A stretch of 64,000 nucleotides of DNA from Verrucomicrobiia bacterium. Lineage in GTDB: Bacteria > Verrucomicrobiota > Verrucomicrobiia > Limisphaerales > UBA11358. A program made the position numbers and the translations under genes. The stretch lies in NCBI GenBank assembly GCA_036498725.1, contig DASYEY010000256.1, positions 5,611 through 69,610 on the forward strand. The letters are read 5' to 3'. Positions within the stretch are counted from its first letter, which is position 1. The number at the start of each line of letters is the position of its first letter. Below are positions 1-64,000 of this stretch, piece after piece. Under the pieces are notes generated by a model. The model saw only the letters and a program-made list of their open reading frames with translations, did not search any database and was not told the DNA's origin.

Positions 1-140
1 AAAACCGGCCAATTTTCGCGTTTCGCTTCGGCGGAACGCGACTTTTGTTTTGACCGCCGCTTGTAGCTAAATTTACAAAAACAGACGTTGACACCAACCA
101 ACATCTCTGTCTTAATATCCAGCCCTTTGGGGAAAATTTT

Positions 141-452
141 ATGTACGCCGTTTTAGAAACCGGAAGCAAACAATATCGCGTCGCCGCTGGCGATACGCTG
201 GAAATCGAACGTCTCGAAACCGAGGCGGGCAAGCCGTTCACGTTTGACCGTGTGCTGCTCGTCAACAACGACGGCAAAATTGCTGTGGGTGCGCCGACGG
301 TCGCAGGTGCGACGGTTGCGGCGGATGTGGTTGCCCACAAGCGCGGCGAAAAGAAACTGACGTTCAAGATGAAGCGCCGCAAAGGTTATCACAAGACCAT
401 CGGCCATCGTCAGGAATTGACGGTTGTCAAAATCACGGCCATCAACGCCTGA
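141..452 (+). CDS. rplU: 50S ribosomal protein L21
   Basis: The 103-aa ORF starts MYAVLETGSKQYRV, the canonical L21 N-terminus. It is followed by L27 and Obg in the conserved rplU-rpmA-obg order. Confidence 0.95.
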   Translation: MYAVLETGSKQYRVAAGDTLEIERLETEAGKPFTFDRVLLVNNDGKIAVGAPTVAGATVAADVVAHKRGEKKLTFKMKRRKGYHKTIGHRQELTVVKITAINA

Positions 453-483
453 TTCAATCTCAACTTTTTAACTAAAACGTTTT

Positions 484-747
484 ATGGCACATAAAAAAGG
501 TCAAGGTAGCGTAAGAAACGGGCGCGATAGCGTCAGCAAACGACTTGGCGTAAAAGAATTTGGCGGCACAGTTGTCAGCGCGGGTAGCATCATTATCCGT
601 CAGCGCGGCAGCCAGTTCATCGCCGGCAAGAATGTTGGTACCGGCAAAGACTGGACCTTGTTCGCCTTGACCGACGGCAAAGTGCTGTTCGACAAGGGCA
701 GCCGCCGCGTGAATGTCGTGGTCGAAGCCGCCGCCGCCAAAAACTAA
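484..747 (+). CDS. rpmA: 50S ribosomal protein L27
   Basis: The 87-aa ORF starts [16 protein letters not shown]...RLGVKEFGG, the typical L27 N-terminus. Confidence 0.95.
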
Positions 748-766
748 GCGGCCGGTAACAATTTTA

Positions 767-797
767 AGGCGAGGTCACCAGCCTCGCCTTTTTTATT
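767..797 (+). terminator. Rho-independent terminator after rpmA
   Basis: An 8-bp GC-rich stem AGGCGAGG/CCTCGCCT with loop tcaccag is followed by TTTTTTATTTT. Confidence 0.75.
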
Positions 798-867
798 TTC
801 TAGGAGCACCCGGATGAAAATCATTTTTCATCTGGTGCATTTTGTGGATTCCATCTAAAAAGTCATC

Positions 868-2130
868 ATGTTCATCGATGAAATAAAGGTTTATGCCCGC
901 GCGGGGCACGGCGGACGCGGTTGCGTTGCGTTCCATCGCGAAGCTTACATTACCAAGGGCGGCCCGAGCGGCGGCAATGGTGGTCGCGGCGGCAGCGTGA
1001 TTTTACAGGCCGATCACGATCTCAACAATCTCATCCAACAGTATTACGTCCCGCGTCTCATTGCCCAGGTGGGCGAGGCGGGTATGGGCAAAGGTATGGA
1101 TGGGCATGCCGGTAAAGATGTCATCGTCAAAGTCCCCTGCGGCACGTTGGTTTGGCGTTTGCCAACTCCGCCCAAAGCAGTTGAGACGGACGAAGATGCG
1201 GATGAAGAGGAAGACGAAGAAGCCGAGCAACCTGCTTTCAAGATTGGCACCAGCAAACGTCCGATCATCCGTACGGCGGGTGGCTTTCTGGCGCAGGAAA
1301 TTGACCTGAGCAAGGAAGAGGACGACAGCGAATCAAGCATTGCCGATGCCACCAAAGGTGAATTGGTCGCTGATCTTACCACGCACGGGCAACAATTTAT
1401 TTTGTGCAAAGGCGGACGTGGTGGTTTGGGCAATCGTAATTTTGCGACCGCAGCGCGTCAGACCCCGCGTTTTGCACAGCCGGGCGAACCGGGTGATGAA
1501 GGCGACTTCCTGCTTGAACTGCGCATCATGGCTGAGATCGGACTCGTCGGCTATCCGAACGCCGGTAAATCCACCATCCTGGCCGCTATTTCGCGCGCGC
1601 GTCCAAAAATTGCGCCTTATCCTTTCACTACCCTGCATCCGCAGATTGGTATTGTTGAATATCCCGATTGGAAGCGGCTGACGGTTTGTGACGTGCCGGG
1701 TTTGATCGAAGGCGCGCATAATAACGTCGGCTTGGGCCACGAATTTCTCCGTCACATCCAACGCTGCAAAATTCTCGTGCTGCTGGTTGACATGGCGGGC
1801 ACGGATAACCGCAAACCGTGGGATGATTACAAACAGTTGCTCAAGGAACTGGAGCTCTACGATCCGGCGCTGGTTGAAAAACCGCGTTTGGTGGTTGCCA
1901 ATAAAATGGACGAAGCCGTCGCCGAGGAAAATTTGAAGCAGTTCAAAAAGAAGATCAAAAAAGTCTCCGTGCTGCCGATTTCCGCTGCGTTTGGTGAAGG
2001 GATGGAAAAATTTACGCAGTCCATCCGTGAAGCGGTGGAAGCCGCTGCCGCGGAAGGGGCACCGCTTGATCCACCACCTCAACCGCCGGAGAAACCCAAG
2101 AAGTCCCGGGCCAAAAAAGCTCGCAAGTAA
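868..2130 (+). CDS. obg: GTPase Obg/CgtA
   Basis: N-terminus MFIDEIKVYARAGHGGRGCVAFHRE with glycine-rich GGNGGRGGS and GGRGGLGN segments. G1 motif GYPNAGKST and G3 motif DVPGLIEGA are present. It carries an extra acidic insertion and a Lys-rich tail. Confidence 0.93.
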   Translation: MFIDEIKVYARAGHGGRGCVAFHREAYITKGGPSGGNGGRGGSVILQADHDLNNLIQQYYVPRLIAQVGEAGMGKGMDGHAGKDVIVKVPCGTLVWRLPTPPKAVETDEDADEEEDEEAEQPAFKIGTSKRPIIRTAGGFLAQEIDLSKEEDDSESSIADATKGELVADLTTHGQQFILCKGGRGGLGNRNFATAARQTPRFAQPGEPGDEGDFLLELRIMAEIGLVGYPNAGKSTILAAISRARPKIAPYPFTTLHPQIGIVEYPDWKRLTVCDVPGLIEGAHNNVGLGHEFLRHIQRCKILVLLVDMAGTDNRKPWDDYKQLLKELELYDPALVEKPRLVVANKMDEAVAEENLKQFKKKIKKVSVLPISAAFGEGMEKFTQSIREAVEAAAAEGAPLDPPPQPPEKPKKSRAKKARK

Positions 2131-2204
2131 GGATTATTTCATCGCGGGTTAGTTGAGATCAAGCGAGGCAACGCTTTGATTGCCAAGCGCTAAAGTGCTT
2201 TAAG

Positions 2205-2235
2205 TCAACCTGTAGCCGATCACAGGTTGATTTTG
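2205..2235 (+). terminator. Rho-independent terminator after obg
   Basis: A 9-bp stem TCAACCTGT/ACAGGTTGA with an 8-nt loop is followed by TTTTG. It lies in the gap between convergent obg and rsmD. Confidence 0.7.
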
Positions 2236-2376
2236 TAGGTGACGAGGTGACGAGTCTCTAACTAAAAGCCAAGCTCACACGAGGACGAGCACGACGAGGA
2301 GGATGGCGTCAGCCGCATCCGCGCCCCAATTAACGATAATCGGCCACAGTATTTCTTGAATCGCTCTAGCGCCTGA

Positions 2377-2949
2377 TCAGGGCAATTCAAAAAAGCGCAT
2401 CAACGTATCGCCATGCTTGAGGGTTTTTACCTCGATCCACGGGGTCATGATCTCCAACGTATCCCGTTTCGTATGGCCAAGGACAAAACGTCCGCCCGGC
2501 GCGAGCAGCTTTGGCAGTTGCGGATCATCCAATAGCTGCTGCGCAAAAGAGGTTGAGCGGCGATTCACATTCTTTTCGCCATATGGCGGATCGGCCAGGA
2601 TCAGGTCAAATTGCCGGCCATTTTCCGCGAGGTGTTTCATCACGGGAAAAACGTCCTGCGTGCGTGCCTCCAGAATTTCGCCGTAACCGGCGGCGACCGC
2701 ATTGCTGCGGATAAATTCTGCATGGCGCTGCGATTTTTCCACGCACATCACCGTTGCCGCGCCCCGGCTCAAGCATTCCAGGCTCAATGCGCCACTGCCC
2801 GCGAACAATTCCAAAACCCTGGCGTTGACGACGCGTTCGCCGAGTGAATTGAAAATTGCCTGTTTGACGAGATCCGGTGTTGGACGAACGTCGAGCCCCT
2901 TGGGAACTTTCAAGATTCGTCGAGCTGCGTTGCCTCCAGTGATGCGCAT
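2377..2949 (-). CDS. rsmD: 16S rRNA (guanine966-N2)-methyltransferase RsmD-like
   Basis: RITGG...L.VP.G...RPT.D.VK.AIFN N-terminus, SAM motif LELFAGSGALSLECLSRGA and the DPPY catalytic motif. Confidence 0.85.
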   Translation of the reverse strand: MRITGGNAARRILKVPKGLDVRPTPDLVKQAIFNSLGERVVNARVLELFAGSGALSLECLSRGAATVMCVEKSQRHAEFIRSNAVAAGYGEILEARTQDVFPVMKHLAENGRQFDLILADPPYGEKNVNRRSTSFAQQLLDDPQLPKLLAPGGRFVLGHTKRDTLEIMTPWIEVKTLKHGDTLMRFFELP

Positions 2950-3019
2950 GGGTTGGTTAAATAGTGGAATTGTGCTTGGTTACACCGTAGATCAATAAGC
3001 GGTGCCACCAGGCAATGAA

Positions 3020-3796
3020 TTAATGATTCAGGGTTTCGGCAAAAAAATCCTTCATGGCCTGCCATGAACGTTTGTCGGCTTTCTCATTATATTTGGCGCC
3101 GGGATTGCTGAATCCGGGGTCAGGTTGGGTGAAGCTATGAACGGCACCGCCGTAAAAGGCGATTTGCCAATCCACCTTGTTGTCACGCATTTCATTCTCA
3201 AAGGCGGTCAAATCTTCCGGCTTTTGGAATGGATCATCGGCACCCGCAAGGGCCAATACTTTGCCTTTGATATTTTTGCCATCCGCCGGGGTCGGCGAAT
3301 CCAAGCCGCCGTGAAAGCTCACCACCCCGTTTAGCGTTGCTCCGCTGCGGGCCAGTTCGATCACCGTCGTGCCGCCGAAACAATAGCCGATGGCGGCGAT
3401 ATTATTTTGGTCAACCAACGGTTGCTTGCGCAATTCGTCCAACCCGGCATTCGCGCGGGCACGCAGCAACGTGCGGTCGGCTTTGAATTTGCTGGATAAC
3501 GGCCCGGCTTCCTTGACGCCGTTCGGGCGGTTATCTTTACCGTAAATATCGGCACAAAACGCCACGTAACCAAGTTGCGCGAGCATTTCTGCGCGATGTT
3601 TCTCATAATTAGTCAGGCCGAGCCATTGATGGACAATCAGTACGCCCGGGCGTGTGCCGGAAAGGGCGTCATCATAAGCCACATAACCTTCCAGCGTGGT
3701 ATCGCCTTGTTTGTAGTCCACAGTTTTCGTCACGATTTTTGCCGGAACCGAAATCGCCCACGCTGCTGCGAGCAGGGTCAAAAGCAATTTTTTCAT
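3020..3796 (-). CDS. Dienelactone hydrolase family protein (secreted)
   Basis: Signal peptide MKKLLLTLLAAAWAISVPA starts at the internal ATG at 3796. The alpha/beta-hydrolase nucleophile elbow is GYCFGG. The C-terminal HSF...KADKRSWQAMKDFF is typical of the DLH family. The 27-codon upstream extension in the ORF track was not used. Confidence 0.8.
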   Translation of the reverse strand: MKKLLLTLLAAAWAISVPAKIVTKTVDYKQGDTTLEGYVAYDDALSGTRPGVLIVHQWLGLTNYEKHRAEMLAQLGYVAFCADIYGKDNRPNGVKEAGPLSSKFKADRTLLRARANAGLDELRKQPLVDQNNIAAIGYCFGGTTVIELARSGATLNGVVSFHGGLDSPTPADGKNIKGKVLALAGADDPFQKPEDLTAFENEMRDNKVDWQIAFYGGAVHSFTQPDPGFSNPGAKYNEKADKRSWQAMKDFFAETLNH

Positions 3797-3918
3797 ATGC
3801 GAGAACAATAAAACATCAGTCGGAAAATACCAGCGTGTTTCCGGGCGGCTGGGTTTCCTGCCAACGGCCATGATCATTTCTCGGTTTCAATCTGCGGGCA
3901 GGACGTTAAAATCCGGGG

Positions 3919-4422
3919 GTGCATTTAATCGAACCGCCCGACTCGCATCATCTCGACGCCGCCATCGGCTGGCTCGGGTTGAACTGTGCAGACGATGCGC
4001 TGGCGGAATTGGAGAATATTTCCGGCGAAAATCAAAATCATCCTGCCGTGCTGGAAATGCGCTGGACGATTTCTGCGCACCAACGGCAATGGAGCGATGC
4101 CTTGCAGATCGCCCAGGTCGAATTGACGCTGGCACCCGATGATGCCTCGGGCTGGTTGCATCGCGCCTATGCATTACGGCGGGTGGCCGATGGCGGTTTG
4201 TCCCAGGCTTGGGATGCCTTGCTGCCTGCTGCCAAAAAATTTCCCGCGGAACCGATCGTCGCCTATAACCTTTCCTGCTACGCCTGCCAAATGGAGCAAC
4301 TGGACATTGCGCGACATTGGCTGCGTCAGGCGGTGACCGCCGGGAAAAAGGAAGTCATCAAGAAAATGGCGCTTGCCGATGACGACCTGCAAGCGTTGTG
4401 GCCGGAAATCCGGGAATTGTGA
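3919..4422 (+). CDS. TPR-like helical repeat protein (hypothetical)
   Basis: 167-aa ORF with TPR-like helical pairs (A..W..RAYALRR, AYNLSCYACQMEQLDIARHWLRQAV). There are no catalytic motifs. The start is GTG. Confidence 0.5.
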   Translation: MHLIEPPDSHHLDAAIGWLGLNCADDALAELENISGENQNHPAVLEMRWTISAHQRQWSDALQIAQVELTLAPDDASGWLHRAYALRRVADGGLSQAWDALLPAAKKFPAEPIVAYNLSCYACQMEQLDIARHWLRQAVTAGKKEVIKKMALADDDLQALWPEIREL

Positions 4423-4450
4423 ATGTGATTTTCGTGGTTTAAAAACAATT

Positions 4451-5260
4451 TTGAAAACAGCAAAAACCATTTTGTCCGTGGCCGGTTTGCATATCGAACG
4501 CAGCGGCACGGTGATTTTAAACGATCTTTCCTGGCGCGTGGCGCCCGGCCAGCATTGGGTGATTCTCGGTGCCAATGGTTCCGGAAAAACGTCATTGCTG
4601 AGTGCGTTGACCGGTTATCTGATGCCGACGGCGGGGGAAATTTCCGTGCTGGGCGAAACGTACGGCGAATCTGACTGGCGCGAATTGCGGAAAAAGATCG
4701 GCATCGTCAGTTCGTCCGTGCGTCAGATGATGGCCGATGAAGAGCCGGCCTTGGAGACGGTCGCCAGCGGCAAATATGCGATGATTGATTTTTGGGGGCA
4801 GCTGAGCCGCACCGATAAACTCCAGGCGCGGGCATTGTTGAAACAGGTTGAAGCCGAATATCTCGTCAACCGTCCCTGGGGCGTGTTATCGCAGGGCGAA
4901 CGGCAGCGCGTTTTGATCGGACGCGCACTGATGGCCAAGCCGCGGGTGCTGATTTTGGACGAACCGTGCGCGGGATTGGATCCGACGGCGCGCGAACATT
5001 TCCTGCAATTCATCCAGCGGCTGGGCGGGAACAAAAACGCGCCCACCTTGATCTTGGTGACCCATCACGTCGAAGAAATCGTGCCGGTATTTTCCGATGT
5101 GCTGATCTTGAAAAAAGGCCACGTGCTGGCGGCCGGGGAAAAATCAAAGGTGCTGAATTCAAAAGACCTGTCGGAAGCTTTTCACGCACCGATCAAATTG
5201 CGGCGGACGGGCAGCCGCTATGAATTGAAAGTTGCAGGAAAATCGCGTGCAGTCGTGTGA
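4451..5260 (+). CDS. ABC transporter ATP-binding protein (stand-alone ATPase, ModF/YlmA-like)
   Basis: Walker A GANGSGKTSLL, signature LSQGERQRV, Walker B ILILDEPCAGLD and an H-loop VTHH. The start is uncertain: the frame is open from 4373 but overlaps the previous gene, and the in-frame TTG at 4451 was chosen. Confidence 0.8.
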   Translation: MKTAKTILSVAGLHIERSGTVILNDLSWRVAPGQHWVILGANGSGKTSLLSALTGYLMPTAGEISVLGETYGESDWRELRKKIGIVSSSVRQMMADEEPALETVASGKYAMIDFWGQLSRTDKLQARALLKQVEAEYLVNRPWGVLSQGERQRVLIGRALMAKPRVLILDEPCAGLDPTAREHFLQFIQRLGGNKNAPTLILVTHHVEEIVPVFSDVLILKKGHVLAAGEKSKVLNSKDLSEAFHAPIKLRRTGSRYELKVAGKSRAVV

Positions 5261-5577
5261 TTTGGCGGGGTGATGACAGGGACGCTTTGGGTCGAGTAGC
5301 GTCATGGAGATGAGCATGGCGATAGCTTTGCCTGCGCTGCGGCCAAAGTCATCGCCGAGTGTAGCGTCAGGCGATGAAACATTGCGCGTCCAACTACCAC
5401 TGAAAGCCACAAATTGCCGGCGGTGCCGGCATAATGGGTCGCAGCGCAACCCATTCCACCCGTCCCTATGAGATGCCAAGGTTGTTATCCGTTAACAATC
5501 GCTGGCGACCCATTTGCTTGGACACGGGTTGCCAGGAAGCTGGCACCGAGCAGGTGAGGCCGTGCTGCGGGCCGCAA

Positions 5578-6990
5578 TCACGCGGCTACGGGCACCGCCG
5601 CTTTTTGCTGCCAGCCGAATAATTTCTTGGCCTTGATGACTTCAAAAATCGCCGCTGGAATGATTTCGCTCAGCGATTCATCGCCGGCATGGATCTTGGC
5701 CAGGACTTCACCGGAATAGACCTTGAGCACTTCCGGGTTATAGCCGGCGATGTTTTCAATAAATTTATTTTCCACCAAGTGAGCGTAGAGATGGCGCAGG
5801 TGCGGTGCGACTTCCATATTTTCGACGGTGATGAGTTTGCCGGTTTTTTTATCAAGCGACGGGTAAACGTATAATTTCGCGCCATTCTTGAACAACTGGC
5901 CGAGCGATTCCATCAAGCCGCCGGGCAGGTCAGTGTAAAATTTTTCGTCGAACACATCCCGCAAACGCACCAGCCCAATGGGCAGTCCGATAGGGCGGTC
6001 CGTCTGGCGCGACAGATAGGTGACGAGGCGATGGTAGCGCAGAAAGTTTGAAATGAGCACCGGTTTGCCCAGTGCGCCCAGCGTGTCCACGCGGTCCAGA
6101 AAATCCTGGTGGTCAATCGCATTGCCGACCTGCAGCTGGCGCAGCGTCATTTCGAACATGACGACGGGTTGCTCGCCGGGAGCACATTTTTCCTGCACGA
6201 ATTTTTCCTGTGCCCGTTCCAACATGTCGAGCATCGGATTGGTGAGCGGCCGAAAACTTCCGCGCTCGAGCAGGATCGGTTTTTTCCACAGCAGTTCGCC
6301 GGGAATCACGGCCTCACCGGCAGCGGTGAACATGGCGGCTTCGGTCAGCCATTGTTCGACGAGTTGCAGGGCCATCAGACGATTGTCCACGCCCGTGAAC
6401 GCGGGGCCGGAAAATTTGATCATATCCACTTCCACCCGGGCGCTGGAAAGGTCATCCAGCAGGGAACCGATGAGCTGGGTCGGGCTGCCGGAACGGTAAA
6501 ACGCACCGTGGATCAGGTTCACGCCGATGATCCCGAGCGCTTCCTGCTGGCGGAGGCTTTCCTTGTCGAGGGTGCGGACGTGAATCATGATCTGCGATGG
6601 CGCTTCGTGGAGTTGCGCTTGAAATTTTACGCCCAGCCAGCCCTGGCCTTCATCGCGCTTGGTGGCGACAGTGTCGGCAAAAACGAAGAACTGGCATTTG
6701 TCGCCGCGGGTTTTATCCAGCCGTTTGAGGAGCAGGTCAAACTCAAGATCCAGCATCGCCTGCAGGCGTTTGCGGCTGACGTAACGGTCGGCTTTGCCGT
6801 AAATCGCGTCGCTCACGGCCATGTCGTAGGCGGAAATGGTCTTGGCCACGGTGCCGGAGGCCTTGCCGACATGGAAAAAACGGCGGGCAACTTCCTGGCC
6901 GGCGCCGATCTCGGCAAACGTGCCATATTTCTTGGCATCGAGATTGATCTGGAGCGCCTTTTCGTCGGTGTTTAATTTTTCGCCGGTCAT
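5578..6990 (-). CDS. Conserved hypothetical protein (470 aa, family not assigned)
   Basis: Long ORF with coding-like composition and no low-complexity stretches. The N-terminus GTFAEIGAGQEVARRFF looks like a conserved motif, but I cannot name the family. Confidence 0.6.
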   Translation of the reverse strand: MTGEKLNTDEKALQINLDAKKYGTFAEIGAGQEVARRFFHVGKASGTVAKTISAYDMAVSDAIYGKADRYVSRKRLQAMLDLEFDLLLKRLDKTRGDKCQFFVFADTVATKRDEGQGWLGVKFQAQLHEAPSQIMIHVRTLDKESLRQQEALGIIGVNLIHGAFYRSGSPTQLIGSLLDDLSSARVEVDMIKFSGPAFTGVDNRLMALQLVEQWLTEAAMFTAAGEAVIPGELLWKKPILLERGSFRPLTNPMLDMLERAQEKFVQEKCAPGEQPVVMFEMTLRQLQVGNAIDHQDFLDRVDTLGALGKPVLISNFLRYHRLVTYLSRQTDRPIGLPIGLVRLRDVFDEKFYTDLPGGLMESLGQLFKNGAKLYVYPSLDKKTGKLITVENMEVAPHLRHLYAHLVENKFIENIAGYNPEVLKVYSGEVLAKIHAGDESLSEIIPAAIFEVIKAKKLFGWQQKAAVPVAA

Positions 6991-7077
6991 AAATTTTTCC
7001 GGGCTTACGATACAAAAAGCGGCGGCGAGCCCAAAGCTTAAAACTTTGGACTTTAGACTTTCGATTTGAGGCGTATA

Positions 7078-8166
7078 ATGGACTCCATGTATCGGACGCA
7101 GGATTTACACGTCAAAGAAATCGTGCCGTTGCTGTCACCGCGTGCGCTCAAGGCGCAGTCGCCGACGACAGAGACGGCCAACGCCACCGTGGCGCGCAGC
7201 CGCGAGCGGGTCATCCGCATTTTGCGGCAGGAAGACCCGCGCCAACTCGTCGTCATCGGGCCTTGCTCGATCCATGATGAAAAAAGTGCGATGGAATATG
7301 CCACGCGCCTGAACGCATTGCGCAAGGAATTTGCCGACCGGATGGAGATCGTCATGCGCGTCTATTTTGAGAAACCGCGCACCACAATTGGCTGGAAAGG
7401 CTTGATCAACGACCCGCATCTGGACGGTTCCCAGGACATCGGCACTGGTTTGCAGATCGCGCGCAAGCTATTGTTGGGCATCACCGATATGGGCATGCCG
7501 ACGGCGACGGAATTTTTGGACCCGATCGTTCCCCAATACATTGCCGACCTGATCAGTTGGGCGGCCATTGGCGCGCGCACCACGGAATCACAGACCCATC
7601 GCGAAATGGCGAGCGGTCTTTCAATGCCGGTCGGCTTGAAGAACTCCACCGACGGCAGCCTGCAAGTGGCGATTGATGCGATGGGGGCGACGCGGCATCC
7701 GCACAGTTTTCTGGGCATCAATGAAGACGGCGTCACCAGCATCGTCCGCACGAGCGGCAATCCGCACGCGCACGTTGTGTTGCGCGGCGGCCGCGCGATG
7801 ACCAATTATGACGCGGTAAGCATCGGCGCTGCCGAACAGAAATTGATCTCGGAAAAATTACCGCCGGTATTGATGGTGGATTGCAGCCACGCGAATTCCG
7901 AAAAGAAATTCGCCAAGCAGGAGGATGTCTGGCATAGCGTCATCCAGCAACGGGTCGAAGGCACAAAATCACTGATTGGCCTGATGGTTGAAAGCCATTT
8001 GCACGAGGGCAACCAGCCGATTCCAAAGCACGCGGCCGACTTGAAGTACGGCGTGAGCATCACCGATTCCTGCATCGGCTGGGAAACGACCGAACGGATG
8101 TTGCGCTGGGGTTATGAGCAGCTCGGAACGGTGATCCCGGCAAAGGCCGCCACGGTCGGCGCCTGA
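7078..8166 (+). CDS. aroG: 3-deoxy-7-phosphoheptulonate (DAHP) synthase, class I
   Basis: Collinear with E. coli AroG as I recall it: [68 protein letters not shown] and ITDSCIGWE. The feedback isozyme type cannot be decided from sequence. Confidence 0.92.
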
Positions 8167-8186
8167 TCCATTTTAAAAAAACGAAA

Positions 8187-8218
8187 CGCCCTTGATTGGC
8201 GCAAACCAATCAAGGGCG
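8187..8218. terminator. Bidirectional hairpin terminator between aroG and the OMP gene
   Basis: A perfect 13-bp stem CGCCCTTGATTGG/CCAATCAAGGGCG with loop cgcaaa. An A-run lies upstream and a T-rich stretch downstream. Confidence 0.7.
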
Positions 8219-8234
8219 TGCTTATTTGTATGGA

Positions 8235-9539
8235 TCAAAATGAATAGCGATATGCCAGCGAGAATAGATGCACGTTGAAAGTGTATTTGCCGTTGGTCGT
8301 GGGCACGCCAAGTGTTACGGGATTATTGATGTTCCGATCATCGTAAAAATCCAGGCCGTAGGCAAATTCAAGCGAACTATGTTCGCCTTTCCAGCCGACG
8401 CCAATCGTGAGGACATTCTGGTTTGCGTCAGGAATGGTTGGCGAGAAGGTCGAATCCGGCACGGGACTTTCAAAATACTGGTAACCCGCGCGCAAAACCC
8501 AATGTTCGGCAAATTTCCAGTCACCGCCAATGCCAGCCGTAAAAGTGTTATGCCAATTTTCGGGGATGTTTTGGCTCAAAGAGCCAATGGGAGTACTGCC
8601 CGTGGTAACGCCAAGATTTTTAAATTGCGAAAACTGCAGCCATTCCACATCGGATTCCAAGCGGATGGTATCCGTCAGGTCAATTCCATAGCCAACGGAA
8701 AAAATGTTGGGAAATTTGATCTGGCTGTCAAAGGAGGTTTCCGGATTGCCTGGATAATTCACAAGCATCACATTGCCGCTGTAATCCACCGTCATCGTGG
8801 AACGATAGGTCATGGCCAGTCGTTGATGGTCAGTAATTTTCCAGGTCACCCCAAGGTTGCCGCCGACCCCGACCCCATCGCCATCGGCGTGGGCAAACAC
8901 TCCGGGCAATCCTGGACTTACAAATTGTTTAAATTCCAAATCTGACCACATCACATCCAGCCCCACCCCGATTTGCAAATGATCGCCCAATTTGGCGGCA
9001 AAAGTGGGATTGAAGTTCATCGTGGTCAACTTCGAGTAATACGCCGTCGCGTAAGTCAGATTGCCGCCCGCAGGAGGCGTTGACTGGGAAAACGCCGTTG
9101 ATTTGTCATTCCACTGGTTTGCCAGTCCGAACGGCACGGTTACACCAAAACCAAAAGCAAAGCGATTGTCGGCGAAAGGAATGGACGCAAAAAAATTCGG
9201 CAACGCCTTTATCGGATGGATGGTTGAAGCCGCTTCGGTGCCATCGGGTGACGTATAATGCACCTTGATGTAAATGAGTGAAGGATCAAATTCCGCCTGG
9301 GCGGTATTGATATCCATCAAATTCGCGGGGTTATTTTGTACTGCCGTGGAATCGCCCACTTGCGCGATGCGTCCGCCGGAACGACCCAAGTCAAACGCCC
9401 CGGTGGTGGCGTCGCGGAAGCCTTCAGCCTTCGCCACCCCATCTGAAAAGACGGCGAACGCCGTGATGCATACTGCGGCGCAGTGAGATGATTTCAGGCC
9501 GGCAATTTGACAACGCTTCTGAGTTGATGGTTGCTTCAT
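8235..9539 (-). CDS. Outer-membrane transport protein, OMPP1/FadL/TodX-like beta-barrel
   Basis: Signal-like N-terminus from the internal Met (MKQPSTQKR...AFAVFSDGVAKAEGF). It has alternating beta-strand patterning, aromatic girdles and a terminal ...AYRYSF with C-terminal Phe. Confidence 0.75.
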   Translation of the reverse strand: MKQPSTQKRCQIAGLKSSHCAAVCITAFAVFSDGVAKAEGFRDATTGAFDLGRSGGRIAQVGDSTAVQNNPANLMDINTAQAEFDPSLIYIKVHYTSPDGTEAASTIHPIKALPNFFASIPFADNRFAFGFGVTVPFGLANQWNDKSTAFSQSTPPAGGNLTYATAYYSKLTTMNFNPTFAAKLGDHLQIGVGLDVMWSDLEFKQFVSPGLPGVFAHADGDGVGVGGNLGVTWKITDHQRLAMTYRSTMTVDYSGNVMLVNYPGNPETSFDSQIKFPNIFSVGYGIDLTDTIRLESDVEWLQFSQFKNLGVTTGSTPIGSLSQNIPENWHNTFTAGIGGDWKFAEHWVLRAGYQYFESPVPDSTFSPTIPDANQNVLTIGVGWKGEHSSLEFAYGLDFYDDRNINNPVTLGVPTTNGKYTFNVHLFSLAYRYSF

Positions 9540-9696
9540 AATTAATCCTCTTGGGCTCCAATTTGGGCAATCGCTGTCCCGGCACAAGACAATTTATCTC
9601 GCCGGTCTACGGGGTGCGCCCACAGACGAGCACGCATGATGCCAAGCAAAAAAAAATCATAAAGTAAACAATCGCTTTGTTTTACCCAAACAAATC

Positions 9697-11241
9697 ATGC
9701 ATCTTGCACGCGGGATGAACAAGGTCCACGATAGCAATAGTCACGTCAACGGTACCAATGGCTCGCCAACCGTGCCGCCGGTTGCCCCCAAGCCTGCCCC
9801 CGCAAAGCTTGCAGATGGTTCAGCCGGCGTATCGCGCGTTAACTTCCAGACCGTCGAAGGCATCAAGCTGTGCGGCATGCTCGCGCATTTTACCCGGCAA
9901 TCCGCCACGTTTGAATTTCATGGACCGGCGACAATTTTGCGTGCGGCTGAAGCCCTCACGGATTTTCAGATTGAAATCTGCGGGCAGACGGCTTATTCCG
10001 GGCGCGCGGTTATTGCAAATTTGCTGGATGGTGGCAGCAACACTTTCTGTGAAGTAACCCTGGATGAAAATCTCTGGGCCGGGAAAATAAATCTTTTAGA
10101 AACCCCGGCCGCAACCGGCGGCAAAGGTCATTTGGAGCTTGGCTTCAAAGAATTTCTTCAAAACTGGCAGAGCCTTTACAAGATCAGTCCTGAATACAAG
10201 CTGGCCTTGGTGGACATGCAGACTTACTTCACCGACCTGAAGCTTTGGTTGAATCAATTGGAAATCAGCATTCAAGCGGTTCCTGAAATTGAACAGCCGG
10301 CGTTGGAGCGTAAAATCATTGCCGAAGTGGGACGGCTGGCCTTTCCCACCTTTGCGGCGCTGTTTGAAAGGTTTGAGCTGGCGGCAAAAGCGGTGGATAA
10401 AAAACACCTGCCGCCCCACCAAGCCCTCGTCAAGCGGATGTTGCACCCGCTGATTCTCTGCTCACCCTTCATGCACCGGATCTATTCTAAGCCGCTGGGT
10501 TATGCTGGTGATTATGAGATGGTCAACATGATCTTGCGTGATCCGCACGAGGGAGATTCACTTTTTGCCAAACTGCTGAATGTGTTCATTTTGGGACAGG
10601 TGCCCGGCGAGGCGCATCGCAACCGCGTCATTTACCTGGTTCACCGCTTGGTCGAAGAGGTGGGCCGCATGGCGCAACAAGGTAAAGTTTGCCGGATTTA
10701 CAATCTTGGTTGCGGGCCGGCCGGTGAAGTTCAGCAATTCCTGAGAGCGCATGACTTGTCGCAGCACGCCCAGTTCACCCTCCTGGATGCCGATGATGAA
10801 ACCTTAAGAAATACGGGCAAGTTGCTGGAAAGCATCAAGTCCAAGCACAACCGGCGGACCCCCCTCAAGCTGGTAAAAAAATCGGTGCATCAATTACTCA
10901 AGCCAAGTGACCGGAATAAATCTGCCGGCGAAAAATATGACTATATTTACTCCGCCGGTCTCTTTGATTATTTAACCGACCAGGTTGGCCGGACGATTAT
11001 TGAACTGACTTACAACCTGCTTGCGCCGGGCGGATTGCTGCTGATAACCAACGTTGATCCCGTGAATCCCATTAAAAACATTATGGATCATATTTACGAC
11101 TGGCCGCTGATCTATCGGGATGGCCGGCAACTTGCCGAGCTGGCCGCCAGATTGCCGGCCGACGCCAGCATCGCCATCAGGGCCGAATACACCAGCGCCA
11201 ACGTTATTTTGGAAGTGCGAAAACCGTCGCTGAACCCATGA
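9697..11241 (+). CDS. Class I SAM-dependent methyltransferase with an extra N-terminal domain (PhcB-like)
   Basis: Motif I is IYNLGCGPAGEV, followed by LLDADDETL, YIYSAGLFDYL and LLAPGGLLLITN. The first roughly 330 aa form a non-catalytic, possibly PilZ-like, N-terminal region. The stop overlaps the next start (ATGA at 11238-11241). Confidence 0.8.
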   Translation: MHLARGMNKVHDSNSHVNGTNGSPTVPPVAPKPAPAKLADGSAGVSRVNFQTVEGIKLCGMLAHFTRQSATFEFHGPATILRAAEALTDFQIEICGQTAYSGRAVIANLLDGGSNTFCEVTLDENLWAGKINLLETPAATGGKGHLELGFKEFLQNWQSLYKISPEYKLALVDMQTYFTDLKLWLNQLEISIQAVPEIEQPALERKIIAEVGRLAFPTFAALFERFELAAKAVDKKHLPPHQALVKRMLHPLILCSPFMHRIYSKPLGYAGDYEMVNMILRDPHEGDSLFAKLLNVFILGQVPGEAHRNRVIYLVHRLVEEVGRMAQQGKVCRIYNLGCGPAGEVQQFLRAHDLSQHAQFTLLDADDETLRNTGKLLESIKSKHNRRTPLKLVKKSVHQLLKPSDRNKSAGEKYDYIYSAGLFDYLTDQVGRTIIELTYNLLAPGGLLLITNVDPVNPIKNIMDHIYDWPLIYRDGRQLAELAARLPADASIAIRAEYTSANVILEVRKPSLNP

Positions 11242-13907
11242 GTGATCTCATTTTTCAACAGGCTTTTGACAAGCAGGAGCGGCACGACCGGATCAGCAAC
11301 TCAAAACTGGCCACGATTCTTTCCATTGTGCTCATGCCCGCCGGCTTGACCTTGGATTTTTTTGTTTACCCGGAACATTTATGGTTGTTTTTCGGCGTGC
11401 GGGTTTTGGCTTCATGCCTGATGGGATTGGTATGGTTATGGTTTTATCTCAATCACGAAAAAAACGACCGCGTCTTTGGCGTGGCGTGGTATATGATTCC
11501 GACGATTGCGATCGCGTGGATGATGTATTATGCCAACGATCCGAATTCCCCCTATTACGCCGGGCTTAATATCGTTTTGCTGGCGGTCGGCCTGTTGTCA
11601 CCGTGGACTTATCGGCAAAATTTAATATCCGCAACGGCGGTGATCGTGATCTATCTGGTGGCTTCCTATTCAATGGCCAGCAAACAGCCATTTGGGGCGG
11701 TTTTTAATAATCTTTATTTCATCACGCTTACCGCCGTCATCGTGGTGGCCGGCAGCCATGCCGCTTATCGCCAGCGTTTCCGTGAATTTTCTTTGCGTTA
11801 TGAACTGGATAAAAACCGCAAATCATTGGAGCAAACCAACCAAAAGCTGGTCGAGTTGGACCGGCTCAAGAGCCGCTTCTTCGCGAATGTCAGCCATGAA
11901 ATGCGCACGCCGTTGACGTTGCTGCTGGCACCGCTGGAAATCCTGGTGAGACGTTACGAAAAAGTGCTCGATAGCAACACCTATGACCTGCTCCAGACGA
12001 TGCATAACAATGGCATGCGGTTGCTTAAACTGATCAACGATTTGCTGGAATTAATCCGGCTTGAATCCGGGCGGATGGAAATTAAAAAGGAACCGCTTTC
12101 CGTCAACGAATTTGTCAATGGCCTCGCCAGCGCCGTTGGCCAGATGGCATTGGAAAAGCGGATCAGCCTGGAAACCCATGTGGATGACGGCATTATCGCG
12201 ATCTCAGCCGACCGGGACAAACTGGAAAAAATCGTGTTGAACCTGCTCTTTAACGCCCTCAAGTTTACAGCGGAAAATGGCCGGGTTTGGTTAAATGCTG
12301 AGAAGAAAGATGGCGATTTTATGCTGATTGTCGGGGATACCGGCGTGGGTATCGCGGAAAAAAGCCTGCCGTTTGTCTTCGACCGATTTTGGCAGGAAGA
12401 CAGTTCTTCCAAGCGAAAATTTCAAGGTGCGGGCATCGGCTTGGCGCTGGTGAAGGAATTGACCGATATGATTGGCGGTGCGGTGACGGTGGAAAGCCAG
12501 TTAGGCAAAGGCACGGTGTTCACCGTCCGGCTGCCGTTCGAACCGGCGGAATTACCGGTGCGCCCGCCACTGAGTGCCGCGGACAAAGCGGCGGACATCG
12601 AACCGCTGCATTCGGAAGAGTGGCTGGTGAATCTTTACCGGCGCGCGGAATTTTTCCCGGCCGCCAAGCGCAAGGCTTCGGAACTCGTGCCGTTTTCCCA
12701 CCGGACGCGGCGGCCGGTGGTATTGGTGGCGGATGACGAGCCGGACATGCGGCGGTTTCTGGTGTCGCAATTGGAGGATGACTACGAAGTGATCGAGGCG
12801 GTGGATGGCAATGACGCGATGGAAAAGGCGCAGGAAACCATTCCCAACGTGATCCTGCTCGATTTGATGATGCCCCACAAAGACGGATTGCAGGTCTGCC
12901 GCGAGTTGCGCGAATATGCGCCAACCGTCGGCATACCGATCATTTTGCTGACGGCCCGCGCGGATGAAGAGGCGAAATTTGATGCCTTGCAGATGGGAGC
13001 CAATGATTTTCTGGCCAAGCCGTTTTCTTCGATCGAATTGCAGGCCCGCATCAAAAACCTGATCGAATCGCATCATTTCCAGCGTAAATTGACGCGGCAA
13101 AACCAGGCATTATCCGAGGCGATTGACCAGATCAAGGAGACGGAGATGCAGTTGGTGCAATCCGAGAAGCTGTCTTCGTTGGGCCGCATGAGCGCGGGGA
13201 TCATCCACGAGATCAATAATCCGTTGAATTTTTCGTTAACGGGGTTGTTTGCTTTGCGCAACAAGGGGAAAAAACTGGCGCCGGAAGACCGCACGGAATA
13301 CGACGCGATCCTCAACGACATTGAGGAGGGACTGAAGCGTGTGCGCAACATCGTCTCCGACCTGCGCACCTTCACGCATCCGGGCGTGGGTGCGGGCGAA
13401 CCGGTCGAGGTGGCGGACGCCGTGGATGCCACACTGCGTTTTCTCGGTGGCGAATGGAAGGGGCGGGTGCAGATCCATCAAGATATTTTGCCCACGCAAA
13501 ATCTTTGGGCGAACCGCAATAAATTGATTCACGTCCTGGTTAATTTAGTGCAGAATGCCATTGACGCGTTGCAGGAAAAAGAGTTTAACGGCGGCGAGCA
13601 GCCGCAGATTTGGATCACTGGGAAACTTAATGGCAATCGAAGCAGTATCATCGTTCGCGATAATGGGCCGGGGATTGAGGGCCGGATTGCGGACAAAATT
13701 TTTGATCCGTTTTTTACGACCAAGGAAGTGGGCAAGGGCATGGGCTTGGGACTGAGCATCTGTTACCGGATTGTGCAGGGGTACGGCGGGAAGATTACGG
13801 TGAAGAGCGAACGCGGGCAGTTCTGTGAATTCACCCTGGATTTTCCGGCCGATGCCGATGCGGCCGTCGAAATGGAAATTGAAAATGGGGAACCTTTACA
13901 ACTATAA
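11238..13907 (+). CDS. Membrane hybrid sensor kinase with two kinase cores flanking a receiver domain
   Basis: There are about 5-6 N-terminal TM helices. Core 1 has H-box FFANVSHEMRTPL and G-boxes GDTGVGI and GAGIGLALVKEL. The receiver has VLVADDE, DLMMPHKDG and LAKPF. Core 2 has H-box AGIIHEINNPLNF plus DNGPGI and GMGLGLSICYRIV. Confidence 0.9.
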   Translation: MSDLIFQQAFDKQERHDRISNSKLATILSIVLMPAGLTLDFFVYPEHLWLFFGVRVLASCLMGLVWLWFYLNHEKNDRVFGVAWYMIPTIAIAWMMYYANDPNSPYYAGLNIVLLAVGLLSPWTYRQNLISATAVIVIYLVASYSMASKQPFGAVFNNLYFITLTAVIVVAGSHAAYRQRFREFSLRYELDKNRKSLEQTNQKLVELDRLKSRFFANVSHEMRTPLTLLLAPLEILVRRYEKVLDSNTYDLLQTMHNNGMRLLKLINDLLELIRLESGRMEIKKEPLSVNEFVNGLASAVGQMALEKRISLETHVDDGIIAISADRDKLEKIVLNLLFNALKFTAENGRVWLNAEKKDGDFMLIVGDTGVGIAEKSLPFVFDRFWQEDSSSKRKFQGAGIGLALVKELTDMIGGAVTVESQLGKGTVFTVRLPFEPAELPVRPPLSAADKAADIEPLHSEEWLVNLYRRAEFFPAAKRKASELVPFSHRTRRPVVLVADDEPDMRRFLVSQLEDDYEVIEAVDGNDAMEKAQETIPNVILLDLMMPHKDGLQVCRELREYAPTVGIPIILLTARADEEAKFDALQMGANDFLAKPFSSIELQARIKNLIESHHFQRKLTRQNQALSEAIDQIKETEMQLVQSEKLSSLGRMSAGIIHEINNPLNFSLTGLFALRNKGKKLAPEDRTEYDAILNDIEEGLKRVRNIVSDLRTFTHPGVGAGEPVEVADAVDATLRFLGGEWKGRVQIHQDILPTQNLWANRNKLIHVLVNLVQNAIDALQEKEFNGGEQPQIWITGKLNGNRSSIIVRDNGPGIEGRIADKIFDPFFTTKEVGKGMGLGLSICYRIVQGYGGKITVKSERGQFCEFTLDFPADADAAVEMEIENGEPLQL

Positions 13908-15138
13908 AAAATTTGCCGTGTTGTATGTTGATGACGAAGAGCGGTCATTAACCAGCTTCGCGCGTGCCTACGGCGACCAGTTCCACATCTTCACGGCCGT
14001 CAGTGCGCAGGAAGGTTTCAAGTTGTTCCAGCAACACGCGGACGAGATCGGCATTGTGATGACGGATCAGCGGATGCCAGGGGAAAAGGGTGTCTGGCTG
14101 CTGGAACGGTGCCGGCAGTTTCGTCCGCGCGTCCTGCGGATGCTGGTGACGGCGTTTGCGGATATGGATGCCGCAATCTCGGCGGTCAACGCGGGTGCGA
14201 TCTACAAATACATCACCAAGCCATGGGATCCGTCGCAGCTTGAGATCACACTTCGGCAGGGCCTGGAATTTTTCATGGTGCAGGGCGAGCGCGACCAATT
14301 ATTGCGTGAAAAAATGTCCATGCTGCGCAACATGATGATTGCCGATCGCGTTGTCAGCCTCGGTTTGCTGGCCGCCGGTTTGAGTCATCACATCCGCAAC
14401 TCGATGGTGGCGGTGAAAACATTTTTGGAACTGGCGCCGCTCAAGATGGCCGAGGAAAAAACCAGCGCCGAAGGTTTGCGGGATCCGGATTTTTGGCGGG
14501 AATATCATCAGAATGTTCAGGGCCAGATTGAAAAAGTGAATGTTTTACTTTCCGATTTGCGTACCGCTTCGGAAAATGGCCGCAACGGTGAGTTGTTCCC
14601 GGACGAAATCAATTTGCGCGCGGCGCTGGAGTCACGGATTGCGGTCTTGAACGGTTCGCTGGCGGCGCGCCGGATTACGCTGGAAAATCAGGTTTCCGAA
14701 ACGTTGCCGCTCCTGCGCGTGGACAAGCCGAAATTTGACCGGCTGATTGACCTGTTGCTGAAGGATGAACTGGCAATGTTGCCGGCCGGCAGCCAGATCA
14801 CCTTGACGGCGGAAGTGTCGGAAAATGAAATGATCTTTACGCTGGCCGACAACGGGCCCGCGCTGCCGGCGACCGCATTGCAGGTGGTGTGCGATCCGTT
14901 CACCGTCACCGCTGGCACGCCGTCGGAATATGGCATCAATTTGATGGCTTGTTTTTTTATCGCGCACCATCATGGCGGCCGGGTTGAGGCCCGAACGTTG
15001 CCGGGCGGCAATGCCTTTACCGTGCGGCTGCCGTTGAAGCCGGAACGGGTGGCGCCCGCGTCGGATGAGGATGCGGATTTTATGAAGCGCGCCTTATTGA
15101 ATGAAGATCTTTGGAGTAAATTTTTGACGCACGGCTGA
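13885..15138 (+). CDS. Response regulator fused to a histidine-kinase-like output domain (PhcR-like)
   Basis: The receiver has VLYVDDEE, MTDQRMPGEKG and ITKPW. It is followed by an H-box-like AAGLSHHIRNSM and a degenerate ATPase region (ADNGPALP...HHHGGRVE). The ATG at 13885 was chosen and overlaps the upstream gene by 23 nt. Confidence 0.85.
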   Translation: MGNLYNYKKFAVLYVDDEERSLTSFARAYGDQFHIFTAVSAQEGFKLFQQHADEIGIVMTDQRMPGEKGVWLLERCRQFRPRVLRMLVTAFADMDAAISAVNAGAIYKYITKPWDPSQLEITLRQGLEFFMVQGERDQLLREKMSMLRNMMIADRVVSLGLLAAGLSHHIRNSMVAVKTFLELAPLKMAEEKTSAEGLRDPDFWREYHQNVQGQIEKVNVLLSDLRTASENGRNGELFPDEINLRAALESRIAVLNGSLAARRITLENQVSETLPLLRVDKPKFDRLIDLLLKDELAMLPAGSQITLTAEVSENEMIFTLADNGPALPATALQVVCDPFTVTAGTPSEYGINLMACFFIAHHHGGRVEARTLPGGNAFTVRLPLKPERVAPASDEDADFMKRALLNEDLWSKFLTHG

Positions 15139-15157
15139 ATTTTTTTGACTGAAAAAC

Positions 15158-17191
15158 ATGAAGACAATCCTGGTTTTATCGCCCCATCCTGATTTCGCCG
15201 AGACGATTCGCATCGGCTTGAACGCCGAGCAGTACCGCGTCGTTCACCGCTTGAATGTCGAAGAAGGCGAGCCATTGCTGGTCCACGGTCTCGTGGTGGC
15301 CTGTGTGCTGGACGCCGACCTGCTCGGCGTTGAAAGCATCTGGATCATCGAACGCCTGCGCCGGCGCGATGCCAAAACGCCGATCATTGCCTACACCGAG
15401 TCGGTGCAGGCGGATTGGGAAGAAGAGGCATTTTTGCGTGGCGTGACGCATGTGCTGACCAAGCCCGTGCGCCATCGGCTGTTGAATTCCGTGCTGGAAC
15501 GGACGACTAATTTCCCGGTTGCGCCCCGGCCATTGCCGCCGCCCGCTGCGCCGGACACCTCACTTTTTCGTAATCCTAGTCTGGCGCTCTTCGGCCAGCC
15601 GCCCGTGGGACCCGGCCAGACGCTGGATGTATTGCGCGATTTTTCCGCCATCCTCACGCATTCGCTCGACGCGGAAGCGATGCTGAAACAATTTTTACAA
15701 TTTCTCCGTGAAATCCTGAGTGTCAATCGCGCTGCGATTTTTCTCAATCGTCCCTGCGTGCCCACGGTGGAGGCGCCGGCGCCGGGAATTTCCCGCCGAC
15801 TGCGTTCGGCGGCGGCGATCGGGCTTTCTTCCGGTTTGCTGGAACATTTCGAATTGTCGCTGGATTCCGGCATCGGCGCGCAGATTTCGCGGTCCGGCCG
15901 CATTCTGCGCCGCGATAGCGAAGAGGCGCGGCTCAATAACGAAGTTCAAAAGGAATTTGAATTGCTGGGCGTGCAGGTCGCCGTGCCGATTCCTGACCGC
16001 GACAACATCGTTGGGGTGGCCGTTTTCGATGGCCGCTTCACGGGTGAGCCGTTGGTGAACGCGGAATTGGAACTAATTTTCCACCTGCTGGAACAGGTTG
16101 GCCTCGCCCTGCGCAACATCTGGTTGCACGATCAACTGGCGGGCAATCACGAGATGATGGCGGACGTGTTGCGGGAACTAAGCAGCGCATGCATCGTCGT
16201 TGGCCGCGATTTGAAAGTGTTGCATGCGAACAAATCAGCCCGCCGCCATTTTGGGCGCAAGAACGAGCGCACCGGCGGCCTGGAATTCAGCGACCTGCCG
16301 CAGGTCCTGGGCGCCAAGTTGTATCAAGTTTTGAAGACGGGCGCGGCATTGGAGCCATTTCGTTACGAACCGGAAAATTCCCCGGGCACAATCTATAACA
16401 TCAGTGTCGTGCCGTTCCAGCATGGCACTTCCGCGCTGCCCAGCTCCGCGCTGCTCACGGCGGATGACCTGACGCAGACGGAACGGTTGCGCCGGTTGGA
16501 ATTGGAAGCAGCCAATCTGCGGCTCATCCGGACGATGGCTGACCGCCTGGCGCATGAAATCGGCAACGCGATGGTGCCGATCTCCACGCATCATCAACTG
16601 CTTGGCGAAAAACTTGATGATCCGGAATTCCGCCTTTCCCTCGACACGGCCCTGGGCGAAGGCGTCAAACGTGTTTCCCGTTTGATCAGCCAGATGCGTT
16701 TTCTGGCCCGCGATGGTTTCATTGAACAGGAGGCATTCGCCATCCAGAAATTAATCGAGGAGGCCTATCAGGAAGCCATGCGGCAACAGCCATCCCAGGT
16801 CTTATTGAAGATGGAATCCGGCGGCAAGCCCTACATTATTTCCGGGGACCGCGCCGCATTGAAACATGCCATGTCGGAAATCATCCTCAACGCCTTGCAG
16901 GCGAATCCCAAAGGCGCGCAAGTGGACGTGAAGCTGCAAGCGGGTGGCAGCAATGGCGATCGGGCGGTGACGATCGAAGTGCAGGATACCGGTGCCGGCT
17001 TCAGCATTGAGGCGGCCAAGAAAATCCCTTCGCCCTTTTATACCACGCGCAACATCGGCCTCGGCCTTGGGCTGGCGGTCACGCAAAAGATCATCGAGAA
17101 TCATCACGGTAAATTGGAGATCGTCCCGTCATCCTCCGGCATCGTGCGCGTTTCCCTGCCCGCCGAACACACGGTGGTTGGCGCGGTCTGA
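15158..17191 (+). CDS. Atypical receiver - GAF - PAS-like - histidine kinase
   Basis: The N-terminal receiver-like fold (VLDADL, LTKPV) lacks the usual N-terminal acidic pair (LVLSPHPD). A GAF-like middle region follows. The H-box is LAHEIGNAM, with G-boxes QDTGAGF and GLGLGLAVTQKIIENHHG. Confidence 0.85.
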   Translation: MKTILVLSPHPDFAETIRIGLNAEQYRVVHRLNVEEGEPLLVHGLVVACVLDADLLGVESIWIIERLRRRDAKTPIIAYTESVQADWEEEAFLRGVTHVLTKPVRHRLLNSVLERTTNFPVAPRPLPPPAAPDTSLFRNPSLALFGQPPVGPGQTLDVLRDFSAILTHSLDAEAMLKQFLQFLREILSVNRAAIFLNRPCVPTVEAPAPGISRRLRSAAAIGLSSGLLEHFELSLDSGIGAQISRSGRILRRDSEEARLNNEVQKEFELLGVQVAVPIPDRDNIVGVAVFDGRFTGEPLVNAELELIFHLLEQVGLALRNIWLHDQLAGNHEMMADVLRELSSACIVVGRDLKVLHANKSARRHFGRKNERTGGLEFSDLPQVLGAKLYQVLKTGAALEPFRYEPENSPGTIYNISVVPFQHGTSALPSSALLTADDLTQTERLRRLELEAANLRLIRTMADRLAHEIGNAMVPISTHHQLLGEKLDDPEFRLSLDTALGEGVKRVSRLISQMRFLARDGFIEQEAFAIQKLIEEAYQEAMRQQPSQVLLKMESGGKPYIISGDRAALKHAMSEIILNALQANPKGAQVDVKLQAGGSNGDRAVTIEVQDTGAGFSIEAAKKIPSPFYTTRNIGLGLGLAVTQKIIENHHGKLEIVPSSSGIVRVSLPAEHTVVGAV

Positions 17192-17214
17192 TCGGCATCA
17201 TTCAGTTATAAAAT

Positions 17215-17250
17215 AAAAATGCGCCTTTGATTATCAAAGGCGCATTTTTT
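17215..17250. terminator. Bidirectional hairpin terminator
   Basis: AAAAA-TGCGCCTTTGA-tta-TCAAAGGCGCA-TTTTTT lies between convergent genes. It has an 11-bp perfect stem flanked by A- and T-runs. Confidence 0.75.
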
Positions 17251-17265
17251 GTGGTGAGAGATATT

Positions 17266-19092
17266 TTAATTGCCCAGCGGGATGCTGGTGTTTTTCCGGC
17301 CGATTTTGTGGCCCATCGCGCCGTAGAAGGCGACATATGCGTAGGCGATCATCGGCACGATGAACGAGAGCTGGATGCTGAAATGATCAGCAATTGTGCC
17401 TTGCAAGGGTGGCAATAGTGCGCCACCCAAGATCGCCATGACCAGCAGTGAAGAGATCTGGCCCTTGTAGATGCCGCCGCCATCCAGCGCGAGGGAGAAA
17501 ATATTTGGCCAGCCGATGGAGGTGAACAAGCCAATGCCGACGATGCACCACATGGCTACATGGCCGCCATAACCGATGGCCACCGCCAACAAGGCAACGA
17601 TTGTCAGGCCAAAGATCAGCAACGTGCGTCCGGCCATGGCCTTGCCGCATTGAAACAACACCCAGCATAATACCAGCAAGGGCAGATAATTCTTCACGAT
17701 CGCCCAGCCGGCGGTGAAATCAAAGTGTTTCAAATCGGAATCCCAACTGCGCAGAATCCAGAAAAGTAAAAAGCACACCAACGGAATCGCCACGAGAAAG
17801 ATCTGTTTGTTTACCTTTTTCATTTCGCTCAGTTCGACTGCCCCCATGAAACGTCCGATCAACATGCCGCCCCAGAAGAGCGACACATATTTGCTCGCTT
17901 CCACCGGGTCCAGACCAGCGACGCTTTTTTGACCAAGGAAACTGATGATCGCGCTGCCGATGGAAACTTCACCGCCGACATACATGAAGATGGCCAGTAC
18001 ACCCAATAGTACATGCGGATATTTCAGGGCGCCCATACCCCGTTCCACCTTGCCTTCACCCACATGAGGCAGGCGGATGAGAAAGAAGACGCCGGCGAGC
18101 GCCAGGAAAATAATGCAGAAGATCAGATATGGAATCTTAACGGATTCTGCTCCGTGCGCCCCGGTCTTGGCGAAGTATTGAAAAATCAAATAGCCGCCGA
18201 TCAAAGGGCCGACCGTGGTCCCAACTGAATTAAATGCCTGGGCCAGATTCAAGCGGCTTGAGGCGGTCCGTTCCGGTCCCAAAATCGTCACGTAGGGGTT
18301 GGCGGCGATCTGCAGCATCGCGAAGCCGAGACCAACCACGAACAGGGCAACGAGGAAAATCCAGAAGGGAACCAGATAGCGCGAGATTTCACCGGCATAA
18401 GCATCTTGCAATAAACAGAGGTTTAATTGGGCGACAGCTTTATCTTCGGTTTTTGACTTCAATAATTCTTTGGTGGTGTCGGCCAGCTTGACTCCTGCAA
18501 AACGTTGTTCGTCGTAAATTGACGGGCCTTTGGCAATTTTATTTAAATCATCCGCCAAATCTTTTTTCAATGCTTCGGTATTTCCGCTTCCACCCTGGCT
18601 AAGCAGTTGGCGTGTAGGTTCGGATAAACCATTGTAAATAAAGACCGAAACCGCATCTTTTTGCTGGGCCAACGTTTGGGTTAAAGCTGGGAAATTACGA
18701 AAATCGTCGGGAGCGATAATGGATGACCGCGGGGCCAAGGTTGCCGCTGGCCAGAACAAGGCGCTGCCTATCGCTGCAATCACCAACCCGGTGATGACGC
18801 CATTTTTATAACCAATTTTTGCGATCGGATCACCGAGCCGGGCAGAAATGATAAAATAAATCAACGAACCAACAAAATAAGCACCAAAAAACGCAAATTG
18901 CACCAGCATCGCGTGCAGATAATCCAGGGTGAACGCTTCCTTGAACCGCGGGATCAGGATGTCGTTGAACACGGTCATGAAGCCCCACATGAAAAAGAGG
19001 ACGGTCATGATCGCGAAGGGTCCGCGATAATTTTGGCCGGAGTTTTGCGTCGAACCGGTGGTTGACGCGATGGATGGATTCATGGCTGCCAT
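17266..19092 (-). CDS. MFS sugar transporter, FucP/GluP (fucose or glucose/galactose:H+ symporter) family, with a large insertion
   Basis: MTVLFFMWGFMTVFNDILIPRFKEAF and LQIAANPYV are hallmark FucP-family segments. It has 12 or more hydrophobic helices. The start was taken at MAAMNPS (ATG 19092). Confidence 0.85.
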   Translation of the reverse strand: MAAMNPSIASTTGSTQNSGQNYRGPFAIMTVLFFMWGFMTVFNDILIPRFKEAFTLDYLHAMLVQFAFFGAYFVGSLIYFIISARLGDPIAKIGYKNGVITGLVIAAIGSALFWPAATLAPRSSIIAPDDFRNFPALTQTLAQQKDAVSVFIYNGLSEPTRQLLSQGGSGNTEALKKDLADDLNKIAKGPSIYDEQRFAGVKLADTTKELLKSKTEDKAVAQLNLCLLQDAYAGEISRYLVPFWIFLVALFVVGLGFAMLQIAANPYVTILGPERTASSRLNLAQAFNSVGTTVGPLIGGYLIFQYFAKTGAHGAESVKIPYLIFCIIFLALAGVFFLIRLPHVGEGKVERGMGALKYPHVLLGVLAIFMYVGGEVSIGSAIISFLGQKSVAGLDPVEASKYVSLFWGGMLIGRFMGAVELSEMKKVNKQIFLVAIPLVCFLLFWILRSWDSDLKHFDFTAGWAIVKNYLPLLVLCWVLFQCGKAMAGRTLLIFGLTIVALLAVAIGYGGHVAMWCIVGIGLFTSIGWPNIFSLALDGGGIYKGQISSLLVMAILGGALLPPLQGTIADHFSIQLSFIVPMIAYAYVAFYGAMGHKIGRKNTSIPLGN

Positions 19093-19199
19093 AGTAGATT
19101 TAGGTCTGGTAACGCCGCACAAACTAGGCCAAGGCTGCTGGAAAGTCGCGTAAAAAATTTCGAGGCTGCCCGGTGCAATCCCCTAAAGGCAGTCTTTCA

Positions 19200-19237
19200 T
19201 CTTAACACTTTCTTAACGCGGTAGCGGGGTTTCTTAA
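19200..19237 (+). promoter_or_regulatory. Candidate KdpE operator (three phased TCTTAA repeats)
   Basis: TCTTAA occurs at 19200, 19211 and 19232, a spacing of 11 and 21 nt. The sites lie about 110 nt upstream of the first kdp-locus ORF. OmpR-family regulators bind helically phased direct repeats. Confidence 0.3.
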
Positions 19238-19349
19238 TTAGCCGGCCAGCCGAAGGTCGGCGAATCTGTGGTCATAAATGGATGCGACGCGTTGCCGCTG
19301 ACAGTTTTGAGGAGCGGGATGGAGCATTCCTAAGCGAACAACAAAACCT

Positions 19350-19433
19350 ATGATCGATTTTATCTTTGTCACAGCGATGGCCCTGTTTTTCGCGGCCGGC
19401 GAACTGTATGCCGGCTGGTGCGAGCAGCTCTGA
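19350..19433 (+). CDS. 27-aa hydrophobic mini-ORF upstream of kdpF (hypothetical)
   Basis: ATG...TGA encoding MIDFIFVTAMALFFAAGELYAGWCEQL. It has the same 84-nt length as kdpF, sits 17 nt upstream of it and contains one predicted TM helix. Confidence 0.35.
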   Translation: MIDFIFVTAMALFFAAGELYAGWCEQL

Positions 19434-19450
19434 TTTTAACTTTGAATTAT

Positions 19451-19534
19451 ATGGAAACCATTATCGTCGGGCTCATTGCCGTCGCCCTGTTCATTTATCT
19501 GTTCATGGCGATGGTTTATCCCGAAAAATTCTGA
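19451..19534 (+). CDS. kdpF: K+-transporting ATPase subunit F
   Basis: 27-aa single-TM peptide METIIVGLIAVALFIYLFMAMVYPEKF with the KdpF-typical C-terminal P-E-x-F. It ends 5 nt before the kdpA ATG. Confidence 0.7.
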   Translation: METIIVGLIAVALFIYLFMAMVYPEKF

Positions 19535-19539
19535 TTTTT

Positions 19540-21456
19540 ATGAATACTTCCGGCTGGTTACAACTCGTCTTTTTCGTCGTTGCGCTCGCGGGCATCACCA
19601 AACCGATGGGGCTTTACCTGACGCAGGTGCTTGATCCCAAGGGCAAGACCTGGCTGGATCCAATCATCCGCCCACTCGAACGCCTGTCCTATTGGGCGAT
19701 GGGGGTGCGTGCCGACCAAGAACAGACTTGGCGTCAATATACTTGGGCGATGTTATTGTTCAGCCTGGTGAGTTGCTTGCTGACCTACGTCATCCTGCGC
19801 CTGCAAAATTTTCTGCCGTTAAATCCACAAGGCCTGGGTGCCCTGAGTCCCGACCTTGCGTTCAATACGGCCGTCAGCTTCACGACGAATACGAACTGGC
19901 AGAGCTATGGCGGTGAATCAACGATGTCCTATTTCTCGCAGATGGTGGCGCTGGTCATCCACAATTTTGGGTCCGCCGCGACTGGCATCGCCATTGCCGC
20001 TGCCCTGGTGCGCGGCATCTCGCGGCATTCGACGAAGCTGCTCGGCAATTTCTGGGTGGATCTGGTGCGGGTCACTTTTTACCTGCTGGTGCCGATCTGT
20101 TTGATATTTGCCGTGGTGCTGGTGTCGCAGGGCATGATTCAAAATTTCAGCGCCTATACCAAAGCAAAATTAGTCGAACCTTACACCCTTCAAGTCCAGA
20201 AAGTGGACGACCAAGGCCAGCCCGTGACTACGAATATAGCAGTCATGGTGCAAGCGCCTAAGTTGGACTCAAAGGGTCAGGTGGTTTTGACCAATGGTCT
20301 GGCCGTCATGATGGATGTGCCGCAACGGGATGCGAAGGGACAGATCGTCATGACGAATGTGCCGGTGATGCTGGATCAAATCGTGGATGAACAGACCATC
20401 GTGCAAGGACCCATGGCTTCGCAGGTCGCGATCAAAATACTCGGCACGAACGGGGGTGGCTATACGAATGCGAATGCTGCCCATCCGTTTGAAAATCCGA
20501 CCCCGCTTTCCAATTTTCTGCAGATGCTCGCCATTTTCGCCATCGGCAGCGGGCTGACATATTACCTCGGTCGCATGACGAAAAATCAAAGCCATGGCTG
20601 GTCAATCTGGAGTGCGATGATGGCGCTTTTTCTGGCGGGAACACTCCTCTGCTGGTGGGCCGAGGCCGGGGGGAATCCGATTCATCAACAACTCGGCGTC
20701 GCGGTTGCCGACGGCAACATGGAAGGCAAGGAAGTCCGTTTCGGTGTCTTTAATTCGGCTTTGTTCGCCACGATTACAACGGATGCTTCCTGCGGCGCGG
20801 TTAACGCCATGCATGATTCATTTACGGCGCTCGGTGGTTTTGTGCCGCTGTTTAACATCCAGTTGGGCGAAATCATCATTGGCGGCGTCGGCGCGGGACT
20901 TTACGGCATGCTCATTTTCGTTGTGCTGGCGGTGTTCATCGCCGGCTTGATGGTAGGGCGCACGCCGGAATATCTCGGTAAAAAAATCAATGCCTTTGAT
21001 GTAAAAATGGCGATGCTTTCGTTGCTGATCCTTTGTTCGACCATTTTAGGGTTTGCGGCCTGGGCGGCGGTGAGCGATTGGGGTCGGGCCGGGCTTAACA
21101 ACAGCGGTCCGCACGGCTTGAGTGAGATTCTTTACGCCTATTCCTCTTGCGTCGGCAACAACGGTAGTGCGTTCGCGGGTCTTACTGCCAACACGGCCTG
21201 GTATAATACGACGCTGGGAGTGGCCATGTTGTTCGGACGCTTCCTGATGATCATTCCCATTATGGCATTGGCCGGGTCGCTGGCGCAGAAAAAGATCGTT
21301 CCCGCGAGCACCGGTACATTCCCGGTATCCGGCGGCACATTTATTTTGCTGTTACTTGGCACAATATTATTGGTCGGGGCTTTGAATTTTCTCCCGGTAT
21401 TGGCTTTGGGCCCGATGGTGGAGCATTTCCTGATGCTTCAGGGGAAACTGTTTTAA
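19540..21456 (+). CDS. kdpA: K+-transporting ATPase subunit A
   Basis: N-terminus MNTSGWLQLVFFVVALAGITKPMGLYL. Selectivity-filter-like segments are FTTNTNWQSYGGE, GTNGGG and ASCGAVN. The start was moved from 19366 to the ATG at 19540. Confidence 0.93.
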   Translation: MNTSGWLQLVFFVVALAGITKPMGLYLTQVLDPKGKTWLDPIIRPLERLSYWAMGVRADQEQTWRQYTWAMLLFSLVSCLLTYVILRLQNFLPLNPQGLGALSPDLAFNTAVSFTTNTNWQSYGGESTMSYFSQMVALVIHNFGSAATGIAIAAALVRGISRHSTKLLGNFWVDLVRVTFYLLVPICLIFAVVLVSQGMIQNFSAYTKAKLVEPYTLQVQKVDDQGQPVTTNIAVMVQAPKLDSKGQVVLTNGLAVMMDVPQRDAKGQIVMTNVPVMLDQIVDEQTIVQGPMASQVAIKILGTNGGGYTNANAAHPFENPTPLSNFLQMLAIFAIGSGLTYYLGRMTKNQSHGWSIWSAMMALFLAGTLLCWWAEAGGNPIHQQLGVAVADGNMEGKEVRFGVFNSALFATITTDASCGAVNAMHDSFTALGGFVPLFNIQLGEIIIGGVGAGLYGMLIFVVLAVFIAGLMVGRTPEYLGKKINAFDVKMAMLSLLILCSTILGFAAWAAVSDWGRAGLNNSGPHGLSEILYAYSSCVGNNGSAFAGLTANTAWYNTTLGVAMLFGRFLMIIPIMALAGSLAQKKIVPASTGTFPVSGGTFILLLLGTILLVGALNFLPVLALGPMVEHFLMLQGKLF

Positions 21457-21545
21457 TCCAAACCAACTCAATGCGATGAAACAACGTTTGCTTATCGGCA
21501 ACAAAATTTCCCCGACGATCACCGTGGGTTAATCACAGCACTTTT

Positions 21546-23657
21546 ATGACACATAAAGCTCCTGCTCTTTTTGATTGGAAGATTGCCGGGCCGGCGATCG
21601 GTGAAGCCTTTAAAAAGCTTAATCCACGCCTGATGATAAAAAATCCCGTCATGTTCGTGACGCTGGTTGGCGCAGCGCTGACAACGTTCGGAATTTTTAC
21701 CGCCCCGGTCGCCGACCGCAGTTTCATCACCCAACTGGCAATCTGGCTGTGGTTCACCGTGCTCTTCGCGAATTTTGCGGAAGCGGTTGCGGAGGGACGT
21801 GGCAAAGCTCAGGCCCAGGCGCTTCGCGGCACTCGTGTCAATACCCTTGCGCGCCGCGTTGGCAAAATTGGCAAGATTGAAGAGATTAGTGCGAATGAAT
21901 TGCGCAAAGGCGACGTTGTCCTTGTCCGTGCGGGCGAGGTTATTCCGGCCGATGGCGATGTCCTTGAAGGCGCGGCAACGGTTGATGAATCCGCCATTAC
22001 TGGTGAATCTGCACCCGTCATTCGCGAGAGCGGTGGTGATCGCAGTGCTGTCACCGGCGGGACACGCGTGTTGTCGGATGAAATCAAAATTCGTATTTCC
22101 GTTAACCCAGGCGAAGGGTTTTTGGATCGGATGATTTCGCTCGTCGAAGGCGCCTCGCGGCAAAAAACGCCGAATGAAATCGCGCTTACGATTTTGCTGT
22201 CGGCGTTGACCCTCATCTTCCTCCTGGTGTGCATCACGTTAAAACCGTTCGGTATTTATTCGGCTACAGTTTTTTCCGTGCCCGTATTGATCGCGCTGCT
22301 GGTCTGCTTGATTCCCACCACAATCGGCGGGTTATTAAGCGCGATCGGGATTGCAGGCATGGACCGCCTTTTACAGCACAATGTCCTGGCGATGAGCGGT
22401 CGCGCCGTCGAGGCGTCGGGCGACGTGGATGTGCTGTTACTTGATAAGACCGGAACCATCACCCTCGGCAACCGCATGGCTGCGGATTTTATTCCTGCAC
22501 CGGGAATTGAGATGGAGCGTTTGGTGGACGCCGCCCAATTGGCCTCACTGGCTGATGAAACTCCGGAGGGCCGCAGCATTGTCGTGCTCGCGAAGGAAAA
22601 ATTCCAATTGCGCGGCCGCGAAGTTACCGCCCCGCAGGCGCTATTCGTTCCCTTTACCGCGCAAACGCGCATGAGCGGAGTGGATTTTTACGATGGGAGT
22701 GCGCCTGCAATGTTTGGAGGAACGGGGTCTGACCCGGCGCATGGCACACCACCGCGCGACGGCGCGCGCACTCCCGTCCGTTCGATTCGCAAAGGTGCGG
22801 CAGAATCCATGAAGATTTACGTTGATCGTCTCGGTGGACAATTTCCCGACCGGGTAAATCGGCTGGTGGATAATGTGGCCCGTGCCGGCGGCACTCCCTT
22901 GGTGGTGGTCGAAGGTCGGGAAGTGCTGGGTGTGATTCAACTCAAAGACGTGGTGAAAGGCGGCATCAAAGAACGTTTCGCGCAACTTCGTAAAATGGGC
23001 ATTCGCACGATAATGATCACTGGCGACAATAAATTAACCGCCGCCGCCATCGCCGCCGAAGCGGGGGTGGATGATTTTCTGGCCGAAGCCACGCCCGAGG
23101 ACAAACTTGCGCTCATCCGCAAAGAACAAGCTGGCGGTCGCATGGTAGCGATGATTGGCGACGGTACCAACGACGCGCCGGCCCTGGCCCAAGCCGACGT
23201 GGGCGTGGCCATGAACACCGGCACGCAAGCGGCCAAAGAAGCCGGCAATATGGTGGACCTGGATTCGAATCCGACGAAACTCATTGAGATCATCGAAATC
23301 GGCAAACAACTGCTGATCACGCGCGGATCACTGACGACCTTTAGTATTGCCAACGACGTGGCGAAATATTTTGCCATCATTCCCGCAATGTTGATGATCA
23401 CTTTTCCCGTGATTGCACCGCTTAATGTCATGCATCTGCACAGCCCGAATAGTGCGATTTTGAGCGCAATCATTTTCAACGCCCTGGTCATTGTTGCGTT
23501 GATTCCGCTGGCGTTGCGCGGCGTGAAATTCAAACCGGTGGGCGCCCTCGCCATCCTGCAACGCAACCTGCTCATTTACGGGGCCGGCGGCATCATTATT
23601 CCTTTCGTCGGCATCAAGGCCATTGATTTGCTGATCACTTCACTCAACCTGATTTAA
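21546..23657 (+). CDS. kdpB: K+-transporting ATPase subunit B (P-type ATPase)
   Basis: [11 protein letters not shown] phosphorylation motif, [22 protein letters not shown] and ITGESAPV. Confidence 0.95.
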
Positions 23658-23661
23658 ATCT

Positions 23662-24261
23662 ATGAAAAAATTATTTTCCGAATTCCGGGCCGCCCTGATG
23701 GCCACGCTGGCTTTTGTGGTTGTCTGCTGCGGACTGTATCCGCTGGCCGTCTTTGGCATCTCGCAAGTGTTGTTTCACGATCAAGCGAACGGCAGCCTGA
23801 TTGTGGATAAAAACGGAGTCATTCACGGTTCGCGCTTGATTGGCCAGCAATTCACCGGTGACAAATATTTTACTTCCCGCCCGTCCAATGCGGGTGCCAA
23901 CGGCATGACCTATGATGCGATCAGTTCCAGTGGCAGCAATCTCGGGCCGACCTCGCGAAAACTGGCCGATGCCATCAAAAAAAATATCGCAAATTATCGC
24001 GTCCAAAATAATCTCGATACCAATACCCCCATACCGGCCGATGCGGTCACCGCTTCCGCGAGCGGCCTCGATCCGCATATCAGTTTGCGCAATGCCGAAT
24101 TGCAAACTCCGCGAGTTGCCAAAGTGCGCGGTTTAAGCGAGGCCAAAGTGCGTGACCTCATCCGTGCCAATACGGAGGCTGCGAGCCTCGGTTTCCTTGG
24201 CGAACCGGGAGTGAACGTTCTCCCGCTCAATCTGGCCTTGGACGCGTTGACGGCGAAATAG
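23662..24261 (+). CDS. kdpC: K+-transporting ATPase subunit C
   Basis: 199-aa protein with a single N-terminal TM helix, a conserved SGLDPHIS motif and the expected position after kdpB. Confidence 0.9.
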   Translation: MKKLFSEFRAALMATLAFVVVCCGLYPLAVFGISQVLFHDQANGSLIVDKNGVIHGSRLIGQQFTGDKYFTSRPSNAGANGMTYDAISSSGSNLGPTSRKLADAIKKNIANYRVQNNLDTNTPIPADAVTASASGLDPHISLRNAELQTPRVAKVRGLSEAKVRDLIRANTEAASLGFLGEPGVNVLPLNLALDALTAK

Positions 24262-24352
24262 AAATGGTGTGCCGCCGTTCCACGATTTACTGCGGCGAGC
24301 TGAGAGTCTTTTAAGCTGAATTCCCCGATAAATTCATTAAGCTGAATTTGTG

Positions 24353-27013
24353 ATGGAGCCGGACCGCCCCAATCCCGATTCTTTACTGGCCGCAATTCAA
24401 AACGAGGTGGCGCGCAAAAAACGCGGCCGGCTCAAGGTGTTTCTCGGCATGTGCCCCGGTGTCGGCAAGACGTTTGCCATGCTCGAAGCCGCGCAGCGCG
24501 AAATCAAAAACGGCAGCGATCTCGTCATCGGTTACGTTGAGACCCATGGCCGTAAAGAAACCGACGCGCTTACCGCGGGACTGCCGTTGATCGCGCGGAA
24601 AAATTTAGTGCATCGCGATCTTGCGTTGACGGAAATGGACCTGGACGCCGTGCTTGCGCGCCACCCGCAACTAGCGCTCGTGGATGAACTCGCGCATACG
24701 AATACACCCGGTTCACGTCATCCAAAACGCTGGCAGGACGTGAATGAATTGCTCGACGCGGGGATTGATGTTTTCACAACGCTCAATGTGCAGCACATTG
24801 AAAGTCGAGCCGATACCGTCCGCCAGGTCACGGGCGCGGAAATCCGCGAAACGGTTCCCGATAGCATGCTTGACGACGCAGAGCTTGAATTGATTGACCT
24901 GCCGCCGGCCGAACTTGTGGAGCGTTTGCAGCAGGGAAAAATTTATCTGCCGGAACGCACCGCCAGCGCCACGCAGAATTTTTTCCGCGCAGCCAATCTC
25001 ACCGCGCTGCGCGAATTGTCATTGCGGCTGGTCGCCGATCATGTCGGTGCGGAAACCCAAGCACATCATCGCCGGCAAAACCAGGCGGTTGCCTGGAAAA
25101 CCGGCCATCGCCTGATGGTCGCCGTCAGTGGGAGCCCATTTTCTGAATCCCTCATCCGGTGGACCCGGCGCATGGCTGACAGTCTAAGATGTCCGTGGCT
25201 GGCGGTTCATATTGAAAATGCCCACGGGCTGGAGGATGCGACCCAATCGCGGCTGGAGAAGAATCTCGCGCTGGCTCGCTCCATGGGGGCGGAAGTGATT
25301 GGCACGACGGACGAAAATCTAGCCCGTGGCCTGCTTCGGGTGGCGCGGCAGAACAATGTTTCACAGCTCATTATCGGCAAACCTGCGGTGAACAACCCAT
25401 TGGCATGGCTTTGGGGTGGGAGATTATTACGCCAACTGGCGCGTGACAGTGGCAATATAGATCTGCAAGTCGTGCGCGCCGAGAAAAGCGACTTAGTGCC
25501 GCGAACGCCCGGCTGGCGCTGGCGGCCGAGCACCAGTTGGAAACAATACGGCGCCGCTGCCGGCGTGCTGGCAGCGATGGGTTTGCTGAACGTGTTGCTG
25601 GCCCAATTCACCGGCCCGCGGGTGCCGGGTTTTATTTTCCTGCTGGCCGTTGTGCTTCTGGCGTTGTTTCTCGGGCGCGGGCCGGTTTTATTTGCCGGCG
25701 TGGCGAGTGCGCTGGTCTGGAATTATTTTTTCCTCCCGCCCCGTTTCACATTCATCATCAACAACACCGAAGATGGCATCCTGTTCGGACTTTATTTCGT
25801 GGTCGCCAGCGTGCTCGGGCAGTTGGTCGCCCGCATCCGAACGCAGGAGCAGGCCGAACGCCAGCGCGAGGAACGGGCGACGGCGCTCTATCAACTCACG
25901 CGGGAATTCGCGGCGGCGGGCACGCGGGACGAGGTTGTCTGGCAATTGATCGCGGAAGTGGACCGCGTTTTCCACGCCCATACCGCCGTGGTTTTGCCGG
26001 GGGAAAATTCACTGGCAGCGCATCCGGATGGTTCGCTGGTACTATCCGAAAAAGAATTGCACGTGGCGGAGTGGGGTTTTCTTAATCGTCAGGCCGCCGG
26101 AAAATTCACCGATAACCTGCCGGGAGCGGAAGCCTTGCACCTGCCGTTGATGACCGAACGTGCCGTTGTCGGCATGCTGTCGGTGAAGCTATCGGATAAA
26201 GTCCTGCCGCTGGTTCGCCGGGACCTGCTGGAAACCTACGCGCGGCAGGCGACGTTGGTGCTGGATCGGGTGGCCTTGCGCGCGGCGGGCGAGCAAAACA
26301 AATTGATCGCGGAGTCCGAACGCTTGAGCAACGCCTTATTGAATTCGATTTCGCACGAACTGCGCACGCCACTGGCCGCCATCACCAGCGCCGCGAGTGC
26401 GTTGGCAGAGGTAAAAAATGCGGACGGTGAATTCAATCATGCCATGATTGCGGAAATTCAGGAGGCCTCAGCGCGTTTGAACCGGCTCGTCGGCAACCTG
26501 CTGGATGTGACGCGACTGGATTCCGGCCACGTCCGTCCAAAACTTGACTGGTGTGATGTCAGTGATCTGGTGCAAACCACCATTCGTTCATTGGGGCGGG
26601 AATTAGCCGGGCGCGAAATTAAAGTTGAAGTTGCCAAGGCCATGCCGCTGGCCCGGCTTGATTTCACGCTGATGCAGCAGGTGCTGGCCAATCTGTTGCT
26701 GAACGCTGCCCTCCATACGCCGGCGGGCACGCGTATTCAATTGCAAGCGTGGCCGGAAAAGGAACACCTTTTTTTTGCGGTCGCAGACAACGGTCCGGGT
26801 TTGTCACCGGAATTGTTGCCGCATCTGTTTGGAAAATTTTTTCGCGCGCCAGATGCGCCCGCTGGCGGCAGCGGTTTGGGGCTCGCCATCGTGAAAGGAT
26901 TTGTGGAAGCTCACGGTGGACAGATTTCCGCGGCCAATCGTCCGGCTGGGGGCGCGATTTTTTCCATCCGCATTCCGCAAACCGAGTTGCCACCAACTGA
27001 AGCGTTACCATGA
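24353..27013 (+). CDS. kdpD: Sensor histidine kinase KdpD
   Basis: N-terminal KdpD domain with GRLKVFLGMCPGVGKTFAML, a Usp-like domain, 4 TM helices and a GAF-like region. H-box SISHELRTPL and G-box GSGLGLAIVKG are present. Confidence 0.93.
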   Translation: MEPDRPNPDSLLAAIQNEVARKKRGRLKVFLGMCPGVGKTFAMLEAAQREIKNGSDLVIGYVETHGRKETDALTAGLPLIARKNLVHRDLALTEMDLDAVLARHPQLALVDELAHTNTPGSRHPKRWQDVNELLDAGIDVFTTLNVQHIESRADTVRQVTGAEIRETVPDSMLDDAELELIDLPPAELVERLQQGKIYLPERTASATQNFFRAANLTALRELSLRLVADHVGAETQAHHRRQNQAVAWKTGHRLMVAVSGSPFSESLIRWTRRMADSLRCPWLAVHIENAHGLEDATQSRLEKNLALARSMGAEVIGTTDENLARGLLRVARQNNVSQLIIGKPAVNNPLAWLWGGRLLRQLARDSGNIDLQVVRAEKSDLVPRTPGWRWRPSTSWKQYGAAAGVLAAMGLLNVLLAQFTGPRVPGFIFLLAVVLLALFLGRGPVLFAGVASALVWNYFFLPPRFTFIINNTEDGILFGLYFVVASVLGQLVARIRTQEQAERQREERATALYQLTREFAAAGTRDEVVWQLIAEVDRVFHAHTAVVLPGENSLAAHPDGSLVLSEKELHVAEWGFLNRQAAGKFTDNLPGAEALHLPLMTERAVVGMLSVKLSDKVLPLVRRDLLETYARQATLVLDRVALRAAGEQNKLIAESERLSNALLNSISHELRTPLAAITSAASALAEVKNADGEFNHAMIAEIQEASARLNRLVGNLLDVTRLDSGHVRPKLDWCDVSDLVQTTIRSLGRELAGREIKVEVAKAMPLARLDFTLMQQVLANLLLNAALHTPAGTRIQLQAWPEKEHLFFAVADNGPGLSPELLPHLFGKFFRAPDAPAGGSGLGLAIVKGFVEAHGGQISAANRPAGGAIFSIRIPQTELPPTEALP

Positions 27014-27714
27014 GCTCGCCCATTACTGAGCCTTCCCAGACTGCGCTGGTCATTGACGACGAGCCGCAGATCCGTCGTTTATTGCGCGTGACGCTGGAAG
27101 CAAACGGTTATGCCGTCGTGGATGCGACCAATGGCAAGGAAGGCATCGTGCAAGCTGCCCAGTGCCGCCCGGATGTGATTTTGCTCGATTTGGGCCTGCC
27201 GGATTTGACTGGCGTGAAAGTATTGAAGCGCATCCGCGAATGGAGCCAGGTCCCAGTTGTCATTCTGAGCGTGCGGGATCGTGAGCAGGACAAGATCGCC
27301 GCGCTGGACGCGGGGGCGGATGATTATGTAACCAAGCCATTTGCCAGCGGCGAATTGCTGGCACGTCTGCGGACGGCTCGACGCCGAAGCCAACCAGCGA
27401 CGATTGCGGTTTTTCGTGCCGCCGATCTGGAAATTGACTTGTCCGCGCGCCTAGTCCGCAAGCACGGCGTCGAAGTGAAGCTGACGCCGACCGAATATGC
27501 CTTGTTAAGGCAGCTGGTAGTCCATGCGGGGAAGGTCATCACCCATCGCCAGTTGCTGACAGAAATCTGGGGGCCGGGCGCGGTGGAGCAGACCCATTAT
27601 CTTCGGGTTCATATCGCCCACCTGCGTGAGAAGTTGGAAGACAGCGCCGCCCCAGCTGGGTTAATCCTCACCGAACCGGGTGTTGGTTATCGGTTGGTTG
27701 GCGGGACTGATTAA
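27010..27714 (+). CDS. kdpE: Response regulator KdpE (OmpR family)
   Basis: Receiver motifs are LVIDDEP, LLDLGLPD and VTKPF. A winged-helix output domain is present (LTPTEYALLRQL, GVGYRL). There is an ATGA overlap with kdpD. Confidence 0.92.
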   Translation: MSSPITEPSQTALVIDDEPQIRRLLRVTLEANGYAVVDATNGKEGIVQAAQCRPDVILLDLGLPDLTGVKVLKRIREWSQVPVVILSVRDREQDKIAALDAGADDYVTKPFASGELLARLRTARRRSQPATIAVFRAADLEIDLSARLVRKHGVEVKLTPTEYALLRQLVVHAGKVITHRQLLTEIWGPGAVEQTHYLRVHIAHLREKLEDSAAPAGLILTEPGVGYRLVGGTD

Positions 27715-27888
27715 GGGACGCAAGCTGGGTTCCAATTCCACGCCACCTCAGCTGAAGTTATTCCACAGGTGTCGGCGCGGGCACTTAAGCACCTGTTATA
27801 ACAGCTTTGCACGCCTGAAAGGTCAGAAATTCCAAAACGCCTCTCAAAACGTTAACCCTCGGGACGCGCGTTCACCTACAGTAGGCTC

Positions 27889-28734
27889 ATGCACCATACT
27901 GTCCACTCGCGGAAGCAGCCGTATCGCCTGATGGCATTTACCTTGATTGAATTATTGGTTGTTATCGCGATTATCGCAATTTTGGCGGCCATGTTGCTGC
28001 CCGCCCTGGCTTCAGCCAAGAGCAAGGCGCTGCGGATTGCCTGTCTGAACAATCTGAAACAGACCATCATCCTTACGCAGATTTACACGGATGATAACGG
28101 CGACAAATTTCCGACTGCGCTGGCCGCCGACACACCCAATGATAAATTGTTAAATTGGTGGGGCACCGCGATCTGTGGTGGCAATACAAATAACTACCAA
28201 ATGTTTCATGATCCGGCGTTGCAGGGGCAGGTTTCTTACAATGGTACAACCTGGACTTGGGCGTTTAATTTTGATCTGGTCAGTTACGGATACAATTCCT
28301 ACTTCCTTGACGGTGCCCCCAATTCGGTCGGCACGGATCCGGTGACGATTGGTTCGTTTGCCTACGGTAGTATGCGGAATTTCAAACGTTCCAGCGTGTT
28401 GCATCCAAGCGATTGCCTGGTATTTGGCGACAAACAGCCCAAGCCCAATAGTCAAGGGGCGGCGGCTTTGACGGCGAGCGGTAGTTTATGGTGGGCGAAG
28501 GCGTCAATGGATTCCAGTAAAAGTACTTCCCAGCAATTTGAAGGCATCGATACCCGCCGCCATAATGGCGGAAAGTGGGGTGGTGTCGGTGATGTCGCTT
28601 TTGTGGATGGCCACGCTGAATCCAAAAAGGATGCCAACATAAACCCGCCCATTGATCCGCTTGGCGGAGCCAGTTCACAGTGCCTGGTTAACTCCCGCTA
28701 TTGGGATCCGCTCCAACGTGCGGGCACCCGATAA
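27889..28734 (+). CDS. Prepilin-type N-terminal cleavage/methylation domain protein (PVC H-X9-DG-like family)
   Basis: [26 protein letters not shown] is a class-III signal/pilin-like helix. The C-terminal region has RRHNGG...[10 protein letters not shown]. This family is hugely expanded in Verrucomicrobia and Planctomycetes. Confidence 0.8.
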
Positions 28735-28777
28735 AATTCAATTTCGTTCCCGTTCCTAAACAAAATCACAAAATCAT

Positions 28778-31700
28778 ATGAATCCGATAACCTACGCCAA
28801 AAAATTCAAGCCGATGAATTGGCTTCGTCGCCGCTCGTTGCCGGGTGACCGCGATCGCTCCACGCAAACTTCACCATTTGCGTCCAACCACATCAAGCTG
28901 GCTAGTTTGGCGGCAGTTGCTTTAACCGGCGGCGTATTACTGACGCCAGCGCCAACGCACGCCGCGTTGATGGCTTATGAAGGATTTAACTATGGCACGG
29001 GGAGCGCCAATCTGACCGGCTTGAGCGGCGGCTTCGGCTGGAGCGGTGGCTGGCAGACCGTGAACAACAGTTCGTCCAGCGTAATCGCGGGCAATTTGAC
29101 GGCGGGCGCCAATGCGCCAACGGGTTATGATTCGCTTTCGACTGGCAATGCCGCGTTAACTTCAAATGGCACCCGCACCGGTCGCTGGTTGGATACTTCT
29201 GCGGGAGGCATGTTTGGGGCCCACGGATATATCAATACCAACGGCGATATCGGCGCTGATGGCAAAACGGTTTATATCAGTTTCATGCAGCAGCCCAATG
29301 CCACTTCGGTCTATTACGAGTTTGAATTGCATCGCAACAACTTGAGCGATCCGGGCCGCGAGGCCGGTGTAGGCAATGACGCGGGTGATAATAACGTGCA
29401 CTTCCGCATTGAAAATCCGGCTGGCGGCGGTTCGACATTTTCCGATTTGGGAGCGGGCAATACCGGCGTCAATTTTTATGTGGTGCGCATCGATTTCCAA
29501 AGCGGCAATAGCACCGTGACGGTCTATCGCAATCCGACTTCCGCGACTGAGCCAGCCATGCCGACGCAACAAGTAACGGCGATCACAGCTGACTTGTCCT
29601 TCGACGGCATTTCATTGGGTGCCTTTGTCGGCAGTCAGACTGTGATGCACGATGAAATCCGCGTGGGTGAAACCTGGGCAGACGTAGTCAGTCCCGGCGC
29701 CAGCAGCACCGGGCTGTGGGACGGTGGCGGGGCCAATGCCAACTGGAGCACGGCCGGCAACTGGGACAATAACGCCGTACCCGTGTTCGCGACCAGTTTG
29801 ACCTTTGCCGGCAACGCCGGTTTGAATAATAACAATGATTTGACGGGCGTATCCGCCAATAATATCACGTTTGATTCCGCTGCGGGTGCGTTCACGCTGG
29901 CGGGTAACAGCCTTGGTTTGAATGGCAATATCGGTTTCAACGCCAACCCGGCTTCGCCCATCACGCAAACCATCAATCTTGCATTGACGCCCAACGCTGA
30001 TTTTACCATCGGTACCCGCACGAATGGAAATATCACCATCAACGGCAACCTCACTGGTGTTGATCAATTGACACAAACGGGCCCGGATAATGCCGGTATT
30101 TTGACTTTGGGCGGTAATAATTCTTTGAAGGGATTGGTGGTCAATAACGGAACCAATATCATCACCGGCAATACGGTGATCAATGGGATCGGCGGCAGTT
30201 CATTTTTCTATGTGCCCGACACCGGCACCAGCCGTAATGGGACTTTGATCATTCAAAATGGTGCCACCTTGACGATCACCAACGGTTTTCAAGATGCCGG
30301 TGTGATTGCACGCGATGGCGCCAATGGAAGAATCATCCAGAATGGCGGCACGTTTAATTTCGCGATCAATGATGGTTCGCACAATATCCTGTTCGTCGGC
30401 GCCTCGGGACAGCCGAATGCCCATGCTGAATATGACATGAACGGCGGTTTGCTGGACATGCATGGCGATACCTTGGGGATCGCCCTCGGGGTCAATGCCG
30501 GGAACATCATGGGGGTGGTAAACCAGACCGGTGGCGTCATCACCAATGTGTTAAATCTTTATTTCAGCCCGTTTTTTTCCACGGGTAACGGAATTTACAA
30601 CCTCACCGGTGGCAGCATTTATATCGGTTCAGGTGGTATCACCAATTTTCCGGGCGGTGCTTACCAAATGAACCTTGGCGGCGGCACGGTCGGCGCTTAT
30701 GCCAATTGGTTATCCGTATTAAACCTGACCCTGACGGGCACCAATGGTCCGGTCACGTTCAGTCCAAATGGCAACACGATTGCACTGTCTGGCATTCTGT
30801 CGGGTTCGGGTGGCTTGACAGTGTCTGGCAGCGGTATTCTGGAATTGTCCGGGGCCAACACATACACGGGCGACACGACGGTCAATGCCGGCAGCATCTT
30901 GCAACTGGATGCGACCGGGAGCAGTGCGGGTGCGTTTCGTGTGGCCAACAATGGCCTCTTGAATCTGAACTTCAGTGGTAATTATGCCGTCGGTAGTTTC
31001 TACACCAACGGCGTGGCGTTGCCCGTTGGAACGTATAATGCCGGTAATCTGTCCAGCTTCATTGCCGGCCCGGGCAATTTGCAGGTCACCAGCGGCATCA
31101 GCGTCGGTCAATGGACCGGCCTGGGCGCAGACAATAATTGGAGCACCGGCGGAAATTGGGATAACAATTCCGTGCCGATTTTCCCGCACGCCGTGACTTT
31201 TGCCGGCAGCACGCAGTTGAACAACAACAACGATTTGAGCGGCATCACGGTCGGCAGTTTCACGTTTGATTCGGCTGCCGGGGCCTTCACGATTGGCGGC
31301 AATGATATCGGCTTGAGTGGTGGCATCAGTTTCAATGGCAATCCCTCCGCGCCGATCACGCAGACGATCAATCTCAACATGGCTTGGAATGCGGACAAGA
31401 CCATTGATACACCGACGAACGGAAATCTTGTCCTCGGCGGCAATATCACGACGTCGGGAAATATCCTGACCAAGCTCGACGGCGGTATTTTGACGTTGGG
31501 CGGGGTGGATTCGTTCGGGGGTTACATCCTTAACGGCGGGGCGAATATCATCACGGGCAACGTGACCGTCAATGGCACCGGCGGGGGTGATTTCTTCTAT
31601 TTGGGCGCAAATGCCGGATACAACGGCACTTTGGTCATCCAGCCGGGGGCGGCGTTGACGGTTTCCGGCACTTTTGGTGATGCGCTGGTGATTGGACGTA

Positions 31701-33670
31701 ATGGCGGCAGTGGCAAGATAGTCCAGAACGGCGGTATCTTCACTTATAATTGTAACCAACAATATTTGTTCGTCGGCGCCACCAGCCAGTCTGGTACGCA
31801 GGCCGAATATGACATGAACGGCGGGGTGTTCGATATGAGTGGCTTCACCTTGGGCATCGCCTTGGGTGATAACGGCGCAGTTTATCCGGCCTCGTTGAAC
31901 CAGACCGGCGGCTCCATTAACAATGTGTTTAAGCTGGATCTCGGCTCCGTCCGGTTTTATGGCCATGGAATCTATAACCTCAGCGGTGGCATCATCAACA
32001 TTGACTTCGGCGGTATTGTTTCCAGCAGCGGCAGCTATGAAGTCAATCTGGGCGGCGGGACGATTTCAGCCATCTCTCCTTGGGTATCATCCTTGAACAT
32101 GAACCTGACGAACTTCAACGGCTCGACCACCTTTAGTCCAAATGGCAATACCATCACGCTCTCGGGCGCATTATCCGGCATCGGTGGCTTGATCGCGGAT
32201 GGCGGCGGCATATTGGAACTGGCTGGCACGAACACTTACACCGGTGATAGCGTCATCACGAATGGTACCGTCTTGCAATTGGATGTAGCCGGTACTTCTC
32301 CCGGTGCGTTCCGGATTGTTGACGGTGCGTTTCTGAACTTGAACTTCGGCGGCACGTTAATCGTTCCTGCTCTTTACACCAACGGTGTCGCGTTGCCGAA
32401 CGGAATTTATAATTCCTCGAACCTGGGCAGTTTCCTCCAGGGTTCCGGTAATGTACAAGTGGCCGGATTGGCGTTCTCCAGCCAGCCGCAAAGTCAGTTG
32501 GTCTATTTGAACAAAGGTCAAACGGCGACCTTCTCCAGCAGCGTGGTGGGCGGCGCGGCCACTTACCAATGGTATCTGAATGGCAATGCAATTTCGGGTG
32601 CTACAAATAGCAGTGCGACGTTGTCCAACCTGCAGATCACGAATGGCGGCAACATTTACGTGGTGGCCACCGGCGCGTCCGGTTCCGTCACCAGCAGCGT
32701 GGTGGCGCTCACCGTTTATGCGGTGAACAACAACCTGTTTGCCTATGACGGTTATGATTACGCTGCCGGTTCAGTGGATGGCGTCAGTCAAGCCGGCGGT
32801 TTCGGTTGGAATGGTCCATGGCAACAAGTGGATGGCACAGGTGTCATCATCACGTCGGGCAGCTTGGTGGGTGGCGCAAATGTTCCGGCTGGATACGATG
32901 CCCGTTCCGTTGGCAACTTGATCGAAGTTCCATCCAATGCGCAAACCCGTTCTGGTCGTAGTTTTGACATGTCCAGCACTTCGGAATTATTTAAACAAGG
33001 CTTCGTGGATGCCAATGGCAATATCGGTGCGAACGGCAAGACGGTTTATCTCTCGTTCTTGCAACAGCCGGATCGCACATCGGGATTCTATGAATTGGAA
33101 TTCCATCGCGGCAGCTTGAGCGACCCGGGTCGTATCGGCGGTATCGGTAATGACACGGGTACGGGTAATGTCAATCTGCGCGCGCCCAACAGTGTCAATA
33201 ACCGCTCCCTCGGCGCCGGCACTACGGGTGTCAATCTCTACGTTGTGCGCATTGACTTCAAGGCCGGCAACGACGACGTGTTTGTCTATCGCAATCCAAC
33301 CTCATTGACCGAACCGGCGACGCCGACGTTGACCGTATCCAATGTATCGGATATGTCGTTCAGCGGGGTTTCCGTGGCGGCTTACAACGGGCCGGATGTG
33401 AAGACGGATGAGGTGCGTTTGGGCGCAACGTATGCGGATGCCCTGGGTCTGGCGGTGTCCAATCTGTTGCCGCTGACGAAAACGGCCAATGGTTACAAGG
33501 TACAGTTTGCCTGTACGCCGAATTATTCCTACCGCGTGCAACGCGCCACCGACTTGACCGGTCCGTGGACGGACCTCACCACCAACACGGCGCCGGAAAA
33601 TGGCTACGTGGAGTTCGAAGACACCAATGCGCCGACGGGCCGGGCGTTCTATCGGACCGTGACGCCGTGA
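28778..33670 (+). CDS. Giant secreted/surface protein (1630 aa) with autotransporter-associated beta-strand repeats
   Basis: Module order is a signal-like N-terminus, a roughly 240-aa FNY/GGFGW module and two roughly 460-aa blocks. The blocks carry NWSTAGNWDNN...FDSAAGAFT...LTLGG...LELSGANTYTGDT repeats. An Ig-like domain (YQWYLNG) follows, then a second FNY/GGFGW module and a C-terminal beta-sandwich ending FYRTVTP. Confidence 0.85.
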   Translation: MNPITYAKKFKPMNWLRRRSLPGDRDRSTQTSPFASNHIKLASLAAVALTGGVLLTPAPTHAALMAYEGFNYGTGSANLTGLSGGFGWSGGWQTVNNSSSSVIAGNLTAGANAPTGYDSLSTGNAALTSNGTRTGRWLDTSAGGMFGAHGYINTNGDIGADGKTVYISFMQQPNATSVYYEFELHRNNLSDPGREAGVGNDAGDNNVHFRIENPAGGGSTFSDLGAGNTGVNFYVVRIDFQSGNSTVTVYRNPTSATEPAMPTQQVTAITADLSFDGISLGAFVGSQTVMHDEIRVGETWADVVSPGASSTGLWDGGGANANWSTAGNWDNNAVPVFATSLTFAGNAGLNNNNDLTGVSANNITFDSAAGAFTLAGNSLGLNGNIGFNANPASPITQTINLALTPNADFTIGTRTNGNITINGNLTGVDQLTQTGPDNAGILTLGGNNSLKGLVVNNGTNIITGNTVINGIGGSSFFYVPDTGTSRNGTLIIQNGATLTITNGFQDAGVIARDGANGRIIQNGGTFNFAINDGSHNILFVGASGQPNAHAEYDMNGGLLDMHGDTLGIALGVNAGNIMGVVNQTGGVITNVLNLYFSPFFSTGNGIYNLTGGSIYIGSGGITNFPGGAYQMNLGGGTVGAYANWLSVLNLTLTGTNGPVTFSPNGNTIALSGILSGSGGLTVSGSGILELSGANTYTGDTTVNAGSILQLDATGSSAGAFRVANNGLLNLNFSGNYAVGSFYTNGVALPVGTYNAGNLSSFIAGPGNLQVTSGISVGQWTGLGADNNWSTGGNWDNNSVPIFPHAVTFAGSTQLNNNNDLSGITVGSFTFDSAAGAFTIGGNDIGLSGGISFNGNPSAPITQTINLNMAWNADKTIDTPTNGNLVLGGNITTSGNILTKLDGGILTLGGVDSFGGYILNGGANIITGNVTVNGTGGGDFFYLGANAGYNGTLVIQPGAALTVSGTFGDALVIGRNGGSGKIVQNGGIFTYNCNQQYLFVGATSQSGTQAEYDMNGGVFDMSGFTLGIALGDNGAVYPASLNQTGGSINNVFKLDLGSVRFYGHGIYNLSGGIINIDFGGIVSSSGSYEVNLGGGTISAISPWVSSLNMNLTNFNGSTTFSPNGNTITLSGALSGIGGLIADGGGILELAGTNTYTGDSVITNGTVLQLDVAGTSPGAFRIVDGAFLNLNFGGTLIVPALYTNGVALPNGIYNSSNLGSFLQGSGNVQVAGLAFSSQPQSQLVYLNKGQTATFSSSVVGGAATYQWYLNGNAISGATNSSATLSNLQITNGGNIYVVATGASGSVTSSVVALTVYAVNNNLFAYDGYDYAAGSVDGVSQAGGFGWNGPWQQVDGTGVIITSGSLVGGANVPAGYDARSVGNLIEVPSNAQTRSGRSFDMSSTSELFKQGFVDANGNIGANGKTVYLSFLQQPDRTSGFYELEFHRGSLSDPGRIGGIGNDTGTGNVNLRAPNSVNNRSLGAGTTGVNLYVVRIDFKAGNDDVFVYRNPTSLTEPATPTLTVSNVSDMSFSGVSVAAYNGPDVKTDEVRLGATYADALGLAVSNLLPLTKTANGYKVQFACTPNYSYRVQRATDLTGPWTDLTTNTAPENGYVEFEDTNAPTGRAFYRTVTP
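29711..32460 (+). repeat. Internal tandem duplication (2 x about 1.38 kb) inside the 1630-aa gene
   Basis: Block 1 (about 29711-31100) and block 2 (about 31103-32460) are collinear at protein level. Both run from G.W.G.GA..NWST.GNWDNN.VP through to YTNGVALP.G.YN..NL.SF..G.GN.QV. Confidence 0.7.
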
Positions 33671-33769
33671 TCAAGTGGCGACTGATCTAAGGGGTGAGTG
33701 GAACATCAAGGTTGCCGGGGCAATTACTCCGGCAACCTTTTTAATCGGTGGCTGTATATTTATTTCTCG

Positions 33770-36700
33770 ATGTCGTTGAAAAGAGTGCGAACAAAGTTTT
33801 GGTCAGGATTGTGGCTGGCGGTGTGGTTGCAGTTGGGCTTCGGCGCACAGTTTATTTCCGCCGCCAACGTGATGAACTACGGCGCCGATGGGAATGATTA
33901 TTTTCAATTCACCACGCCATCCCTGGCCTTTGACAAGGCTTCCGGCTTCACGACGCTGATCACGTTCGCGATGCATGTGGACGCTGATGGCACGCTGGAG
34001 ATCGGCGGCGGCCCGGTGTGTTCCAATGGCGTTTATGTTGGTCCCGGCAACTGGTCAAACCTGGTCAATACATTGAAAGCAGCTCCCACCACGGTGACGC
34101 GTTATGAAGTGTGCGTCGGCGGCTGGTTGGACACGAGTTACGACAACATCAAAAGCCTGATCGCGTCGCAAGGAACGGGGACGGGCAGCATGCTTTATCG
34201 CAATTTTCTGGCGTTAAAAAACGCTGTGCCAGGAATTGATGCGATTAATGATGATGACGAAAAAACCTACGATGTGAATTCAACGGTAGGTTTCGCTAAT
34301 TTGCTCGGGGGACTGGGTTATAAATTCACCACGGCTCCATACACCGCCCAAAATTTTTGGGTGAATGTGAACAACAGCGTCACCAACTGTGACGCCATCT
34401 ATTTGCAATGTTATTCCGGCGGCGCGGGCAATGATCCGGCGCAGTGGAACACCGCGTTTGGCCATGGCGTCAAAGTGATTCCCGGCCAGGAAAGTAACAC
34501 GGCAAACCCGGCGGCATTTCGCAGTTGGTATCTCGCGACGGGCGCTGCAGGCGGTTTTTATTATCCTGACATCTTGTTCGCTTCAACGTATTGGAGCGCG
34601 GCGATCATCCAGGCGGCTGGGACTGTCCCCACTGTCCCAACAGGATTGAATATTATTTCGGGCGGCAGCCGGGTGAAATTGTCCTGGGACGTAGTTCCGG
34701 GAGCCATCGCTTACAACGTAAAACGTTCCGCTGGCAGTGGTGGTGAAGTTACGATTGGCACAATTTCCACAGCAAACACTGCGTGGCCGGCGTCCAATCA
34801 ATTTTTTGATGCGTTACCCGCGGCGGGTGTAATCAACTATTACAAAGTTTCGGCGATCAACACGAACGGTGAGAGTGTAAATTCAGCGGAGGTTAGCGTA
34901 ACGCCGCCAACCGTGGCTGCGTGGTTCAAAGCCGATGCGATCAGTTCAGCCAATGGCGGAGGAGTGGCGATTTGGCCGGACTCCAGCGGTCGCGGTTTTT
35001 CTGCCATCCAAACCACGGTGGGTCAGCGGCCTACGTATATGACAAGCGCCTTGAATGGTCTGCCCGTCGTTCATTTCAATGGTGCCAATAATCAGATCCT
35101 CGCCTTGAATCGTCCAATACAGGATGATTTCACCATTTTCTGTGTCTTTCGCAGTTCCCAAGGTTTGAGTTCTGGCACTCAATTTTCTGAAAGCGCCGGC
35201 TTGGTCAGCGCCAATGCCGCAGGCGTGGCGAATGATTTTGGCGCGGGTTTATTTGCCGGCGGACAGATCTGCGCCGGTGCAGGGAACCCTGATGCATCGA
35301 TTAGCTCCGCGATGGGATTCAATGATGGCCAATCGCACGTGCTGACGTTCAAACGTACCAAAAGTTCGGGTGAATTGGATTTATACGTGGACGGAAATTT
35401 CGTCGGCAGGACGACGGGTAACACCGCTTCGCTTAATGCCTCCGCCAAACTGGTATTGGGCGCGCAGCAAACTTTGGAAAACTATTTTTCCGGCGACCTC
35501 GCTGAAGTGAAAATGTACAGCGCCGCCCTGTCGGATGCCGACCAGCAAACACAGGAAACCAGTTTGGCTCAAAAGTGGGGCGTGGCCAGTGCCGCTGCCG
35601 GTCTGCTCGCTTATGATGGTTTTAATTATCCAGCGGGCAATATCTTGAGCGGACAATTTGGTGGCATCGGTTGGAGCAATGGTTGGGTGGATGTCAGCGG
35701 CAATGCGAGCGAAACAATTATTCCTGGATTATTAACCGGCGAAAACGCGCTATCTGGTTTTGATAATCGTTCCCTAGGCAATGCGGCGCATGTGGGCAAC
35801 AACAGCCGTAGCGGTCGTTGGTTGGATTGTTCGACGAATGGAAACTTTGCCCTCGCCGGTTATGTGAATGCCAGTGGCAATATCGGCGCGTCCGGCAAAA
35901 TCCTGTATCTGAGTTTCCTGCAACAGGCGTCCAGCCCGGCGCAGTTTTACGAATTTGAACTGCATCGCGGTGATTTGGGTGATCCGGGCCGGATTGCGGG
36001 TGTCGGCAATGATTCGGCGAATGCGACCACGGTCAATCTACGAGTGCCGGGCGCAGCGCAAACCCCTTTCGCCGCGGGTAACACGAACGTTAATTTTTAC
36101 GTGGTGCGAATTGATTATCATGGCGGCAACGATGATGTGTATATCTATCGCAATCCGACCGGCGCCAGCGAAGCGGACAACGCTGCCGCCTTGACCATGT
36201 TAGGTGCGGGAGACATGTCCTTCAATGGCCTTTCCTTTGGCGCTTACCTCAACGATGTGACCGTAAGCGATGATGAAATTCGCCTGGGCCAAACGTGGGC
36301 CAGTGTGTTGGGCAATCCACCGGTATTCGTGGTGCAACCGATGAGTCAAACGGTATACGCCGGACAGAACGCACAATTTACTGCGCTGGCACAATCCAGT
36401 CAGCCGCTGAATTATCAGTGGTATCGCATCATTGCTGGCATCACCAATGCGTTGACGGGGCAGACCAATGCGAATTTGATTTTCACTGGCGGGCCGGGCG
36501 ATGCCGGAACGTACTTTGTACTGGCGACCAATGCGTTGGGCATGGCGACCAGTGCGCAAGCGACCTTGTCAGCGCAAATCATTTCAGTGGCGTTGACCAG
36601 TTCCTCCAGTATTCCGATTGGCCCCGGCAGTAATGTGGTCCTTAACGCCGCTGTGGACGGAGTGCAGCCGTTGACGTTGCAATGGTATAAGGACGGTGCG

Positions 36701-39700
36701 GCGATTGCGGACGCAACGAATGCTGCGTTCGCAATGGGTGCGGACGGTTTTTTTGACGCTGGCCAGTATGTTTTAACGGCAAATAATACCTATGGCAGTG
36801 CCACGAGTTCCATCGTGAACGTATTTCCCAACTGGGGCGGTTTGCTGGTATATGAAGGTTTTAATTACGGTCAATCCAACAGCGACATCGGCGGCGCGAG
36901 CGGTGGTTTTGGTTGGGCGGGTGCCTGGGTCAATGTGGCGGGCGGTTCCTCACAAACTTACTCCAATAATTTGTCCGCCGGAGCCAATGCGCCGGCCGGA
37001 TACGATGCCCGTTCGTTAAATGGGTATTTATCCGTTGCCAACGCGTCGCGCAAAGGTCGTTATCTGGATTGTTCGGTTGCGGGAGCGCTTGCCCAACATG
37101 GCTACGTTGATGGCAACGGCAATCTGGGTGCAAATGGCACGACGATTTATCTCAGCTTTCTTCAGCAACCCAACGCGTTGGCACAATTTTATGAATTTGA
37201 GTTGAAGCGGGGTGACTTGGGCGACGGCGGGCGTCTGGCGGGCATCGGCAATGACACGACCGATGATCATGTGCACCTGCGGATTGAGAGCCCCGCCGGT
37301 GGCTCCTCGACATTTTACGATCTTGGGTTGGGCACCACGAACGTCAATTTTTACGTTTTACGGATGGATTACCGCACCGGTAACGACACCGTGACCGTGT
37401 ATCGTAACCCGTCGTCAGCGACCGAGCCAACCGTGCCGACATTGACTGTATCAAACATCGCCGACATGTCGTTCGATGGCGTTTCACTGGCAGCGTATCT
37501 CAATAATCTTACGGTTGCGCATGATGAAGTACGCCTTGGCATGGCGTGGTCCGATGTGGTCGGTAACACCGTATCGGAATTGCAACTGACGCAACGGACC
37601 AACCAGGTATCGAGCCTGCTGCTGGCAGGTTCGCCCAATTATAATTACCAAGTGCAGGCCGCCACCAACCTGTTTGGGCCATGGACAAATCTTGGCACCG
37701 TGACCACGCCAATTTTGGGCGTCAGCCTATTTGTCGAAACCAACGTCAACAGTTCGCAACGGTTTTATCGTGCGCTGAATGGCACGGTCACTCTGGCGTC
37801 GTCGTCAACGGATACAGTCATCACTGATTTTGAGCAGCCGACCTACGGGACTTGGGTGACCACGGGCACAGCCTTTGGTTCCGGGCCGGCTCAGGGAACC
37901 CTGCCGAACCAGCAAACGGTCGGCGGTTATCAAGGTTCAGGTTTGGTGGATTCTTTTCATGGTGGCGACCCGGCCACCGGCACGTTGACTTCGCCACCGT
38001 TGGTCATCACCAAGCCGTACCTTGATTTTCTCATCGGCGGCGGAAATCTTCCAGGCCAGGAATGTTTGAACCTGATCGTGAGCAACGTGATCGTCAAAAC
38101 TGCCACCGGCGCGAACAGCGAAACATTGACGGCGCAACAGTGGGATGTCAGTGCCTATCTCGGCCAAACGGCAACGTTGCAGATCGTGGACACGGCCACC
38201 GGTGGCTGGGGTCATATCAATGTGGACCAGATCGTTTTGTCCGATACGGTTTTCCCGTCGTTGTCACGGACGCTGTGGCTCACCAATGGTCTCTTGAACC
38301 TGCCGGTAAAAAATGGCGCCACCATGAAGCGCGTCACTGTCGTGGTCGGTGGTAATCCGGTGCGGGATTTTAATATTGAACTGGCTGATGGTGTAGCTGA
38401 CTGGTGGGCGTTCGTGGATGTATCAGCATTTTCCAATCAGACGGCCACCGTGTCCGTGAGCAGCCTTGCGCCTGGCAGCACCGGTTTAAGCTCCATCGTA
38501 CAAACCAATGGCATCGTGGGGGCCACGAACCTGTATCAGGAAGCATTGCGACCACAAATCCATTTCGCAACCAAGCGCGGCTGGCTTAACGACGCGAACG
38601 GCATGTTTTATTATCACGGGCAATACCATCTGTATTATCAGCATGACCCGTTCAACTGGGATGGCTCGGGACAAAAATGGTGGGGACATGCAGTCAGTAC
38701 CGACATGCTGAATTGGCAGGAACTGCCGGAGGGGATTTATTCGCATACCTATGGCGATGATGTCTGGTCGGGCAGCGCGGTGGTGGATGCCAGCAACACC
38801 GGTGGTTTCAAGACCGGCACCAATGATGTGATCGTGGCGGCCTTTTACAGCACGGCTCGTGGTGAGTGTATCGCCTACAGTAATGATGGCGGTGTGACCT
38901 TTACCGACTACATCAATAATCCCGTGGTGGTTCATACCGGCACGGGGCGTGATCCACATATATTTTGGTATGCGCCTTTAAATTACTGGGTAATGGCTGT
39001 TTACGATGATGCTGGCGGCAATGGCGTGCAGTTTTATTCCACGCCCGATTTCCGCCATTGGACGTTCCGGAGCAAGATTTACAATGGATTCTTCGAATGT
39101 CCGGACATATTCCCGCTGCCCGTGGATGGCGATACTAACAACGTGATGTGGGAATTGAACGACGCCAGCAGTGGGTATCAACTGGGACAATTTGACGGGG
39201 CAACGTTCACGCCAAGCACGGCAAAGCTGCCGGGGAACAGCGGGGCAGATTATTACGCGTCGCAGACGTTTACAGGCATGGCCCCGGGGGATAATCGCAA
39301 AGTGCGGATCTGTTGGGCACAGATTTCGACCCCGGGCATGCCGTTCAATCAGTTGATGTATTTCCCGACCGCGTTGGGTTTGACGACGACGGCGAATGGC
39401 GTACGCCTTTGTTCCACGCCGATCACAGAGATCACCAACAACGCGATCAACATTTATTCCTGGACCAACCTGACGTTAAGTCCAGGGAACAATCCGCTTT
39501 CAGGTATCCGTGGGAAAGCCTTTGATGTGAAGGCACAGTTCGCTGCCGGCTCGGCATCGGCGGTCACGTTCACCTTCCAAGGTGTGGTGGTGACTTACAA
39601 CGCGGCCAATCAGCAGATTAATTGCAATGGCGACACCCAATCGCTCCCATTCATCGGTGGGAAGGTTCAGCTCGAGATCGTGGTGGATCGTGACACGATT

Positions 39701-39862
39701 GAAATCTTTGGGAATAACGGCCAGCTTTACATGCCGTTGCCGGCGAACAATGCATCGGGCAATTCACTGATTTCATTGACGTGCGCTGGCGGCAACGTCA
39801 CGTTCAATTCGTTGACGGTCAACGAGCTTAAGTCCATCTGGACGGGCTTAAGCCAGCGATAA
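33770..39862 (+). CDS. Giant multidomain surface protein (about 2030 aa) ending in a GH32 fructosidase
   Basis: The signal peptide MSLKRVRTKFWSGLWLAVWLQLGFG starts at the ATG at 33770. The domain order is an unassigned N-terminal domain, FN3 (LSWDVVPGAIAYNVKRS), a LamG-like domain, the first FNY/GFGW module and two Ig-like domains. The second FNY/GFGW module follows, then a beta-sandwich (FYRALNG), a GH32-associated N-domain and the GH32 catalytic domain (GWLNDANG, GRDPHIFW, FFECPDIF). Confidence 0.85.
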   Translation: MSLKRVRTKFWSGLWLAVWLQLGFGAQFISAANVMNYGADGNDYFQFTTPSLAFDKASGFTTLITFAMHVDADGTLEIGGGPVCSNGVYVGPGNWSNLVNTLKAAPTTVTRYEVCVGGWLDTSYDNIKSLIASQGTGTGSMLYRNFLALKNAVPGIDAINDDDEKTYDVNSTVGFANLLGGLGYKFTTAPYTAQNFWVNVNNSVTNCDAIYLQCYSGGAGNDPAQWNTAFGHGVKVIPGQESNTANPAAFRSWYLATGAAGGFYYPDILFASTYWSAAIIQAAGTVPTVPTGLNIISGGSRVKLSWDVVPGAIAYNVKRSAGSGGEVTIGTISTANTAWPASNQFFDALPAAGVINYYKVSAINTNGESVNSAEVSVTPPTVAAWFKADAISSANGGGVAIWPDSSGRGFSAIQTTVGQRPTYMTSALNGLPVVHFNGANNQILALNRPIQDDFTIFCVFRSSQGLSSGTQFSESAGLVSANAAGVANDFGAGLFAGGQICAGAGNPDASISSAMGFNDGQSHVLTFKRTKSSGELDLYVDGNFVGRTTGNTASLNASAKLVLGAQQTLENYFSGDLAEVKMYSAALSDADQQTQETSLAQKWGVASAAAGLLAYDGFNYPAGNILSGQFGGIGWSNGWVDVSGNASETIIPGLLTGENALSGFDNRSLGNAAHVGNNSRSGRWLDCSTNGNFALAGYVNASGNIGASGKILYLSFLQQASSPAQFYEFELHRGDLGDPGRIAGVGNDSANATTVNLRVPGAAQTPFAAGNTNVNFYVVRIDYHGGNDDVYIYRNPTGASEADNAAALTMLGAGDMSFNGLSFGAYLNDVTVSDDEIRLGQTWASVLGNPPVFVVQPMSQTVYAGQNAQFTALAQSSQPLNYQWYRIIAGITNALTGQTNANLIFTGGPGDAGTYFVLATNALGMATSAQATLSAQIISVALTSSSSIPIGPGSNVVLNAAVDGVQPLTLQWYKDGAAIADATNAAFAMGADGFFDAGQYVLTANNTYGSATSSIVNVFPNWGGLLVYEGFNYGQSNSDIGGASGGFGWAGAWVNVAGGSSQTYSNNLSAGANAPAGYDARSLNGYLSVANASRKGRYLDCSVAGALAQHGYVDGNGNLGANGTTIYLSFLQQPNALAQFYEFELKRGDLGDGGRLAGIGNDTTDDHVHLRIESPAGGSSTFYDLGLGTTNVNFYVLRMDYRTGNDTVTVYRNPSSATEPTVPTLTVSNIADMSFDGVSLAAYLNNLTVAHDEVRLGMAWSDVVGNTVSELQLTQRTNQVSSLLLAGSPNYNYQVQAATNLFGPWTNLGTVTTPILGVSLFVETNVNSSQRFYRALNGTVTLASSSTDTVITDFEQPTYGTWVTTGTAFGSGPAQGTLPNQQTVGGYQGSGLVDSFHGGDPATGTLTSPPLVITKPYLDFLIGGGNLPGQECLNLIVSNVIVKTATGANSETLTAQQWDVSAYLGQTATLQIVDTATGGWGHINVDQIVLSDTVFPSLSRTLWLTNGLLNLPVKNGATMKRVTVVVGGNPVRDFNIELADGVADWWAFVDVSAFSNQTATVSVSSLAPGSTGLSSIVQTNGIVGATNLYQEALRPQIHFATKRGWLNDANGMFYYHGQYHLYYQHDPFNWDGSGQKWWGHAVSTDMLNWQELPEGIYSHTYGDDVWSGSAVVDASNTGGFKTGTNDVIVAAFYSTARGECIAYSNDGGVTFTDYINNPVVVHTGTGRDPHIFWYAPLNYWVMAVYDDAGGNGVQFYSTPDFRHWTFRSKIYNGFFECPDIFPLPVDGDTNNVMWELNDASSGYQLGQFDGATFTPSTAKLPGNSGADYYASQTFTGMAPGDNRKVRICWAQISTPGMPFNQLMYFPTALGLTTTANGVRLCSTPITEITNNAINIYSWTNLTLSPGNNPLSGIRGKAFDVKAQFAAGSASAVTFTFQGVVVTYNAANQQINCNGDTQSLPFIGGKVQLEIVVDRDTIEIFGNNGQLYMPLPANNASGNSLISLTCAGGNVTFNSLTVNELKSIWTGLSQR

Positions 39863-39889
39863 TGTCGCGCAGGAAATAAAAAGGAAAAA

Positions 39890-42040
39890 ATGAAAAAGAC
39901 GTATTGCGGGATAATTATTCTGGGGCTGGCCTATGCGACCGCTTGGGCGCAAAGCTCCAACCTTGTAGTCGCGGATTTCGAGGGTGCTGATTACGGTCAA
40001 TGGAAAGTGACCGGCACCGCCTTTGGTTCTGCCCCGGCGCACGGCTCATTGCCCGGTCAGATGTCGGTGGAAGGATTCCAAGGACATGGTCTGGCCAATT
40101 CATTCAACGGCGGTGACGACGCCACGGGGACTTTGACTTCACCGTCATTCAAGGTTGAACGGAAACATCTTCAATTCCTCATCGGCGGCGGCGGTTGGGA
40201 AGGCAAGACCTGCCTGAATCTGCTGGTAGACGGCAAAGTCGTGCGCTCAGCAATCGGGCCAAACACGCAGCCGGGCGGCAGCGAACGTTTGCAGCCCGGA
40301 CAATGGGATGTCACGGAATTTCTTGGCCGGGACGCGGTGGTGACGATTGTGGACGATGCGACTGGCGGCTGGGGACATATCAACGTGGATCAGATCGTCC
40401 AGAGCGATCAACGCATTGAAGCGTCGATCCTGCGTTTTAATGTCACCCGCGACCTTGTCGTAGAAAAACCATACATTAATTTCCCCGTGAAGAATGGAGC
40501 TGCCAAGCGTCAGGTGACCGTTTTGGTGGGCGGGAAAGCAGTCCGTGCTTTTGACATTGAGCTGGCCGACGGCAAGCCGGATTGGTGGGCGTTTTTGGAT
40601 GCGGCTCCATTTCAAGGCCAGACCGTTACGCTCAAGGTAAACCAATTGTCCGATCATTCCACGGGGTTGAGTTCCGTGGATCAGACAGATGAGATCAAAG
40701 GCCATCAGAATCTGTACCACGAATCGTTGCGGCCGCAATTCCATTTCACCTCGCGTCGCGGCTGGTTGAACGACCCGAACGGGCTCGTTTATTTTCAAGG
40801 TGAATATCACCTGTTCTATCAACACAATCCTTATGGCTGGGATTGGGGGAATATGTCCTGGGGACATGCGGTGAGCCCGGACCTGGTCCATTGGCGGGAA
40901 TTGCCCGTGGCGTTGTATCCCGACGCACACGGCACGATGTTCTCAGGCTCCGCCGTGGTGGATTGGAATAACACGGCGGGTTTTCAAGCCGGCCAGGAAC
41001 CTGCGTTGGTGGCCATGATCACGGCTGCAGGTAAGCCATTTACCCAGGAGATTGCCTATAGCAACGACCGCGGTCGCACTTGGACCAAATACGAAAAGAA
41101 CCCGGTACTCGGACATATTGCGGCGGAAAATCGCGATCCGAAAGTCGTGTGGTTTGCGCCGGAAAAGAAATGGGTGATGGCGCTTTACCTGGACAACAAC
41201 GACTATGCGATCTTCGAATCGCATGATTTGAAACAGTGGCACAAACTCCAGGATTTCACGTTGCCGGGGGACGCAGAATGTCCAAATTTTTTCCCGGTGC
41301 CATTGGATGGTGATTCCCAAAATTTGCGCTGGGTTTTCTTCGGTGCCAGTGGCGTCTATGTCGTTGGTAAATTTGACGGCCAACAATTCACGCCCGAAAC
41401 CAAACCGCAACGTTTGCAAAATGGCAACTGCTGGTATGCGGCACAGGTATACTCAGACATCCCCACCAACGATGGCCGCTGCATTCTCATTCCGTGGGGC
41501 CGGTTGCCAGACGGGGAAATTTTCCGTGGCTTGACGTTCAATCAGATGATGGGTTTGCCGGTTGAACTCACGTTGCATTCCACCAGCTCGGGCGCATCAC
41601 TCTTGGTTGATCCGGCGCGTGAACTTAAGTCGTTACGCCAAACCACGCACAGTGTCGAACCACAAACGCTCAAGCCCGACACCAATCCGTTGACCGGAAT
41701 TCAGGGTGATTTGATTGAGGTGGAAGCTGAAATCGCGGTTGGCACGGCAAAAGAAATCTCTTTTGAATTGCGCGGTGTGCCGGTGACTTACGATGTGGCG
41801 ACGCAGAAAATATCCTGCCTGGGTAGCCACGCCACAGTGGTGCCGGAAGCCGGCAAGATCTCACTGCATATGTTCGTGGATCGTGCGGCTGTGGATATTT
41901 ACGGCGGTAACGGAACGCTTTACCTGCCGTTGGCCAAAGCCATTTCCGCACACGATCACAATTTGAAACTTTCCTGTGCCGGCGGTGACGCCCAGATCGT
42001 TTCGCTGAACGTGTATGAACTGAAGTCCGCCTGGCAATGA
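39890..42040 (+). CDS. Glycoside hydrolase family 32 (beta-fructosidase/levanase-like), secreted
   Basis: Signal peptide MKKTYCGIIILGLAYATAWA. It has the same N-terminal accessory domains as the C-terminal part of the preceding gene. GH32 motifs are GWLNDPNG, NRDPKVVWF and AECPNFF. Confidence 0.9.
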   Translation: MKKTYCGIIILGLAYATAWAQSSNLVVADFEGADYGQWKVTGTAFGSAPAHGSLPGQMSVEGFQGHGLANSFNGGDDATGTLTSPSFKVERKHLQFLIGGGGWEGKTCLNLLVDGKVVRSAIGPNTQPGGSERLQPGQWDVTEFLGRDAVVTIVDDATGGWGHINVDQIVQSDQRIEASILRFNVTRDLVVEKPYINFPVKNGAAKRQVTVLVGGKAVRAFDIELADGKPDWWAFLDAAPFQGQTVTLKVNQLSDHSTGLSSVDQTDEIKGHQNLYHESLRPQFHFTSRRGWLNDPNGLVYFQGEYHLFYQHNPYGWDWGNMSWGHAVSPDLVHWRELPVALYPDAHGTMFSGSAVVDWNNTAGFQAGQEPALVAMITAAGKPFTQEIAYSNDRGRTWTKYEKNPVLGHIAAENRDPKVVWFAPEKKWVMALYLDNNDYAIFESHDLKQWHKLQDFTLPGDAECPNFFPVPLDGDSQNLRWVFFGASGVYVVGKFDGQQFTPETKPQRLQNGNCWYAAQVYSDIPTNDGRCILIPWGRLPDGEIFRGLTFNQMMGLPVELTLHSTSSGASLLVDPARELKSLRQTTHSVEPQTLKPDTNPLTGIQGDLIEVEAEIAVGTAKEISFELRGVPVTYDVATQKISCLGSHATVVPEAGKISLHMFVDRAAVDIYGGNGTLYLPLAKAISAHDHNLKLSCAGGDAQIVSLNVYELKSAWQ

Positions 42041-42050
42041 TGGAATCATT

Positions 42051-44090
42051 ATGAGATTCGTCCGAAACTTTTGCGTCTTCGCTTGTACCGCCGCGCTGAT
42101 GGCCGGTGGGTCGGCGCGCGCCATGGTTTCGCTCGAGTCGTTGCTGAACGAAATGGTGGATTTCGACGCCGAGGCCCGTTGGCCGCAGCCGGAGTTTATG
42201 GGTAAACAGGCCAGCAGTTATGATCGCGCCGCCAAAGCGCCCGATCAACCCGGCTGGTTTGCGAATCAGGATCAAAATCAATTCATCCGCTACGAGCAAT
42301 TTGATGGGCGCACGGAGCGAGTGATGTTGGACACGGATGGTCCCGGTTGTCTGGTGCGCTTTTGGCTGACGACGGATCGGAACAAGCAAGGTACGCTTCG
42401 GATCTATCTGGATGGCGCAGAAAAACCAACGCTAACCTTTCCGGCCTTTGACCTGTTGAGTGGCGCGTTGCACCTCGCTGCGCCATTGGCCCAGCCTCAT
42501 CCCGGTTATCAGGCAGATGGTGGCGGTGGCAACACGCTTTACCTGCCGATTCCCTACGCCAAACATTGCAAGGTGACCTGGGAGGAAGCGAGCCAGGGTT
42601 CCCGTTATTATCAGATCGGCTATCGTACATATCCACCCGGCACGCCGGTGCAATCATTCACCTGGGAAAATTTTCAAACGCTGCAATCCTTGATTCAGCG
42701 CGTGAACACAGCCTTATCGTCGCCACCGGATTCACCGTCTGGACAGAATGTGTCGGTGGCTAAAAAAATTCCGGCGCGGGGTGAACTGGTTTTGCAATTG
42801 CCGGATGAAGCCGCTGCTGTGCACCGGTTGGAACTGACTGTGTCACCAACGCTTTCCGAACAACAATTGCGGTCGTTGGTATTACAGATGGTATGTGACG
42901 ATGAAACGAACATCTGGTGCCCGGCATCCGATTTTTTTGGCAGTGGCGTGGGGTTGAATCCGGTGGCGAGCTGGTATCGCACCGTGACGACGAACGGCGT
43001 CATGACCTCGCGCTGGGTGATGCCTTACCAAAAGAATGCGCGGATCAGGTTGCTCAATCTTGGGTCGGAGCCGGTTAATGTGTCATTGCGCGCCACGGTA
43101 GCTCCCTGGCAATGGGATGATCGCAGCCTGTATTTTCATTCGGTCTGGCATCACGAATCGGGTTTGCAGGTTCCGCCGCCGCGCGATTGGAATTATGTGA
43201 CGATCACAGGCCGGGGCGTTTATGTGGGCGACACGTTGGCACTCTTCAATCCCGTTCCCGCCTGGTATGGCGAAGGTGACGAAAAAATTTGGGTGGATGG
43301 CGAATCCTTCCCGTCAGATTTTGGCACGGGTACGGAAGATTATTACGGTTATTCCTATGCCCCCAAACCGGTTCACCAGACGCCGTTCTGCGGCGAGACG
43401 CGAATTGATCAGCCGCAAACTCAGGGCCACAACACCTCCATCCGTTCGCGCAATCTGGATGGTATTCCGTTTCGTACGTCGCTTCAATTTGACATGGAAT
43501 TGCTGCCTTGGAGATCCGGCGCACTCACCTATGCCGCCACCACGTATTGGTATGCCTTTCCTGGCGCGACGGACAATCGTCCACCGCAGCCCGAAGCCGC
43601 TATGGCACCGGTGCCCACGCTGGCGGACGCGATCGCAGCGAATGCGCCGAAGCATCGTCGGCATGCGATCGAATGCGAGCATCTTAAGCTATTGGCGAAG
43701 TCTGGCGATTTTCCCGTGCACGAACAGGATATGGAACCGTTTGGAGCCCAGCGTTGGAGTGGCGGCGGGCAATTATTGGTTGTCCCCAAAGCGGTTGGTG
43801 ATTTTGTAGAGCTCAAGGTGAGCGCGCCGGATGATCAACCCCGGCAAATCCTGCTTTATGCCACGCAAGCGCCGGACTACGGCACGCTCCAATTTTCGAT
43901 CAACGGCCAGATTGTGCCGGAGCAGTTTGATGGTTACGCTACGACCGTGCGTCCGGCCACGGTTTTGAATCTCGGAACTTTTACTCCGCATGACGGTGAG
44001 TTCGTATTGCGGGTGGAAGTGATAGGGACCAATCCGTTGACCAGCGGCGCGAAATATTTGTTCGGTCTAGATTGCCTGGTCCTAAAATAA
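42051..44090 (+). CDS. DUF2961 / glycoside hydrolase family 172-like protein
   Basis: DGPGCLVRFWLTT, LRIYLDG, YLPIPYAKHC and GTGTEDYYGYSY fit my recollection of the DUF2961 double-jelly-roll family. That family is now GH172 and acts on difructose dianhydrides and alpha-fructofuranosides. An extra C-terminal beta-sandwich is present. Confidence 0.7.
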   Translation: MRFVRNFCVFACTAALMAGGSARAMVSLESLLNEMVDFDAEARWPQPEFMGKQASSYDRAAKAPDQPGWFANQDQNQFIRYEQFDGRTERVMLDTDGPGCLVRFWLTTDRNKQGTLRIYLDGAEKPTLTFPAFDLLSGALHLAAPLAQPHPGYQADGGGGNTLYLPIPYAKHCKVTWEEASQGSRYYQIGYRTYPPGTPVQSFTWENFQTLQSLIQRVNTALSSPPDSPSGQNVSVAKKIPARGELVLQLPDEAAAVHRLELTVSPTLSEQQLRSLVLQMVCDDETNIWCPASDFFGSGVGLNPVASWYRTVTTNGVMTSRWVMPYQKNARIRLLNLGSEPVNVSLRATVAPWQWDDRSLYFHSVWHHESGLQVPPPRDWNYVTITGRGVYVGDTLALFNPVPAWYGEGDEKIWVDGESFPSDFGTGTEDYYGYSYAPKPVHQTPFCGETRIDQPQTQGHNTSIRSRNLDGIPFRTSLQFDMELLPWRSGALTYAATTYWYAFPGATDNRPPQPEAAMAPVPTLADAIAANAPKHRRHAIECEHLKLLAKSGDFPVHEQDMEPFGAQRWSGGGQLLVVPKAVGDFVELKVSAPDDQPRQILLYATQAPDYGTLQFSINGQIVPEQFDGYATTVRPATVLNLGTFTPHDGEFVLRVEVIGTNPLTSGAKYLFGLDCLVLK

Positions 44091-44093
44091 ACT

Positions 44094-45455
44094 ATGAAAA
44101 AACAAATCTTCTTCTGGTCCATCACTTCCGCGCTGGCGGGATTTTTATTCGGTTTTGACACGGTGGTCATTTCCGGCGCCGAACAGAAAATTCAAGCGCT
44201 TTGGGGATTAAGCGCGGGCTTGCATGGTTTTGCCATGGCTTCAGCACTTTATGGTACCGTCTTGGGTTCGTTGTTCGGCGGCTGGCCGACTGATCATTTC
44301 GGGCGCAAAAAAACGTTGCTGTGCATCGGGGTGCTCTACGTCATTTCCGCCTTGGGTTGCGCGTTTGCGAATGATGTCACGATGTTCATCGCGGCCCGCG
44401 TGATCGGTGGTATCGGCATCGGCATCTCCACGGTGGCCGCGCCGCTTTATATTTCAGAAATTGCTCCGGCAGCCTATCGCGGACGCCTTGCGGGGATGTT
44501 CCAGTTCAACATCGTTTTTGGTATTCTCATCGCGTATGCCTCCAACGCGCTGCTCGCCGGCATCGGCGATAATGCGTGGCGCTGGATGCTCGGTGTCGCA
44601 GCCGTTCCTTCCATCATTTACACCTTGTTGTGTTTCGGCATCCCGGAAAGTCCGCGCTGGTTGATCGGACGCAAAGGTGATCGCGCCGCCGGCATAAAAG
44701 TCTTAAAACTCATCGAGCCAGAGGCTTCCCCGGCGCAAATTGAAGCGGATGCCAATGCGATTTCTGCCGCTTCCAGTACGACCGTCACTGCCACAAGATT
44801 TTGGACGATGAGTTTGCGCGTGCCAATCCTGCTGGCGTTTCTCGTTGCTTTCTTCAATCAGCTTTCGGGCATCAATGCGATTCTCTATTTTGCCCCGCGC
44901 ATTTTTGAGATGACAGGTTTGGGGGCTAAAGCGGCGTTGCTCCAATCCATCGGCATCGGCGTCACGAATCTGATTTTTACTTTTGTCGGGTTGTGGCTGA
45001 TTGATCGTCTGGGCCGCCGGACGTTGTTGTTCATTGGTTCTTTTGGTTACCTTGCCTCGCTCGGATTGACTGCCTGGGCATTTTTCACCCAGCATTACAC
45101 CATTGTGCCGGCGTGTATCTTTGCGTTCATCGCGGCGCACGCGATCGGGCAGGGGGCGGTGATCTGGGTCTTCATCTCGGAAATTTTTCCGAACCGTCAC
45201 CGGGCGGAAGGCCAAACCCTGGGCAGTTCAACCCATTGGGTCTTCGCCGCGCTGCTGACGACCGTTTTTCCGATCATGGTCAAAGTATCGGGCGCGGAAG
45301 CACAGCCGCAACGGGCCGGATACATCTTCCTTTTCTTCTGCGGCATGATGGCGCTGCAACTGATCTGGGTTAAATTTATGGTGCCGGAAACCAAGGGTGT
45401 GCCGTTGGAACAGATGCAGGAAAAACTCGGCATTCGTGGGCCGGGCACGGCCTAG
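44094..45455 (+). CDS. MFS sugar porter family transporter
   Basis: GFLFGFDTVVISGA, GRKKTL, PESPRWL and PETKG are classic sugar-porter signatures. It has 12 TM helices. Confidence 0.9.
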   Translation: MKKQIFFWSITSALAGFLFGFDTVVISGAEQKIQALWGLSAGLHGFAMASALYGTVLGSLFGGWPTDHFGRKKTLLCIGVLYVISALGCAFANDVTMFIAARVIGGIGIGISTVAAPLYISEIAPAAYRGRLAGMFQFNIVFGILIAYASNALLAGIGDNAWRWMLGVAAVPSIIYTLLCFGIPESPRWLIGRKGDRAAGIKVLKLIEPEASPAQIEADANAISAASSTTVTATRFWTMSLRVPILLAFLVAFFNQLSGINAILYFAPRIFEMTGLGAKAALLQSIGIGVTNLIFTFVGLWLIDRLGRRTLLFIGSFGYLASLGLTAWAFFTQHYTIVPACIFAFIAAHAIGQGAVIWVFISEIFPNRHRAEGQTLGSSTHWVFAALLTTVFPIMVKVSGAEAQPQRAGYIFLFFCGMMALQLIWVKFMVPETKGVPLEQMQEKLGIRGPGTA

Positions 45456-45472
45456 TTGAATCAAAGTTTTGT

Positions 45473-46378
45473 ATGAAATTGAAAGTCATCGGTATTGGCG
45501 AAGTGCTCTGGGATTTATTGCCCGCCGGCCGCCAATTGGGCGGCGCTCCCGCCAATTTTTCGGTCCACGCCAAAAGGCTCGGAGCGCAGGCCCAATTGAT
45601 TAGCCGGTTGGGCCGGGATGATTTGGGCCACGCCATTCTCGAACGCCTGATCGAAATGGGGGTGGATGTGGCGGCGATTCAGTCCGATGACCAGGCGCCT
45701 ACAGGTACGGCTTCAGTGGAACTGAATCAGGGGGGCGTGCCACATTTTGTCATCCAGGAAAATGTGGCCTGGGATCATTTATCAATGACGGAAAAGGCAC
45801 GCACCGTGGTCCAGGCAGCGGATGCCATTTGTTTCGGCACGCTGGCCCAACGTCATGAAAGCTCGCGGGTCGCGATCCAGTCGCTGATCGCTGTCGCGCG
45901 GCCCGATGCGCTCAAGGTATTTGATGTGAATCTCCGGCAAAATTTCTTCTCCCGGGAACTCATCAAAACGTCGCTGAAACTGGCCAACATCCTGAAACTC
46001 AATGACGAGGAACTTCCGGTGCTTGCCAAATTTTTTGGCCTGACTGGCGAACCGGAGGAACAGATTGCCGAATTAGCGCAACAGTTTGATTTGAAACTGG
46101 TGGCGTTGACGTGCGGGGCGCGGGGCAGTTTGTTTTATTCCCGGGGAGATTATTCCCGGGTGCCAGGACTGCCAGCCAAAGTGGTGGACACCGTGGGGGC
46201 CGGGGATGCGTTTACGGCCACCCTGACGTTGGGGGTTTTGGCGGGTTGGGATCTGGATCGGATCAACCGGAGTGCCAGCGAAGTGGCGGCCTATGTTGTT
46301 TCGCAACCGGGTGCCACCCCGTGCCTGCCGGAGCAGTTACGGTTCTTTGAAGCTTTTTCATTGAATGCCGTAGCCTGA
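45473..46378 (+). CDS. PfkB-family carbohydrate kinase (fructokinase-like)
   Basis: N-terminal GIGEVLWDLL..GGAPANF and C-terminal DTVGAGDAFTA motifs. The context is a fructan-utilisation cluster. Confidence 0.85.
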   Translation: MKLKVIGIGEVLWDLLPAGRQLGGAPANFSVHAKRLGAQAQLISRLGRDDLGHAILERLIEMGVDVAAIQSDDQAPTGTASVELNQGGVPHFVIQENVAWDHLSMTEKARTVVQAADAICFGTLAQRHESSRVAIQSLIAVARPDALKVFDVNLRQNFFSRELIKTSLKLANILKLNDEELPVLAKFFGLTGEPEEQIAELAQQFDLKLVALTCGARGSLFYSRGDYSRVPGLPAKVVDTVGAGDAFTATLTLGVLAGWDLDRINRSASEVAAYVVSQPGATPCLPEQLRFFEAFSLNAVA

Positions 46379-46415
46379 TAGTGTCATGATTTTGACCTGA
46401 CCCAAACCGTCCCTT

Positions 46416-47588
46416 ATGGCTCAAGACTCGAAACATCACCTGATATATCAGGCGCTGGCTTCTGATATCGGCAACGGCAAGTATCGTGAGACTGGAAAAC
46501 TCCCGAGCGAAGCTCAATTGGTTGCCCGTTTCAAAGTGTCGCGGCCGACGGTGATCCGGGCGTTACGAGACCTGCAAGCGGACGGATTGGTGACGCGTCG
46601 TGTCGGGGCCGGCACATTCTTGAACCGCTCTTCGCCCCAGCCGTTGCCGTCGCAACCGTTGCCGGTCCAATCATTGGAACTGGGTTTGCTGGTTCCGGGT
46701 GTGCGGCGGGCGGGTGAAATTTTTGAAGTCATTGCCGGTGAATTGGCCCGGCTGGCCCGCGCGGCGGGTTACATGTTTTGGTGGACCGGTGGTTCGAGCG
46801 AAGACCTGGATGCGGTCGCCACGCTGCGCAACGCGGAAAAGATCTGCGACCAGTTCATCCAGCGCAAAGTGGCGGGGGTCTTCTTTGCCTCGTTTGAACA
46901 CATGGCCCAATGCGATTCGACCAACTTCCGGCTGGTCAATCGTTTGCGGGAAGCTGGTATCACGGTGACTTTGTTGGACCGGGACATGAGTTCCTTTCCG
47001 TTGCGCACGGATCTTGACCTGGTCGGCATTGATAATTTTCAAGGCGGTTATATTCTGGCCAAACATCTGATCAAGCTGGGCTGCCGGCGGATCGGATTTG
47101 TGGCCGTCCCCTTTTCCGCCCCGACGATTAAATTTCGACTGGCGGGAGCGCGCGAAGCCATTTTGGAAGCGGGCATGGAACTGCCGCACAATTTTTTTCA
47201 GGTCGGGAATCCCGAGGATCCGAAATTTGTGCGCATGGTGGCGGCTGGCCGGATGAAGGACGCCATCATTTGCGGTAATGATTATACCGCCGCCGTATTG
47301 ATCCGTTCGTTGCACAAAATCGGAGTCAGTGTGCCCAAAGGCTTGCGGGTGGTTGGTTTCGACGACGTGCATTACGCCACGCTGGTCTCGCCGCCGCTGA
47401 CAACGATGCATCAACCCTGTCGGGAAATTGCCACGCTGGCTTTCAAATCCATGTTAAGCCGCATCGCTGATCCCACGACGACCCCGCGGACGGTTATGCT
47501 GACGCCGAGCTTGGTGGTGCGTGAATCCTGTGGCGCTTATCTATCCCGTCCTAATAATCAGGAGCCGGTGAAGAAAAAACGCGCTTGA
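46416..47588 (+). CDS. AraR-type transcriptional regulator (GntR HTH + LacI/PBP1 sugar-binding domain)
   Basis: The GntR wHTH is LPSEAQLVARFKVSRPTVIRALRDLQADGLVTRRVGAGTF. It is followed by a periplasmic-binding-protein-like domain (IGFV, ICGNDYTAAVLIRSL, VVGFDD). Confidence 0.8.
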   Translation: MAQDSKHHLIYQALASDIGNGKYRETGKLPSEAQLVARFKVSRPTVIRALRDLQADGLVTRRVGAGTFLNRSSPQPLPSQPLPVQSLELGLLVPGVRRAGEIFEVIAGELARLARAAGYMFWWTGGSSEDLDAVATLRNAEKICDQFIQRKVAGVFFASFEHMAQCDSTNFRLVNRLREAGITVTLLDRDMSSFPLRTDLDLVGIDNFQGGYILAKHLIKLGCRRIGFVAVPFSAPTIKFRLAGAREAILEAGMELPHNFFQVGNPEDPKFVRMVAAGRMKDAIICGNDYTAAVLIRSLHKIGVSVPKGLRVVGFDDVHYATLVSPPLTTMHQPCREIATLAFKSMLSRIADPTTTPRTVMLTPSLVVRESCGAYLSRPNNQEPVKKKRA

Positions 47589-47636
47589 TCTGTAGAATTT
47601 CAACGAAAACCGTGCCATTTCGATAGGAGCGACCAC

Positions 47637-47712
47637 CGAGCGAAGCAATGCTTCGCGCTCCAGCTTTGCTTGCCATGCCCAGTGCAAGGGAGCGCGGAGC
47701 AATTGCTCCGCT
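47637..47712. terminator. Cluster of GC-rich hairpins between convergent genes
   Basis: Hairpin 1 is GCGAAGC-aat-GCTTCGC. Hairpin 2 is GCGGAGC-aatt-GCTCCGC. The spacer between them contains a short nested CTTGC/GCAAG hairpin bracketed by GCGCTCC...GGAGCGC. There is no strong T-run directly after them. Confidence 0.4.
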
Positions 47713-47786
47713 CGAGCGGATTCACTCCCTCACTTCGGTCATGTCATAAGGCATTTTTTTTGAAATGTCTTGGCCGGTAGCGCCGT

Positions 47787-48632
47787 TTATTTCAACGTCT
47801 TTTTTAAAAACTTTAATCCATTGGGGGCAATCTCATCCCGGGTCGGCTCCATGCGGCGCCAAATGGCGGCACTGGCGGCGATACGTGGAACATCGAGCGA
47901 GACAGATTCAAGGGCAATGTCACCTTGATACTGGATGGCCTTCAACGCAGCGGCGATGGCTGGCCAATCGATATGATCGTTGCCCGGGGTGCCGCGGTCA
48001 GCCCCACACGCGTGGATGTGACCCAGATGTTTGCCTGCGCGCCGGATTGCCGCTGCTTGATGCTTCTCTTCGATGTTCGCGTGAAACGTGTCCAGATGCA
48101 GCTTGAGCGCCGGACTGCCGACATCGGCGATAAGCTTTAACCCCTGATCAATCGTGTTCAGAAAATCGGTTTCAAAACGGTTTAACGGTTCCACACAAAC
48201 CAGCTTTCCGTGACGTTGGGCATAAGCGGTAACGACTTTTAGATTCTTCACCACCGCCTGCCAATGCTGTTTTTTTTCCGCTGAGGTGTAGGCTTCGGCC
48301 CGCCCGACATAGGAATATACCGGTCCACTCAAGACCTTCGCTTCCAGTTGCACCATCACATCGATGAGTGAGCAGAGATATTTGACTCCCTGACGCTGGC
48401 TGGTTGCCGAACCACGCAAATCCCGTTCGGGGTTGATCGCAGCGGCGATGGAACCGCACACCAGTCCATGCCGGTCCAGTGCGCGCTTAACGAAATCCGG
48501 GCGGATGTGTGCCGGGTCAGCCAGCAATATCTCCACGGCTTTAAATCCCCAGTGCCGAAACCGGCGGAACCAGCGCGTATCGGCATCGGTGAAAGGAAAA
48601 GTGAATAAAACCGTGTTGATGCTGAATCTCAT
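47787..48632 (-). CDS. Sugar phosphate isomerase/epimerase (xylose-isomerase-like TIM barrel; ketose 3-epimerase-like)
   Basis: 281-aa ORF with MRFSINTVLF..., HLDTFHANIEE and HIHACGADRGTPG segments typical of the AP endonuclease 2/xylose isomerase-like fold. Confidence 0.7.
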   Translation of the reverse strand: MRFSINTVLFTFPFTDADTRWFRRFRHWGFKAVEILLADPAHIRPDFVKRALDRHGLVCGSIAAAINPERDLRGSATSQRQGVKYLCSLIDVMVQLEAKVLSGPVYSYVGRAEAYTSAEKKQHWQAVVKNLKVVTAYAQRHGKLVCVEPLNRFETDFLNTIDQGLKLIADVGSPALKLHLDTFHANIEEKHQAAAIRRAGKHLGHIHACGADRGTPGNDHIDWPAIAAALKAIQYQGDIALESVSLDVPRIAASAAIWRRMEPTRDEIAPNGLKFLKKTLK

Positions 48633-48730
48633 AAGTAAGTCGTTCTGTCATGACGGTAAAGTTGACAGAATAACTGTCAAGCAATACGGCATCGAAAACC
48701 AGTGGCTGCCGGGAAAGTTGTTATATCCGC

Positions 48731-50542
48731 TTACCTGATAAGTTGAGTCTGCAACCATAGCGCCACTTCGCGATTCCAGCCGGGGCGAAACTGGTTCCAA
48801 TCCGCGATGCGATGCTGGCCATTGGTGATGGTGATGAGATCGCACGGAATGTTAGCTGCCTTCAATCTTGCAAGGAAATCCTGGGTCTGGCCGTAAAGCA
48901 CCGTCTGGTCGGTGTTGCCTTGTACGATTAAAAACGGTGGTAAGCCGGGTTGAATATGTTCTGAAGGTGAAATATCACGCATGATCTGCAAGGTGGTTTC
49001 ATCGAGCGCATCACGGCCCAACAAGTATTTCATCGAAACCCATTTATCCAGGCTACCCCGGCGTTGGGCATCAACCGCAATTTCCGTGGGCGGCGCAAAG
49101 CCGACAATGGCCTGTACCCGCGTATCGGCATTGGTGCGGATGCCCGCCAGCGTGACCAGTTGGCCGCCTGCCGAATAACCAATCAGCGCCATGTGATCAG
49201 GATCACCTTGATATTCTGACGCATGTTGTTTTGCCCAACGGATCGCCGTCAACACATCGTCATAACTGGCGGGCCAACGGTTGGTCGGCGCGAGCCGGTA
49301 ATTGATCGTGAACCAGGTGAAATTCGTCACGGCTGGCGCGAGCACGGGCACGATGTCGGTTTCTTTGTCACCGCCGTTCCATCCGCCGCCGTGAACGATG
49401 ATGAGTACTGGATGTTGTCCGCCACCCATCGGCACATGTGCATCGAGCAATAATTTGGTGCCGCCCGCCTCGCTATATTCGACGTCAAATCGATTGGCAC
49501 CGGACACAAAATTCATCATGGGCAGCCAATTATCTGTGCCGCCCAATACCGTTTCCATCGTGATTTTGGATGCGGCACTTTTGGTCAACATTTTCACCCA
49601 ATTAGGCCGGGCAGACGGATTTGCGCCCGGGCCGGTATTTTGATATTCCGCGTAGCGTGCGGTCTGATGCGCTTCTGGTTTATTCCAATCAAACCAGCCG
49701 TTTGCCCGGATGACTTCGGACAAGTCGCAATTCATGAAAATCGTACTGGCATAGATGCGCCAGGGCCGTCCGAGATAGGCTTGTACACCTGGCTGATTGC
49801 CCGTGACGGTGGAATGCGAGAATACAAATCCGTAAGGCTGGCTTTCCGGCGTGGAGGCGGCAGTCACGTAACCAGTGCCCAGGCAATTGATGTGGCAACG
49901 CTCAAACCATGCAGTTGCCGCGCCGAAGATGAAATCTACATGGCCGGCAATATAACACTCTTCAAAATATTGCCGACCACGATTCAGTAAAATTGTGTCC
50001 TGCCAGCCGAGAAAGTGACAGTTGCGAAAACTCGCACGATCGCCATCCACGCGAATGGCCAGCGCTTGCCCAACCGGACCGGCAGCGTTCGCGAAGGTGA
50101 GGTTTTCTGCATCGAAATCATCCGCATCAATCGTGGTTGAGGGGGTTTTAAAGGTGCCAATGGGTTTGCCATCGGCATTGGTGATGCTCGCATACAGGTT
50201 GAAGGTGAGAATGGTATTGGTGGGATTCTCCCCGATGAGCCGGAAAAAACTTTTTTCACGCTGGATGTAAATAAGTTCGTGGTAGATGCCCGGGGCGATA
50301 TGGATGATGACCGGATTTTCGCGACTGCCGGAAGGCACCGCCATAATGGCCGCTTGCACTGATTTGAACGGTGTGCTGCCGTCGGTGGCGACATACAAAT
50401 TAGTCTGGCCAGAAGCTGTCGCGGCCAGCCATCCCAGTAATGTGGTCAACGCAATGCAGTATGAGTTCCTGACCGTCAAACCGAGCAATGCATAAGCGGG
50501 GAGCAACAAGCAGGTTATCGTGCGTTCTCTCAGGTGGGGCAT
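48731..50542 (-). CDS. Pectinesterase (CE8) fused to an alpha/beta-hydrolase esterase domain
   Basis: CE8 motifs are GQALAIRVDGDRASF, WQDTILL, VDFIFG and YLGRPW. The C-terminal half has HGGGW (oxyanion hole) and GYSAGG (nucleophile elbow). Confidence 0.85.
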   Translation of the reverse strand: MPHLRERTITCLLLPAYALLGLTVRNSYCIALTTLLGWLAATASGQTNLYVATDGSTPFKSVQAAIMAVPSGSRENPVIIHIAPGIYHELIYIQREKSFFRLIGENPTNTILTFNLYASITNADGKPIGTFKTPSTTIDADDFDAENLTFANAAGPVGQALAIRVDGDRASFRNCHFLGWQDTILLNRGRQYFEECYIAGHVDFIFGAATAWFERCHINCLGTGYVTAASTPESQPYGFVFSHSTVTGNQPGVQAYLGRPWRIYASTIFMNCDLSEVIRANGWFDWNKPEAHQTARYAEYQNTGPGANPSARPNWVKMLTKSAASKITMETVLGGTDNWLPMMNFVSGANRFDVEYSEAGGTKLLLDAHVPMGGGQHPVLIIVHGGGWNGGDKETDIVPVLAPAVTNFTWFTINYRLAPTNRWPASYDDVLTAIRWAKQHASEYQGDPDHMALIGYSAGGQLVTLAGIRTNADTRVQAIVGFAPPTEIAVDAQRRGSLDKWVSMKYLLGRDALDETTLQIMRDISPSEHIQPGLPPFLIVQGNTDQTVLYGQTQDFLARLKAANIPCDLITITNGQHRIADWNQFRPGWNREVALWLQTQLIR

Positions 50543-50713
50543 GGATTCGATTCTGCTGCACCAATGCCGTCTCGTCAGCTTTTTTTGTTAAAGAGGTGTC
50601 AGGCAAGTCGGTTGCTGTGTGCGGACCTTCCTTGTCCCAAAGGATAACCGGAAACTAGGGAGCCGCGTAGTGGCAGGCTAATCTCCTGCCGTGCCTTCAG
50701 CACGAACCTGGCG

Positions 50714-52153
50714 CTACGAAAGCTTTTTCACCAAATGGCCAAGCACGCCAACGGCGCGTTCAATTTGCGGAGTCCAAGGATAACCGCAGTTGATGCGGAT
50801 ATAATTCGAAAAATCACCCGTGGGTGAAAACAGCGGTCCGGGCGCAATGCTGACGCCGGCATCGCGGGCCTGTCGGAATAGTTTGAGCGCATCCACGTTG
50901 CCCGGCAATTCGCACCATAACAGATAGCCGCCTTTGGGCCGCGAAAGACACAACCCGGCGGGGAAACTCTCGACGAGGGCCTCTTTCATTTTAGCGACCT
51001 GCTGTCGATAGGCTTGTTGCACCGAACGCAGGTAACGATCGTAGCCGCCATTTTTCAAAAACTCGGCGACGGCCAGCGTTGGCAGCAATGCCCCGTTCAA
51101 CGTGTTGGATTGCTTCAGCGCTTTCACCCGCGAAAACCATTTGCCGGCGGCGATGTAACCAACGCGAAAACCCGGCGCGAGCTTTTTGGAATAGGAACCG
51201 CATAAAATCACCGAGTCATCGGTGGTGAACGCCTTCAGATAACGCGGCCGCGCGCCTTCATGTTGCAGGTCGGCGTAGGTATCATCCTCAATGAGCGCCA
51301 CATTGTGTTTGGCGCATAAGTGGATCAATTGTTGTTTGTGTTCATCAGGCATCACAAAGCCGATGGGATTATGAAAATTAGGAATGGTCACACATGCGGC
51401 GATGCGGGTTTTTGACAATGCTTTCTCCAAAGTGTTCAAGTCCATCCCATCCGAACAATGTACTGGAATCGGCAAGGCCTTGAGTTGCAATTCGCGCAGC
51501 ATGGCGGCGATGCCAAAATAGGTCGGGGACTCGACCACAACGGTATCGCCCGGTTTGCACGTTGCCCGCAATGCCAGTGACAAGGCTTCGGTGGCGCCTA
51601 CGGTGACGATGAAATCATCCGCCGTGAGCGCGCAGCCCCAATCCAGCGAACGCCGGGCCAATTCACGACGCAACACCTCGCTGCCGGGGCACATGTCGTA
51701 ATCAATGCTGTTCGCACCGAGCCGTCGGCCGATGGTGGCCATGGTTCGCATCAGTTTGAGGCCAGGCAATAATTCTGCACTCGGCAACGCTGCTCCCAAG
51801 GGAATCAGTTTGGAATTAGTATGGTCCGCCAGCAACGCTTCCATCGGGTCAGAAGTTTCCAGAGTGATGATGCGTGGCTGGGCGGTAAAATGTTTCGGTT
51901 CCGGTGTCGAATCGGCATGACGTGCCCGAACATAAAAACCGGATTTGGGGCGGGCTTCGATCAAGCCGCGCGTTTCCAAAGTGACATAAGCCTGCAAGGC
52001 CGTCGGCACGCTGACGCGCTGTTGCGAACTGAACTTTCGCACCGAAGGCATCCGGTCGCCGACGCGCAACGAATGGTTCTGGATCAAGTCTTCGAGCCGG
52101 TTGGCCAGCCGTTGGTATAACGGCCCGCTCTCAGGGAGAATGGTTTGGCGCAT
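50714..52153 (-). CDS. MocR-family regulator (GntR HTH + PLP aminotransferase-like domain)
   Basis: The N-terminal HTH is MPSVRKFSSQQRVSVPTALQAYVTLETRGLIEARPKSGFYV. It is followed by a fold-type-I aminotransferase domain of about 360 aa (GSYSKKLAPGFRVGY). Confidence 0.88.
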   Translation of the reverse strand: MRQTILPESGPLYQRLANRLEDLIQNHSLRVGDRMPSVRKFSSQQRVSVPTALQAYVTLETRGLIEARPKSGFYVRARHADSTPEPKHFTAQPRIITLETSDPMEALLADHTNSKLIPLGAALPSAELLPGLKLMRTMATIGRRLGANSIDYDMCPGSEVLRRELARRSLDWGCALTADDFIVTVGATEALSLALRATCKPGDTVVVESPTYFGIAAMLRELQLKALPIPVHCSDGMDLNTLEKALSKTRIAACVTIPNFHNPIGFVMPDEHKQQLIHLCAKHNVALIEDDTYADLQHEGARPRYLKAFTTDDSVILCGSYSKKLAPGFRVGYIAAGKWFSRVKALKQSNTLNGALLPTLAVAEFLKNGGYDRYLRSVQQAYRQQVAKMKEALVESFPAGLCLSRPKGGYLLWCELPGNVDALKLFRQARDAGVSIAPGPLFSPTGDFSNYIRINCGYPWTPQIERAVGVLGHLVKKLS

Positions 52154-52184
52154 AAATTGACAATACGCTCTTTATTTTGATTTG

Positions 52185-52274
52185 AACAGATACAGTCAGT
52201 CGCAAATTGGACCTGTACAGTTTCGTTTTATAAATCTGTTAAAGCAAGAAAAGTGATCGACTGCATCTGTTAAA
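52185..52274. promoter_or_regulatory. Candidate MocR operator in the divergent intergenic region
   Basis: ATCTGTTAAA occurs as a direct repeat at 52234 and 52265, 31 nt apart. An inverted ATCTGTT copy (AACAGAT) lies at 52185, and the palindrome CTGTACAG at about 52212. Confidence 0.3.
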
Positions 52275-52301
52275 AATCAATCCATGAGGCATGGTTGATT
52301 T

Positions 52302-52616
52302 ATGAATATCAATCCGATGGCCCGTCCGATGGCCGCTGCTTGCGGTTTGAGCTCTCGCTCAACGACCGTCAGCGGTTTGCGAGTCAAAACCCGGACAATT
52401 TGTTTGAGGCGCGGTGAAGTGCTGCGGCTTGAAGAAAAATCCGGTGTGAAAAATATCGCCGCCAAAACTGGTCTGATCTGGCTGACCAGTACACCGGCGG
52501 ATGCGGATGTCCTATTGCAAAGCGGCGAATCATTTAGGCTTAACCATAAATGGCCTTACTTGATTGAAGCGTTGGCACCGGTGGAACTCTCATTGTTTTC
52601 TCTCAGCGAGGAATGA
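52302..52616 (+). CDS. DUF2917-like small protein
   Basis: 104-aa ORF with the pattern G.VLRL......I....G.IWLT......D..L..GESF.L....YLIEAL. It is divergent from a MocR gene, which is a common context for this family. Confidence 0.55.
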   Translation: MNINPMARPMAAACGLSSRSTTVSGLRVKTRTICLRRGEVLRLEEKSGVKNIAAKTGLIWLTSTPADADVLLQSGESFRLNHKWPYLIEALAPVELSLFSLSEE

Positions 52617-53542
52617 GCCAAAAAGAAAACATCTACATTCTCGGTTGCGGCGCCATCGGGCTAACGTTGGCTGCCTGCCTTGCAAATACTGGTCGAAAGG
52701 TCCTTGCAGTCCGGACGAGTAAAAACGATGCGCCAGTTGGTGATATTATCGTCATTGTGCATACCGGAGAGGCTAAGCTAAAAACTTCCGTTGCGATGGT
52801 TTCGCTTTCGAATCTGACAACGCTTGATGGAGTTGTCGTGGTGACGGCGAAATCGTATGCCAATAAAATGATCGCGGCTGCTTTGGTTGAAAGGCGATTC
52901 AGCGGGCCGATTATTCTTTTGCAAAACGGGCTGGGCGTGGAGCATCCGTTCATTGAGTCCGGCTTTGCCGAAATGTACCGCTGCGTGCTTTACGCTACGG
53001 CGCAAACAATTTCTGAAAATGAAGTGACATTTCGCCCCATCGCTTCGTGTCCCATTGGCCTGGTGAAAGGGGATGCGGCTAATTTGGAAGAATATGTAAA
53101 TTTGTTATCAACCCCGCATTTCTCTTTTCATGCCGAGGCCAATATTCAGCGGGATATGTGGAAAAAGGTGATTATCAATTCCGTCTTTAATTCCATTTGT
53201 CCATTACTGGATACCGACAACGGAGTGTTTGTTCGCGATGTGGCTGCAACCAAGCTCGCGGAAGAGATTGTTGCTGAATGTATCGTTCTGGCTGAAGCCA
53301 ACGGCATCATCTTGGTCAAATCCGAATTGATGACGCAGATTTTGCAGATCAGCCAAGGTTCGCAAGGTGTTTCGATTTCAACCTTGCAGGACATTAAAAA
53401 CGGTCGAGCTACCGAAATAAGTTCACTAAATTTAGAACTGGCGCGGATCGCCGCGACGATGAATTTATCGGCACAACTCAAGCGAACTGAATTATTGGGG
53501 CAGCTTGTTTTGATCAAGTCTGGCCAGCCATCCGAAAACTAG
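52613..53542 (+). CDS. 2-dehydropantoate 2-reductase family (PanE/ApbA-like) oxidoreductase
   Basis: N-terminal Rossmann motif IYILGCGAIGLTLAACL. The length of about 309 aa and the C-terminal helical domain fit. There is a 4-nt overlap with the upstream gene. Confidence 0.8.
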   Translation: MSQKENIYILGCGAIGLTLAACLANTGRKVLAVRTSKNDAPVGDIIVIVHTGEAKLKTSVAMVSLSNLTTLDGVVVVTAKSYANKMIAAALVERRFSGPIILLQNGLGVEHPFIESGFAEMYRCVLYATAQTISENEVTFRPIASCPIGLVKGDAANLEEYVNLLSTPHFSFHAEANIQRDMWKKVIINSVFNSICPLLDTDNGVFVRDVAATKLAEEIVAECIVLAEANGIILVKSELMTQILQISQGSQGVSISTLQDIKNGRATEISSLNLELARIAATMNLSAQLKRTELLGQLVLIKSGQPSEN

Positions 53543-54735
53543 GGCAACATCAGGCGATAAAAGGTCGCGCCGCCTGAAATCGAATTCGTCATCCGGTTTG
53601 ACCTGCCGACAACCGCTGGAGCTTTGGCCATTTTAGTCCAGGTTCCGCCGAGATTTGTGGACGAATACAAGCCATAGCCAGCCCAATTGGTTCCCCAGGT
53701 GAGCACCAGATTTTTCCCAGAAGTGAAGGAGGCGAGTGTCGGCGCATCGAGAATGTGGATGAGATGCCGCACCGCTTTTGATGACGATCCTTGATACCAG
53801 GTATTGGCGGAAACATCCAAGGCGGAAGCGGAATGCGATGCCAGCAAGCCGTTGCCCAAATAAAAGGTAACGTGATCCAGATTGGCAACGTTGGTGTCAC
53901 CTTCCCAGTTCCACCCGACGAGATCGCCTGGCGCCATGTCATTCAAGGAAAACACTTCGATCGCATAACCGGGAGCGATCAACGTCGTGTTGACGAGGTG
54001 CGCAGCACCCGGTTCGCCATAAGCTGGCGGCACCCGGCTGGCGATCTTCAGCCCCCCACCGCGCATATGCGGTTCGCTGCCGATGCAACTGGAAACGAAA
54101 TGCGCACAATCATCACCCAATCCACTGGTGGGTGCGACCGAGAGCGGGGTGAACGTTCCAAAACTCGATCCGTTCGTCCAAAAATAACCGTCGCTATTCA
54201 CGTAACCGGAATAATTATTCGCGTAGGAAACCGCCCGAGCGCGGTCATACTGATTCGTCGAACCCGCTTGGATCACTACGATCTGCAATGTGTTGGTCAC
54301 CCCGAAAAAGACGCTGCTGGAATTGTTCAGCCGAAAGACATCGCTCACCGGCCCCGGCGCTTCCGGCGTGATAAAGTTCATGGTAAATGTCGCCTGACCG
54401 CCCGGCGGAATGGATGCGCCGCTGCCGATGATTGTTGATAAGGTGCGCGAAGCGAAGGGCTTGGCGGTGGGCGGGACAGCTCCCAGACTATCCTCACCGA
54501 CGATGTTCATGGTGTAACCGTTGTAAGTGGGTGCCCAAGTCGTCGTGCCGGTGTTCTTCATCGTCCACGTTTGGGTGAACACCGTTCGCGGCATCAGCAT
54601 TGTGCCGTTCGTGATCGAAACGGAAACCAATTGCGAATTATCCACTGCCAATAGGCAATCATTTCCGGCCAACCAAGCCAGACAAAAAAGGAGGACGCAA
54701 CTGCGGCCTCGCAGCCAGTTTTTCGAACATTTCAT
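53539..54735 (-). CDS. Secreted protein with an Ig-like N-domain, a putative amidase (papain-like) domain and a C-terminal beta-sandwich
   Basis: Signal peptide MKCSKNWLRGRSCVLLFCLAWLAG. The central region DRARAVSYANNY...DCAHFVSSCIG...GDLVGWNWEG...DHVTFYLG resembles Cys/His amidase-like domains. The C-terminal LVLTWGTNWAGYGLYSSTNLGGTWTKM...FYRLMLP is shared with the giant proteins. Confidence 0.55.
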   Translation of the reverse strand: MKCSKNWLRGRSCVLLFCLAWLAGNDCLLAVDNSQLVSVSITNGTMLMPRTVFTQTWTMKNTGTTTWAPTYNGYTMNIVGEDSLGAVPPTAKPFASRTLSTIIGSGASIPPGGQATFTMNFITPEAPGPVSDVFRLNNSSSVFFGVTNTLQIVVIQAGSTNQYDRARAVSYANNYSGYVNSDGYFWTNGSSFGTFTPLSVAPTSGLGDDCAHFVSSCIGSEPHMRGGGLKIASRVPPAYGEPGAAHLVNTTLIAPGYAIEVFSLNDMAPGDLVGWNWEGDTNVANLDHVTFYLGNGLLASHSASALDVSANTWYQGSSSKAVRHLIHILDAPTLASFTSGKNLVLTWGTNWAGYGLYSSTNLGGTWTKMAKAPAVVGRSNRMTNSISGGATFYRLMLP

Positions 54736-54966
54736 GTTACATACCCATCATGATTGTGAACCATTCACGACGGGCTTTTCCTTGCCTTCGACCTTACCGC
54801 AATCGCATCTGAAATAAAGAAAAATGTGCGATTTAAACCACCAAGGCACGAAGACACCATGTTGGGAAAATTGGGGCAGGATTCACAGGATCAAACCAAA
54901 ATCCTGCATAATCCTATTAATCATGTCTCATGATTAAATTGGATCTGCAAACGGTTCAAGGAACTG

Positions 54967-56238
54967 TTAATGCGCAGTTTCTGCCGGGTGAACTGTCAGA
55001 TGGCCAATGGCCTCCTTTAGCTTTTGTTGGCCGGTGGCATCTGCCGGGAGCGCTGCGGACTGAAAGGCGGGCAGCAAATTATCCCAGATGGCATCCAACT
55101 CCGCCTGCATGTTGGCGTGGTCGGCGGTGATCGCAACCACTACGTCTTGATCGGGCATCACCACAATAAACTGGCCACCGGCGCCGTCAGCTCGATAGGC
55201 ATGATGTCGGCAACACCAAAATTGGAAGCCGTAGCCTTGTTTCCATTCCGCACCCATATTGGCGTGATTTTCCTTTTCGTTAGATACTTGTTTGGAAGTG
55301 GCTTGTTTGATCCATTTTGCGGGAACCAACTGCTGGCCATTCCATTTGCCTTTTTGCAAATAAAGCTGGCCGAACTTGGCGATGTCTTCGGTGCGGAGAT
55401 AAAGCCCGTATCCGCCCAGTGAATTTCCCTCCGGACTGCTATCCCAACGCGGGTTTTCGATGCCCAATGGTGCGAAAAGTCGCGGTTTGAGATAATCCAG
55501 GGTGGTTTCTCCCGTTACCTTGGTGACGATGGCCGATAACGTGTAGGCGCCCATTGTATTATAAAGAAAGTGCGTTCCGGGTTTATAGACGACAGGGTGG
55601 GCGAGAAATTCTTTCACTGTCGGCGCGCCGTGGGCTGACTTGGGTTCAGTTTCGTGGCCGCAGGTCATGGTCAACAAATCACGCACCGTCATGGCTTTGA
55701 GGTTGTCCGAAGGATTAGCCGGCGCGTCATTGGGGAAAAATTTAAGCACCCGGTCGTTAAGATTTAATTTGCCTTCGGAGATGGCCAGGCCGACGGCGGT
55801 TGAATTAAAACTCTTGCTCACGGAATTTAAAATATGGGGTTGATCCGCCAGTTCCGGTTGCCACCAACCTTCGGAGATGACCTGCCCATGCCGCAAGATC
55901 ATGAAACTGTGCATCGTGTTGACGTTTTTATCGGCAGCCTGCACAAAGTTGAGAATCGCCTGGGAAGAAATTCCTTGAGCTTCCGGCGTGCTGCGAGGCA
56001 GGGGATTGGCGGCCTGCAAAGCCGGGACGGCAGCAAAGAATAAAATGGTGAAAAGCGCGGTCAAGAGTGATTTACTTTTCGTGGTTATTTCAACAGAGAA
56101 TTGTGATTTTGCTGAGTTCGTTTTTAGACGGCCACCGCGGCGGTTTTTCCAGTCGCATCCATAGTAAAAGGCTTGATTTGATATGGCAAGCCACTGCCGG
56201 AACTTCGGTAGTATATCCAAGTAAACCTGCGGAATCAC
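54967..56238 (-). CDS. Serine hydrolase, beta-lactamase/transpeptidase-like family
   Basis: S-x-x-K motif (NSVSKSF), a signal-like LLTALFTILFFAAVPALQA and the typical class-C-like length. The true start is uncertain: GTG at 56238 is the longest option, and an internal TTG is possible. Confidence 0.8.
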   Translation of the reverse strand: MIPQVYLDILPKFRQWLAISNQAFYYGCDWKNRRGGRLKTNSAKSQFSVEITTKSKSLLTALFTILFFAAVPALQAANPLPRSTPEAQGISSQAILNFVQAADKNVNTMHSFMILRHGQVISEGWWQPELADQPHILNSVSKSFNSTAVGLAISEGKLNLNDRVLKFFPNDAPANPSDNLKAMTVRDLLTMTCGHETEPKSAHGAPTVKEFLAHPVVYKPGTHFLYNTMGAYTLSAIVTKVTGETTLDYLKPRLFAPLGIENPRWDSSPEGNSLGGYGLYLRTEDIAKFGQLYLQKGKWNGQQLVPAKWIKQATSKQVSNEKENHANMGAEWKQGYGFQFWCCRHHAYRADGAGGQFIVVMPDQDVVVAITADHANMQAELDAIWDNLLPAFQSAALPADATGQQKLKEAIGHLTVHPAETAH

Positions 56239-56260
56239 TGGGTATAGCTATATTCAAGTA

Positions 56261-56641
56261 GTGGGCGATGACATCACTGAAAAATATCTGCTCTTGTCCA
56301 ATTCTCATGACGGCAAATCCAGCGTCTCAATCAAATTCACACCAGTCAGGGTTGTTTGTCAGAATACACTGACGCTCGCACTCAATGACGGATCGGCTTG
56401 GCGAGTCTCCCATCATTCCGACATCCATCAGAAGCTAAAGCAAGCGAATCAGATGTTGGGACTGATCCATGAACGGTTTGATGATATGGAGCAGACGTTT
56501 CAGGCCATGTCTCGCGTAAAACTCAATTCTGATCGCTTGGCTCAATATCCCACCAGCCAGCCCGATTTAGTTCGATATGCTGAACTAGGGCTGCAGCTCC
56601 TTTTGGCAAAAGAGATAAATGTGAACTCATGTTATCTGTAA
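56261..56641 (+). pseudogene. Truncated DUF932-family (plasmid/ICE/phage-associated) gene remnant
   Basis: The 126-codon frame opens right after a stop codon. It starts mid-domain with YLLLSNSHDGKSSVSIKFTPVRVVCQNTL, the core DUF932 motif. The N-terminal half is missing and the C-terminus is divergent. The 3' end overlaps the convergent ATPase gene. Confidence 0.6.
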
Positions 56642-58161
56642 GCCTGGTAAAAGGCTTCGGCAACAAATTTGGTGAACTCCTCGGTCTTGTTATCGCTGCG
56701 GGCGATTACCTGGAATGGTTCGAGCTTCGCGATTTCGGACTGCAAATCCTTTGCGGTTTTGTTACTGCACCCGATGATGGATTGGATAGATGCCGGCACC
56801 ACACCTTCGCACTGGAAAATAAATGCGAACTCCAGAAGCTCCTGAAAGTTGAAGAATGACTGCTGGTAGTCATTAGGCGACTGCGACGCAAAAAAGACAA
56901 CGATACCCTTAGAGCGGCCTTCACGGATGATGCGTTGGAGGAAAATATTTTTTTGCGGCAGGTAATTGTGGGCTTCGTCAATCACCAGGACGCAACGAAT
57001 GGTGCGCCGCCCATTTTCCACCGGGCTGTCCGGCAGCGCCGCCATTTCCTTGTAGAGCCGTTCAATCACGAGATACGCCACCAGTTCCTTGAGGACAGGC
57101 ATCTTGTGCAAGTCGATGACCATGGTGCGGTTGGTAAGGCGCTCCAATGGATCGCGCTCGCTGCCATGTTTCCAAAACAGGTTGAACGTCGCGAGGTCCC
57201 GCAGCACTTCGACGAGGGAATCGTCGTTCTTGCCGTCATCGGCGTAGTCAGCCTGGACGATGTCGAAAACATCCTGAAAATCTGGATAGGGGCGGGGCGA
57301 ACCGGCGCGCTTGGCGTAGGCCGCGCGAATCGCTTCGGCCAAAGCGCCTTTCTGGACCACGCCCAGCTTGGAACTGATGGAGGCAAAGCTCTCGGCCTTT
57401 TCGCGGGCGGAAACGGTAATGGTCGTGTCGTCATAGGCCGGCAGCACGAACGGATTGATCGGCAGATTCTGACTGCCGTTGAGCAACGAAAAGGTCTGGG
57501 CCTTGCTGACTTCAACAAAATTTTCATTGGTCCCCACGTCCCCTTTGTAGTCAAACAGGATAAAATTGGTCTGGTGGCCAGATTGGAGACGTATGTCGGC
57601 GAGCAGTTTTAGCAGGAACTGGGTTTTACCGACACCGGGCTTGCCCATGATCGCCAAATGTGAATTGGCATGACGCACCGAGTTGTTGAATTCAATGACG
57701 ATGCTGCCCTTTGTCAGAATCTCGCGACCGATAAAAATATCCAGCCCTTTACCGCGCGCCTCACGGCGGCCTTCAAATTCCACGGTTTCAACCAGTCGGA
57801 CGAGAAGTTTGGCGGAATCCTGGCCACATTCCTTAAACAGCTTTTGCAAATGGACGCACCCATTATCTATATGGTCTTTGATGAATGACCGATTGGAATA
57901 AAAATCGTCTTCGCTGATGTCGGATCGCTGGTGAACCTGGGCGACCAGTGTGCGCATGAAGAGTTCGTCGGACCCAATAAAGGTCGGGCGTTTGATTTCC
58001 ACGCCGGTAAAATCAGAACTCCGGGCAACGTTCGCGCCTTCCGTGGCGAGCGAAAGCGAAAATGCCATGCGTGCCAAGATGAATTTTTCCAACTTGGTCT
58101 CGGCCCGCAGGGCACTCAAGACATCATCGGCCGGTTGTGAGGTAAAAAGTCGATCGGCCAT
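56632..58161 (-). CDS. DndE-like domain fused to a HerA/FtsK-like (DUF87-type) P-loop ATPase
   Basis: The first roughly 125 aa (ILARMAFSLSLATEG...EIKRPTFIGSDELFMRTLV...FIKDHIDNGCVHL) resemble DndE. Walker A is MGKPGVGKTQFLL and Walker B is RCVLVIDEAHNYLP. The start lies 1 nt after the upstream stop. Confidence 0.7.
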   Translation of the reverse strand: MADRLFTSQPADDVLSALRAETKLEKFILARMAFSLSLATEGANVARSSDFTGVEIKRPTFIGSDELFMRTLVAQVHQRSDISEDDFYSNRSFIKDHIDNGCVHLQKLFKECGQDSAKLLVRLVETVEFEGRREARGKGLDIFIGREILTKGSIVIEFNNSVRHANSHLAIMGKPGVGKTQFLLKLLADIRLQSGHQTNFILFDYKGDVGTNENFVEVSKAQTFSLLNGSQNLPINPFVLPAYDDTTITVSAREKAESFASISSKLGVVQKGALAEAIRAAYAKRAGSPRPYPDFQDVFDIVQADYADDGKNDDSLVEVLRDLATFNLFWKHGSERDPLERLTNRTMVIDLHKMPVLKELVAYLVIERLYKEMAALPDSPVENGRRTIRCVLVIDEAHNYLPQKNIFLQRIIREGRSKGIVVFFASQSPNDYQQSFFNFQELLEFAFIFQCEGVVPASIQSIIGCSNKTAKDLQSEIAKLEPFQVIARSDNKTEEFTKFVAEAFYQAYR

Positions 58162-58162
58162 A

Positions 58163-60154
58163 TCATTTCTCCCAAAAATATCCTTCTTTCAAGGTGGTTA
58201 ATTCCTGTCGTTGATCAAAGAGCAAATGGGCCGCGCCGCTTAAATGCGGCTCCAGTTGCTTGAAATAGTTTTTATCAATTTCCATGTCGGTGGAGAGAAT
58301 TACCACCTGATCCGCCGCATTGGGGAAATAGTTATTAATAATGTTGTCCCGGTGCGTGCTGTCGAGGCGTGATAGCGGCGTATCAATGATGATGGGCAGC
58401 TTTAGCTGGCTGGTTTGGGCAAGTCCCCAAAGCAGCGAGACGGCGAAAACCTCTTTTTCACCGGCGGAGAGGCTTGATTTGCGCATCTCATGGCCGCTAC
58501 GGTCGCGGATCGTGATTTCGTATGTTTTGTCATCAATGACCAGGTCTTGAATCAAGCCGCTTTTGCTGGAGAGCAAACGATACATCTCAAAGGTTTTATC
58601 CTGAAGCAAGGCGACCTTGCTCAAGCGGAGGCGCACCGTGAACTGGGTCAGGAGACTGGCAATGGCGTCGCATTCATCGAGGAGCAAGGTTTTTTCCTTG
58701 GAGACATTGTGCTTTTCAAAAAGTTTGTTCACCTCCAGCTCAATCTCGGCAATGCGGCGTTCCAAGGTGAGAACTTCCTCCTCCAAGCCGCGCAACTGCT
58801 CCGTCTTCCGGCCAATCTGCGTGGAATAGCCCTCCATCTCGGTTTGCAACTGCTGGAACAATTCCTTTTCGACCTCGGTGCTGACGCCGAAATGTTGTGT
58901 GCCGACGAGCCGCTTGAGTTCCACGTCCAATTCACGCTTTTCCTCGAGCATATTCATCAGCAGAAATACCTCGCTGGATTCGATTTCATCCATGCGCCCC
59001 AACACTCGCGCCGCGTCACGCTCAGACAAATTGAGAATCTTAGCCTTGGCACCGCCGTGGGTGCCCTCGCGTAGAAGTTTGAAAATGCGCTGCTCCAATT
59101 CCGCCATTTTTTCCGGCGACAATTTTTCCCGGTAGATCGGCTCTGGTTCCTCGACGACTCGCACGAGCTGCTTGGCCAACTCACCGGCGTGCTCATGGAT
59201 GGCTCCCTGCAAGGTGTCTTCGCGCTCTGAATCAATCTGTTTTTTCAGCGGATCAAAAATTTTGCCGGCCAACGCGAAGGGCAAAAACTTCTCGGCCAGC
59301 ATTTTGATTTCATTTTCCAACTGGCCGAGTCGGTTGGAAACTTGGAGTCGCCGCTTTTCATTCTGCCGGGTGGCTTCCTGAGTTTCAGGTTCGGCATGGA
59401 ACGCGGTCTGAAACCGTTTCTTGGCCGCTTCGTTACCGGTTTTTAGTTCTTCCAACTCGGTCGTTTTTTCCTTCTGCTCGGCCTTCTTCTTGGTCAACTT
59501 GCTTTGCTCCCGTTTCAATTCAGTTTTCTTGAAGTCGAGGTCTTCATCGGAAATCTCGACAAAATTCTGCCGCTCTTGCTGCTTGAGATAAATGATGTCG
59601 CTGGACAGGCGCGTGATGGACTGGATTCCTAGAGCGGCCTCCAACGAGGATTTTAACCGCACTTCCGAATGGTCATCCGCCGCGATTTCCTGGATTTTTT
59701 CGCCGTCAAAAAAGAAAAACTGCGTGATGCTGCGCGGGACCGTGGCATTGATGAAATCCTGCCAGATTTCCTTGTTTTGGACGGAAACCCGCTTGCCGTC
59801 CTTCACGACGACCAGTTTTTCCTCCAAATCCTGCGGTCTCGGTTTCTCCACCGCCCCGGCGCTCCAACTGCGTTTGACGATAATTTCCTCGTGGTCGTCG
59901 GTTTCAAAAGTCAATTCAAACGAAACGCTAGCGTTGCCCTTGGCGAGTTCCTTGCGGTTAATGTATCGGAAGATGGCCTCGGGCTTGGCACCATAGAGGC
60001 AAATGCTGATGGCCTCGGTCAACGAGGTTTTGCCCGCGCCATTCATACCGCCGATCAGGAAAATGCTTTTGCCGGAACTGCCGACCGGGAAGCGGATTTC
60101 CACGGGCAACTGGAACGACTTGTAATTATCAATTATGAGCTTGGTAAATTTCAT
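58163..60154 (-). CDS. DndD/SspC-like SMC-type ATPase
   Basis: N-terminus MKFTKLIIDNYKSFQ...GGMNGAGKTSLTEAI, followed by a coiled coil of about 450 aa. The C-terminal LSAGEKEVFAVSLLWGLAQ...LPIIIDTPLSRLDSTHR...YFP...QVVILSTDMEI closely matches the DndD signature and Walker B region as I recall it. The 663-aa length is typical for DndD. Confidence 0.85.
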   Translation of the reverse strand: MKFTKLIIDNYKSFQLPVEIRFPVGSSGKSIFLIGGMNGAGKTSLTEAISICLYGAKPEAIFRYINRKELAKGNASVSFELTFETDDHEEIIVKRSWSAGAVEKPRPQDLEEKLVVVKDGKRVSVQNKEIWQDFINATVPRSITQFFFFDGEKIQEIAADDHSEVRLKSSLEAALGIQSITRLSSDIIYLKQQERQNFVEISDEDLDFKKTELKREQSKLTKKKAEQKEKTTELEELKTGNEAAKKRFQTAFHAEPETQEATRQNEKRRLQVSNRLGQLENEIKMLAEKFLPFALAGKIFDPLKKQIDSEREDTLQGAIHEHAGELAKQLVRVVEEPEPIYREKLSPEKMAELEQRIFKLLREGTHGGAKAKILNLSERDAARVLGRMDEIESSEVFLLMNMLEEKRELDVELKRLVGTQHFGVSTEVEKELFQQLQTEMEGYSTQIGRKTEQLRGLEEEVLTLERRIAEIELEVNKLFEKHNVSKEKTLLLDECDAIASLLTQFTVRLRLSKVALLQDKTFEMYRLLSSKSGLIQDLVIDDKTYEITIRDRSGHEMRKSSLSAGEKEVFAVSLLWGLAQTSQLKLPIIIDTPLSRLDSTHRDNIINNYFPNAADQVVILSTDMEIDKNYFKQLEPHLSGAAHLLFDQRQELTTLKEGYFWEK

Positions 60155-60189
60155 GGTCTGATTGCCTGGCTTTCAAATTGTGTTTCTCA

Positions 60190-60642
60190 TCAATTCCGGT
60201 TGCTGGACGGCCAAGAAAATAAATCCATGGATTTTTCGTCCTCCGCTTTTTTCTTGCGCCGCTTGGCCGGCGGCGGAATGGGCGCGGCGGACGGTTTTGG
60301 TTCGACCACCGCCGGAAGTTGGCTGGCCAAACGGGTCAGCGAATCCCGCAATTGATAGGCGAGCTTGCTACGGAGACGTTCGACTTCCTCTACCTTACAA
60401 ATATCCGAACTCAAATTGATTTTGATTTTGCGGAGGTCATCGGGAATGAGGATGCCCTGTTTCTCCAGCTTGCGAATGGTTTCGCCGATGGCGACCAACT
60501 GGCCGTTGATCTGGACTGGGTTTTTCTCACGGGAAAACTTTTCGACATGGCAGATGATTTCATCCAGTTCAGCCAGCAAGGTCTCGATCCGCTTTTCCAG
60601 CGACTCGAGATGCAGATGCGTTTGGTGGCCGCTTTCCGCCAT
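60190..60642 (-). CDS. Coiled-coil protein, paralog 3 (basic C-terminal tail; hypothetical)
   Basis: It shares the helical N-domain and the motif IRKLEKQGILIPDDLRKIKINL with the two upstream genes. The C-terminus is Pro-rich and then KRRKKK. The start was taken at the ATG at 60642, 2 nt after the upstream stop. Confidence 0.6.
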   Translation of the reverse strand: MAESGHQTHLHLESLEKRIETLLAELDEIICHVEKFSREKNPVQINGQLVAIGETIRKLEKQGILIPDDLRKIKINLSSDICKVEEVERLRSKLAYQLRDSLTRLASQLPAVVEPKPSAAPIPPPAKRRKKKAEDEKSMDLFSWPSSNRN

Positions 60643-60644
60643 AA

Positions 60645-61277
60645 TCAATGATGGTCTCCGTTCAGCTCCCACACGCCGCGAGGTGAGTTACTCTTCAAGA
60701 TGCCCTCTTGCACGAGATTGTAACGCTCCCAGCAGGTGTTATTTTCCCAAACCACCTCGCCGGACGCGCGTGTTTCCAGGTCGCCGGGCAAAAAACGGTT
60801 TTCCAAATGCTCCTCCATCCGCTTCAATGCTTCGTGAATGCTGGCCCGACCGTCGTGCGCTTTCAAAGCTTTGACCAGAAACTCGCGCAATACCTGTTTG
60901 TCGGTCCGGGGGACATTCGAGCGGGGGCGACGGTGCCGGGGTTTGGCGTCATGGTCCTTGGCCGGCAATGTTTTTTGAATTTCCGCCGACAAAGATTCCA
61001 GCTCGCCGCGCAAGGATTCCAACGCCTCGCCGACTTCCTCCTCCAAGCTCAACTCGGTCACCAAGGTGGTTTTCAAATTCCGAAGTTCCGTCGGGACCGA
61101 AATTCTTGACGACTCCAGCCGCTCGATGCTGCGAGCTACCTCGCGAAGCTGTTTGATTTTCTCGGTTGATTCCTCGCTGGGGACCAGGCCTAACAATTGG
61201 CCGGCAATCTCCCGCAATTCCCTGGTCAACACCTCGGCCCGTTCGGCGAGATGACGAGGATTGTGGGTAGCGGCCAT
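60645..61277 (-). CDS. Coiled-coil protein with a C-terminal Mrr_N-like winged helix, paralog 2 (hypothetical)
   Basis: The N-domain motif is IERLESSRISVPTELRNLKTTL. The C-terminal VLREFLVKALKAHDGRASIHEALKRMEEHL...GEVVWENNTCWERYNLVQEGIL...RGVWEL fits the Mrr N-terminal wHTH pattern. Confidence 0.65.
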   Translation of the reverse strand: MAATHNPRHLAERAEVLTRELREIAGQLLGLVPSEESTEKIKQLREVARSIERLESSRISVPTELRNLKTTLVTELSLEEEVGEALESLRGELESLSAEIQKTLPAKDHDAKPRHRRPRSNVPRTDKQVLREFLVKALKAHDGRASIHEALKRMEEHLENRFLPGDLETRASGEVVWENNTCWERYNLVQEGILKSNSPRGVWELNGDHH

Positions 61278-61280
61278 AGA

Positions 61281-61934
61281 TTATTTGGCGCGTGTGGCGG
61301 CAAACCGGGCAGTCAGTTCCCAATAGCCGCCATTGGTTTCATCCTTCACTGTGCCTTCTCGGACCATTACTCGGCGTTGCAGACAGGCATTGCGACGCCA
61401 AATCGGATTGTTGTTGTAATCGTCCAGATCAAGGTCGTCGGAGGTTAATTTGCCTTTCAGCATCTCACCTACTTCGTTGAGAACTGTGGTGGTTTTGGCG
61501 CGGCCATTATGGCTTTTAAGTGATTTAATGATACATTTGCGAAGCACGCTGTGAGCAGTGGTAGCTCCCGAATTGTGGCGTGCCTTGCGGTCGCCGGTTA
61601 CAGAAATCCCGCCCATATGAATCTTTGCCATTATTCTTGCCGTCTCCTGCTCAACCATGTCGAAAATATTTCGTGCCTCTTCAAACTGATGGGTTTGCAA
61701 AAGTAGGTCTGTTTTTAGATTTCGCAATTCATCTGGCACAGGGAGTTTCCTGTTTTCAAAACTTTTGATGGTCTTGGAAATCTCGTGTAACTGATCAACC
61801 TTTAGTGGTGCGTCCTTTGGAGGCCGATAGCGAGCCAGCGCGTCGGCCAAGTCGTCAAACTGGGAAATCAGCGTTTCGGCTTCGACCCGGAGCTTTTGCA
61901 AATCAACCGAATTATCAGAATCGTCTTCAGCCAT
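61281..61934 (-). CDS. Coiled-coil protein with a C-terminal Mrr_N-like winged helix, paralog 1 (hypothetical)
   Basis: The N-domain motif is IKSFENRKLPVPDELRNLKTDL. The C-terminus is VLRKCIIKSLKSHNGRAKTTTVLNEVGEML...NPIWRRNACLQRRVMVREG...GGYWEL. Confidence 0.65.
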   Translation of the reverse strand: MAEDDSDNSVDLQKLRVEAETLISQFDDLADALARYRPPKDAPLKVDQLHEISKTIKSFENRKLPVPDELRNLKTDLLLQTHQFEEARNIFDMVEQETARIMAKIHMGGISVTGDRKARHNSGATTAHSVLRKCIIKSLKSHNGRAKTTTVLNEVGEMLKGKLTSDDLDLDDYNNNPIWRRNACLQRRVMVREGTVKDETNGGYWELTARFAATRAK

Positions 61935-62118
61935 GATGTGGTTCAGGTTTTAGACCACCGGCGACAATTTCCTTCAAGGCCTCGTAGATGCCGTGGCGGC
62001 GATCCTTGAATTCGTATTCTTTAACGGTGTCGAGCAACTTCAACACCTTGTCGTAATTGACCTTGTGCTCGTCACAAAGTTGCTGCAACAGCCGTTTGTC
62101 TTCGACGGAAAGCTTCAT
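61927..62118 (-). CDS. 63-aa helical protein (hypothetical)
   Basis: It has an ATG start 2 nt after the upstream stop. Its 3' end overlaps the next start by 8 nt. The charged helical sequence is MKLSVEDKRLLQQLCDEHKVNYDKVLKLLDTVKEYEF. Confidence 0.5.
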   Translation of the reverse strand: MKLSVEDKRLLQQLCDEHKVNYDKVLKLLDTVKEYEFKDRRHGIYEALKEIVAGGLKPEPHHG

Positions 62119-62120
62119 GA

Positions 62121-63332
62121 TTATCTCCCGGAATGCGTTACGTGATAGATTAGCGGCTCCAGCTCCAAACCCAAGTCTTTTAGATTAGGCTGCTTCATCG
62201 TGAAAACCCGTGGCGATTTGCTCAGGGCGGAGAACACGATGTAGAGGTGATAATTTGCCAACTCGGCCGATTTCTCCAACTCGTTTGCGGAGAGGTAAAA
62301 TCCGTTTTGCAGATTTGGCCCAGTGGTGGCCTTAACCTCAATCGGGCGCTCCGTGCCGTCATCTTCAAACGAAAGAATGTCGTAACCCAAACCGTCCTCG
62401 CTATCGGCTACATGGTCAACCTTTTCTGCCAATTCCGATTTGCCGCCTTGAATGAGGCGCTGTTTCTCCAGGGCCAGCACGATCAACTCGCCACGGTCGC
62501 CGGTGCGCTTTGTTTTTTTTTGCCGGGCCTCGTAATCAATTTTGCCGCGACCGGTTGGCTGGTTCCCAGCGGCGGGAGGTAAAGCTGGCATGTCTCTTAT
62601 GAACGCCGCACCATCAATGGCCGTTCTGAGCATCGGGATGCCGGGAGCCGCACTGCCGGACTTCTTAGGATCAACCGGGTGACCAAACACTTCGTAAAGC
62701 AGGCGCATGTAAAGCGCGGGTGGCTGAGCTTTCAACTTTGGCCAGGTGGCGCGATACTCCATGAGCGCTTGCTGCATGTCCGCTTCACATTCGAACGCGC
62801 CGTCCAAATCTAACGCTGCTATGAAATGCTCCAGATGCTGCCAAGCATATATGGGGGCGAACTTTTCAGGGAAATAAACGAAAAGAATTTTCCCCTTGAA
62901 CATGGGAGACAGGGCGTTACCGGCAATTGCAGCAAAGTCGTTGGTTGCTGCGGCACGAATTAAATCAACAATCGCCTGCTTAATTGAAGCAAAGGCGGCT
63001 GATAGATTGTTTCCCCATTTCTTTGTGAAACGGTATTCTTTGGGCGTATTTTCGCCAAATTCGCCGAAATACACACCAAACTTAGGCGAAAACGCACCGA
63101 CGATTTTCCCGAAAGTGTCCATCTCCCGTTCGAGGCGATAGCAGAAAGAGCGATTGGCTTTACCTTTGCCGATGACGTATTCATCTAGCTCGAGGCTGAG
63201 AATTTTATGGGACGGAAAATCGGCAACGAAGTCCTGACGGGTTTGCTCGGCTTGTTTCCATTCTTCCAGATCGCGCTGCGCGAACATGGGGACGAGCCGG
63301 GCAATTTCGTCCGCCATCGCCAGCCGATTCAT
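62121..63332 (-). CDS. DUF3883-type (PD-(D/E)xK-like) nuclease domain protein with an unassigned N-terminal domain
   Basis: The C-terminal GDRGELIVLALEKQRL...GYDILSFEDDGTERPIEVKATTG...FYLSANELEKS...YHLYIVF matches the DUF3883 pattern. The start was chosen at MNRLAMADEI (ATG 63332), which forms an ATGA overlap with the upstream stop. Confidence 0.75.
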   Translation of the reverse strand: MNRLAMADEIARLVPMFAQRDLEEWKQAEQTRQDFVADFPSHKILSLELDEYVIGKGKANRSFCYRLEREMDTFGKIVGAFSPKFGVYFGEFGENTPKEYRFTKKWGNNLSAAFASIKQAIVDLIRAAATNDFAAIAGNALSPMFKGKILFVYFPEKFAPIYAWQHLEHFIAALDLDGAFECEADMQQALMEYRATWPKLKAQPPALYMRLLYEVFGHPVDPKKSGSAAPGIPMLRTAIDGAAFIRDMPALPPAAGNQPTGRGKIDYEARQKKTKRTGDRGELIVLALEKQRLIQGGKSELAEKVDHVADSEDGLGYDILSFEDDGTERPIEVKATTGPNLQNGFYLSANELEKSAELANYHLYIVFSALSKSPRVFTMKQPNLKDLGLELEPLIYHVTHSGR

Positions 63333-64000
63333 TTGGCGACTGCCTCCTCTATCAGTTGTTCGACGCGGGTTTTGGCTTCTGCGAGGAGCTGCTTTGATTT
63401 GGCCTCGGCAGCGGCACCACGGTCGTAAAGCTTGCGAATTTCTTTCTGCACTGAATCGGGGGCTTCCCAAATTTGAAACTTCCGAATGTCGAAGGGATAC
63501 AACTCGATTTGGCCGGACGAACCACGCTGGTGCATTTCCACCTGCATCTGACCGGCGCGACTGTTCAGGTAAAAGGACGCATACACCGGGTCCAAGGTGG
63601 AGGAACGCAGAATGGTGACGTGATTGTCTGGCAGCGCATTCTCGTTGGCTAGATAGGGCGCAACCCGCCCAAGCGTCCCACGGCCAGTGCCATTCATTAG
63701 GATGTCACCGTAGCGGATTTGTAGGTCTGCCAGTGGACCGGGCATGGCCTGGCGGTTGCCGTCGAGAATCACCTTATTGGGTTGGACGTGTTTGGAATTG
63801 ACCACCGGCAAACCCGAATCACTGTAAAACGGTTGTTTGCCGCGATTACAAAATGTTAAATGACGGGTCAATGGCGCGAGTGTGATTTTCTTTGGCAGCT
63901 TTTGAACGAAGCTCTTGAACTCTGGCAAAAAATGCTCTGAATCCAACCTTCTTGATTTCTCTACTTCACTGAATTGCGCCGTGTAACCAACGGGCCAGTC
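63329..64000 (-). CDS. hsdS: Restriction-modification specificity subunit (HsdS-like, single target-recognition domain), 5' end at or beyond the window edge
   Basis: A Methylase_S-type TRD (VVNSKHV...GDILMNGTGRGTLGRV...DNHVTILR...YLNS..GQ.Q) is followed by a C-terminal conserved helix (EIRKLYDRGAAAEAKSKQLLAEAKTRVEQLIEE). The frame stays open to position 64000 (DWPVGYTAQFSEVEKSRRLDSEHF). Confidence 0.75.
   Translation of the reverse strand, partial: DWPVGYTAQFSEVEKSRRLDSEHFLPEFKSFVQKLPKKITLAPLTRHLTFCNRGKQPFYSDSGLPVVNSKHVQPNKVILDGNRQAMPGPLADLQIRYGDILMNGTGRGTLGRVAPYLANENALPDNHVTILRSSTLDPVYASFYLNSRAGQMQVEMHQRGSSGQIELYPFDIRKFQIWEAPDSVQKEIRKLYDRGAAAEAKSKQLLAEAKTRVEQLIEEAVAK

Follow-up and report, generated by a model that had tools for sequence, protein, structure and literature searches.

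A DndD and DndE-HerA operon of a Verrucomicrobiia bacterium as a candidate methylation-based defence cassette

At the end of the 64,000-nucleotide stretch of Verrucomicrobiia DNA analysed here (the window), a DndD-like ATPase and a DndE domain fused to a HerA/FtsK-type ATPase are encoded in one run of minus-strand genes, together with an S subunit, a DUF3883 protein, a 63-aa protein, and three coiled-coil proteins. The locus raises the question of which of these genes form a system and what kind of system it is. The original prediction regarded all eight as one machine, in which the winged-helix and coiled-coil trio positions DndD and DndE-HerA, and the DUF3883 protein serves as the dedicated effector.

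Operon layout and the modification half

All eight ORFs were recovered on the minus strand when the window was re-checked (8/8; Table 1), and the seven junctions described earlier were exact, namely an ATGA overlap (63329-63332), a 2-nt gap, an 8-nt overlap, a 3-nt gap, a 2-nt gap, a 35-nt gap, and a 1-nt gap; the 2-nt gap before the third coiled-coil gene assumes an ATG at 60642, with which the JGI call agrees. The idea of one co-directional defence operon was borne out, but the unit is not limited to eight genes. The S frame is still open at base 64000, the window edge. Extension beyond this edge, as had been recommended, relied on metagenome contig L001, which matches the window without a single difference over 2672 nt and carries the full S gene and an RM gene directly upstream, with the housekeeping gene glnD beyond. 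The operon comprises ten genes, the first being the fused nuclease-methylase gene just past the window edge on L001, and the window region contains the distal eight. DndA/DndC and SspA/SspD, which had been noted as missing, are absent; the upstream genes on L001 are S, RM, and glnD. The truncated DUF932 gene at the downstream border is probably a mobile-element remnant outside the system, and 6 related loci have P4-type integrases on the downstream side of the cassette.

Table 1. Features of the operon region in the window
Feature	Coordinates	Strand	Size	Evidence and remarks
Truncated DUF932 gene	56261..56641	+		Pfam DUF932 103 bits, only profile positions 58-151 of 227
DndE (double RHH) + HerA/FtsK-type ATPase fusion, core	56632..58161	-	509 aa	Pfam DndE 47.7 bits; DUF87/HerA
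DndD, core	58163..60154	-		TIGR03185 373 bits (cut-off 245.85); PADLOC DndD E=2.9e-128
Coiled-coil paralogue 3, without winged helix	60190..60642	-	150 aa	Alignment; JGI also 150 aa
Coiled-coil + Mrr_N-like winged-helix paralogue 2	60645..61277	-	210 aa	Mrr_N E=2e-4
Coiled-coil + winged-helix paralogue 1	61281..61934	-	217 aa	Aligns with family
Sp-DndD, small helical, core	61927..62118	-	63 aa	PF20306 33 bits (cut-off 27.2)
DUF3883/NOV_C protein	62121..63332	-	403 aa	Pfam NOV_C 59.9 bits
S subunit, C-terminal part	63332..64000	-	223 codons	Gene runs off the window; whole protein 449 aa, two TRDs (L001)

The methyltransferase expected just beyond the window is present on L001, but not as a Type I hsdM/hsdR pair. 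RM is a single protein of ~916-950 aa (L001) in which an N-terminal PD-ExK nuclease is fused to a gamma-type N6-adenine methylase, and the modification enzyme therefore already has its own nuclease. E178-x-K180 and the methylase motifs DPxCGSGG and NPPF were invariant in 98 RM sequences, and D161 was kept in at least 95% of them. The best PDB match was RM.BsaXI (8w0p, E=1.3e-33), which spans the methylase region only, and the match to PglX was weak (41.7 bits; cut-off 500). The single-TRD HsdS of the original prediction was an artefact of the window edge; the full two-TRD subunit aligned with positions 11-443 of 459 in the PADLOC Specificity_I model (249 bits). The same layout, in which one RM polypeptide unites an N-terminal PD-ExK nuclease with a gamma-type N6-adenine methylase and a two-TRD S is separate, is found in Type IIB enzymes (BcgI/BsaXI). 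The genes described here differ in sharing an operon with two ATPases and a DndC-tail protein; Type IIB enzymes have no need of such partners and do not carry them.

It is very unlikely that the operon represents a divergent member of the eight-gene MADS family (mad1-mad8). The two would have in common a multi-gene, methylation-based organization in which an S subunit and a HerA-like ATPase accompany a methylase of the HSDR_N-plus-N6_Mtase type; the best NCBIfam matches of RM and S were MAD2 (274 bits, E=1.8e-81) and MAD5 (128 bits), and the HerA-type domain matched PADLOC mad8 (79 bits). However, all of these scores are far under the family cut-offs (equivalog cut-offs of 720 and 400 for MAD2 and MAD5, respectively), and RM scored higher on the generic MTase_I model (518 bits). 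Profile searches detected no equivalents of MAD1, MAD3, MAD4, MAD6, or MAD7, and no kinase. Furthermore, DndD, Sp-DndD, and the DndE domain belong to the Dnd family, and neither these nor the coiled-coil/Mrr_N proteins are MADS components as far as profiles show.

The ATPase half and its Dnd relatives

The DndD-like ATPase and the DndE-HerA/FtsK fusion of the original prediction both held against curated profiles, and the 63-aa protein can now be named as Pfam Sp-DndD (Table 1). The ATPase motifs are intact in DndD (Walker A GMNGAGKT at 36, signature LSAGE at 562, Walker B IIIDTP at 588) and in DndE-HerA (Walker A GKPGVGKT at 173, Walker B LVIDEA at 392). The ATPase part of the fusion matched the C-terminal domain of DptH (7es4, E=1e-21) and the C-terminus of PADLOC DndH (144 bits), and homologues of the fusion formed 884 clusters with about 70% identity across phyla. 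Sp-DndD is a homologue of the DndC C-terminus, covering its last ~50 residues (DndC model positions 404-454 of 481 and 395-444 of 447). Motif inspection found no CxC motif in DndD, and profile searches found no nuclease, recognisable effector, or modification domain belonging to the DndD module itself.

A phosphorothioate (Dnd) system in which DndA/IscS and DndC act in trans is extremely improbable. DndD exceeds the DndD equivalog cut-off, the DndE domain exceeds its Pfam cut-off, and Sp-DndD is a fragment of DndC; however, DndC is represented by its last ~50 residues only, and an active-looking adenine methylase with S recurs instead. Among 1483 neighbouring ORFs from 160 related loci, which span more than ten phyla, DndA/DndC, PAPS-reductase, and cysteine-desulfurase formed no recurrent family. 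No DndA or DndC recurs, and the cassette therefore does not appear to be a phosphorothioate system. DndABCDE and PbeABCD/CxC share with it a co-evolving core of an ABC ATPase and DndE, which has been proposed to scan DNA (PMC10853773, section 14). In contrast to these systems, the cassette is without DndA, DndB, a catalytic DndC, the CxC hook, and the HKD-helicase PbeA, its DndE is fused to a translocase, and its modification enzyme is an adenine methylase.

Conserved core, cargo slot, and accessory genes

Gene content was scored in 49 genome loci that had DndE-HerA as the anchor and 8 kb or more of upstream sequence, and in 28 metagenome loci that had RM as the anchor and 6.5 kb or more of downstream sequence. 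The former contained DndD (49), Sp-DndD (48), S (42), and RM (41), and the latter contained S (28), Sp-DndD (25), DndD (24), and DndE-HerA (24), so that co-occurrence reached 84-86% both ways (RM in 41/49; DndE-HerA in 24/28), in a fixed order. Sp-DndD was 48-69% identical in the DndE-HerA-anchored loci and followed S at a spacing of 0-9 nt in 29 of 32 cargo-free loci. Only five large families were recurrent across the 160 loci, namely RM, S, DndD, DndE-HerA, and one coiled-coil/winged-helix family, as was the small Sp-DndD; unbiased clustering of the 1483 neighbouring ORFs placed only RM, DndD, DndE-HerA, S, coiled-coil, and RhuM families in more than 8 loci. RM co-evolves with the ATPases: distance matrices from 52 loci were congruent (Mantel; RM vs. 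DndD, r=0.84; RM vs. DndE-HerA, r=0.79; DndD vs. DndE-HerA, r=0.91; each p=0.001). An accessory-free five-gene form was found in L004, L016, L026, L030, L036, L056, and L063. The conserved core has a somewhat better than even chance of being a five-gene methylation-based restriction-modification-like defence cassette (RM, S, Sp-DndD, DndD, and DndE-HerA), to which the coiled-coil genes are accessory and the DUF3883 gene is a passenger.

Alternatively, the locus may be a small defence island, in which a self-sufficient Type IIB-like RM and S, PD-T4-1, and a separate DndD/DndE-HerA “capture” module share an operon by chance and do not cooperate; this is a possible though rather unlikely reading. 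RM and S by themselves make up a full Type IIB architecture, cargo enters precisely where the two halves meet, and each unit occurs alone with intact ORFs, RM-S in Trichormus variabilis plasmid D (72% identity), L114, L137, and L162, and the DndD module in L034, L038, L068, and L072. Against this reading stand the reciprocal co-occurrence, fixed order, and 0-9 nt junctions in more than ten phyla, the congruence of RM distances with those of the ATPases, and a DndD module without a recognisable effector or modification domain. Moreover, where RM-S is missing, another R-M pair can fill the same place, as does a TdeIII Type II R-M pair in L073; a divergent methylase-like protein holds it in L028. 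For the five-gene cassette, we infer solely from linkage that RM-S and the ATPase module are coupled, whether physically or functionally. Against such coupling, co-transferred linked genes would give congruent trees without interacting, RM and S of Type IIB architecture require no motor, and the halves are also found separately.

The cargo slot is the exact boundary between RM-S and Sp-DndD-DndD-DndE-HerA. The NOV_C/DUF3883 domain of the protein encoded there was confirmed, but not its role as the effector: the gene was found in 2/49 DndE-HerA-anchored and 1/28 RM-anchored loci, and in 3/86 related loci with a scorable slot. The slot is more often filled by RhuM, DarTG, YhcG, or a Zeta-like toxin, with equally tight junctions. 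Tight junctions alone are no proof of system membership, because cargo such as RhuM holds the same position, equally tightly, in other loci. PrrC-type and RhuM-type genes are likewise embedded in Type I R-M operons. The DUF3883 protein matched PADLOC PD-T4-1 nearly end to end (residues 20-399; 255 bits, E=2.5e-76); PD-T4-1 is said to have been described by Vassallo and colleagues in 2022 as a single-gene DUF3883 defence. Its PADLOC model lists it as a system of one gene, whereas here it lies inside the operon of another system. The DUF3883 gene is an occasional PD-T4-1-type stand-alone passenger in the cargo slot, not the effector. An eight-gene machine with a DUF3883 effector would be consistent with the tight coupling of all eight genes in the window and with the PD-(D/E)xK-type domain; however, the scarcity of the gene in scorable slots, the other cargo, the invariant PD-ExK domain of RM as the conserved nuclease, and the presence of three coiled-coil copies in only 3/98 other loci make it quite improbable, and it has already been largely refuted by these comparative data.

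The three coiled-coil proteins are paralogous and two carry a winged helix, as had been proposed; this domain lies at the C-terminus, and the third protein is truncated, with a conserved N-terminal motif and a missing C-terminal domain. Paralogue 2 is nearest to the single copy of most loci, with 29-49% identity to copies elsewhere (mostly 33-46%; tblastn). Its AF2 model (pLDDT 72.7) predicts an N-terminal part of three helices that is joined by a disordered basic linker to a winged helix at the C-terminus, and its Foldseek matches were winged-helix domains only, with a best E-value of just 0.009. Within the family, Mrr_N was matched in 50/70 members and RAMA in 9/70. The expected co-occurrence with DndE-HerA across loci held for the core set but not for the trio, since one coiled-coil/wHTH gene is typical and 25/98 loci have none. 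The trio is a local expansion of an optional accessory gene.

Relation to published systems and proposed mechanism

No named system, including Dnd, Pbe, and MADS, matches the cassette as defined, in agreement with the original prediction. The claim of an undescribed system holds to that extent, but the pairing of DndD with DndE-HerA has already been noted computationally, and Pfam PF20306 names the small protein. A HerA/FtsK fused to DndE beside a DndD-related ABC ATPase is mentioned in section 22 of Rakesh et al. (2024; PMC10853773), with reference to Krishnan et al. (2020), and one sentence lists the pair as “clade-3” HerA/FtsK among “Dnd PT-modification systems” (Rakesh, Aravind & Krishnan, NAR 2024; PMC10853773). 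In the present operon, too, DndD is encoded beside a protein that starts with DndE and ends with HerA/FtsK, for which the nearest solved structure is the DptH/DndH C-terminus; the operon differs in that PT enzymes are absent and that a fused nuclease-adenine methylase with S is present in about 85% of loci. A literature search found no experimental study of the cassette.

In the proposed cassette, RM and S would recognise a bipartite sequence, methylating adenines of the host and cutting DNA that lacks the modification. DndD, a predicted coiled-coil ABC ATPase, and DndE-HerA, a predicted RHH DNA binder fused to a ring translocase, would give ATP-driven DNA scanning, loading, or translocation, in place of the SF2 HsdR motor of Type I systems or the loader ATPases of BREX and MANTIS. 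Sp-DndD may be an adaptor that links the modification enzyme with DndD/DndE, a role that this module presumably also has as part of DndC. The N-terminal helices of the coiled-coil proteins probably dock on the complex, and their Mrr_N or RAMA domains may bind DNA and possibly read its methylation state. For Sp-DndD and the coiled-coil proteins, these roles are guessed from homology and position.

The concept resembles MANTIS (Gao_RL) and BREX, in which adenine methylation is the self mark and an ATPase loads or activates the methylase and licenses restriction, although their DUF499/BrxC AAA+ ATPases are unrelated to the ABC and HerA/FtsK ATPases of the cassette; MANTIS provides a case of ATPase-dependent methylase loading in another family (bioRxiv 10.64898/2026.09.23.753747). 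The core cassette is widespread, and the DndD/E core has been argued to recruit modification enzymes other than those of phosphorothioation (Rakesh et al., 2024; PMC10853773).

Extent and gene content of the operon

The region is composed of five conserved core genes, an accessory gene that has expanded, and one defence gene carried as a passenger, and the best-supported reading of the cassette is a methylation-based system that resembles restriction-modification (R-M). The ORF listing bore out the eight consecutive minus-strand ORFs at 56632-64000, and their junctions were exactly as predicted, namely an ATGA overlap (63329-63332), then a 2-nt gap and an overlap of 8 nt, followed by gaps of 3, 2, 35, and 1 nt. 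The second 2-nt gap presupposes an ATG at 60642 and a 150-aa product, which is also the call made by JGI. A promoter and terminator scan revealed nothing that divides the operon, and no tRNA genes were located within the window.

Two contigs of JGI sample 3300036781 matched the window without a single mismatch, over 2672 and 14663 nt, and one of these, L001, runs past the window edge. On L001, an ORF encoding a fused PD-ExK nuclease and N6-adenine methylase (RM) was situated directly before the specificity subunit gene (S), with glnD, an ECF sigma factor gene, and other housekeeping genes further upstream. The methylase that the original prediction had placed past the edge was therefore found, as an RM ORF with an N6_Mtase domain. 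The unit described as eight genes really comprises ten, covering ~11 kb with clear borders, because glnD and the housekeeping genes lie upstream and a truncated DUF932 gene and a beta-lactamase-family gene lie downstream, 3' of the gene encoding the DndE domain fused to a HerA/FtsK-type ATPase (DndE-HerA). The DUF932 fragment is probably a leftover of the mobile element that brought in the cassette; P4-type integrases occurred downstream of the cassette in six related loci.

Most of the earlier domain calls (NOV_C/DUF3883, DndD, and DndE with HerA/FtsK) were upheld by profile searches, except for the single-TRD HsdS: the frame of this gene is open up to base 64000, and L001 provides a full 449-aa gene with two TRDs. 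Despite the open frame, the ORF lister called a TTG-start ORF of 205 aa, which may have helped to suggest a short single-TRD subunit. L001 and a second identical JGI contig, L003, both stop at the border of coiled-coil paralogues 1 and 2, where the metagenome assembly was apparently broken by the paralogous repeat.

Coordinates of features in the window and in related loci (L-numbers)
Feature	Sequence	Coordinates	Strand	Details
S, ORF lister call	window	63329-63946	-	
DUF3883 gene	window	62121-63332	-	between S and Sp-DndD genes
Coiled-coil paralogue 1	window	61281-61934	-	
Coiled-coil paralogue 2	window	60645-61277	-	
Coiled-coil paralogue 3	window	60190-60642	-	
End of L001 and L003	window	~61294-61329		
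Truncated DUF932 gene	window	56261-56641	+	126 aa, profile positions 58-151 of 227; 10-nt overlap with DndE-HerA 3' end
Early part of RM call	L001	5803-5904		34 codons
RhuM gene in slot	L008	6137-7183		
Coiled-coil gene with RAMA/DUF4357	L062	5988-6617		
Coiled-coil gene with RAMA/DUF4357	L069	6831-7466		
Coiled-coil gene with RAMA/DUF4357	L083	5244-5882		
N6_N4 methylase and TdeIII genes	L073	4556-7038		upstream of Sp-DndD
Divergent methylase-like gene	L028	4159-6951		930 aa
RM and S without DndD module	L164, NC_021575.1	60-4198		Trichormus variabilis ATCC 29413 plasmid D

Conservation of the core and variation of the cargo slot

DndE-HerA homologues formed 884 clusters, with ~70% identity across distant phyla. 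All window proteins were mapped onto two sets of 80 loci, one from genomes with DndE-HerA as anchor and one from metagenomes with RM as anchor. Of the 49 DndE-HerA-anchored loci with at least 8 kb upstream, all carried DndD, 48 the 63-aa Sp-DndD, 42 S, 41 RM, 35 a coiled-coil protein, and 2 DUF3883; of the 28 RM-anchored loci with at least 6.5 kb downstream, all carried S, 25 Sp-DndD, 24 DndD, 24 DndE-HerA, 18 a coiled-coil protein, and 1 DUF3883. Gene order was constant (RM, S, [slot], Sp-DndD, [coiled-coil], DndD, DndE-HerA), and several loci harbored just the five core genes, with neither slot nor coiled-coil genes; this minimal form is carried by cultivable Lysinibacillus, Cytobacillus, Methylotuvimicrobium, Paracoccus, and Aequorivita. 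One of the minimal loci, L026, belongs to Lysinibacillus sphaericus BKU_1 (CP193985), and locus L027 belongs to Methylotuvimicrobium buryatense 5G. Clustering of 1483 neighbour ORFs, blind to the window, recovered RM in 114 loci, DndD in 101, DndE-HerA in 99, S in 97, coiled-coil proteins in 72, and RhuM in 36, and no further family in more than eight loci. Pairwise-distance matrices from 52 non-redundant loci were congruent (RM vs. DndD, r = 0.84; RM vs. DndE-HerA, r = 0.79; DndD vs. DndE-HerA, r = 0.91; Mantel p = 0.001). Carriage on plasmids or phages was not borne out, as no close DndE-HerA homologue was present among the plasmids of PLSDB or the viruses of IMG/VR.

The cargo position between S and Sp-DndD was surveyed in the 86 loci that contained both genes. 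This slot was empty in 32 loci, with a gap of 0-9 nt in 29 of them, and it was occupied by RhuM alone in 29 and by RhuM together with other genes in 4. Other occupants included coiled-coil/RAMA proteins (7), Zeta-like toxins (4), DUF3883 (3), and YhcG/DUF1016 or DarT-DarG in a few loci. Pfam backed the identities of the slot genes, RhuM included. Genes of this kind are well known as passengers in Type I R-M operons. Cargo junctions elsewhere were as tight as in the window, including a 4-nt overlap in L008, and tight coupling is thus no proof of system membership. The predicted eight-gene system with a DUF3883 effector does not survive this census: the gene filled 3 of the 86 slots, and its distribution, including 2/49 and 1/28 of the anchored loci, ruled it out as effector. 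The DUF3883 protein matched the PADLOC model PD-T4-1 (PDLC04021, which has no curated cut-off) with E = 2.5e-76, residues 20-399 aligning to positions 21-376 of 383, and is best read, from sequence, as an embedded single-gene defence. RhuM was by far the commonest slot gene (33/86), often enough that it may have a functional connection to the cassette and not be a pure hitch-hiker.

The main rival explanation is that RM-S and DndD/DndE-HerA are independent neighbours, and stand-alone occurrences of each half argue for it. Intact RM and S were found alone in L114, L137, L162, and L164. The last is a 27-kb Trichormus plasmid in which RM (917 aa, 72% identical) and S are followed by parA/parB without a DndD module, and this indicates that the RM-S pair is able to persist alone. 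The Sp-DndD/DndD/DndE-HerA module without RM occurred in L034, L038, L068, and L072. The two halves are therefore modules that are able to persist apart, yet they were together in ~85% of cases. Against independence stand this linkage (84-86% in both directions), a DndD module in which no effector is present, and locus L073, where a different R-M pair (an N6_N4 methylase with a TdeIII Type II restriction enzyme) replaces RM-S at the same position. A divergent methylase-like protein took the same position in L028, and both replacements suggest that the modification module is exchangeable. The RM gene was truncated in L010, L017, and L029, with ORFs that look transposase-like by sequence intervening in L017. 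In L010 and L017 the downstream DndD and DndE-HerA matches covered nearly the full length, and in L029 the one to DndD was shorter. These three loci look like decaying copies.

Domain composition and relation to known systems

The RM ORF on L001 encodes 950 aa with HSDR_N_2 (78.9 bits), N6_Mtase (129.7 bits), and Eco57I domains. Its start was probably called 34 codons early, leaving 916 aa from an internal Met (MGEKKS...), because the median length of homologues is ~920 aa and conservation starts near this residue. Across 98 aligned RM sequences, E178-x-K180, DPxCGSGG, and NPPF were invariant and D161 was kept in at least 95%; judging by these motifs, both the nuclease and the methylase activities look intact. 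An N-terminal PD-ExK nuclease joined to an N6-adenine methylase, with a separate two-TRD S subunit, resembles Type IIB R-M, and the closest solved structure was the Type IIB enzyme RM.BsaXI (E = 1.3e-33, PDB search). Residues ~640-850 of RM form a long, weakly conserved, Glu/Lys-rich stretch of predicted helix between the methylase core and a conserved C-terminal domain of ~100 aa. The stand-alone Trichormus copy has this stretch too, and coiled-coil partners could make contact with it. S spans the 459-position Specificity_I model of PADLOC end to end, and its identity to the window copy across loci was 21-71%, whereas that of RM was 55-83%, the usual signature of TRD turnover.

MADS was the nearest named system for the RM methylase and S, but membership was ruled out by the NCBIfam cut-offs: the best matches were MAD2 for RM (NF047738, 274.4 bits vs. 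720) and MAD5 for S (NF047740, 128.4 bits vs. 400). RM scored higher on the generic PADLOC model MTase_I (518 bits) than on MAD2. No protein gave a PADLOC or further NCBIfam match at E ≤ 0.01 to MAD1, MAD3, MAD4, MAD6 (kinase), or MAD7 (for DndD, among the best 25 of 66 PADLOC matches), and the PADLOC mad8 match of DndE-HerA (79 bits, residues 140-435) was weaker than its match to the DndH C-terminus (144 bits). A MADS locus sought through the plasmid matches of RM was not found, and three of these matches (H14, H15, and H17) were unrelated methylase contexts.

DndD passed the TIGR03185 equivalog (373.2 bits vs. 245.85), lacks a CxC hook, and contains C52 and C495 as its sole cysteines. The 509-aa DndE-HerA carries an N-terminal DndE domain (Pfam DndE, 47.7 bits, cut-off 25; TIGR03184, 42.7 bits, cut-off 71.85), and among solved structures its ATPase is closest to the DptH/DndH C-terminal domain (7es4, E = 1e-21). 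ATPase motifs are intact in both proteins. Sp-DndD matched Pfam Sp-DndD (33 bits vs. 27.2), described there as a small protein of certain Dnd DNA modification systems, and corresponds to the last ~50 positions of DndC models (~395-455). The predicted absence of DndA and DndC held: no DndA/IscS was found in the operon, its flanks, or recurrent neighbours, and no DndC-sized family recurred in the 160 loci, where only the 63-aa protein represents DndC. A phosphorothioate (PT) system was rejected on these grounds, although a distant iscS may exist. Compared with DndFGH, only the C-terminal HerA/FtsK domain of DndH was matched (model positions 1333-1714), and DndF and DndG were lacking. The cassette also differs from PbeABCD and CxC-ABC systems by the absence of a CxC zinc hook and of an HKD nuclease-SF2 helicase (PbeA); PADLOC returned no match to PbeA, PbeB, or PbeD, and PbeC models matched just as DndD relatives.

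The original prediction of a wholly undescribed system has to be narrowed. The core is widespread and was partly noted before by computation (Rakesh et al., 2024, citing Krishnan et al., 2020): the clade-3 pair described there, a DndE-fused HerA/FtsK adjoining a DndD-related ABC ATPase, is the same as the pair found here. Full-text searches on DndD and HerA, some of them also naming DndE, found no experimental study of the cassette. Rakesh et al. (2024; PMC10853773) argue that cytosine methylases can be recruited by the DndD/E core in CxC systems. The cassette carries this recruitment idea over to the clade of DndD, with adenine as the methylated base, and shows the label PT to be a misfit.

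The three coiled-coil proteins of the window are paralogues with a common N-terminal motif; by alignment, the C-terminal winged helix is present in two of them, and the third ends before it. Loci carried no copy in 25 cases, one in 66, two in 4, and three in only 3; the trio is a local expansion. Within the family (n = 70), 50 members matched Mrr_N (best E = 2.4e-10) and 9 carried RAMA/DUF4357 instead, which points to a conserved helical N-terminus joined to interchangeable DNA-binding domains. DNA-binding domains such as Mrr_N and RAMA are typical of proteins involved in restriction and of methylases. In L062, L069, and L083, the RAMA/DUF4357 version lies before Sp-DndD and not after it. For the 210-aa copy, a usable though modest AlphaFold2 model (pLDDT 72.7), built from an alignment of three sequences, predicted a disordered basic linker between three long helices and a C-terminal helix-strand-helix...helix-strand domain. 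Its Foldseek matches were winged-helix domains, none at E ≤ 0.001, and the family profile found nothing significant among PDB sequences.

Proposed mechanism and significance

In the methylation-based reading, the Type IIB-like RM-S pair would provide specificity, self-marking, and nuclease activity, and DndD and DndE-HerA would perform ATP-driven DNA scanning, loading, or translocation. The searches directly show linkage, gene order, conservation, intact motifs, and the lack of PT enzymes. We infer physical coupling of the two halves, with Sp-DndD, in effect a free-standing DndC tail, as a likely tether between them and the coiled-coil proteins as putative accessories. A more far-reaching proposal, which we offer tentatively and with more doubt than belief, is that DndD/DndE constitute a general ATP-driven scanning platform into which modification enzymes plug via the DndC tail, and that both ATPases are needed here. 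The DndC-tail module would have been freed as Sp-DndD, recruiting a Type IIB-like adenine methylase-nuclease. The SF2 motor of classical ATP-dependent restriction would be replaced by two non-helicase ATPases, the ABC protein and the HerA/FtsK ring translocase, on which methylation and cleavage would both depend, and the Mrr_N/RAMA coiled-coil proteins would be an optional m6A-reading accessory. If true, restriction-modification would gain a new mechanistic class.

These results correct a published label, as such loci are not PT systems. With current annotation tools the locus would come out in pieces, as "DMS other", "PD-T4-1", and stray Dnd hits. Other defence and toxin genes lodge between S and Sp-DndD, which makes this slot a hotspot. 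If linkage reflects function, the cassette would bridge the Dnd PT machinery and classical methylation-based restriction, which are usually treated apart, and the DndD/DndE core would be a modification-agnostic DNA scanner. MANTIS and BREX are analogues of the cassette in concept only; under the same condition, the cassette would offer a tractable model of how self-marking and restriction are coupled in multi-ATPase methylation defences such as MADS, BREX, and MANTIS.

Follow-up and report, generated by a model that had tools for sequence, protein, structure and literature searches.

Genes at the locus

At one end of the window (the whole 64,000-nucleotide stretch of DNA analyzed here) lies a tight, co-directional array of genes on the minus strand. 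It encodes an S (specificity) subunit, a PD-T4-1/NOV_C nuclease, the small protein Sp-DndD, three paralogs of a family that we call readers, the ABC ATPase DndD, and a protein in which a DndE domain is fused to a HerA/FtsK-like ATPase. Intergenic gaps or overlaps are no larger than 8 nt, with the exception of the 35 nt that precede DndD. A scan for promoters and terminators returned background levels only, and no tRNA was found.

The Type-I-like S subunit gene is represented by its 3' half (nt 63329 to 64000, minus strand), the frame staying open to nt 64000 and running beyond the window end. Its product matches the PADLOC profile Specificity_I (E = 8e-57) and also mad5, and the gene is 67% identical to the S gene of a related locus, L018, where the S gene comes after a nuclease-methylase gene. 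With the S gene cut off by the window end, no methylase gene comes into view here. The likely ATG start of the PD-T4-1-type gene (nt 62121 to 63332, minus strand) lies at nt 63332 and overlaps the S-gene stop as ATGA. Its product matches PD-T4-1 in PADLOC (E = 4e-76), carries a NOV_C (DUF3883) PD-(D/E)xK-like domain (E = 3e-16), and is a candidate effector nuclease; it occupies a variable "cargo" slot that holds RhuM or DarT plus Macro in other loci. Sp-DndD (nt 61927 to 62118, minus strand; 63 aa) is homologous to the C-terminal tail of DndC: it scores 33 bits against PF20306 (cut-off, 27.2) and aligns with positions 404 to 454 of 481 of the DndC profile and 395 to 444 of 447 of TIGR03183.

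The three reader paralogs share an N-terminal coiled coil. Paralog 2 (nt 60645 to 61277, minus strand; 210 aa) adds a C-terminal Mrr_N-like winged helix, although the reader-domain matches in the window are weak and this one (E = 2e-4) falls below the Pfam cut-off. Paralog 1 (nt 61281 to 61934, minus strand; 217 aa) has the same architecture by alignment and shares ~30% identity with paralog 2 and with the corresponding "rd" genes of other loci. Paralog 3 (nt 60190 to 60642, minus strand; ~150 aa), recognized by alignment and by a JGI gene call, retains the shared coiled coil only, ends in a basic tail, and has orthologues at loci L013 and L015. Neither the reader-family profile nor Sp-DndD retrieved anything above noise from PDB sequences.

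The next gene (nt 58163 to 60154, minus strand; 663 aa) encodes a DndD-clade ABC ATPase that contains an inserted coiled coil and scores 373 bits against TIGR03185 (cut-off, 245.85) and matches the PADLOC DndD profile at E = 3e-128. Its conserved motifs comprise a Walker A (GGMNGAGK), a signature (AGEKE), IDTPLSRLDS, and HR. Membership of the CxC/Zn-hook clade was ruled out because the protein has only two non-adjacent cysteines and no CxC motif.

One nucleotide past the TGA stop of DndD stands the ATG of the last gene in the operon, the DndE-HerA/FtsK fusion, which occupies nt 56632 to 58161 of the minus strand and encodes 509 aa; the open reading frame lies at exactly the coordinates of the original prediction. 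A plus-strand DUF932 gene fragment (nt 56261 to 56641) abuts the 3' end of the operon. It matches PF06067 (E = 2e-29) over profile positions 58 to 151 of 227 only and is a mobile-element remnant outside the system.

A DndE domain and a HerA/FtsK ATPase in one protein

The simplest objection to a fusion of this kind is that an assembly or sequencing error joined two neighboring genes, a concern already attached to the original prediction. The gene is authentic, since its full-length homologues number in the hundreds, and the chance that it is an artefact is negligible. At E ≤ 1e-5 the protein has 884 homologues, the best 120 of which are full length at 508 to 509 aa; an independent JGI contig encodes the identical protein, and full-length homologues come from isolates and metagenomes across many phyla. 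Dozens of ~500-aa clusters (50% identity) can be aligned over the whole fusion protein at identities as low as ~25%. At least 104 clusters (50% identity) match it at E < 1e-30, and they are spread over the Bacillota, Bacteroidota, Desulfobacterota, Verrucomicrobiota, Armatimonadota, and other phyla. NCBI and JGI label such proteins "DndE family protein."

The DndE domain spans residues 4 to 107 (nt 57841 to 58152, minus strand) and comprises two tandem ribbon-helix-helix (RHH) units. All of the DndE-type motifs that the original prediction named are present, with FILARMAFSLSL, VEIKRPTFIGSDELFMRTLV, and DHIDNGCVHL falling inside these residues. The prediction had staked the N-terminal domain on a profile or structural match to DndE, and both were found. 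Pfam DndE (PF08870) aligns with residues 4 to 107 over profile positions 1 to 105 of 111 with E = 2.3e-12, and the 47.7 bits of this match exceed the cut-off of 25. Single-sequence phmmer did not find DndE in the PDB and a family profile was needed; a profile built from 23 diverse N-terminal domains recovered the solved DndE structures 7X4E (E = 9.4e-19), 5WTU (2.8e-8), and 4LRV (6.4e-8). The AlphaFold2 (AF2) model of residues 1 to 135 (pLDDT, 93.1; pTM, 0.87) repeats a strand-helix-helix arrangement twice (strand 5-6, helices 9-22 and 26-41, a linker, strand 55-56, helices 58-76 and 93-111), which is the two-RHH, single-polypeptide trait given for the DndE family in the text of PMC10853773 that concerns it. 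When this model was searched against the PDB with Foldseek, the check that had been proposed for the domain, the best 17 matches were all DndE (probability 1.00; target-normalized TM, 0.61 to 0.76), and the model superposes on 4LRV, 7X4E, and 5WTU.

Profile scores place the domain within the DndE family but apart from the canonical DndE of phosphorothioation (PT) systems: the domain reaches 42.7 bits with the canonical equivalog model TIGR03184, below the cut-off of 71.85. Characterized DndE proteins bind nicked double-stranded DNA, and one of them nicks DNA; no catalytic residues have been defined in the literature. The nicked-DNA-binding residues R19 and K23 of archaeal DndE (7X4E) align here with S16 and A20. 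Since these positions are not conserved, we make no claim of nick recognition from sequence. The basic patch at the turn between helices 1 and 2 is nonetheless retained, as it is in canonical DndE, with R19, K23, and K26 of the fusion protein conserved among its close homologues.

The HerA/FtsK-superfamily P-loop ATPase domain occupies residues 140 to 491 (nt 56689 to 57744, minus strand), as judged from phmmer, Foldseek, PADLOC, and conservation. The predicted Walker A (GKPGVGKT, residues 173 to 180; nt 57622 to 57645, minus strand) and HerA-style Walker B (VLVIDEAH, residues 391 to 398; nt 56968 to 56991, minus strand) are both in place. The profile and structure matches uphold both domain assignments made for this protein. 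DUF87/HerA (PF01935) aligns with residues 165 to 369 at 27.6 bits (cut-off, 23.2). The closest match to residues 140 to 491 is the C-terminal domain of DptH/DndH (7ES4), both by sequence (phmmer, E = 1e-21; 24% identity) and by fold (Foldseek, E = 8.5e-12; target TM, 0.64), the latter with a full-length AF2 model that is mediocre (pLDDT, 70.5) and leaves the linker at residues 128 to 178 unmodelled. PADLOC profiles concur, with the DndH C-terminus at E = 7e-43 and mad8 at E = 1e-22; within the DndH profiles the match is confined to the C-terminal ATPase region (e.g., positions 1333 to 1714 of 1715). The domain belongs to the clade of the DndH/DptH C-terminus and is more distantly related to Mad8 of the MADS defense system.

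Across 38 homologues reaching down to 25% identity, K179, D395, E396, and Q427 (in an ASQS motif) are invariant, and R413 and R416, in REGRSKG, are at least 90% conserved. Alignment to 7ES4 assigns Q427 to the sensor-1 position and R413/R416 to the arginine finger; according to the part of PMC10853773 that deals with the superfamily, a glutamine sensor and an arginine finger are the defining signature of HerA/FtsK. The catalytic motifs are intact. The fold, too, is similar to that of solved members: besides 7ES4, Foldseek returned TdpA, VirB4, TrwB, and SIR2-HerA, with E values between 1e-4 and 1e-3. It is reasonable to infer that the fusion would couple DNA recognition to a predicted hexameric translocase.

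Could the protein instead serve a mobile element in DNA transfer or segregation, as an ATPase akin to the VirB4/TraG/FtsK coupling proteins? The protein does weakly match the TrwB, VirB4, TraD, and FtsK families, the DUF932 remnant adjoins the gene, and DUF932 together with a D5 primase adjoins the related locus in Paenibacillus. The DndH/DptH C-terminal domain is, however, by far the best match, the partner genes are of restriction type, and the conserved neighborhood contains no type IV secretion, relaxase, or partition genes. Among 72,556 plasmids there is no full-length member apart from one distant match at 30% identity, and phage and viral collections, including IMG/VR, have none and yielded distant ATPase matches only; a mobile-element or phage origin is thus unsupported. 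We regard a role in DNA transfer as very improbable.

Related loci and the methylation module

We surveyed ~90 related loci, with denominators that vary by gene (64 or 56 loci, or 33 well-covered ones). DndD adjoins the fusion gene in 63 of 64, Sp-DndD is present in 53 of 56, and at least one reader protein (one to three per locus) in 42 of 56. The invariant core across the ~90 loci is Sp-DndD, DndD, and DndE-HerA. Upstream of it, a fusion of a PD-(D/E)xK nuclease with an N6-adenine methylase accompanies an S subunit in 26 of 33 well-covered loci (79%), in fixed order and orientation and often with overlapping stop and start codons. One locus with a complete set (methylase, S, Sp-DndD, reader, DndD, and DndE-HerA) is L010, in Paenibacillus polymyxa (CP097770.3, positions 3353066 to 3374592). 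Pairwise identities of the fusion protein are tracked by those of DndD (r = 0.97), Sp-DndD (0.84), the methylase (0.84), and, far more loosely, the S subunit (0.31). In these related loci the linked methylase carries an HSDR_N_2 nuclease domain (residues 83 to 193; E = 8e-23) and also matches N6_Mtase and Eco57I; of 25 sequences, at least 90% retain a D...ExK motif. The best NCBIfam match of the methylase is MAD2 of MADS (E = 1e-80; 271 bits, where the cut-off is 720), and that of the linked S subunit is MAD5 (E = 5e-37; 128 bits against 400); by these profile scores the two proteins are homologous to MAD2 and MAD5 and are not their equivalogs. The C-terminal domains of the reader family are interchangeable: Mrr_N in 17 of 49, DUF4357 in 10, RAMA in 8, and SeqA-C in 2.

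One alternative is that the fusion belongs to a genuine PT modification system, in which DndD and the DndE domain would have their DndABCDE roles, the HerA domain would add translocation, and the genes for DndC and a cysteine desulfurase would lie at other places in the genome. DndD does exceed the equivalog cut-off of TIGR03185, Sp-DndD shares homology with the tail of DndC, and, according to the Dnd literature, the housekeeping desulfurase IscS can replace DndA. The same literature holds that DndC has no substitute among housekeeping PP-loop ATPases, and no DndC-like open reading frame was found: the SGG[KR]DS PP-loop motif is absent from all six frames of the 64-kb window and of ~100 loci (flanks of up to 10 kb), and PAPS_reduct is absent from every Pfam-annotated neighborhood. 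Nor was a DndA/IscS cysteine desulfurase found in the operon or the annotated neighborhoods, a search that covered linked genes. Together with the equivalog score of the DndE domain (above) and the conserved modification module of N6-adenine methylase and S subunit, these results make a PT system improbable. As far as the window and the ~100 loci show, the context is not one of phosphorothioation; what is conserved around the fusion gene is an N6-adenine methylase bearing a nuclease domain, along with an S subunit and domains of methylation-reader type.

A second alternative deserves more weight, yet we still think it unlikely. Sp-DndD, the reader, DndD, and DndE-HerA could form an autonomous, modification-independent system of defense or DNA surveillance that senses DNA structure (nicks, ends, or intermediates of replication or transfer) in the manner of ABC/SMC systems of the Lamassu or Wadjet type, with the methylase and S subunit constituting a separate restriction-modification (RM) system in a shared island. 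Seven of the 33 well-covered loci lack the full methylase/S module and have housekeeping genes on their flanks: L005, L006, L013, L051, L058, and L073 have the core with neither methylase nor S subunit, and L016 has no full-length methylase. The closest relatives, L013 and L014 (94% identity), have neither gene. The core may therefore work alone, or the modules may be separate neighbors. Unrelated defense cargo (DarTG, RhuM, or PD-T4-1) is inserted between the S and Sp-DndD genes, S-subunit identities hardly follow those of the fusion protein, and the preference of DndE for nicked DNA would suit a sensor of DNA structure. Against autonomy stand the fixed, frequently overlapping arrangement of methylase and S genes in 26 of 33 loci and the methylase identities that track those of the fusion protein; in addition, the RAMA, SeqA-C, and Mrr_N domains of the readers are of types tied to adenine-methylation sensing, and homologous methylase, S, and HerA parts are paired in MADS, which is methylation-dependent.

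We consider it somewhat more probable than not (roughly 0.55) that the fusion protein serves as the motor subunit that engages DNA in a defense system of MADS/Type-I-like character, one associated with methylation and not with phosphorothioation. Under this scheme the methylase and S subunit would mark self DNA at S-specified sites, and the reader proteins, with their common coiled-coil N-terminal domain and interchangeable Mrr_N, RAMA, DUF4357, or SeqA-C modules, would report methylation status. The DndD dimer and the DndE domains would clamp and scan DNA, while a HerA ring, crowned by six DndE domains in place of the HAS domain of classical HerA, would translocate double-stranded DNA and supply ATP-driven reeling, as the SF2 motor of HsdR does in Type I restriction. 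Cleavage would fall to the nuclease domain on the methylase, to an embedded nuclease (here NOV_C), or to both; Sp-DndD, which corresponds to the DndC tail as a separate protein, would probably bind DndD and serve as its adaptor or regulator. The scheme further predicts that the N-terminal domain of the readers binds DndD and that all DndE domains lie on the same face of the ring.

A bolder version of this proposal we advance only tentatively. DndD and DndE-HerA may be the ATP-driven DNA-handling engine of an unrecognized class of adenine-methylation restriction, in which an ABC/SMC-like clamp and a hexameric pump replace the SF2 motor, the nuclease resides on the methylase, readers built on one docking domain swap m6A modules, and Sp-DndD fills the DndC docking site. 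If this were true, Dnd-type machinery would scan DNA in general, whatever its modification. By the census, the DndD-DndE core of this system appears to work alongside an adenine methylase and to do without sulfur chemistry, which bears on the question in the Dnd literature of what DndD and DndE do and whether they are modification-agnostic DNA scanners; the census also links Dnd-type parts, through common methylase, S, and HerA modules, to the validated and mechanistically opaque MADS.

Comparison with described systems

The DndE-HerA architecture is not new. In the passage that concerns it, Rakesh, Aravind, and Krishnan (NAR 2024; PMC10853773) describe HerA/FtsK domains "fused to DndE" beside a DndD-related ABC ATPase, place them in clade 3 of the HerA/FtsK tree, and cite Krishnan et al. 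(NAR 2020) for the arrangement. The remark in the original prediction that no characterized example was known therefore holds in one respect, in that the literature searched yielded no experimental study of a DndE-HerA fusion, and fails in another, in that the architecture had been described computationally. Since the fusion is on record, the gene cannot count as a discovery; it is useful as a clear and compact representative of a widespread system for which the literature searched offers no experiments. Architecture and DndD-related neighbor are identical in their proteins and ours, their HerA domain is likewise related to that of some DndH proteins, and the Sp-DndD family PF20306 stems from the same line of work. 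We differ on context, which the one sentence given to it there calls PT modification, whereas our census found N6-methylase/nuclease, S, and reader genes and no PT genes.

Of the DndABCDE components, DndD is present and DndC and a linked DndA/IscS are not. The tight operonic pairing of DndE with DndD is common to canonical systems and to this one, as is the fold, with its two-RHH topology, of DndE from Escherichia coli B7A (4LRV/5WTU) and Natronorubrum bangense (7X4E). Canonical DndE, in contrast, is a stand-alone protein of ~110 to 135 aa that works with DndC and DndA, whereas the domain in our protein is joined to an ATPase, lacks DndC as a partner, and falls under the TIGR03184 equivalog cut-off. 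With the C-terminal domain of DndH/DptH (7ES4) the ATPase shares Walker A and B, the glutamine sensor-1, and the arginine finger. DndH, however, is a protein of ~1,700 aa that carries another seven domains toward its N-terminus, among them a restriction endonuclease, and that has DndF and DndG as partners; the neighbors here include no match to DndF or DndG, and nothing of the multi-domain N-terminal part of DndH is found.

The PbeABCD systems (CxC-ABC-ATPase-DndE) resemble ours in being sometimes linked to methylases and not to PT genes. They differ in that our ATPase is of the DndD clade without CxC, there is no HKD-SF2 helicase (PbeA), the methylase is an N6-adenine and not a cytosine enzyme, and the small protein is well conserved (mean identity, 59%) rather than fast-evolving and disordered.

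MADS (mad1-8; Maestri et al., 2023 preprint/2024) is an experimentally validated, methylation-dependent defense that needs the HerA-like Mad8. Like the system proposed here, it is a multi-gene assembly that uses methylation to tell self from non-self and requires a HerA-like ATPase, and three of its components, MAD2, MAD5, and mad8, are matched by the methylase, the S subunit, and the ATPase domain, all below NCBIfam equivalog cut-offs. MADS has parts of its own (the kinase Mad6, the DptG-like Mad7, the AbiEii/Toprim protein Mad3, and the DUF4276 protein Mad4), whereas our operon has DndD, the DndE domain, Sp-DndD, and the reader family. The MacSyFinder model of its authors makes the Mad6 kinase, the DptG-like Mad7, and Mad8 mandatory; the window matches only mad8 (partially) and mad5, and the operon contains no kinase or DptG-like gene. 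An E. coli match followed as a route to a MADS locus turned out to be DptH.

Type I RM systems share with these loci an S subunit with two target-recognition domains (TRDs), an HsdM-like N6-methylase, and the N-terminal PD-(D/E)xK nuclease domain of HsdR. They differ in that here it is the methylase that bears the nuclease domain, and an SF2 motor is absent, which leaves DndD and the HerA domain as the sole ATPases. The logic that we propose as common to both is ATP-dependent translocation followed by cleavage.

The fusion protein and its two domains

The 509-residue product of the ORF at 56632-58161 (minus strand) carries every motif named in the original prediction: the DndE-type patterns all fall inside residues 4-107, Walker A (GKPGVGKT) occupies residues 173-180, and Walker B (VLVIDEAH) residues 391-398. 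In Pfam, residues 4-107 score 47.7 bits for DndE (PF08870; cut-off 25), and residues 165-369 score slightly over the cut-off for DUF87/HerA. A single-sequence search of the PDB reached the ATPase region alone (residues 140-491; 7ES4, the DptH C-domain, E=1e-21), so we turned to a profile derived from 23 varied N-terminal domains (alignment A2). It matches all three solved DndE structures (7X4E, E=9.4e-19; 5WTU, 2.8e-8; 4LRV, 6.4e-8), covering almost the entire DndE chain in each. For residues 1-135, AF2 gives a confident model (pLDDT 93.1, pTM 0.87) that takes the form of two repeats of a strand and two helices, a tandem ribbon-helix-helix (RHH). Each of its 17 best Foldseek matches in the PDB is a DndE chain (probability 1.00, target TM 0.61-0.76, rmsd ~3.5 Å); lower in the ranking stand noise and the F relaxosome's tandem-RHH protein. 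Profile and structure confirm the predicted DndE identity.

The HerA/FtsK-like P-loop ATPase predicted to follow it is confirmed as well. In PADLOC, residues 132-506 align to the very end of DndH, at its C-terminus (E=7e-43), and less strongly to mad8 of the methylation-associated defence system MADS (E=1e-22). The full-length AF2 model is mediocre (pLDDT 70.5, linker residues 128-178 unmodelled); the best Foldseek match of its ATPase half is again 7ES4 (E=8.5e-12), followed by TdpA, VirB4, TrwB and SIR2-HerA. In a set of 38 homologues reaching down to 25% identity, K179, D395, E396 and Q427 never vary, and R413 and R416 rarely do. These residues form the signature (Walker A/B, Gln sensor-1 and arginine finger) by which HerA/FtsK is defined in PMC10853773.

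An assembly artefact joining two ORFs, which the original prediction named as a refuting condition, is refuted by an identical protein on an independent JGI contig and by hundreds of full-length homologues. There are 884 homologues at E<=1e-5, the best 120 of which are all 508-509 aa, and 1.84 billion representatives, searched exhaustively, yielded 1,265 matches. Of these, 104 fall below 1e-30, including dozens of ~500-aa clusters aligned with the fusion end to end. A role in conjugation or segregation is very improbable, given that no full-length member occurs among plasmids, phages or IMG/VR.

The architecture is not new: PMC10853773 (2024) describes DndE fused to HerA/FtsK beside a DndD-related ABC ATPase, citing Krishnan et al. 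2020 (its reference 24). Fusion homologues are named "DndE family protein" or "DndE" at NCBI and JGI. The original prediction's remark that no characterised example is known holds biochemically, as the literature searched contained no experimental study of the fusion, but fails for the architecture. The gene belongs to a known, experimentally uncharacterised class, and its interest rests mainly on the system-level reading rather than on the fusion itself.

A conserved operon and its census

The fusion gene closes an operon of eight co-directional genes on the minus strand, in which neighbouring genes overlap or stand apart by no more than 8 nt, except for 35 nt before DndD. The gene for a Type-I-like S subunit (from 63329 past 64000), its frame open to the window end, is followed by a PD-T4-1/NOV_C nuclease-type gene (62121-63332) whose start codon overlaps the stop of S (ATGA); the TTG start annotated for this ORF, at 63470, probably lies too far upstream. 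Next come Sp-DndD (61927-62118, 63 aa), three paralogous small proteins that we call readers (61281-61934, 60645-61277 and 60190-60642), and DndD (58163-60154; TIGR03185, 373 bits against 245.85; CxC motif absent), with the ATG of the fusion gene lying 1 nt past the DndD stop. A DUF932 fragment (56261-56641, plus strand; profile positions 58-151 of 227) adjoins the operon's 3' end. A related Paenibacillus locus is also flanked by DUF932 fragments (L010/L011, 2256-2950) and by a D5_N/DUF5906 primase, a hint that integrative elements may carry the system.

We compared 99 loci from GTDB genomes, Pfam-annotated contigs on which exact homologues are encoded, and JGI metagenomes, labelling ORFs by BLAST against the window proteins and representative neighbours and counting only loci with sufficient flanking sequence. 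The recurrent order is methylase, S, cargo, Sp-DndD, zero to three readers, DndD and DndE-HerA, often followed by a further reader paralog. DndD adjoins the fusion gene in 63/64 loci, Sp-DndD is present in 53/56, at least one reader in 42/56, methylase and S lie upstream in 26/33, and a reader paralog lies directly downstream in 18/74. Pairwise identities track those of the fusion protein for DndD (r=0.97), Sp-DndD (r=0.84) and methylase (r=0.84), whereas S subunits diverge freely (r=0.31), like TRD-swapping specificity subunits.

The cargo slot between S and Sp-DndD is variable, holding unrelated defence genes (PD-T4-1/NOV_C at 62121-63332 in the window, RhuM, or DarT+Macro, i.e., DarTG) or nothing; L012, L016, L018, L020, L021 and other census loci have the slot too. 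The closest genome match (L007 9491-10750; uncultured Verrucomicrobiae MAG, contig_46619; 90% identity) is a decayed copy in which Sp-DndD and a reader fragment run directly into fusion residues 261-509, DndD and the DndE domain being deleted. This match also points to a Verrucomicrobiota genome as the source of the window. In two metagenomic loci (L093, L094) a methylase or RhuM gene is joined straight to a 5'-truncated fusion gene without DndD, apparently by similar internal deletion; loss of the DndD/DndE part may be a recurrent decay.

Partners and proposed function

The linked methylase (~920 aa) combines an N-terminal HsdR-type PD-(D/E)xK domain (HSDR_N_2, residues 83-193, E=8e-23; conserved ADIxVY...ExKKP; L018 1288-4059 and L010 3736-6456 among 25 methylases) with N6_Mtase and Eco57I domains and a C-terminal region of ~300 residues outside assigned domains. 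Its D...ExK nuclease motif is kept in at least 90% of the 25 sequences. The best NCBIfam matches of methylase and S are MADS MAD2 (E=1e-80) and MAD5 (E=5e-37), both below the equivalog cut-off. Since this gene stands directly upstream of S in 26/26 related loci with an S gene, the window's own copy probably lies just past nt 64000, where the S gene (63329-64000) is cut.

The readers (49 sequences, alignment A4; ~150-250 aa, mostly ~210 aa) share an N-terminal coiled coil of ~100 residues with the motif QLxEIxKxIxxLExxGxxVPDxLRxLK, and we found no description of them in the literature searched. One to three tandem paralogs precede DndD, often with one past the fusion gene; members occur in the window (60190-61934, minus strand) and in L003-L006, L012, L016, L018, L086, L090 and L091. 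Their C-terminal domains vary by locus: Mrr_N in 17 of the 49, DUF4357 in 10, RAMA in 8 (best E=3e-20), SeqA-C in 2, and otherwise an HTH-like type or none, as in the third window copy. Mrr_N, DUF4357, RAMA and SeqA-C are DNA-binding modules known from restriction enzymes and from the recognition of hemimethylated GATC.

A phosphorothioate context does not hold for the operon. The PP-loop motif SGG[KR]DS is missing from every reading frame of both the window and the census loci, and Pfam-annotated neighbourhoods contain no PAPS-reductase or linked desulfurase; DndC and DndA are thus absent. A phosphorothioate role with DndC encoded outside the 64 kb is unlikely. Sp-DndD (PF20306, a Pfam family of its own) is a free-standing homologue of the DndC tail (its last ~50 residues; profile positions 404-454 of 481), as conserved as the enzymes (mean pairwise identity 59%), suggesting that the tail is a DndD docking peptide that survives here without the sulfur-transfer enzyme.

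We therefore read the fusion, at a probability of roughly 0.55, as the DNA-binding motor subunit of a methylation-associated, non-phosphorothioate defence system. A tentative and clearly less probable alternative is that the four-gene core (Sp-DndD, reader, DndD, DndE-HerA) is autonomous and the methylase-S pair a frequent neighbour: the closest relatives (L013/L014, 94% identity) and 7/33 well-covered loci lack methylase and S. No methylase gene is visible within the window. For the methylation-associated system, we hold the detailed steps with much less confidence. Methylase and S would mark self DNA; readers would attach by the N-domain they share and signal whether DNA is methylated; a DndD dimer with DndE domains would clamp or scan DNA, a role that PMC10853773 proposes for DndD-DndE in general. 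The HerA ring would reel in dsDNA, six DndE domains occupying the place of classical HerA's HAS domain, and cleavage would fall to the PD-(D/E)xK domain of the methylase and/or the embedded nuclease.

Comparison with known systems

Characterised DndE proteins favour dsDNA that carries a nick, and the archaeal DndE itself has nicking activity. The residues with which the archaeal protein binds, R19 and K23, however, align with S16 and A20 in the fusion protein, whose sequence therefore gives no ground for asserting nick recognition. MADS, according to the supplement of its preprint, comprises an HTH regulator, an N6-methylase, an AbiEii/Toprim protein and DUF4276 (Mad1-Mad4), then an S subunit, a kinase, a DptG-like protein and a HerA-like protein (Mad5-Mad8), with methylation-dependent phage defence needing Mad2-4 and Mad6-8. 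Both systems have methylase, S and HerA modules, whereas the DndF/G-like parts of MADS are replaced here by DndD, a DndE domain, Sp-DndD and the reader family. The logic we propose is that of Type I systems, with the SF2 motor swapped for an ABC clamp and a hexameric pump.

Follow-up and report, generated by a model that had tools for sequence, protein, structure and literature searches.

Three small tandem genes on the minus strand of the window, the whole 64-kb stretch of Verrucomicrobiia DNA that was analysed, encode the paralogous proteins P1, P2, and P3, which we consider, with a probability of roughly 60%, to be accessory subunits of a mobile, Dnd-derived, defence or RM-like operon, reading DNA for its core. 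The proteins align pairwise in BLASTP, P1 with P2 over their full length (195 aa, 30% identity, E = 6e-29), P1 with P3 across ~90 aa (E = 2e-9), and P2 with P3 across ~97 aa (E = 1e-6). These formal comparisons bear out the earlier note, which had described three tandem paralogs with 2-3-nt junctions; the measured junctions are 3 nt for P1/P2 and 2 nt for P2/P3. In the mechanical ORF list, P3 begins at a GTG at 60672 and counts 160 aa; the ATG used here lies 2 nt past the P2 stop. Chance or compositional similarity among P1-P3 is ruled out by the composition-adjusted E-values, the invariant motif columns, and the strict gene context; P1, P2, and P3 are true paralogs.

The operon runs in the order S subunit, NOV_C nuclease-like protein, Sp-DndD, P1, P2, P3, DndD, and DndE-HerA(FtsK) (Table 1), and the Sp-DndD, DndD, and DndE matches in the window are all above the curated cutoffs, so that the three markers of the operon are present. 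Sp-DndD is similar to ~50 residues at the C-terminal end of DndC (positions 404-454 of 481 in the PADLOC DndC model and 395-444 of 447 in TIGR03183). DndD matches the PADLOC DndD model at 2.9e-128 and contains a Walker A motif, GGMNGAGKT, read from the sequence; the ATPase part of DndE-HerA matches DUF87/HerA in Pfam (27.6 bits against a cutoff of 23.2) and the DndH C-terminus in PADLOC (7e-43). The likely start of the NOV_C protein is MNRLAMADE at 63332, the same Met at which the ortholog in the syntenic locus L001 begins, and the gene is absent or decayed in L002-L007. The S subunit gene runs past the window end, with its frame open to base 64000; in L001, the S subunit comes after a 919-aa HSDR_N_2+N6_Mtase+Eco57I protein. 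No convincing minus-strand terminator was found between 62118 and 56632, and no tRNA or integration landmark was found in the 64-kb window.

Table 1. Positions of the adaptor genes, their domains and motifs, and the neighbouring operon genes in the window.
Feature	Position	Strand	Description	Basis
P1	61281-61934	-	217 aa	ORF list
P1 domains		-	N-domain aa 1-108; disordered linker aa 108-127; winged-helix C-domain aa 128-207	AF2
P1 motif VPDELRNLK	61713-61739	-	aa 66-74, helix 2 / helix 3 turn	
P2	60645-61277	-	210 aa	ORF list
P2 domains		-	N-domain; Mrr_N-like winged helix aa 136-206	Pfam
P2 motif VPTELRNLK	61071-61097	-		Read from P2
P3	60190-60642	-	150 aa from ATG at 60642	
P3 domains		-	N-domain aa 1-107; disordered tail replacing reader domain	AF2
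P3 motif IPDDLRKIK	60421-60447	-		Read from P3
P3 basic patch KRRKKK	60247-60264	-	aa 127-132	Read from sequence
P3 tail motif SMDLF	60217-60231	-	aa 138-142; candidate short linear docking motif	
Sp-DndD	61927-62118	-	Small protein, 63 aa; core partner	Pfam PF20306, 33 bits (cutoff 27.2)
DndD	58163-60154	-	Rad50-like ABC ATPase	TIGR03185, 373 bits (cutoff 245.85)
DndE-HerA	56632-58161	-	DndE (two-RHH) N-domain fused to HerA/FtsK-type ATPase, 509 aa	Pfam DndE, 47.7 bits (cutoff 25)
NOV_C (DUF3883) / PD-T4-1-like protein	62121-63332	-	Facultative nuclease-like neighbour	Pfam NOV_C, 3.3e-16; PADLOC PD-T4-1, 3.6e-76
S subunit	63329-64000	-	Type I-like specificity subunit, C-terminal part	PADLOC Specificity_I, 7.6e-57

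The core of this operon is already known from comparative genomics. The window holds exactly the core of the Sp-DndD/DndD/DndE-HerA systems recognised in the comparative genomics of the Aravind laboratory (Pfam PF20306). Rakesh, Aravind & Krishnan, NAR 2024 (PMC10853773), who cite Krishnan et al., NAR 2020, propose that the DndD/DndE pair scans DNA as a core to which variable partners are recruited, note DndE-HerA fusions beside DndD with a "clade-3" HerA/FtsK, and call the DndE-HerA systems a subset of the PT-modification systems. The N-domain adaptor family goes unmentioned in the text consulted, although Krishnan et al. 2020 may describe it. In place of DndC, N6-adenine methylase and S genes were found at loci of the window type. 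A crude motif test for the DndC/PAPS-reductase P-loop, SGG[KR]DS, gave no match in any frame of the window, and in ORFs above 200 aa at 96 loci it gave one match, which is unlinked and on the opposite strand. A classical Dnd phosphorothioation system was rejected for the window, which has no DndC motif and just the 63-aa DndC C-terminal-like protein. In the classical DndABCDE and PbeABCD (CxC-ABC/DndE) systems, an ABC ATPase and DndE likewise form a scanning core that recruits variable partners and small proteins, according to PMC10853773. However, the window operon is without DndA, DndB, DndC, and the HKD-SF2 helicase (PbeA), its DndE is fused to HerA/FtsK, its Sp-DndD is a DndC C-terminal-like fragment, and nothing in those systems corresponds to the adaptor paralogs.

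MADS, the methylation-associated defence system of mad1-8 with mandatory MAD6, MAD7, and MAD8 homologs, is likewise a multi-gene operon with a methylase, an S subunit, and a HerA-like ATPase, but as described it is without DndD, DndE, and Sp-DndD (bioRxiv 10.1101/2023.03.30.534895). The HerA domain in the window matches PADLOC mad8 (1e-22) and the S subunit matches MAD5; P1-P3 match no MADS model, none appears among the DndD matches listed, and no kinase was detected among the scanned operon genes. MADS membership was rejected with just these HerA/mad8 and S/MAD5 matches at hand, and the resemblance is one of shared building blocks only.

The segment common to P1, P2, and P3 is a three-helix module, with helices at about residues 12-34, 42-61, and 68-108. 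In the AF2 model of P1 (pLDDT 81), these helices precede a wHTH; in that of P3, the helices span residues 4-39, 42-61, and 68-107 at pLDDT >90, and the N-domains of P1 and P3 each fold alone into the same three-helix fold at pLDDT >90. The earlier description of a coiled-coil N-domain thus holds for the composition, which is coiled-coil-like, and is corrected to a three-helix module for the fold. The conserved motif described at the same time is found in all three proteins in the general form [VI]Px[DE]LRx[LI]K. It forms part of an invariant patch at the turn between helix 2 and helix 3, Q..I...E......Px[DE]LR..K..L, in which P67, L70, R71, K74, and L77 of P1 are invariant in two family alignments and the Q, L, P, L, R, and L of the motif region are at least 90% conserved among 100 family members.

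The earlier note could place this domain in no family, and a match that would contradict it was sought in profiles and solved structures without one being found. Residues 1-108 have no model in Pfam, NCBIfam, PADLOC, or PHROGs, where scattered low-scoring matches of coiled-coil type were the only ones; the N-domain profile finds only designed coiled coils among PDB sequences (antiparallel, weak, E = 3.4e-5), and the P3 model finds nothing significant in the PDB by Foldseek (best E 0.77). Literature searches for "Sp-DndD" and for "RAMA domain + DndD" returned nothing relevant. As far as we could check, neither the adaptor family nor its tail variant has been described, although Krishnan et al., NAR 2020 may name them.

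The C-terminal domains of P1 and P2, which the earlier note called Mrr_N-like winged helices, are putative members of the Mrr_N family. P2 matches Pfam PF14338 Mrr_N at E = 2e-4, and its 21.9 bits fall short of the gathering score of 29.5; P1, which has no direct Pfam match at E <= 0.1, aligns with P2 across the Mrr_N region in BLASTP and adopts a winged-helix C-domain in its AF2 model; and Mrr_N is matched by 41 of 100 relatives (lowest E 5.7e-11). Foldseek comparison of the P1 model with solved wHTH domains in the PDB gave target-length-normalised TM-scores of 0.65-0.79 at E of about 0.02, all generic winged-helix matches. P2 shares ~40% identity (E about 1e-44) with the single-copy adaptors found in other phyla, while P1 is ~31% identical to canonical single-copy family members and has nine close homologs among those found; judged by sequence, P2 is the canonical family member and P1 a divergent extra paralog.

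An exhaustive profile search collected 391 cluster representatives of the N-domain family. Long matches of 838-1079 aa were considered as Rosetta stone fusions and rejected, since they are HAMP, TPR, and coiled-coil repeat proteins and therefore spurious. The C-termini are swapped within the family: besides Mrr_N, the 100 relatives carry RAMA (15) and DUF4357 (13), both restriction/methylase-associated like Mrr_N, or DUF2924 (5) and DUF4268 (2), and other members end in a short bare tail instead. UniProt names for the relatives include "Mrr-like N-terminal domain-containing" and "RAMA domain-containing". Mrr, RAMA-, and DUF4357-containing RM proteins share these reader families with the adaptor heads, but the adaptors, in contrast to Mrr-type enzymes, are without a fused nuclease domain, and their reader is C-terminal to the new three-helix module in a separate small subunit beside the ATPases.

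The link to the DndD-like ATPase is supported: in each of the eight informative contigs that were seeded from adaptor family members, Sp-DndD and DndD are present, as is DndE-HerA wherever the contig reaches. The DndE-HerA operon occurs in at least 130 species-level genomes of many phyla, with 65-72% identity among the best 80 loci; in the plasmid collection, we found distant HerA-like matches only (<=30% identity) and no annotated relative of the operon. Through the DndE-HerA gene, we found 63 complete loci, which are defined by Sp-DndD, DndD, and DndE-HerA together, so that Sp-DndD is present in 63/63 by definition. At least one adaptor copy is present in 50 of the 63, nearly always directly upstream of DndD; across the many phyla represented, a single copy is found in 37 loci, two copies in 11, and three in two, and the remaining 13 are without any. 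Because 13 complete loci have none, the adaptor family is dispensable for the core machine. Multi-copy loci mix their heads (wHTH+RAMA, RAMA+C2, or wHTH+tail). The spread of copy numbers supports a modular, combinable reader or adaptor.

These copy numbers bear on the heterotrimeric adaptor suggested by the earlier note, taken here as an obligate 1:1:1 coiled coil that the N-domains of P1, P2, and P3 form and that acts as the DNA-binding adaptor of the DndD-like protein. The tight tandem coupling of the three genes, the P1-P2-P3 order retained in L001 and L008, and the weak profile match to designed antiparallel coiled coils are compatible with it, as is the observation that the tail-only P3 type is never found without a reader paralog. 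However, an obligate heterotrimer is not supported, because the copy number varies from zero to three and three copies occur in just 2 of 63 complete loci; in addition, the very close relatives L006, L007, and L009 have P2 and P3 only, in L002-L005 a P1-like protein stands together with a RAMA paralog and P3 is missing, and each N-domain folds alone in AF2. We regard the heterotrimer as unlikely and do not retain it as the functional unit. Some hetero-association of the paralogs is nevertheless plausible from the gene arrangement, since the P3 type adjoins a reader-bearing paralog in 8/8 loci.

The P3 tail does contain both the Pro-rich linker and the KRRKKK patch read from the sequence by the earlier note. 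It is Pro/Ala-rich and predicted to be disordered (AF2 pLDDT <50), and a K/R-rich patch is retained among P3-type relatives. Near its end, L141 and F142 of the SMDLF motif never vary among 14 P3-type proteins, with identities as low as 24%, within the consensus x[LM][DEN]LF, whereas the rest of the disordered tail is variable. The variants are SM[DE]LF, SLDLF, [VI]LDLF, QLNLF, and QLDLF, the last of these carried by Adhaeribacter terreus WP_378017765.1, and the motif is present in 14 of 53 short family members versus 0 of 102 long ones. Binding to the beta sliding clamp follows the consensus QL[S/D]LF or QxxLF, with QLDLF the tightest binder, and mutation at motif position 1, 4, or 5 weakens or abolishes it (PMC12309361). 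Like these motifs of polymerases, Hda, MutS, and similar proteins, the P3-type peptide is short and lies in a tail that is terminal and disordered, with LF invariant at positions 4-5, D/E/N at position 3, and L/M at position 2. There are also differences: Gln occupies position 1 in a minority only (exact QLDLF and QLNLF in two of about eight lineages; the window P3 has Ser), and a conserved aromatic W/Y, absent from the canonical motif, follows the P3-type motif. P3 might act as a clamp tether, in which the tail peptide binds the beta clamp and, on the DndD/DndE-HerA machine, the N-module forms a heterodimer with a methyl-reader paralog; we offer this as a speculative and, on balance, rather improbable reading of the sequences.

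For the accessory subunits of the main reading, we propose the following arrangement. The operon would be a horizontally mobile, Dnd-derived, defence or RM-like unit, whose constant core consists of Sp-DndD, DndD (the Rad50-like ABC ATPase), and DndE fused to the HerA/FtsK translocase, and which usually lies behind the genes for an N6-adenine methyltransferase (Type IIG/Type I-like, with a nuclease domain of the HSDR_N_2 type) and for the S subunit that goes with it. The N-module would be the constant docking or oligomerisation handle through which a variable head that contacts DNA is attached to the DndD/DndE-HerA machine. In P1 and P2, the winged helices may report the modification state of the DNA scanned or pumped by the ATPases, P2 as the canonical reader and P1 as an extra reader with diverged specificity, and their signal would license or block a nuclease, for which the methylase's HSDR_N_2 domain, NOV_C, or both are candidates. 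P3 may pair with a reader paralog and bring in its basic disordered tail, whose x[LM][DEN]LF peptide would dock to a further protein, with the beta sliding clamp as the most attractive candidate, thereby directing surveillance to replicating DNA.

The mark that is read may be a different one. The methyl-dependent enzyme Mrr binds DNA through Mrr_N, and RAMA is restriction-enzyme and adenine-methylase associated in its Pfam description. The readers might recognise foreign hypermodified or methylated phage DNA in the manner of Mrr instead of the host mark, the cassette being a Type IV-like module and the methylase an independent RM system. Five-gene cassettes with no methylase nearby (L010, L019, and L047) fit this arrangement, but a methylase and S subunit stand immediately upstream in the same orientation in 44 of the 63 complete loci, which suggests functional coupling, and we consider the Type IV-like module improbable. 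A model in which the adaptors read the operon's own methyl mark is itself incomplete, because reader-bearing loci without a detectable nearby methylase exist (L080 and L096 in addition to those three). That P1-P3 are winged-helix transcription regulators of the operon, comparable to DndB or RM controller proteins, instead of machine subunits is very unlikely: the winged-helix C-domains of P1 and P2 and the placement of small genes upstream of large enzymes would suit regulators, but the N-domain they share is joined in other members to RAMA, DUF4357, DUF4268, or no DNA-binding domain at all, which is atypical for repressors, up to three copies carry different heads, some copies lie downstream of DndE-HerA, and the genes are translationally coupled within the operon, not divergently transcribed.

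With P1-P3 read as accessory subunits, an uncatalogued adaptor module with interchangeable heads for modified DNA would give a handle on how a widespread DndD/DndE-HerA machine picks its DNA. The N-domain family, with its 391 representatives, is ready for Pfam, and cultured hosts for experiments include Methylotuvimicrobium buryatense 5G, Paracoccus sulfuroxidans, Nitrosomonas sp. Nm51, Adhaeribacter terreus, and Aequorivita nionensis; Lysinibacillus sphaericus BKU_1 carries the operon naturally without an adaptor. Should the tail motif bind DnaN, it would be a direct link between RM-like defence and replication: methylation would be inspected where clamps load, on phage, plasmid, or host DNA that has just been replicated, and RM-like defence would be physically coupled to the replisome via an interchangeable adaptor family.

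The three adjacent minus-strand paralogs P1, P2, and P3 lie in a single co-directional, closely packed gene string, within which no convincing minus-strand terminator was found; the contig comes from a Verrucomicrobiae MAG. The intergenic gaps are 3 nt (P1/P2) and 2 nt (P2/P3), matching the 2-3-nt junctions of the earlier note, and a mechanical ORF list starts P3 at a GTG at 60672, upstream of the ATG. Pairwise BLASTP aligned P1 with P2 over nearly the full length (6e-29, 30% identity), and P1 with P3 (2e-9) and P2 with P3 (1e-6) over the first ~90-100 residues; the likeness claimed over the first ~100 residues is real and beyond chance. The motif (I/V)P(D/T)(D/E)LR(N/K)(L/I)K was also recovered, as VPDELRNLK in P1, VPTELRNLK in P2, and IPDDLRKIK in P3.

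Genes of the operon and its 3' flank in the window
Feature	Position	Strand	Description
Type I-like S subunit gene	63329 to beyond 64000	minus	runs past window end
NOV_C/PD-T4-1-like protein	62121-63332	minus	
Sp-DndD	61927-62118	minus	PF20306; 63 aa
P1	61281-61934	minus	ORF, 217 aa; between Sp-DndD and DndD
P2	60645-61277	minus	ORF, 210 aa; between Sp-DndD and DndD
P3	60190-60642	minus	ORF, 150 aa from ATG at 60642; between Sp-DndD and DndD
DndD	58163-60154	minus	TIGR03185, 373 bits
DndE-HerA	56632-58161	minus	DndE N-domain fused to HerA/FtsK ATPase
DUF932/TIGR03299 fragment	56261-56641	plus	126 aa, 'phage/plasmid-like protein'

AlphaFold2 models of P1 and P3 were built from small family alignments. 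The P1 N-domain is predicted to form three helices (12-34, 42-61, and 68-108; pLDDT ~90-96), then a disordered linker (108-127), with a winged helix at the C-terminus. The same three helices appear in P3 (4-39, 42-61, and 68-107; pLDDT >90), followed by a tail with pLDDT <50, and the signature motif occupies the turn between helices 2 and 3. Foldseek searches of the PDB gave only generic winged-helix matches for the P1 model (cullin WHB, Rok, Z-alpha, and MukE; E~0.02) and no informative hit to the N-domain (best E 0.77), and a sequence-profile search against PDB sequences returned designed coiled coils only; the N-domain is therefore helical, coiled-coil-like in composition, and without a solved relative. 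As to the Mrr_N-like winged helices proposed for P1 and P2, the P1 model shows a winged-helix fold, and the P2 match to Pfam Mrr_N stays below threshold (21.9 vs 29.5 bits).

Word-indexed searches gave few relatives. An exhaustive HMM search with the N-domain profile A3 gave 391 cluster representatives at E<=1e-3 (83 at <=1e-10), mostly 200-230 aa long with the shared domain N-terminal. A Pfam scan of 100 of these representatives found a variable C-terminal half (Mrr_N 41, RAMA 15, DUF4357 13, DUF2924 5, and DUF4268 2) and an N-domain covered by no model, in line with the earlier note, which could place this domain in no family known to it. Clustering of the C-terminal regions agrees with the scan and adds two unassigned types. 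Public records call the members 'hypothetical' or name them after the C-domain alone; the JGI automatic names given to family members in the protein clusters of L094 7371-8009 and P0012 ('gamma-glutamylcysteine synthetase' and 'regulator of replication initiation timing') seem to have been transferred spuriously because the sequence is coiled-coil-like. Among the three paralogs, P2 most resembles the canonical adaptor found in single copy, sharing ~40% identity (E~1e-44) with it, against ~31% for P1. The adaptors are a sizeable uncatalogued family, and their sequences are best read as a modular accessory subunit with the N-module as constant handle and the C-terminus as an exchangeable DNA-contacting or reader head. 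No description of the N-module was found in the literature searched; the 2020 ABC-ATPase survey, reportedly the first report of DndD/DndE-HerA systems, may already name it.

Contigs seeded from family members all carry the Sp-DndD/DndD neighbourhood, with DndE-HerA wherever the contig reaches. When DndE-HerA was used as the seed instead, in contigs from one genome per species, 130 relatives of the protein were confirmed; the best 80 of these 130 loci (65-72% identity) span Bacillota, Pseudomonadota, Desulfobacterota, Planctomycetota, Acidobacteriota, Bacteroidota, Chloroflexota, Spirochaetota, and others. Their ORFs were annotated with purpose-built HMMs, and in the 63 complete loci the common order is methylase, S, Sp-DndD, (adaptor), DndD, DndE-HerA, (adaptor), and 44 of the 63 have a detected methylase homologous to the HSDR_N_2+N6_Mtase+Eco57I proteins of loci L001, L006, and L013. 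Across distant phyla, DndE-HerA (L017-L096, about 10001-11524) keeps 65-72% identity but neighbouring adaptors only 30-40%, a contrast that fits rampant horizontal transfer and a conserved motor whose specificity subunits evolve fast. A 'C2'-head subtype (L019, L023, L026-L028, L073, L074, and L076; about 11550-12230), without a Pfam match to the head in two members examined, always lies downstream of DndE-HerA, never upstream of DndD, and is accompanied by an upstream RAMA or wHTH (winged-helix) adaptor wherever the contig covers that region. At the adaptor position of L051, an 84-aa ORF (7815-8069) resembles a frame-shifted Mrr_N-type remnant. Between the S gene and Sp-DndD, L035 carries a RhuM-family protein (4086-5126; Pfam 1.5e-112), with counterparts of similar size and sequence in L051 (6562-7608) and L088 (6761-7804) and, compared by size alone, a 347-aa ORF in L033 (1215-2258). 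In L010 (7198-12180), L019, L047, L080, and L096, cassettes of Sp-DndD, two adaptors, DndD, and DndE-HerA are surrounded by unrelated genes of housekeeping type, and neither a methylase nor a nuclease could be detected for about 7-10 kb around them; a linked modification enzyme may therefore be dispensable for the core.

P3 belongs to a separate short subfamily without a globular head; in its place stands a tail made up of a linker followed by a K/R patch and the motif x[LM][DEN]LF[SGAD][WY]. The motif occurs in 14/53 short and 0/102 long members, and its LF is invariant in those 14 proteins down to 24% identity. Its likeness to the beta-clamp-binding motif QL[S/D]LF / QxxLF (PMC12309361) is suggestive, with variants including exact QLDLF (Adhaeribacter terreus) and QLNLF, but is weakened because the first-position Gln is missing in most lineages, including the window's P3. 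That the tail would sit on the beta clamp while the N-module pairs with a methyl-reader paralog on DndD/DndE-HerA is, as a whole, unlikely. Also unlikely, as an obligate 1:1:1 complex, is the heterotrimeric coiled-coil adaptor of P1, P2, and P3 put forward in the earlier note. Hetero-association as such is allowed by the tandem coupling and by the tail-only type adjoining a reader-bearing paralog in 8/8 loci, but adaptor copies of 0/1/2/3 in 13/37/11/2 of the complete loci argue against an obligate complex. Multi-copy loci bring differing heads together; among near relatives of the window operon, L006, L007, and L009 have P2 and P3 alone, and L002-L005 have a P1-like protein with a RAMA paralog.

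The operon is a defence operon known by prediction and uncharacterised, and P1-P3 are, by sequence, members of its adaptor family. The DndD plus DndE-HerA fusion and Sp-DndD are both already catalogued in comparative genomics (PMC10853773) and in Pfam (PF20306). Its overlap with MADS is limited to the S subunit and an ATPase of the HerA-like kind. Sp-DndD matches solely the last ~50 residues of DndC (PADLOC DndC 404-454 of 481; TIGR03183 395-444 of 447) and could be what is left, as a separate protein, of the DndC part that may contact DndD, in a system from which DndC seems to have been lost. A classical phosphorothioation locus was rejected, since a crude motif test found no DndC-type P-loop SGG[KR]DS throughout the 64-kb window. 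The NOV_C/DUF3883 gene, lying between the S gene and Sp-DndD, matches PD-T4-1, a defence system of a single gene (PADLOC 3.6e-76). The window, L001, L008, and L009 have the gene, whereas in L006 and L007 it has decayed to a 62-aa remnant (L006 8079-8267); it is therefore a nuclease module that is facultative and possibly independent. The truncated DUF932/TIGR03299 fragment (model positions 58-151 of 227) abuts the 3' end of the operon with a 10-nt overlap and is probably a mobile-element relic, consistent with horizontal acquisition.

For the modular adaptors, we infer every step past domain architecture and gene context. Because Mrr_N, RAMA, and DUF4357 are all head domains associated with restriction or with methylases, and an adenine methylase and S pair usually lies upstream, a modification-reporting mechanism is the most economical. 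The adaptors would inform the HerA/FtsK motor and the scanning pair DndD/DndE of how the DNA is modified, and this signal would gate a nuclease, which would be either the methylase's own HSDR_N_2 domain or the NOV_C protein where it is present; P3, having no head, would act as a partner and recruit another factor through its tail.
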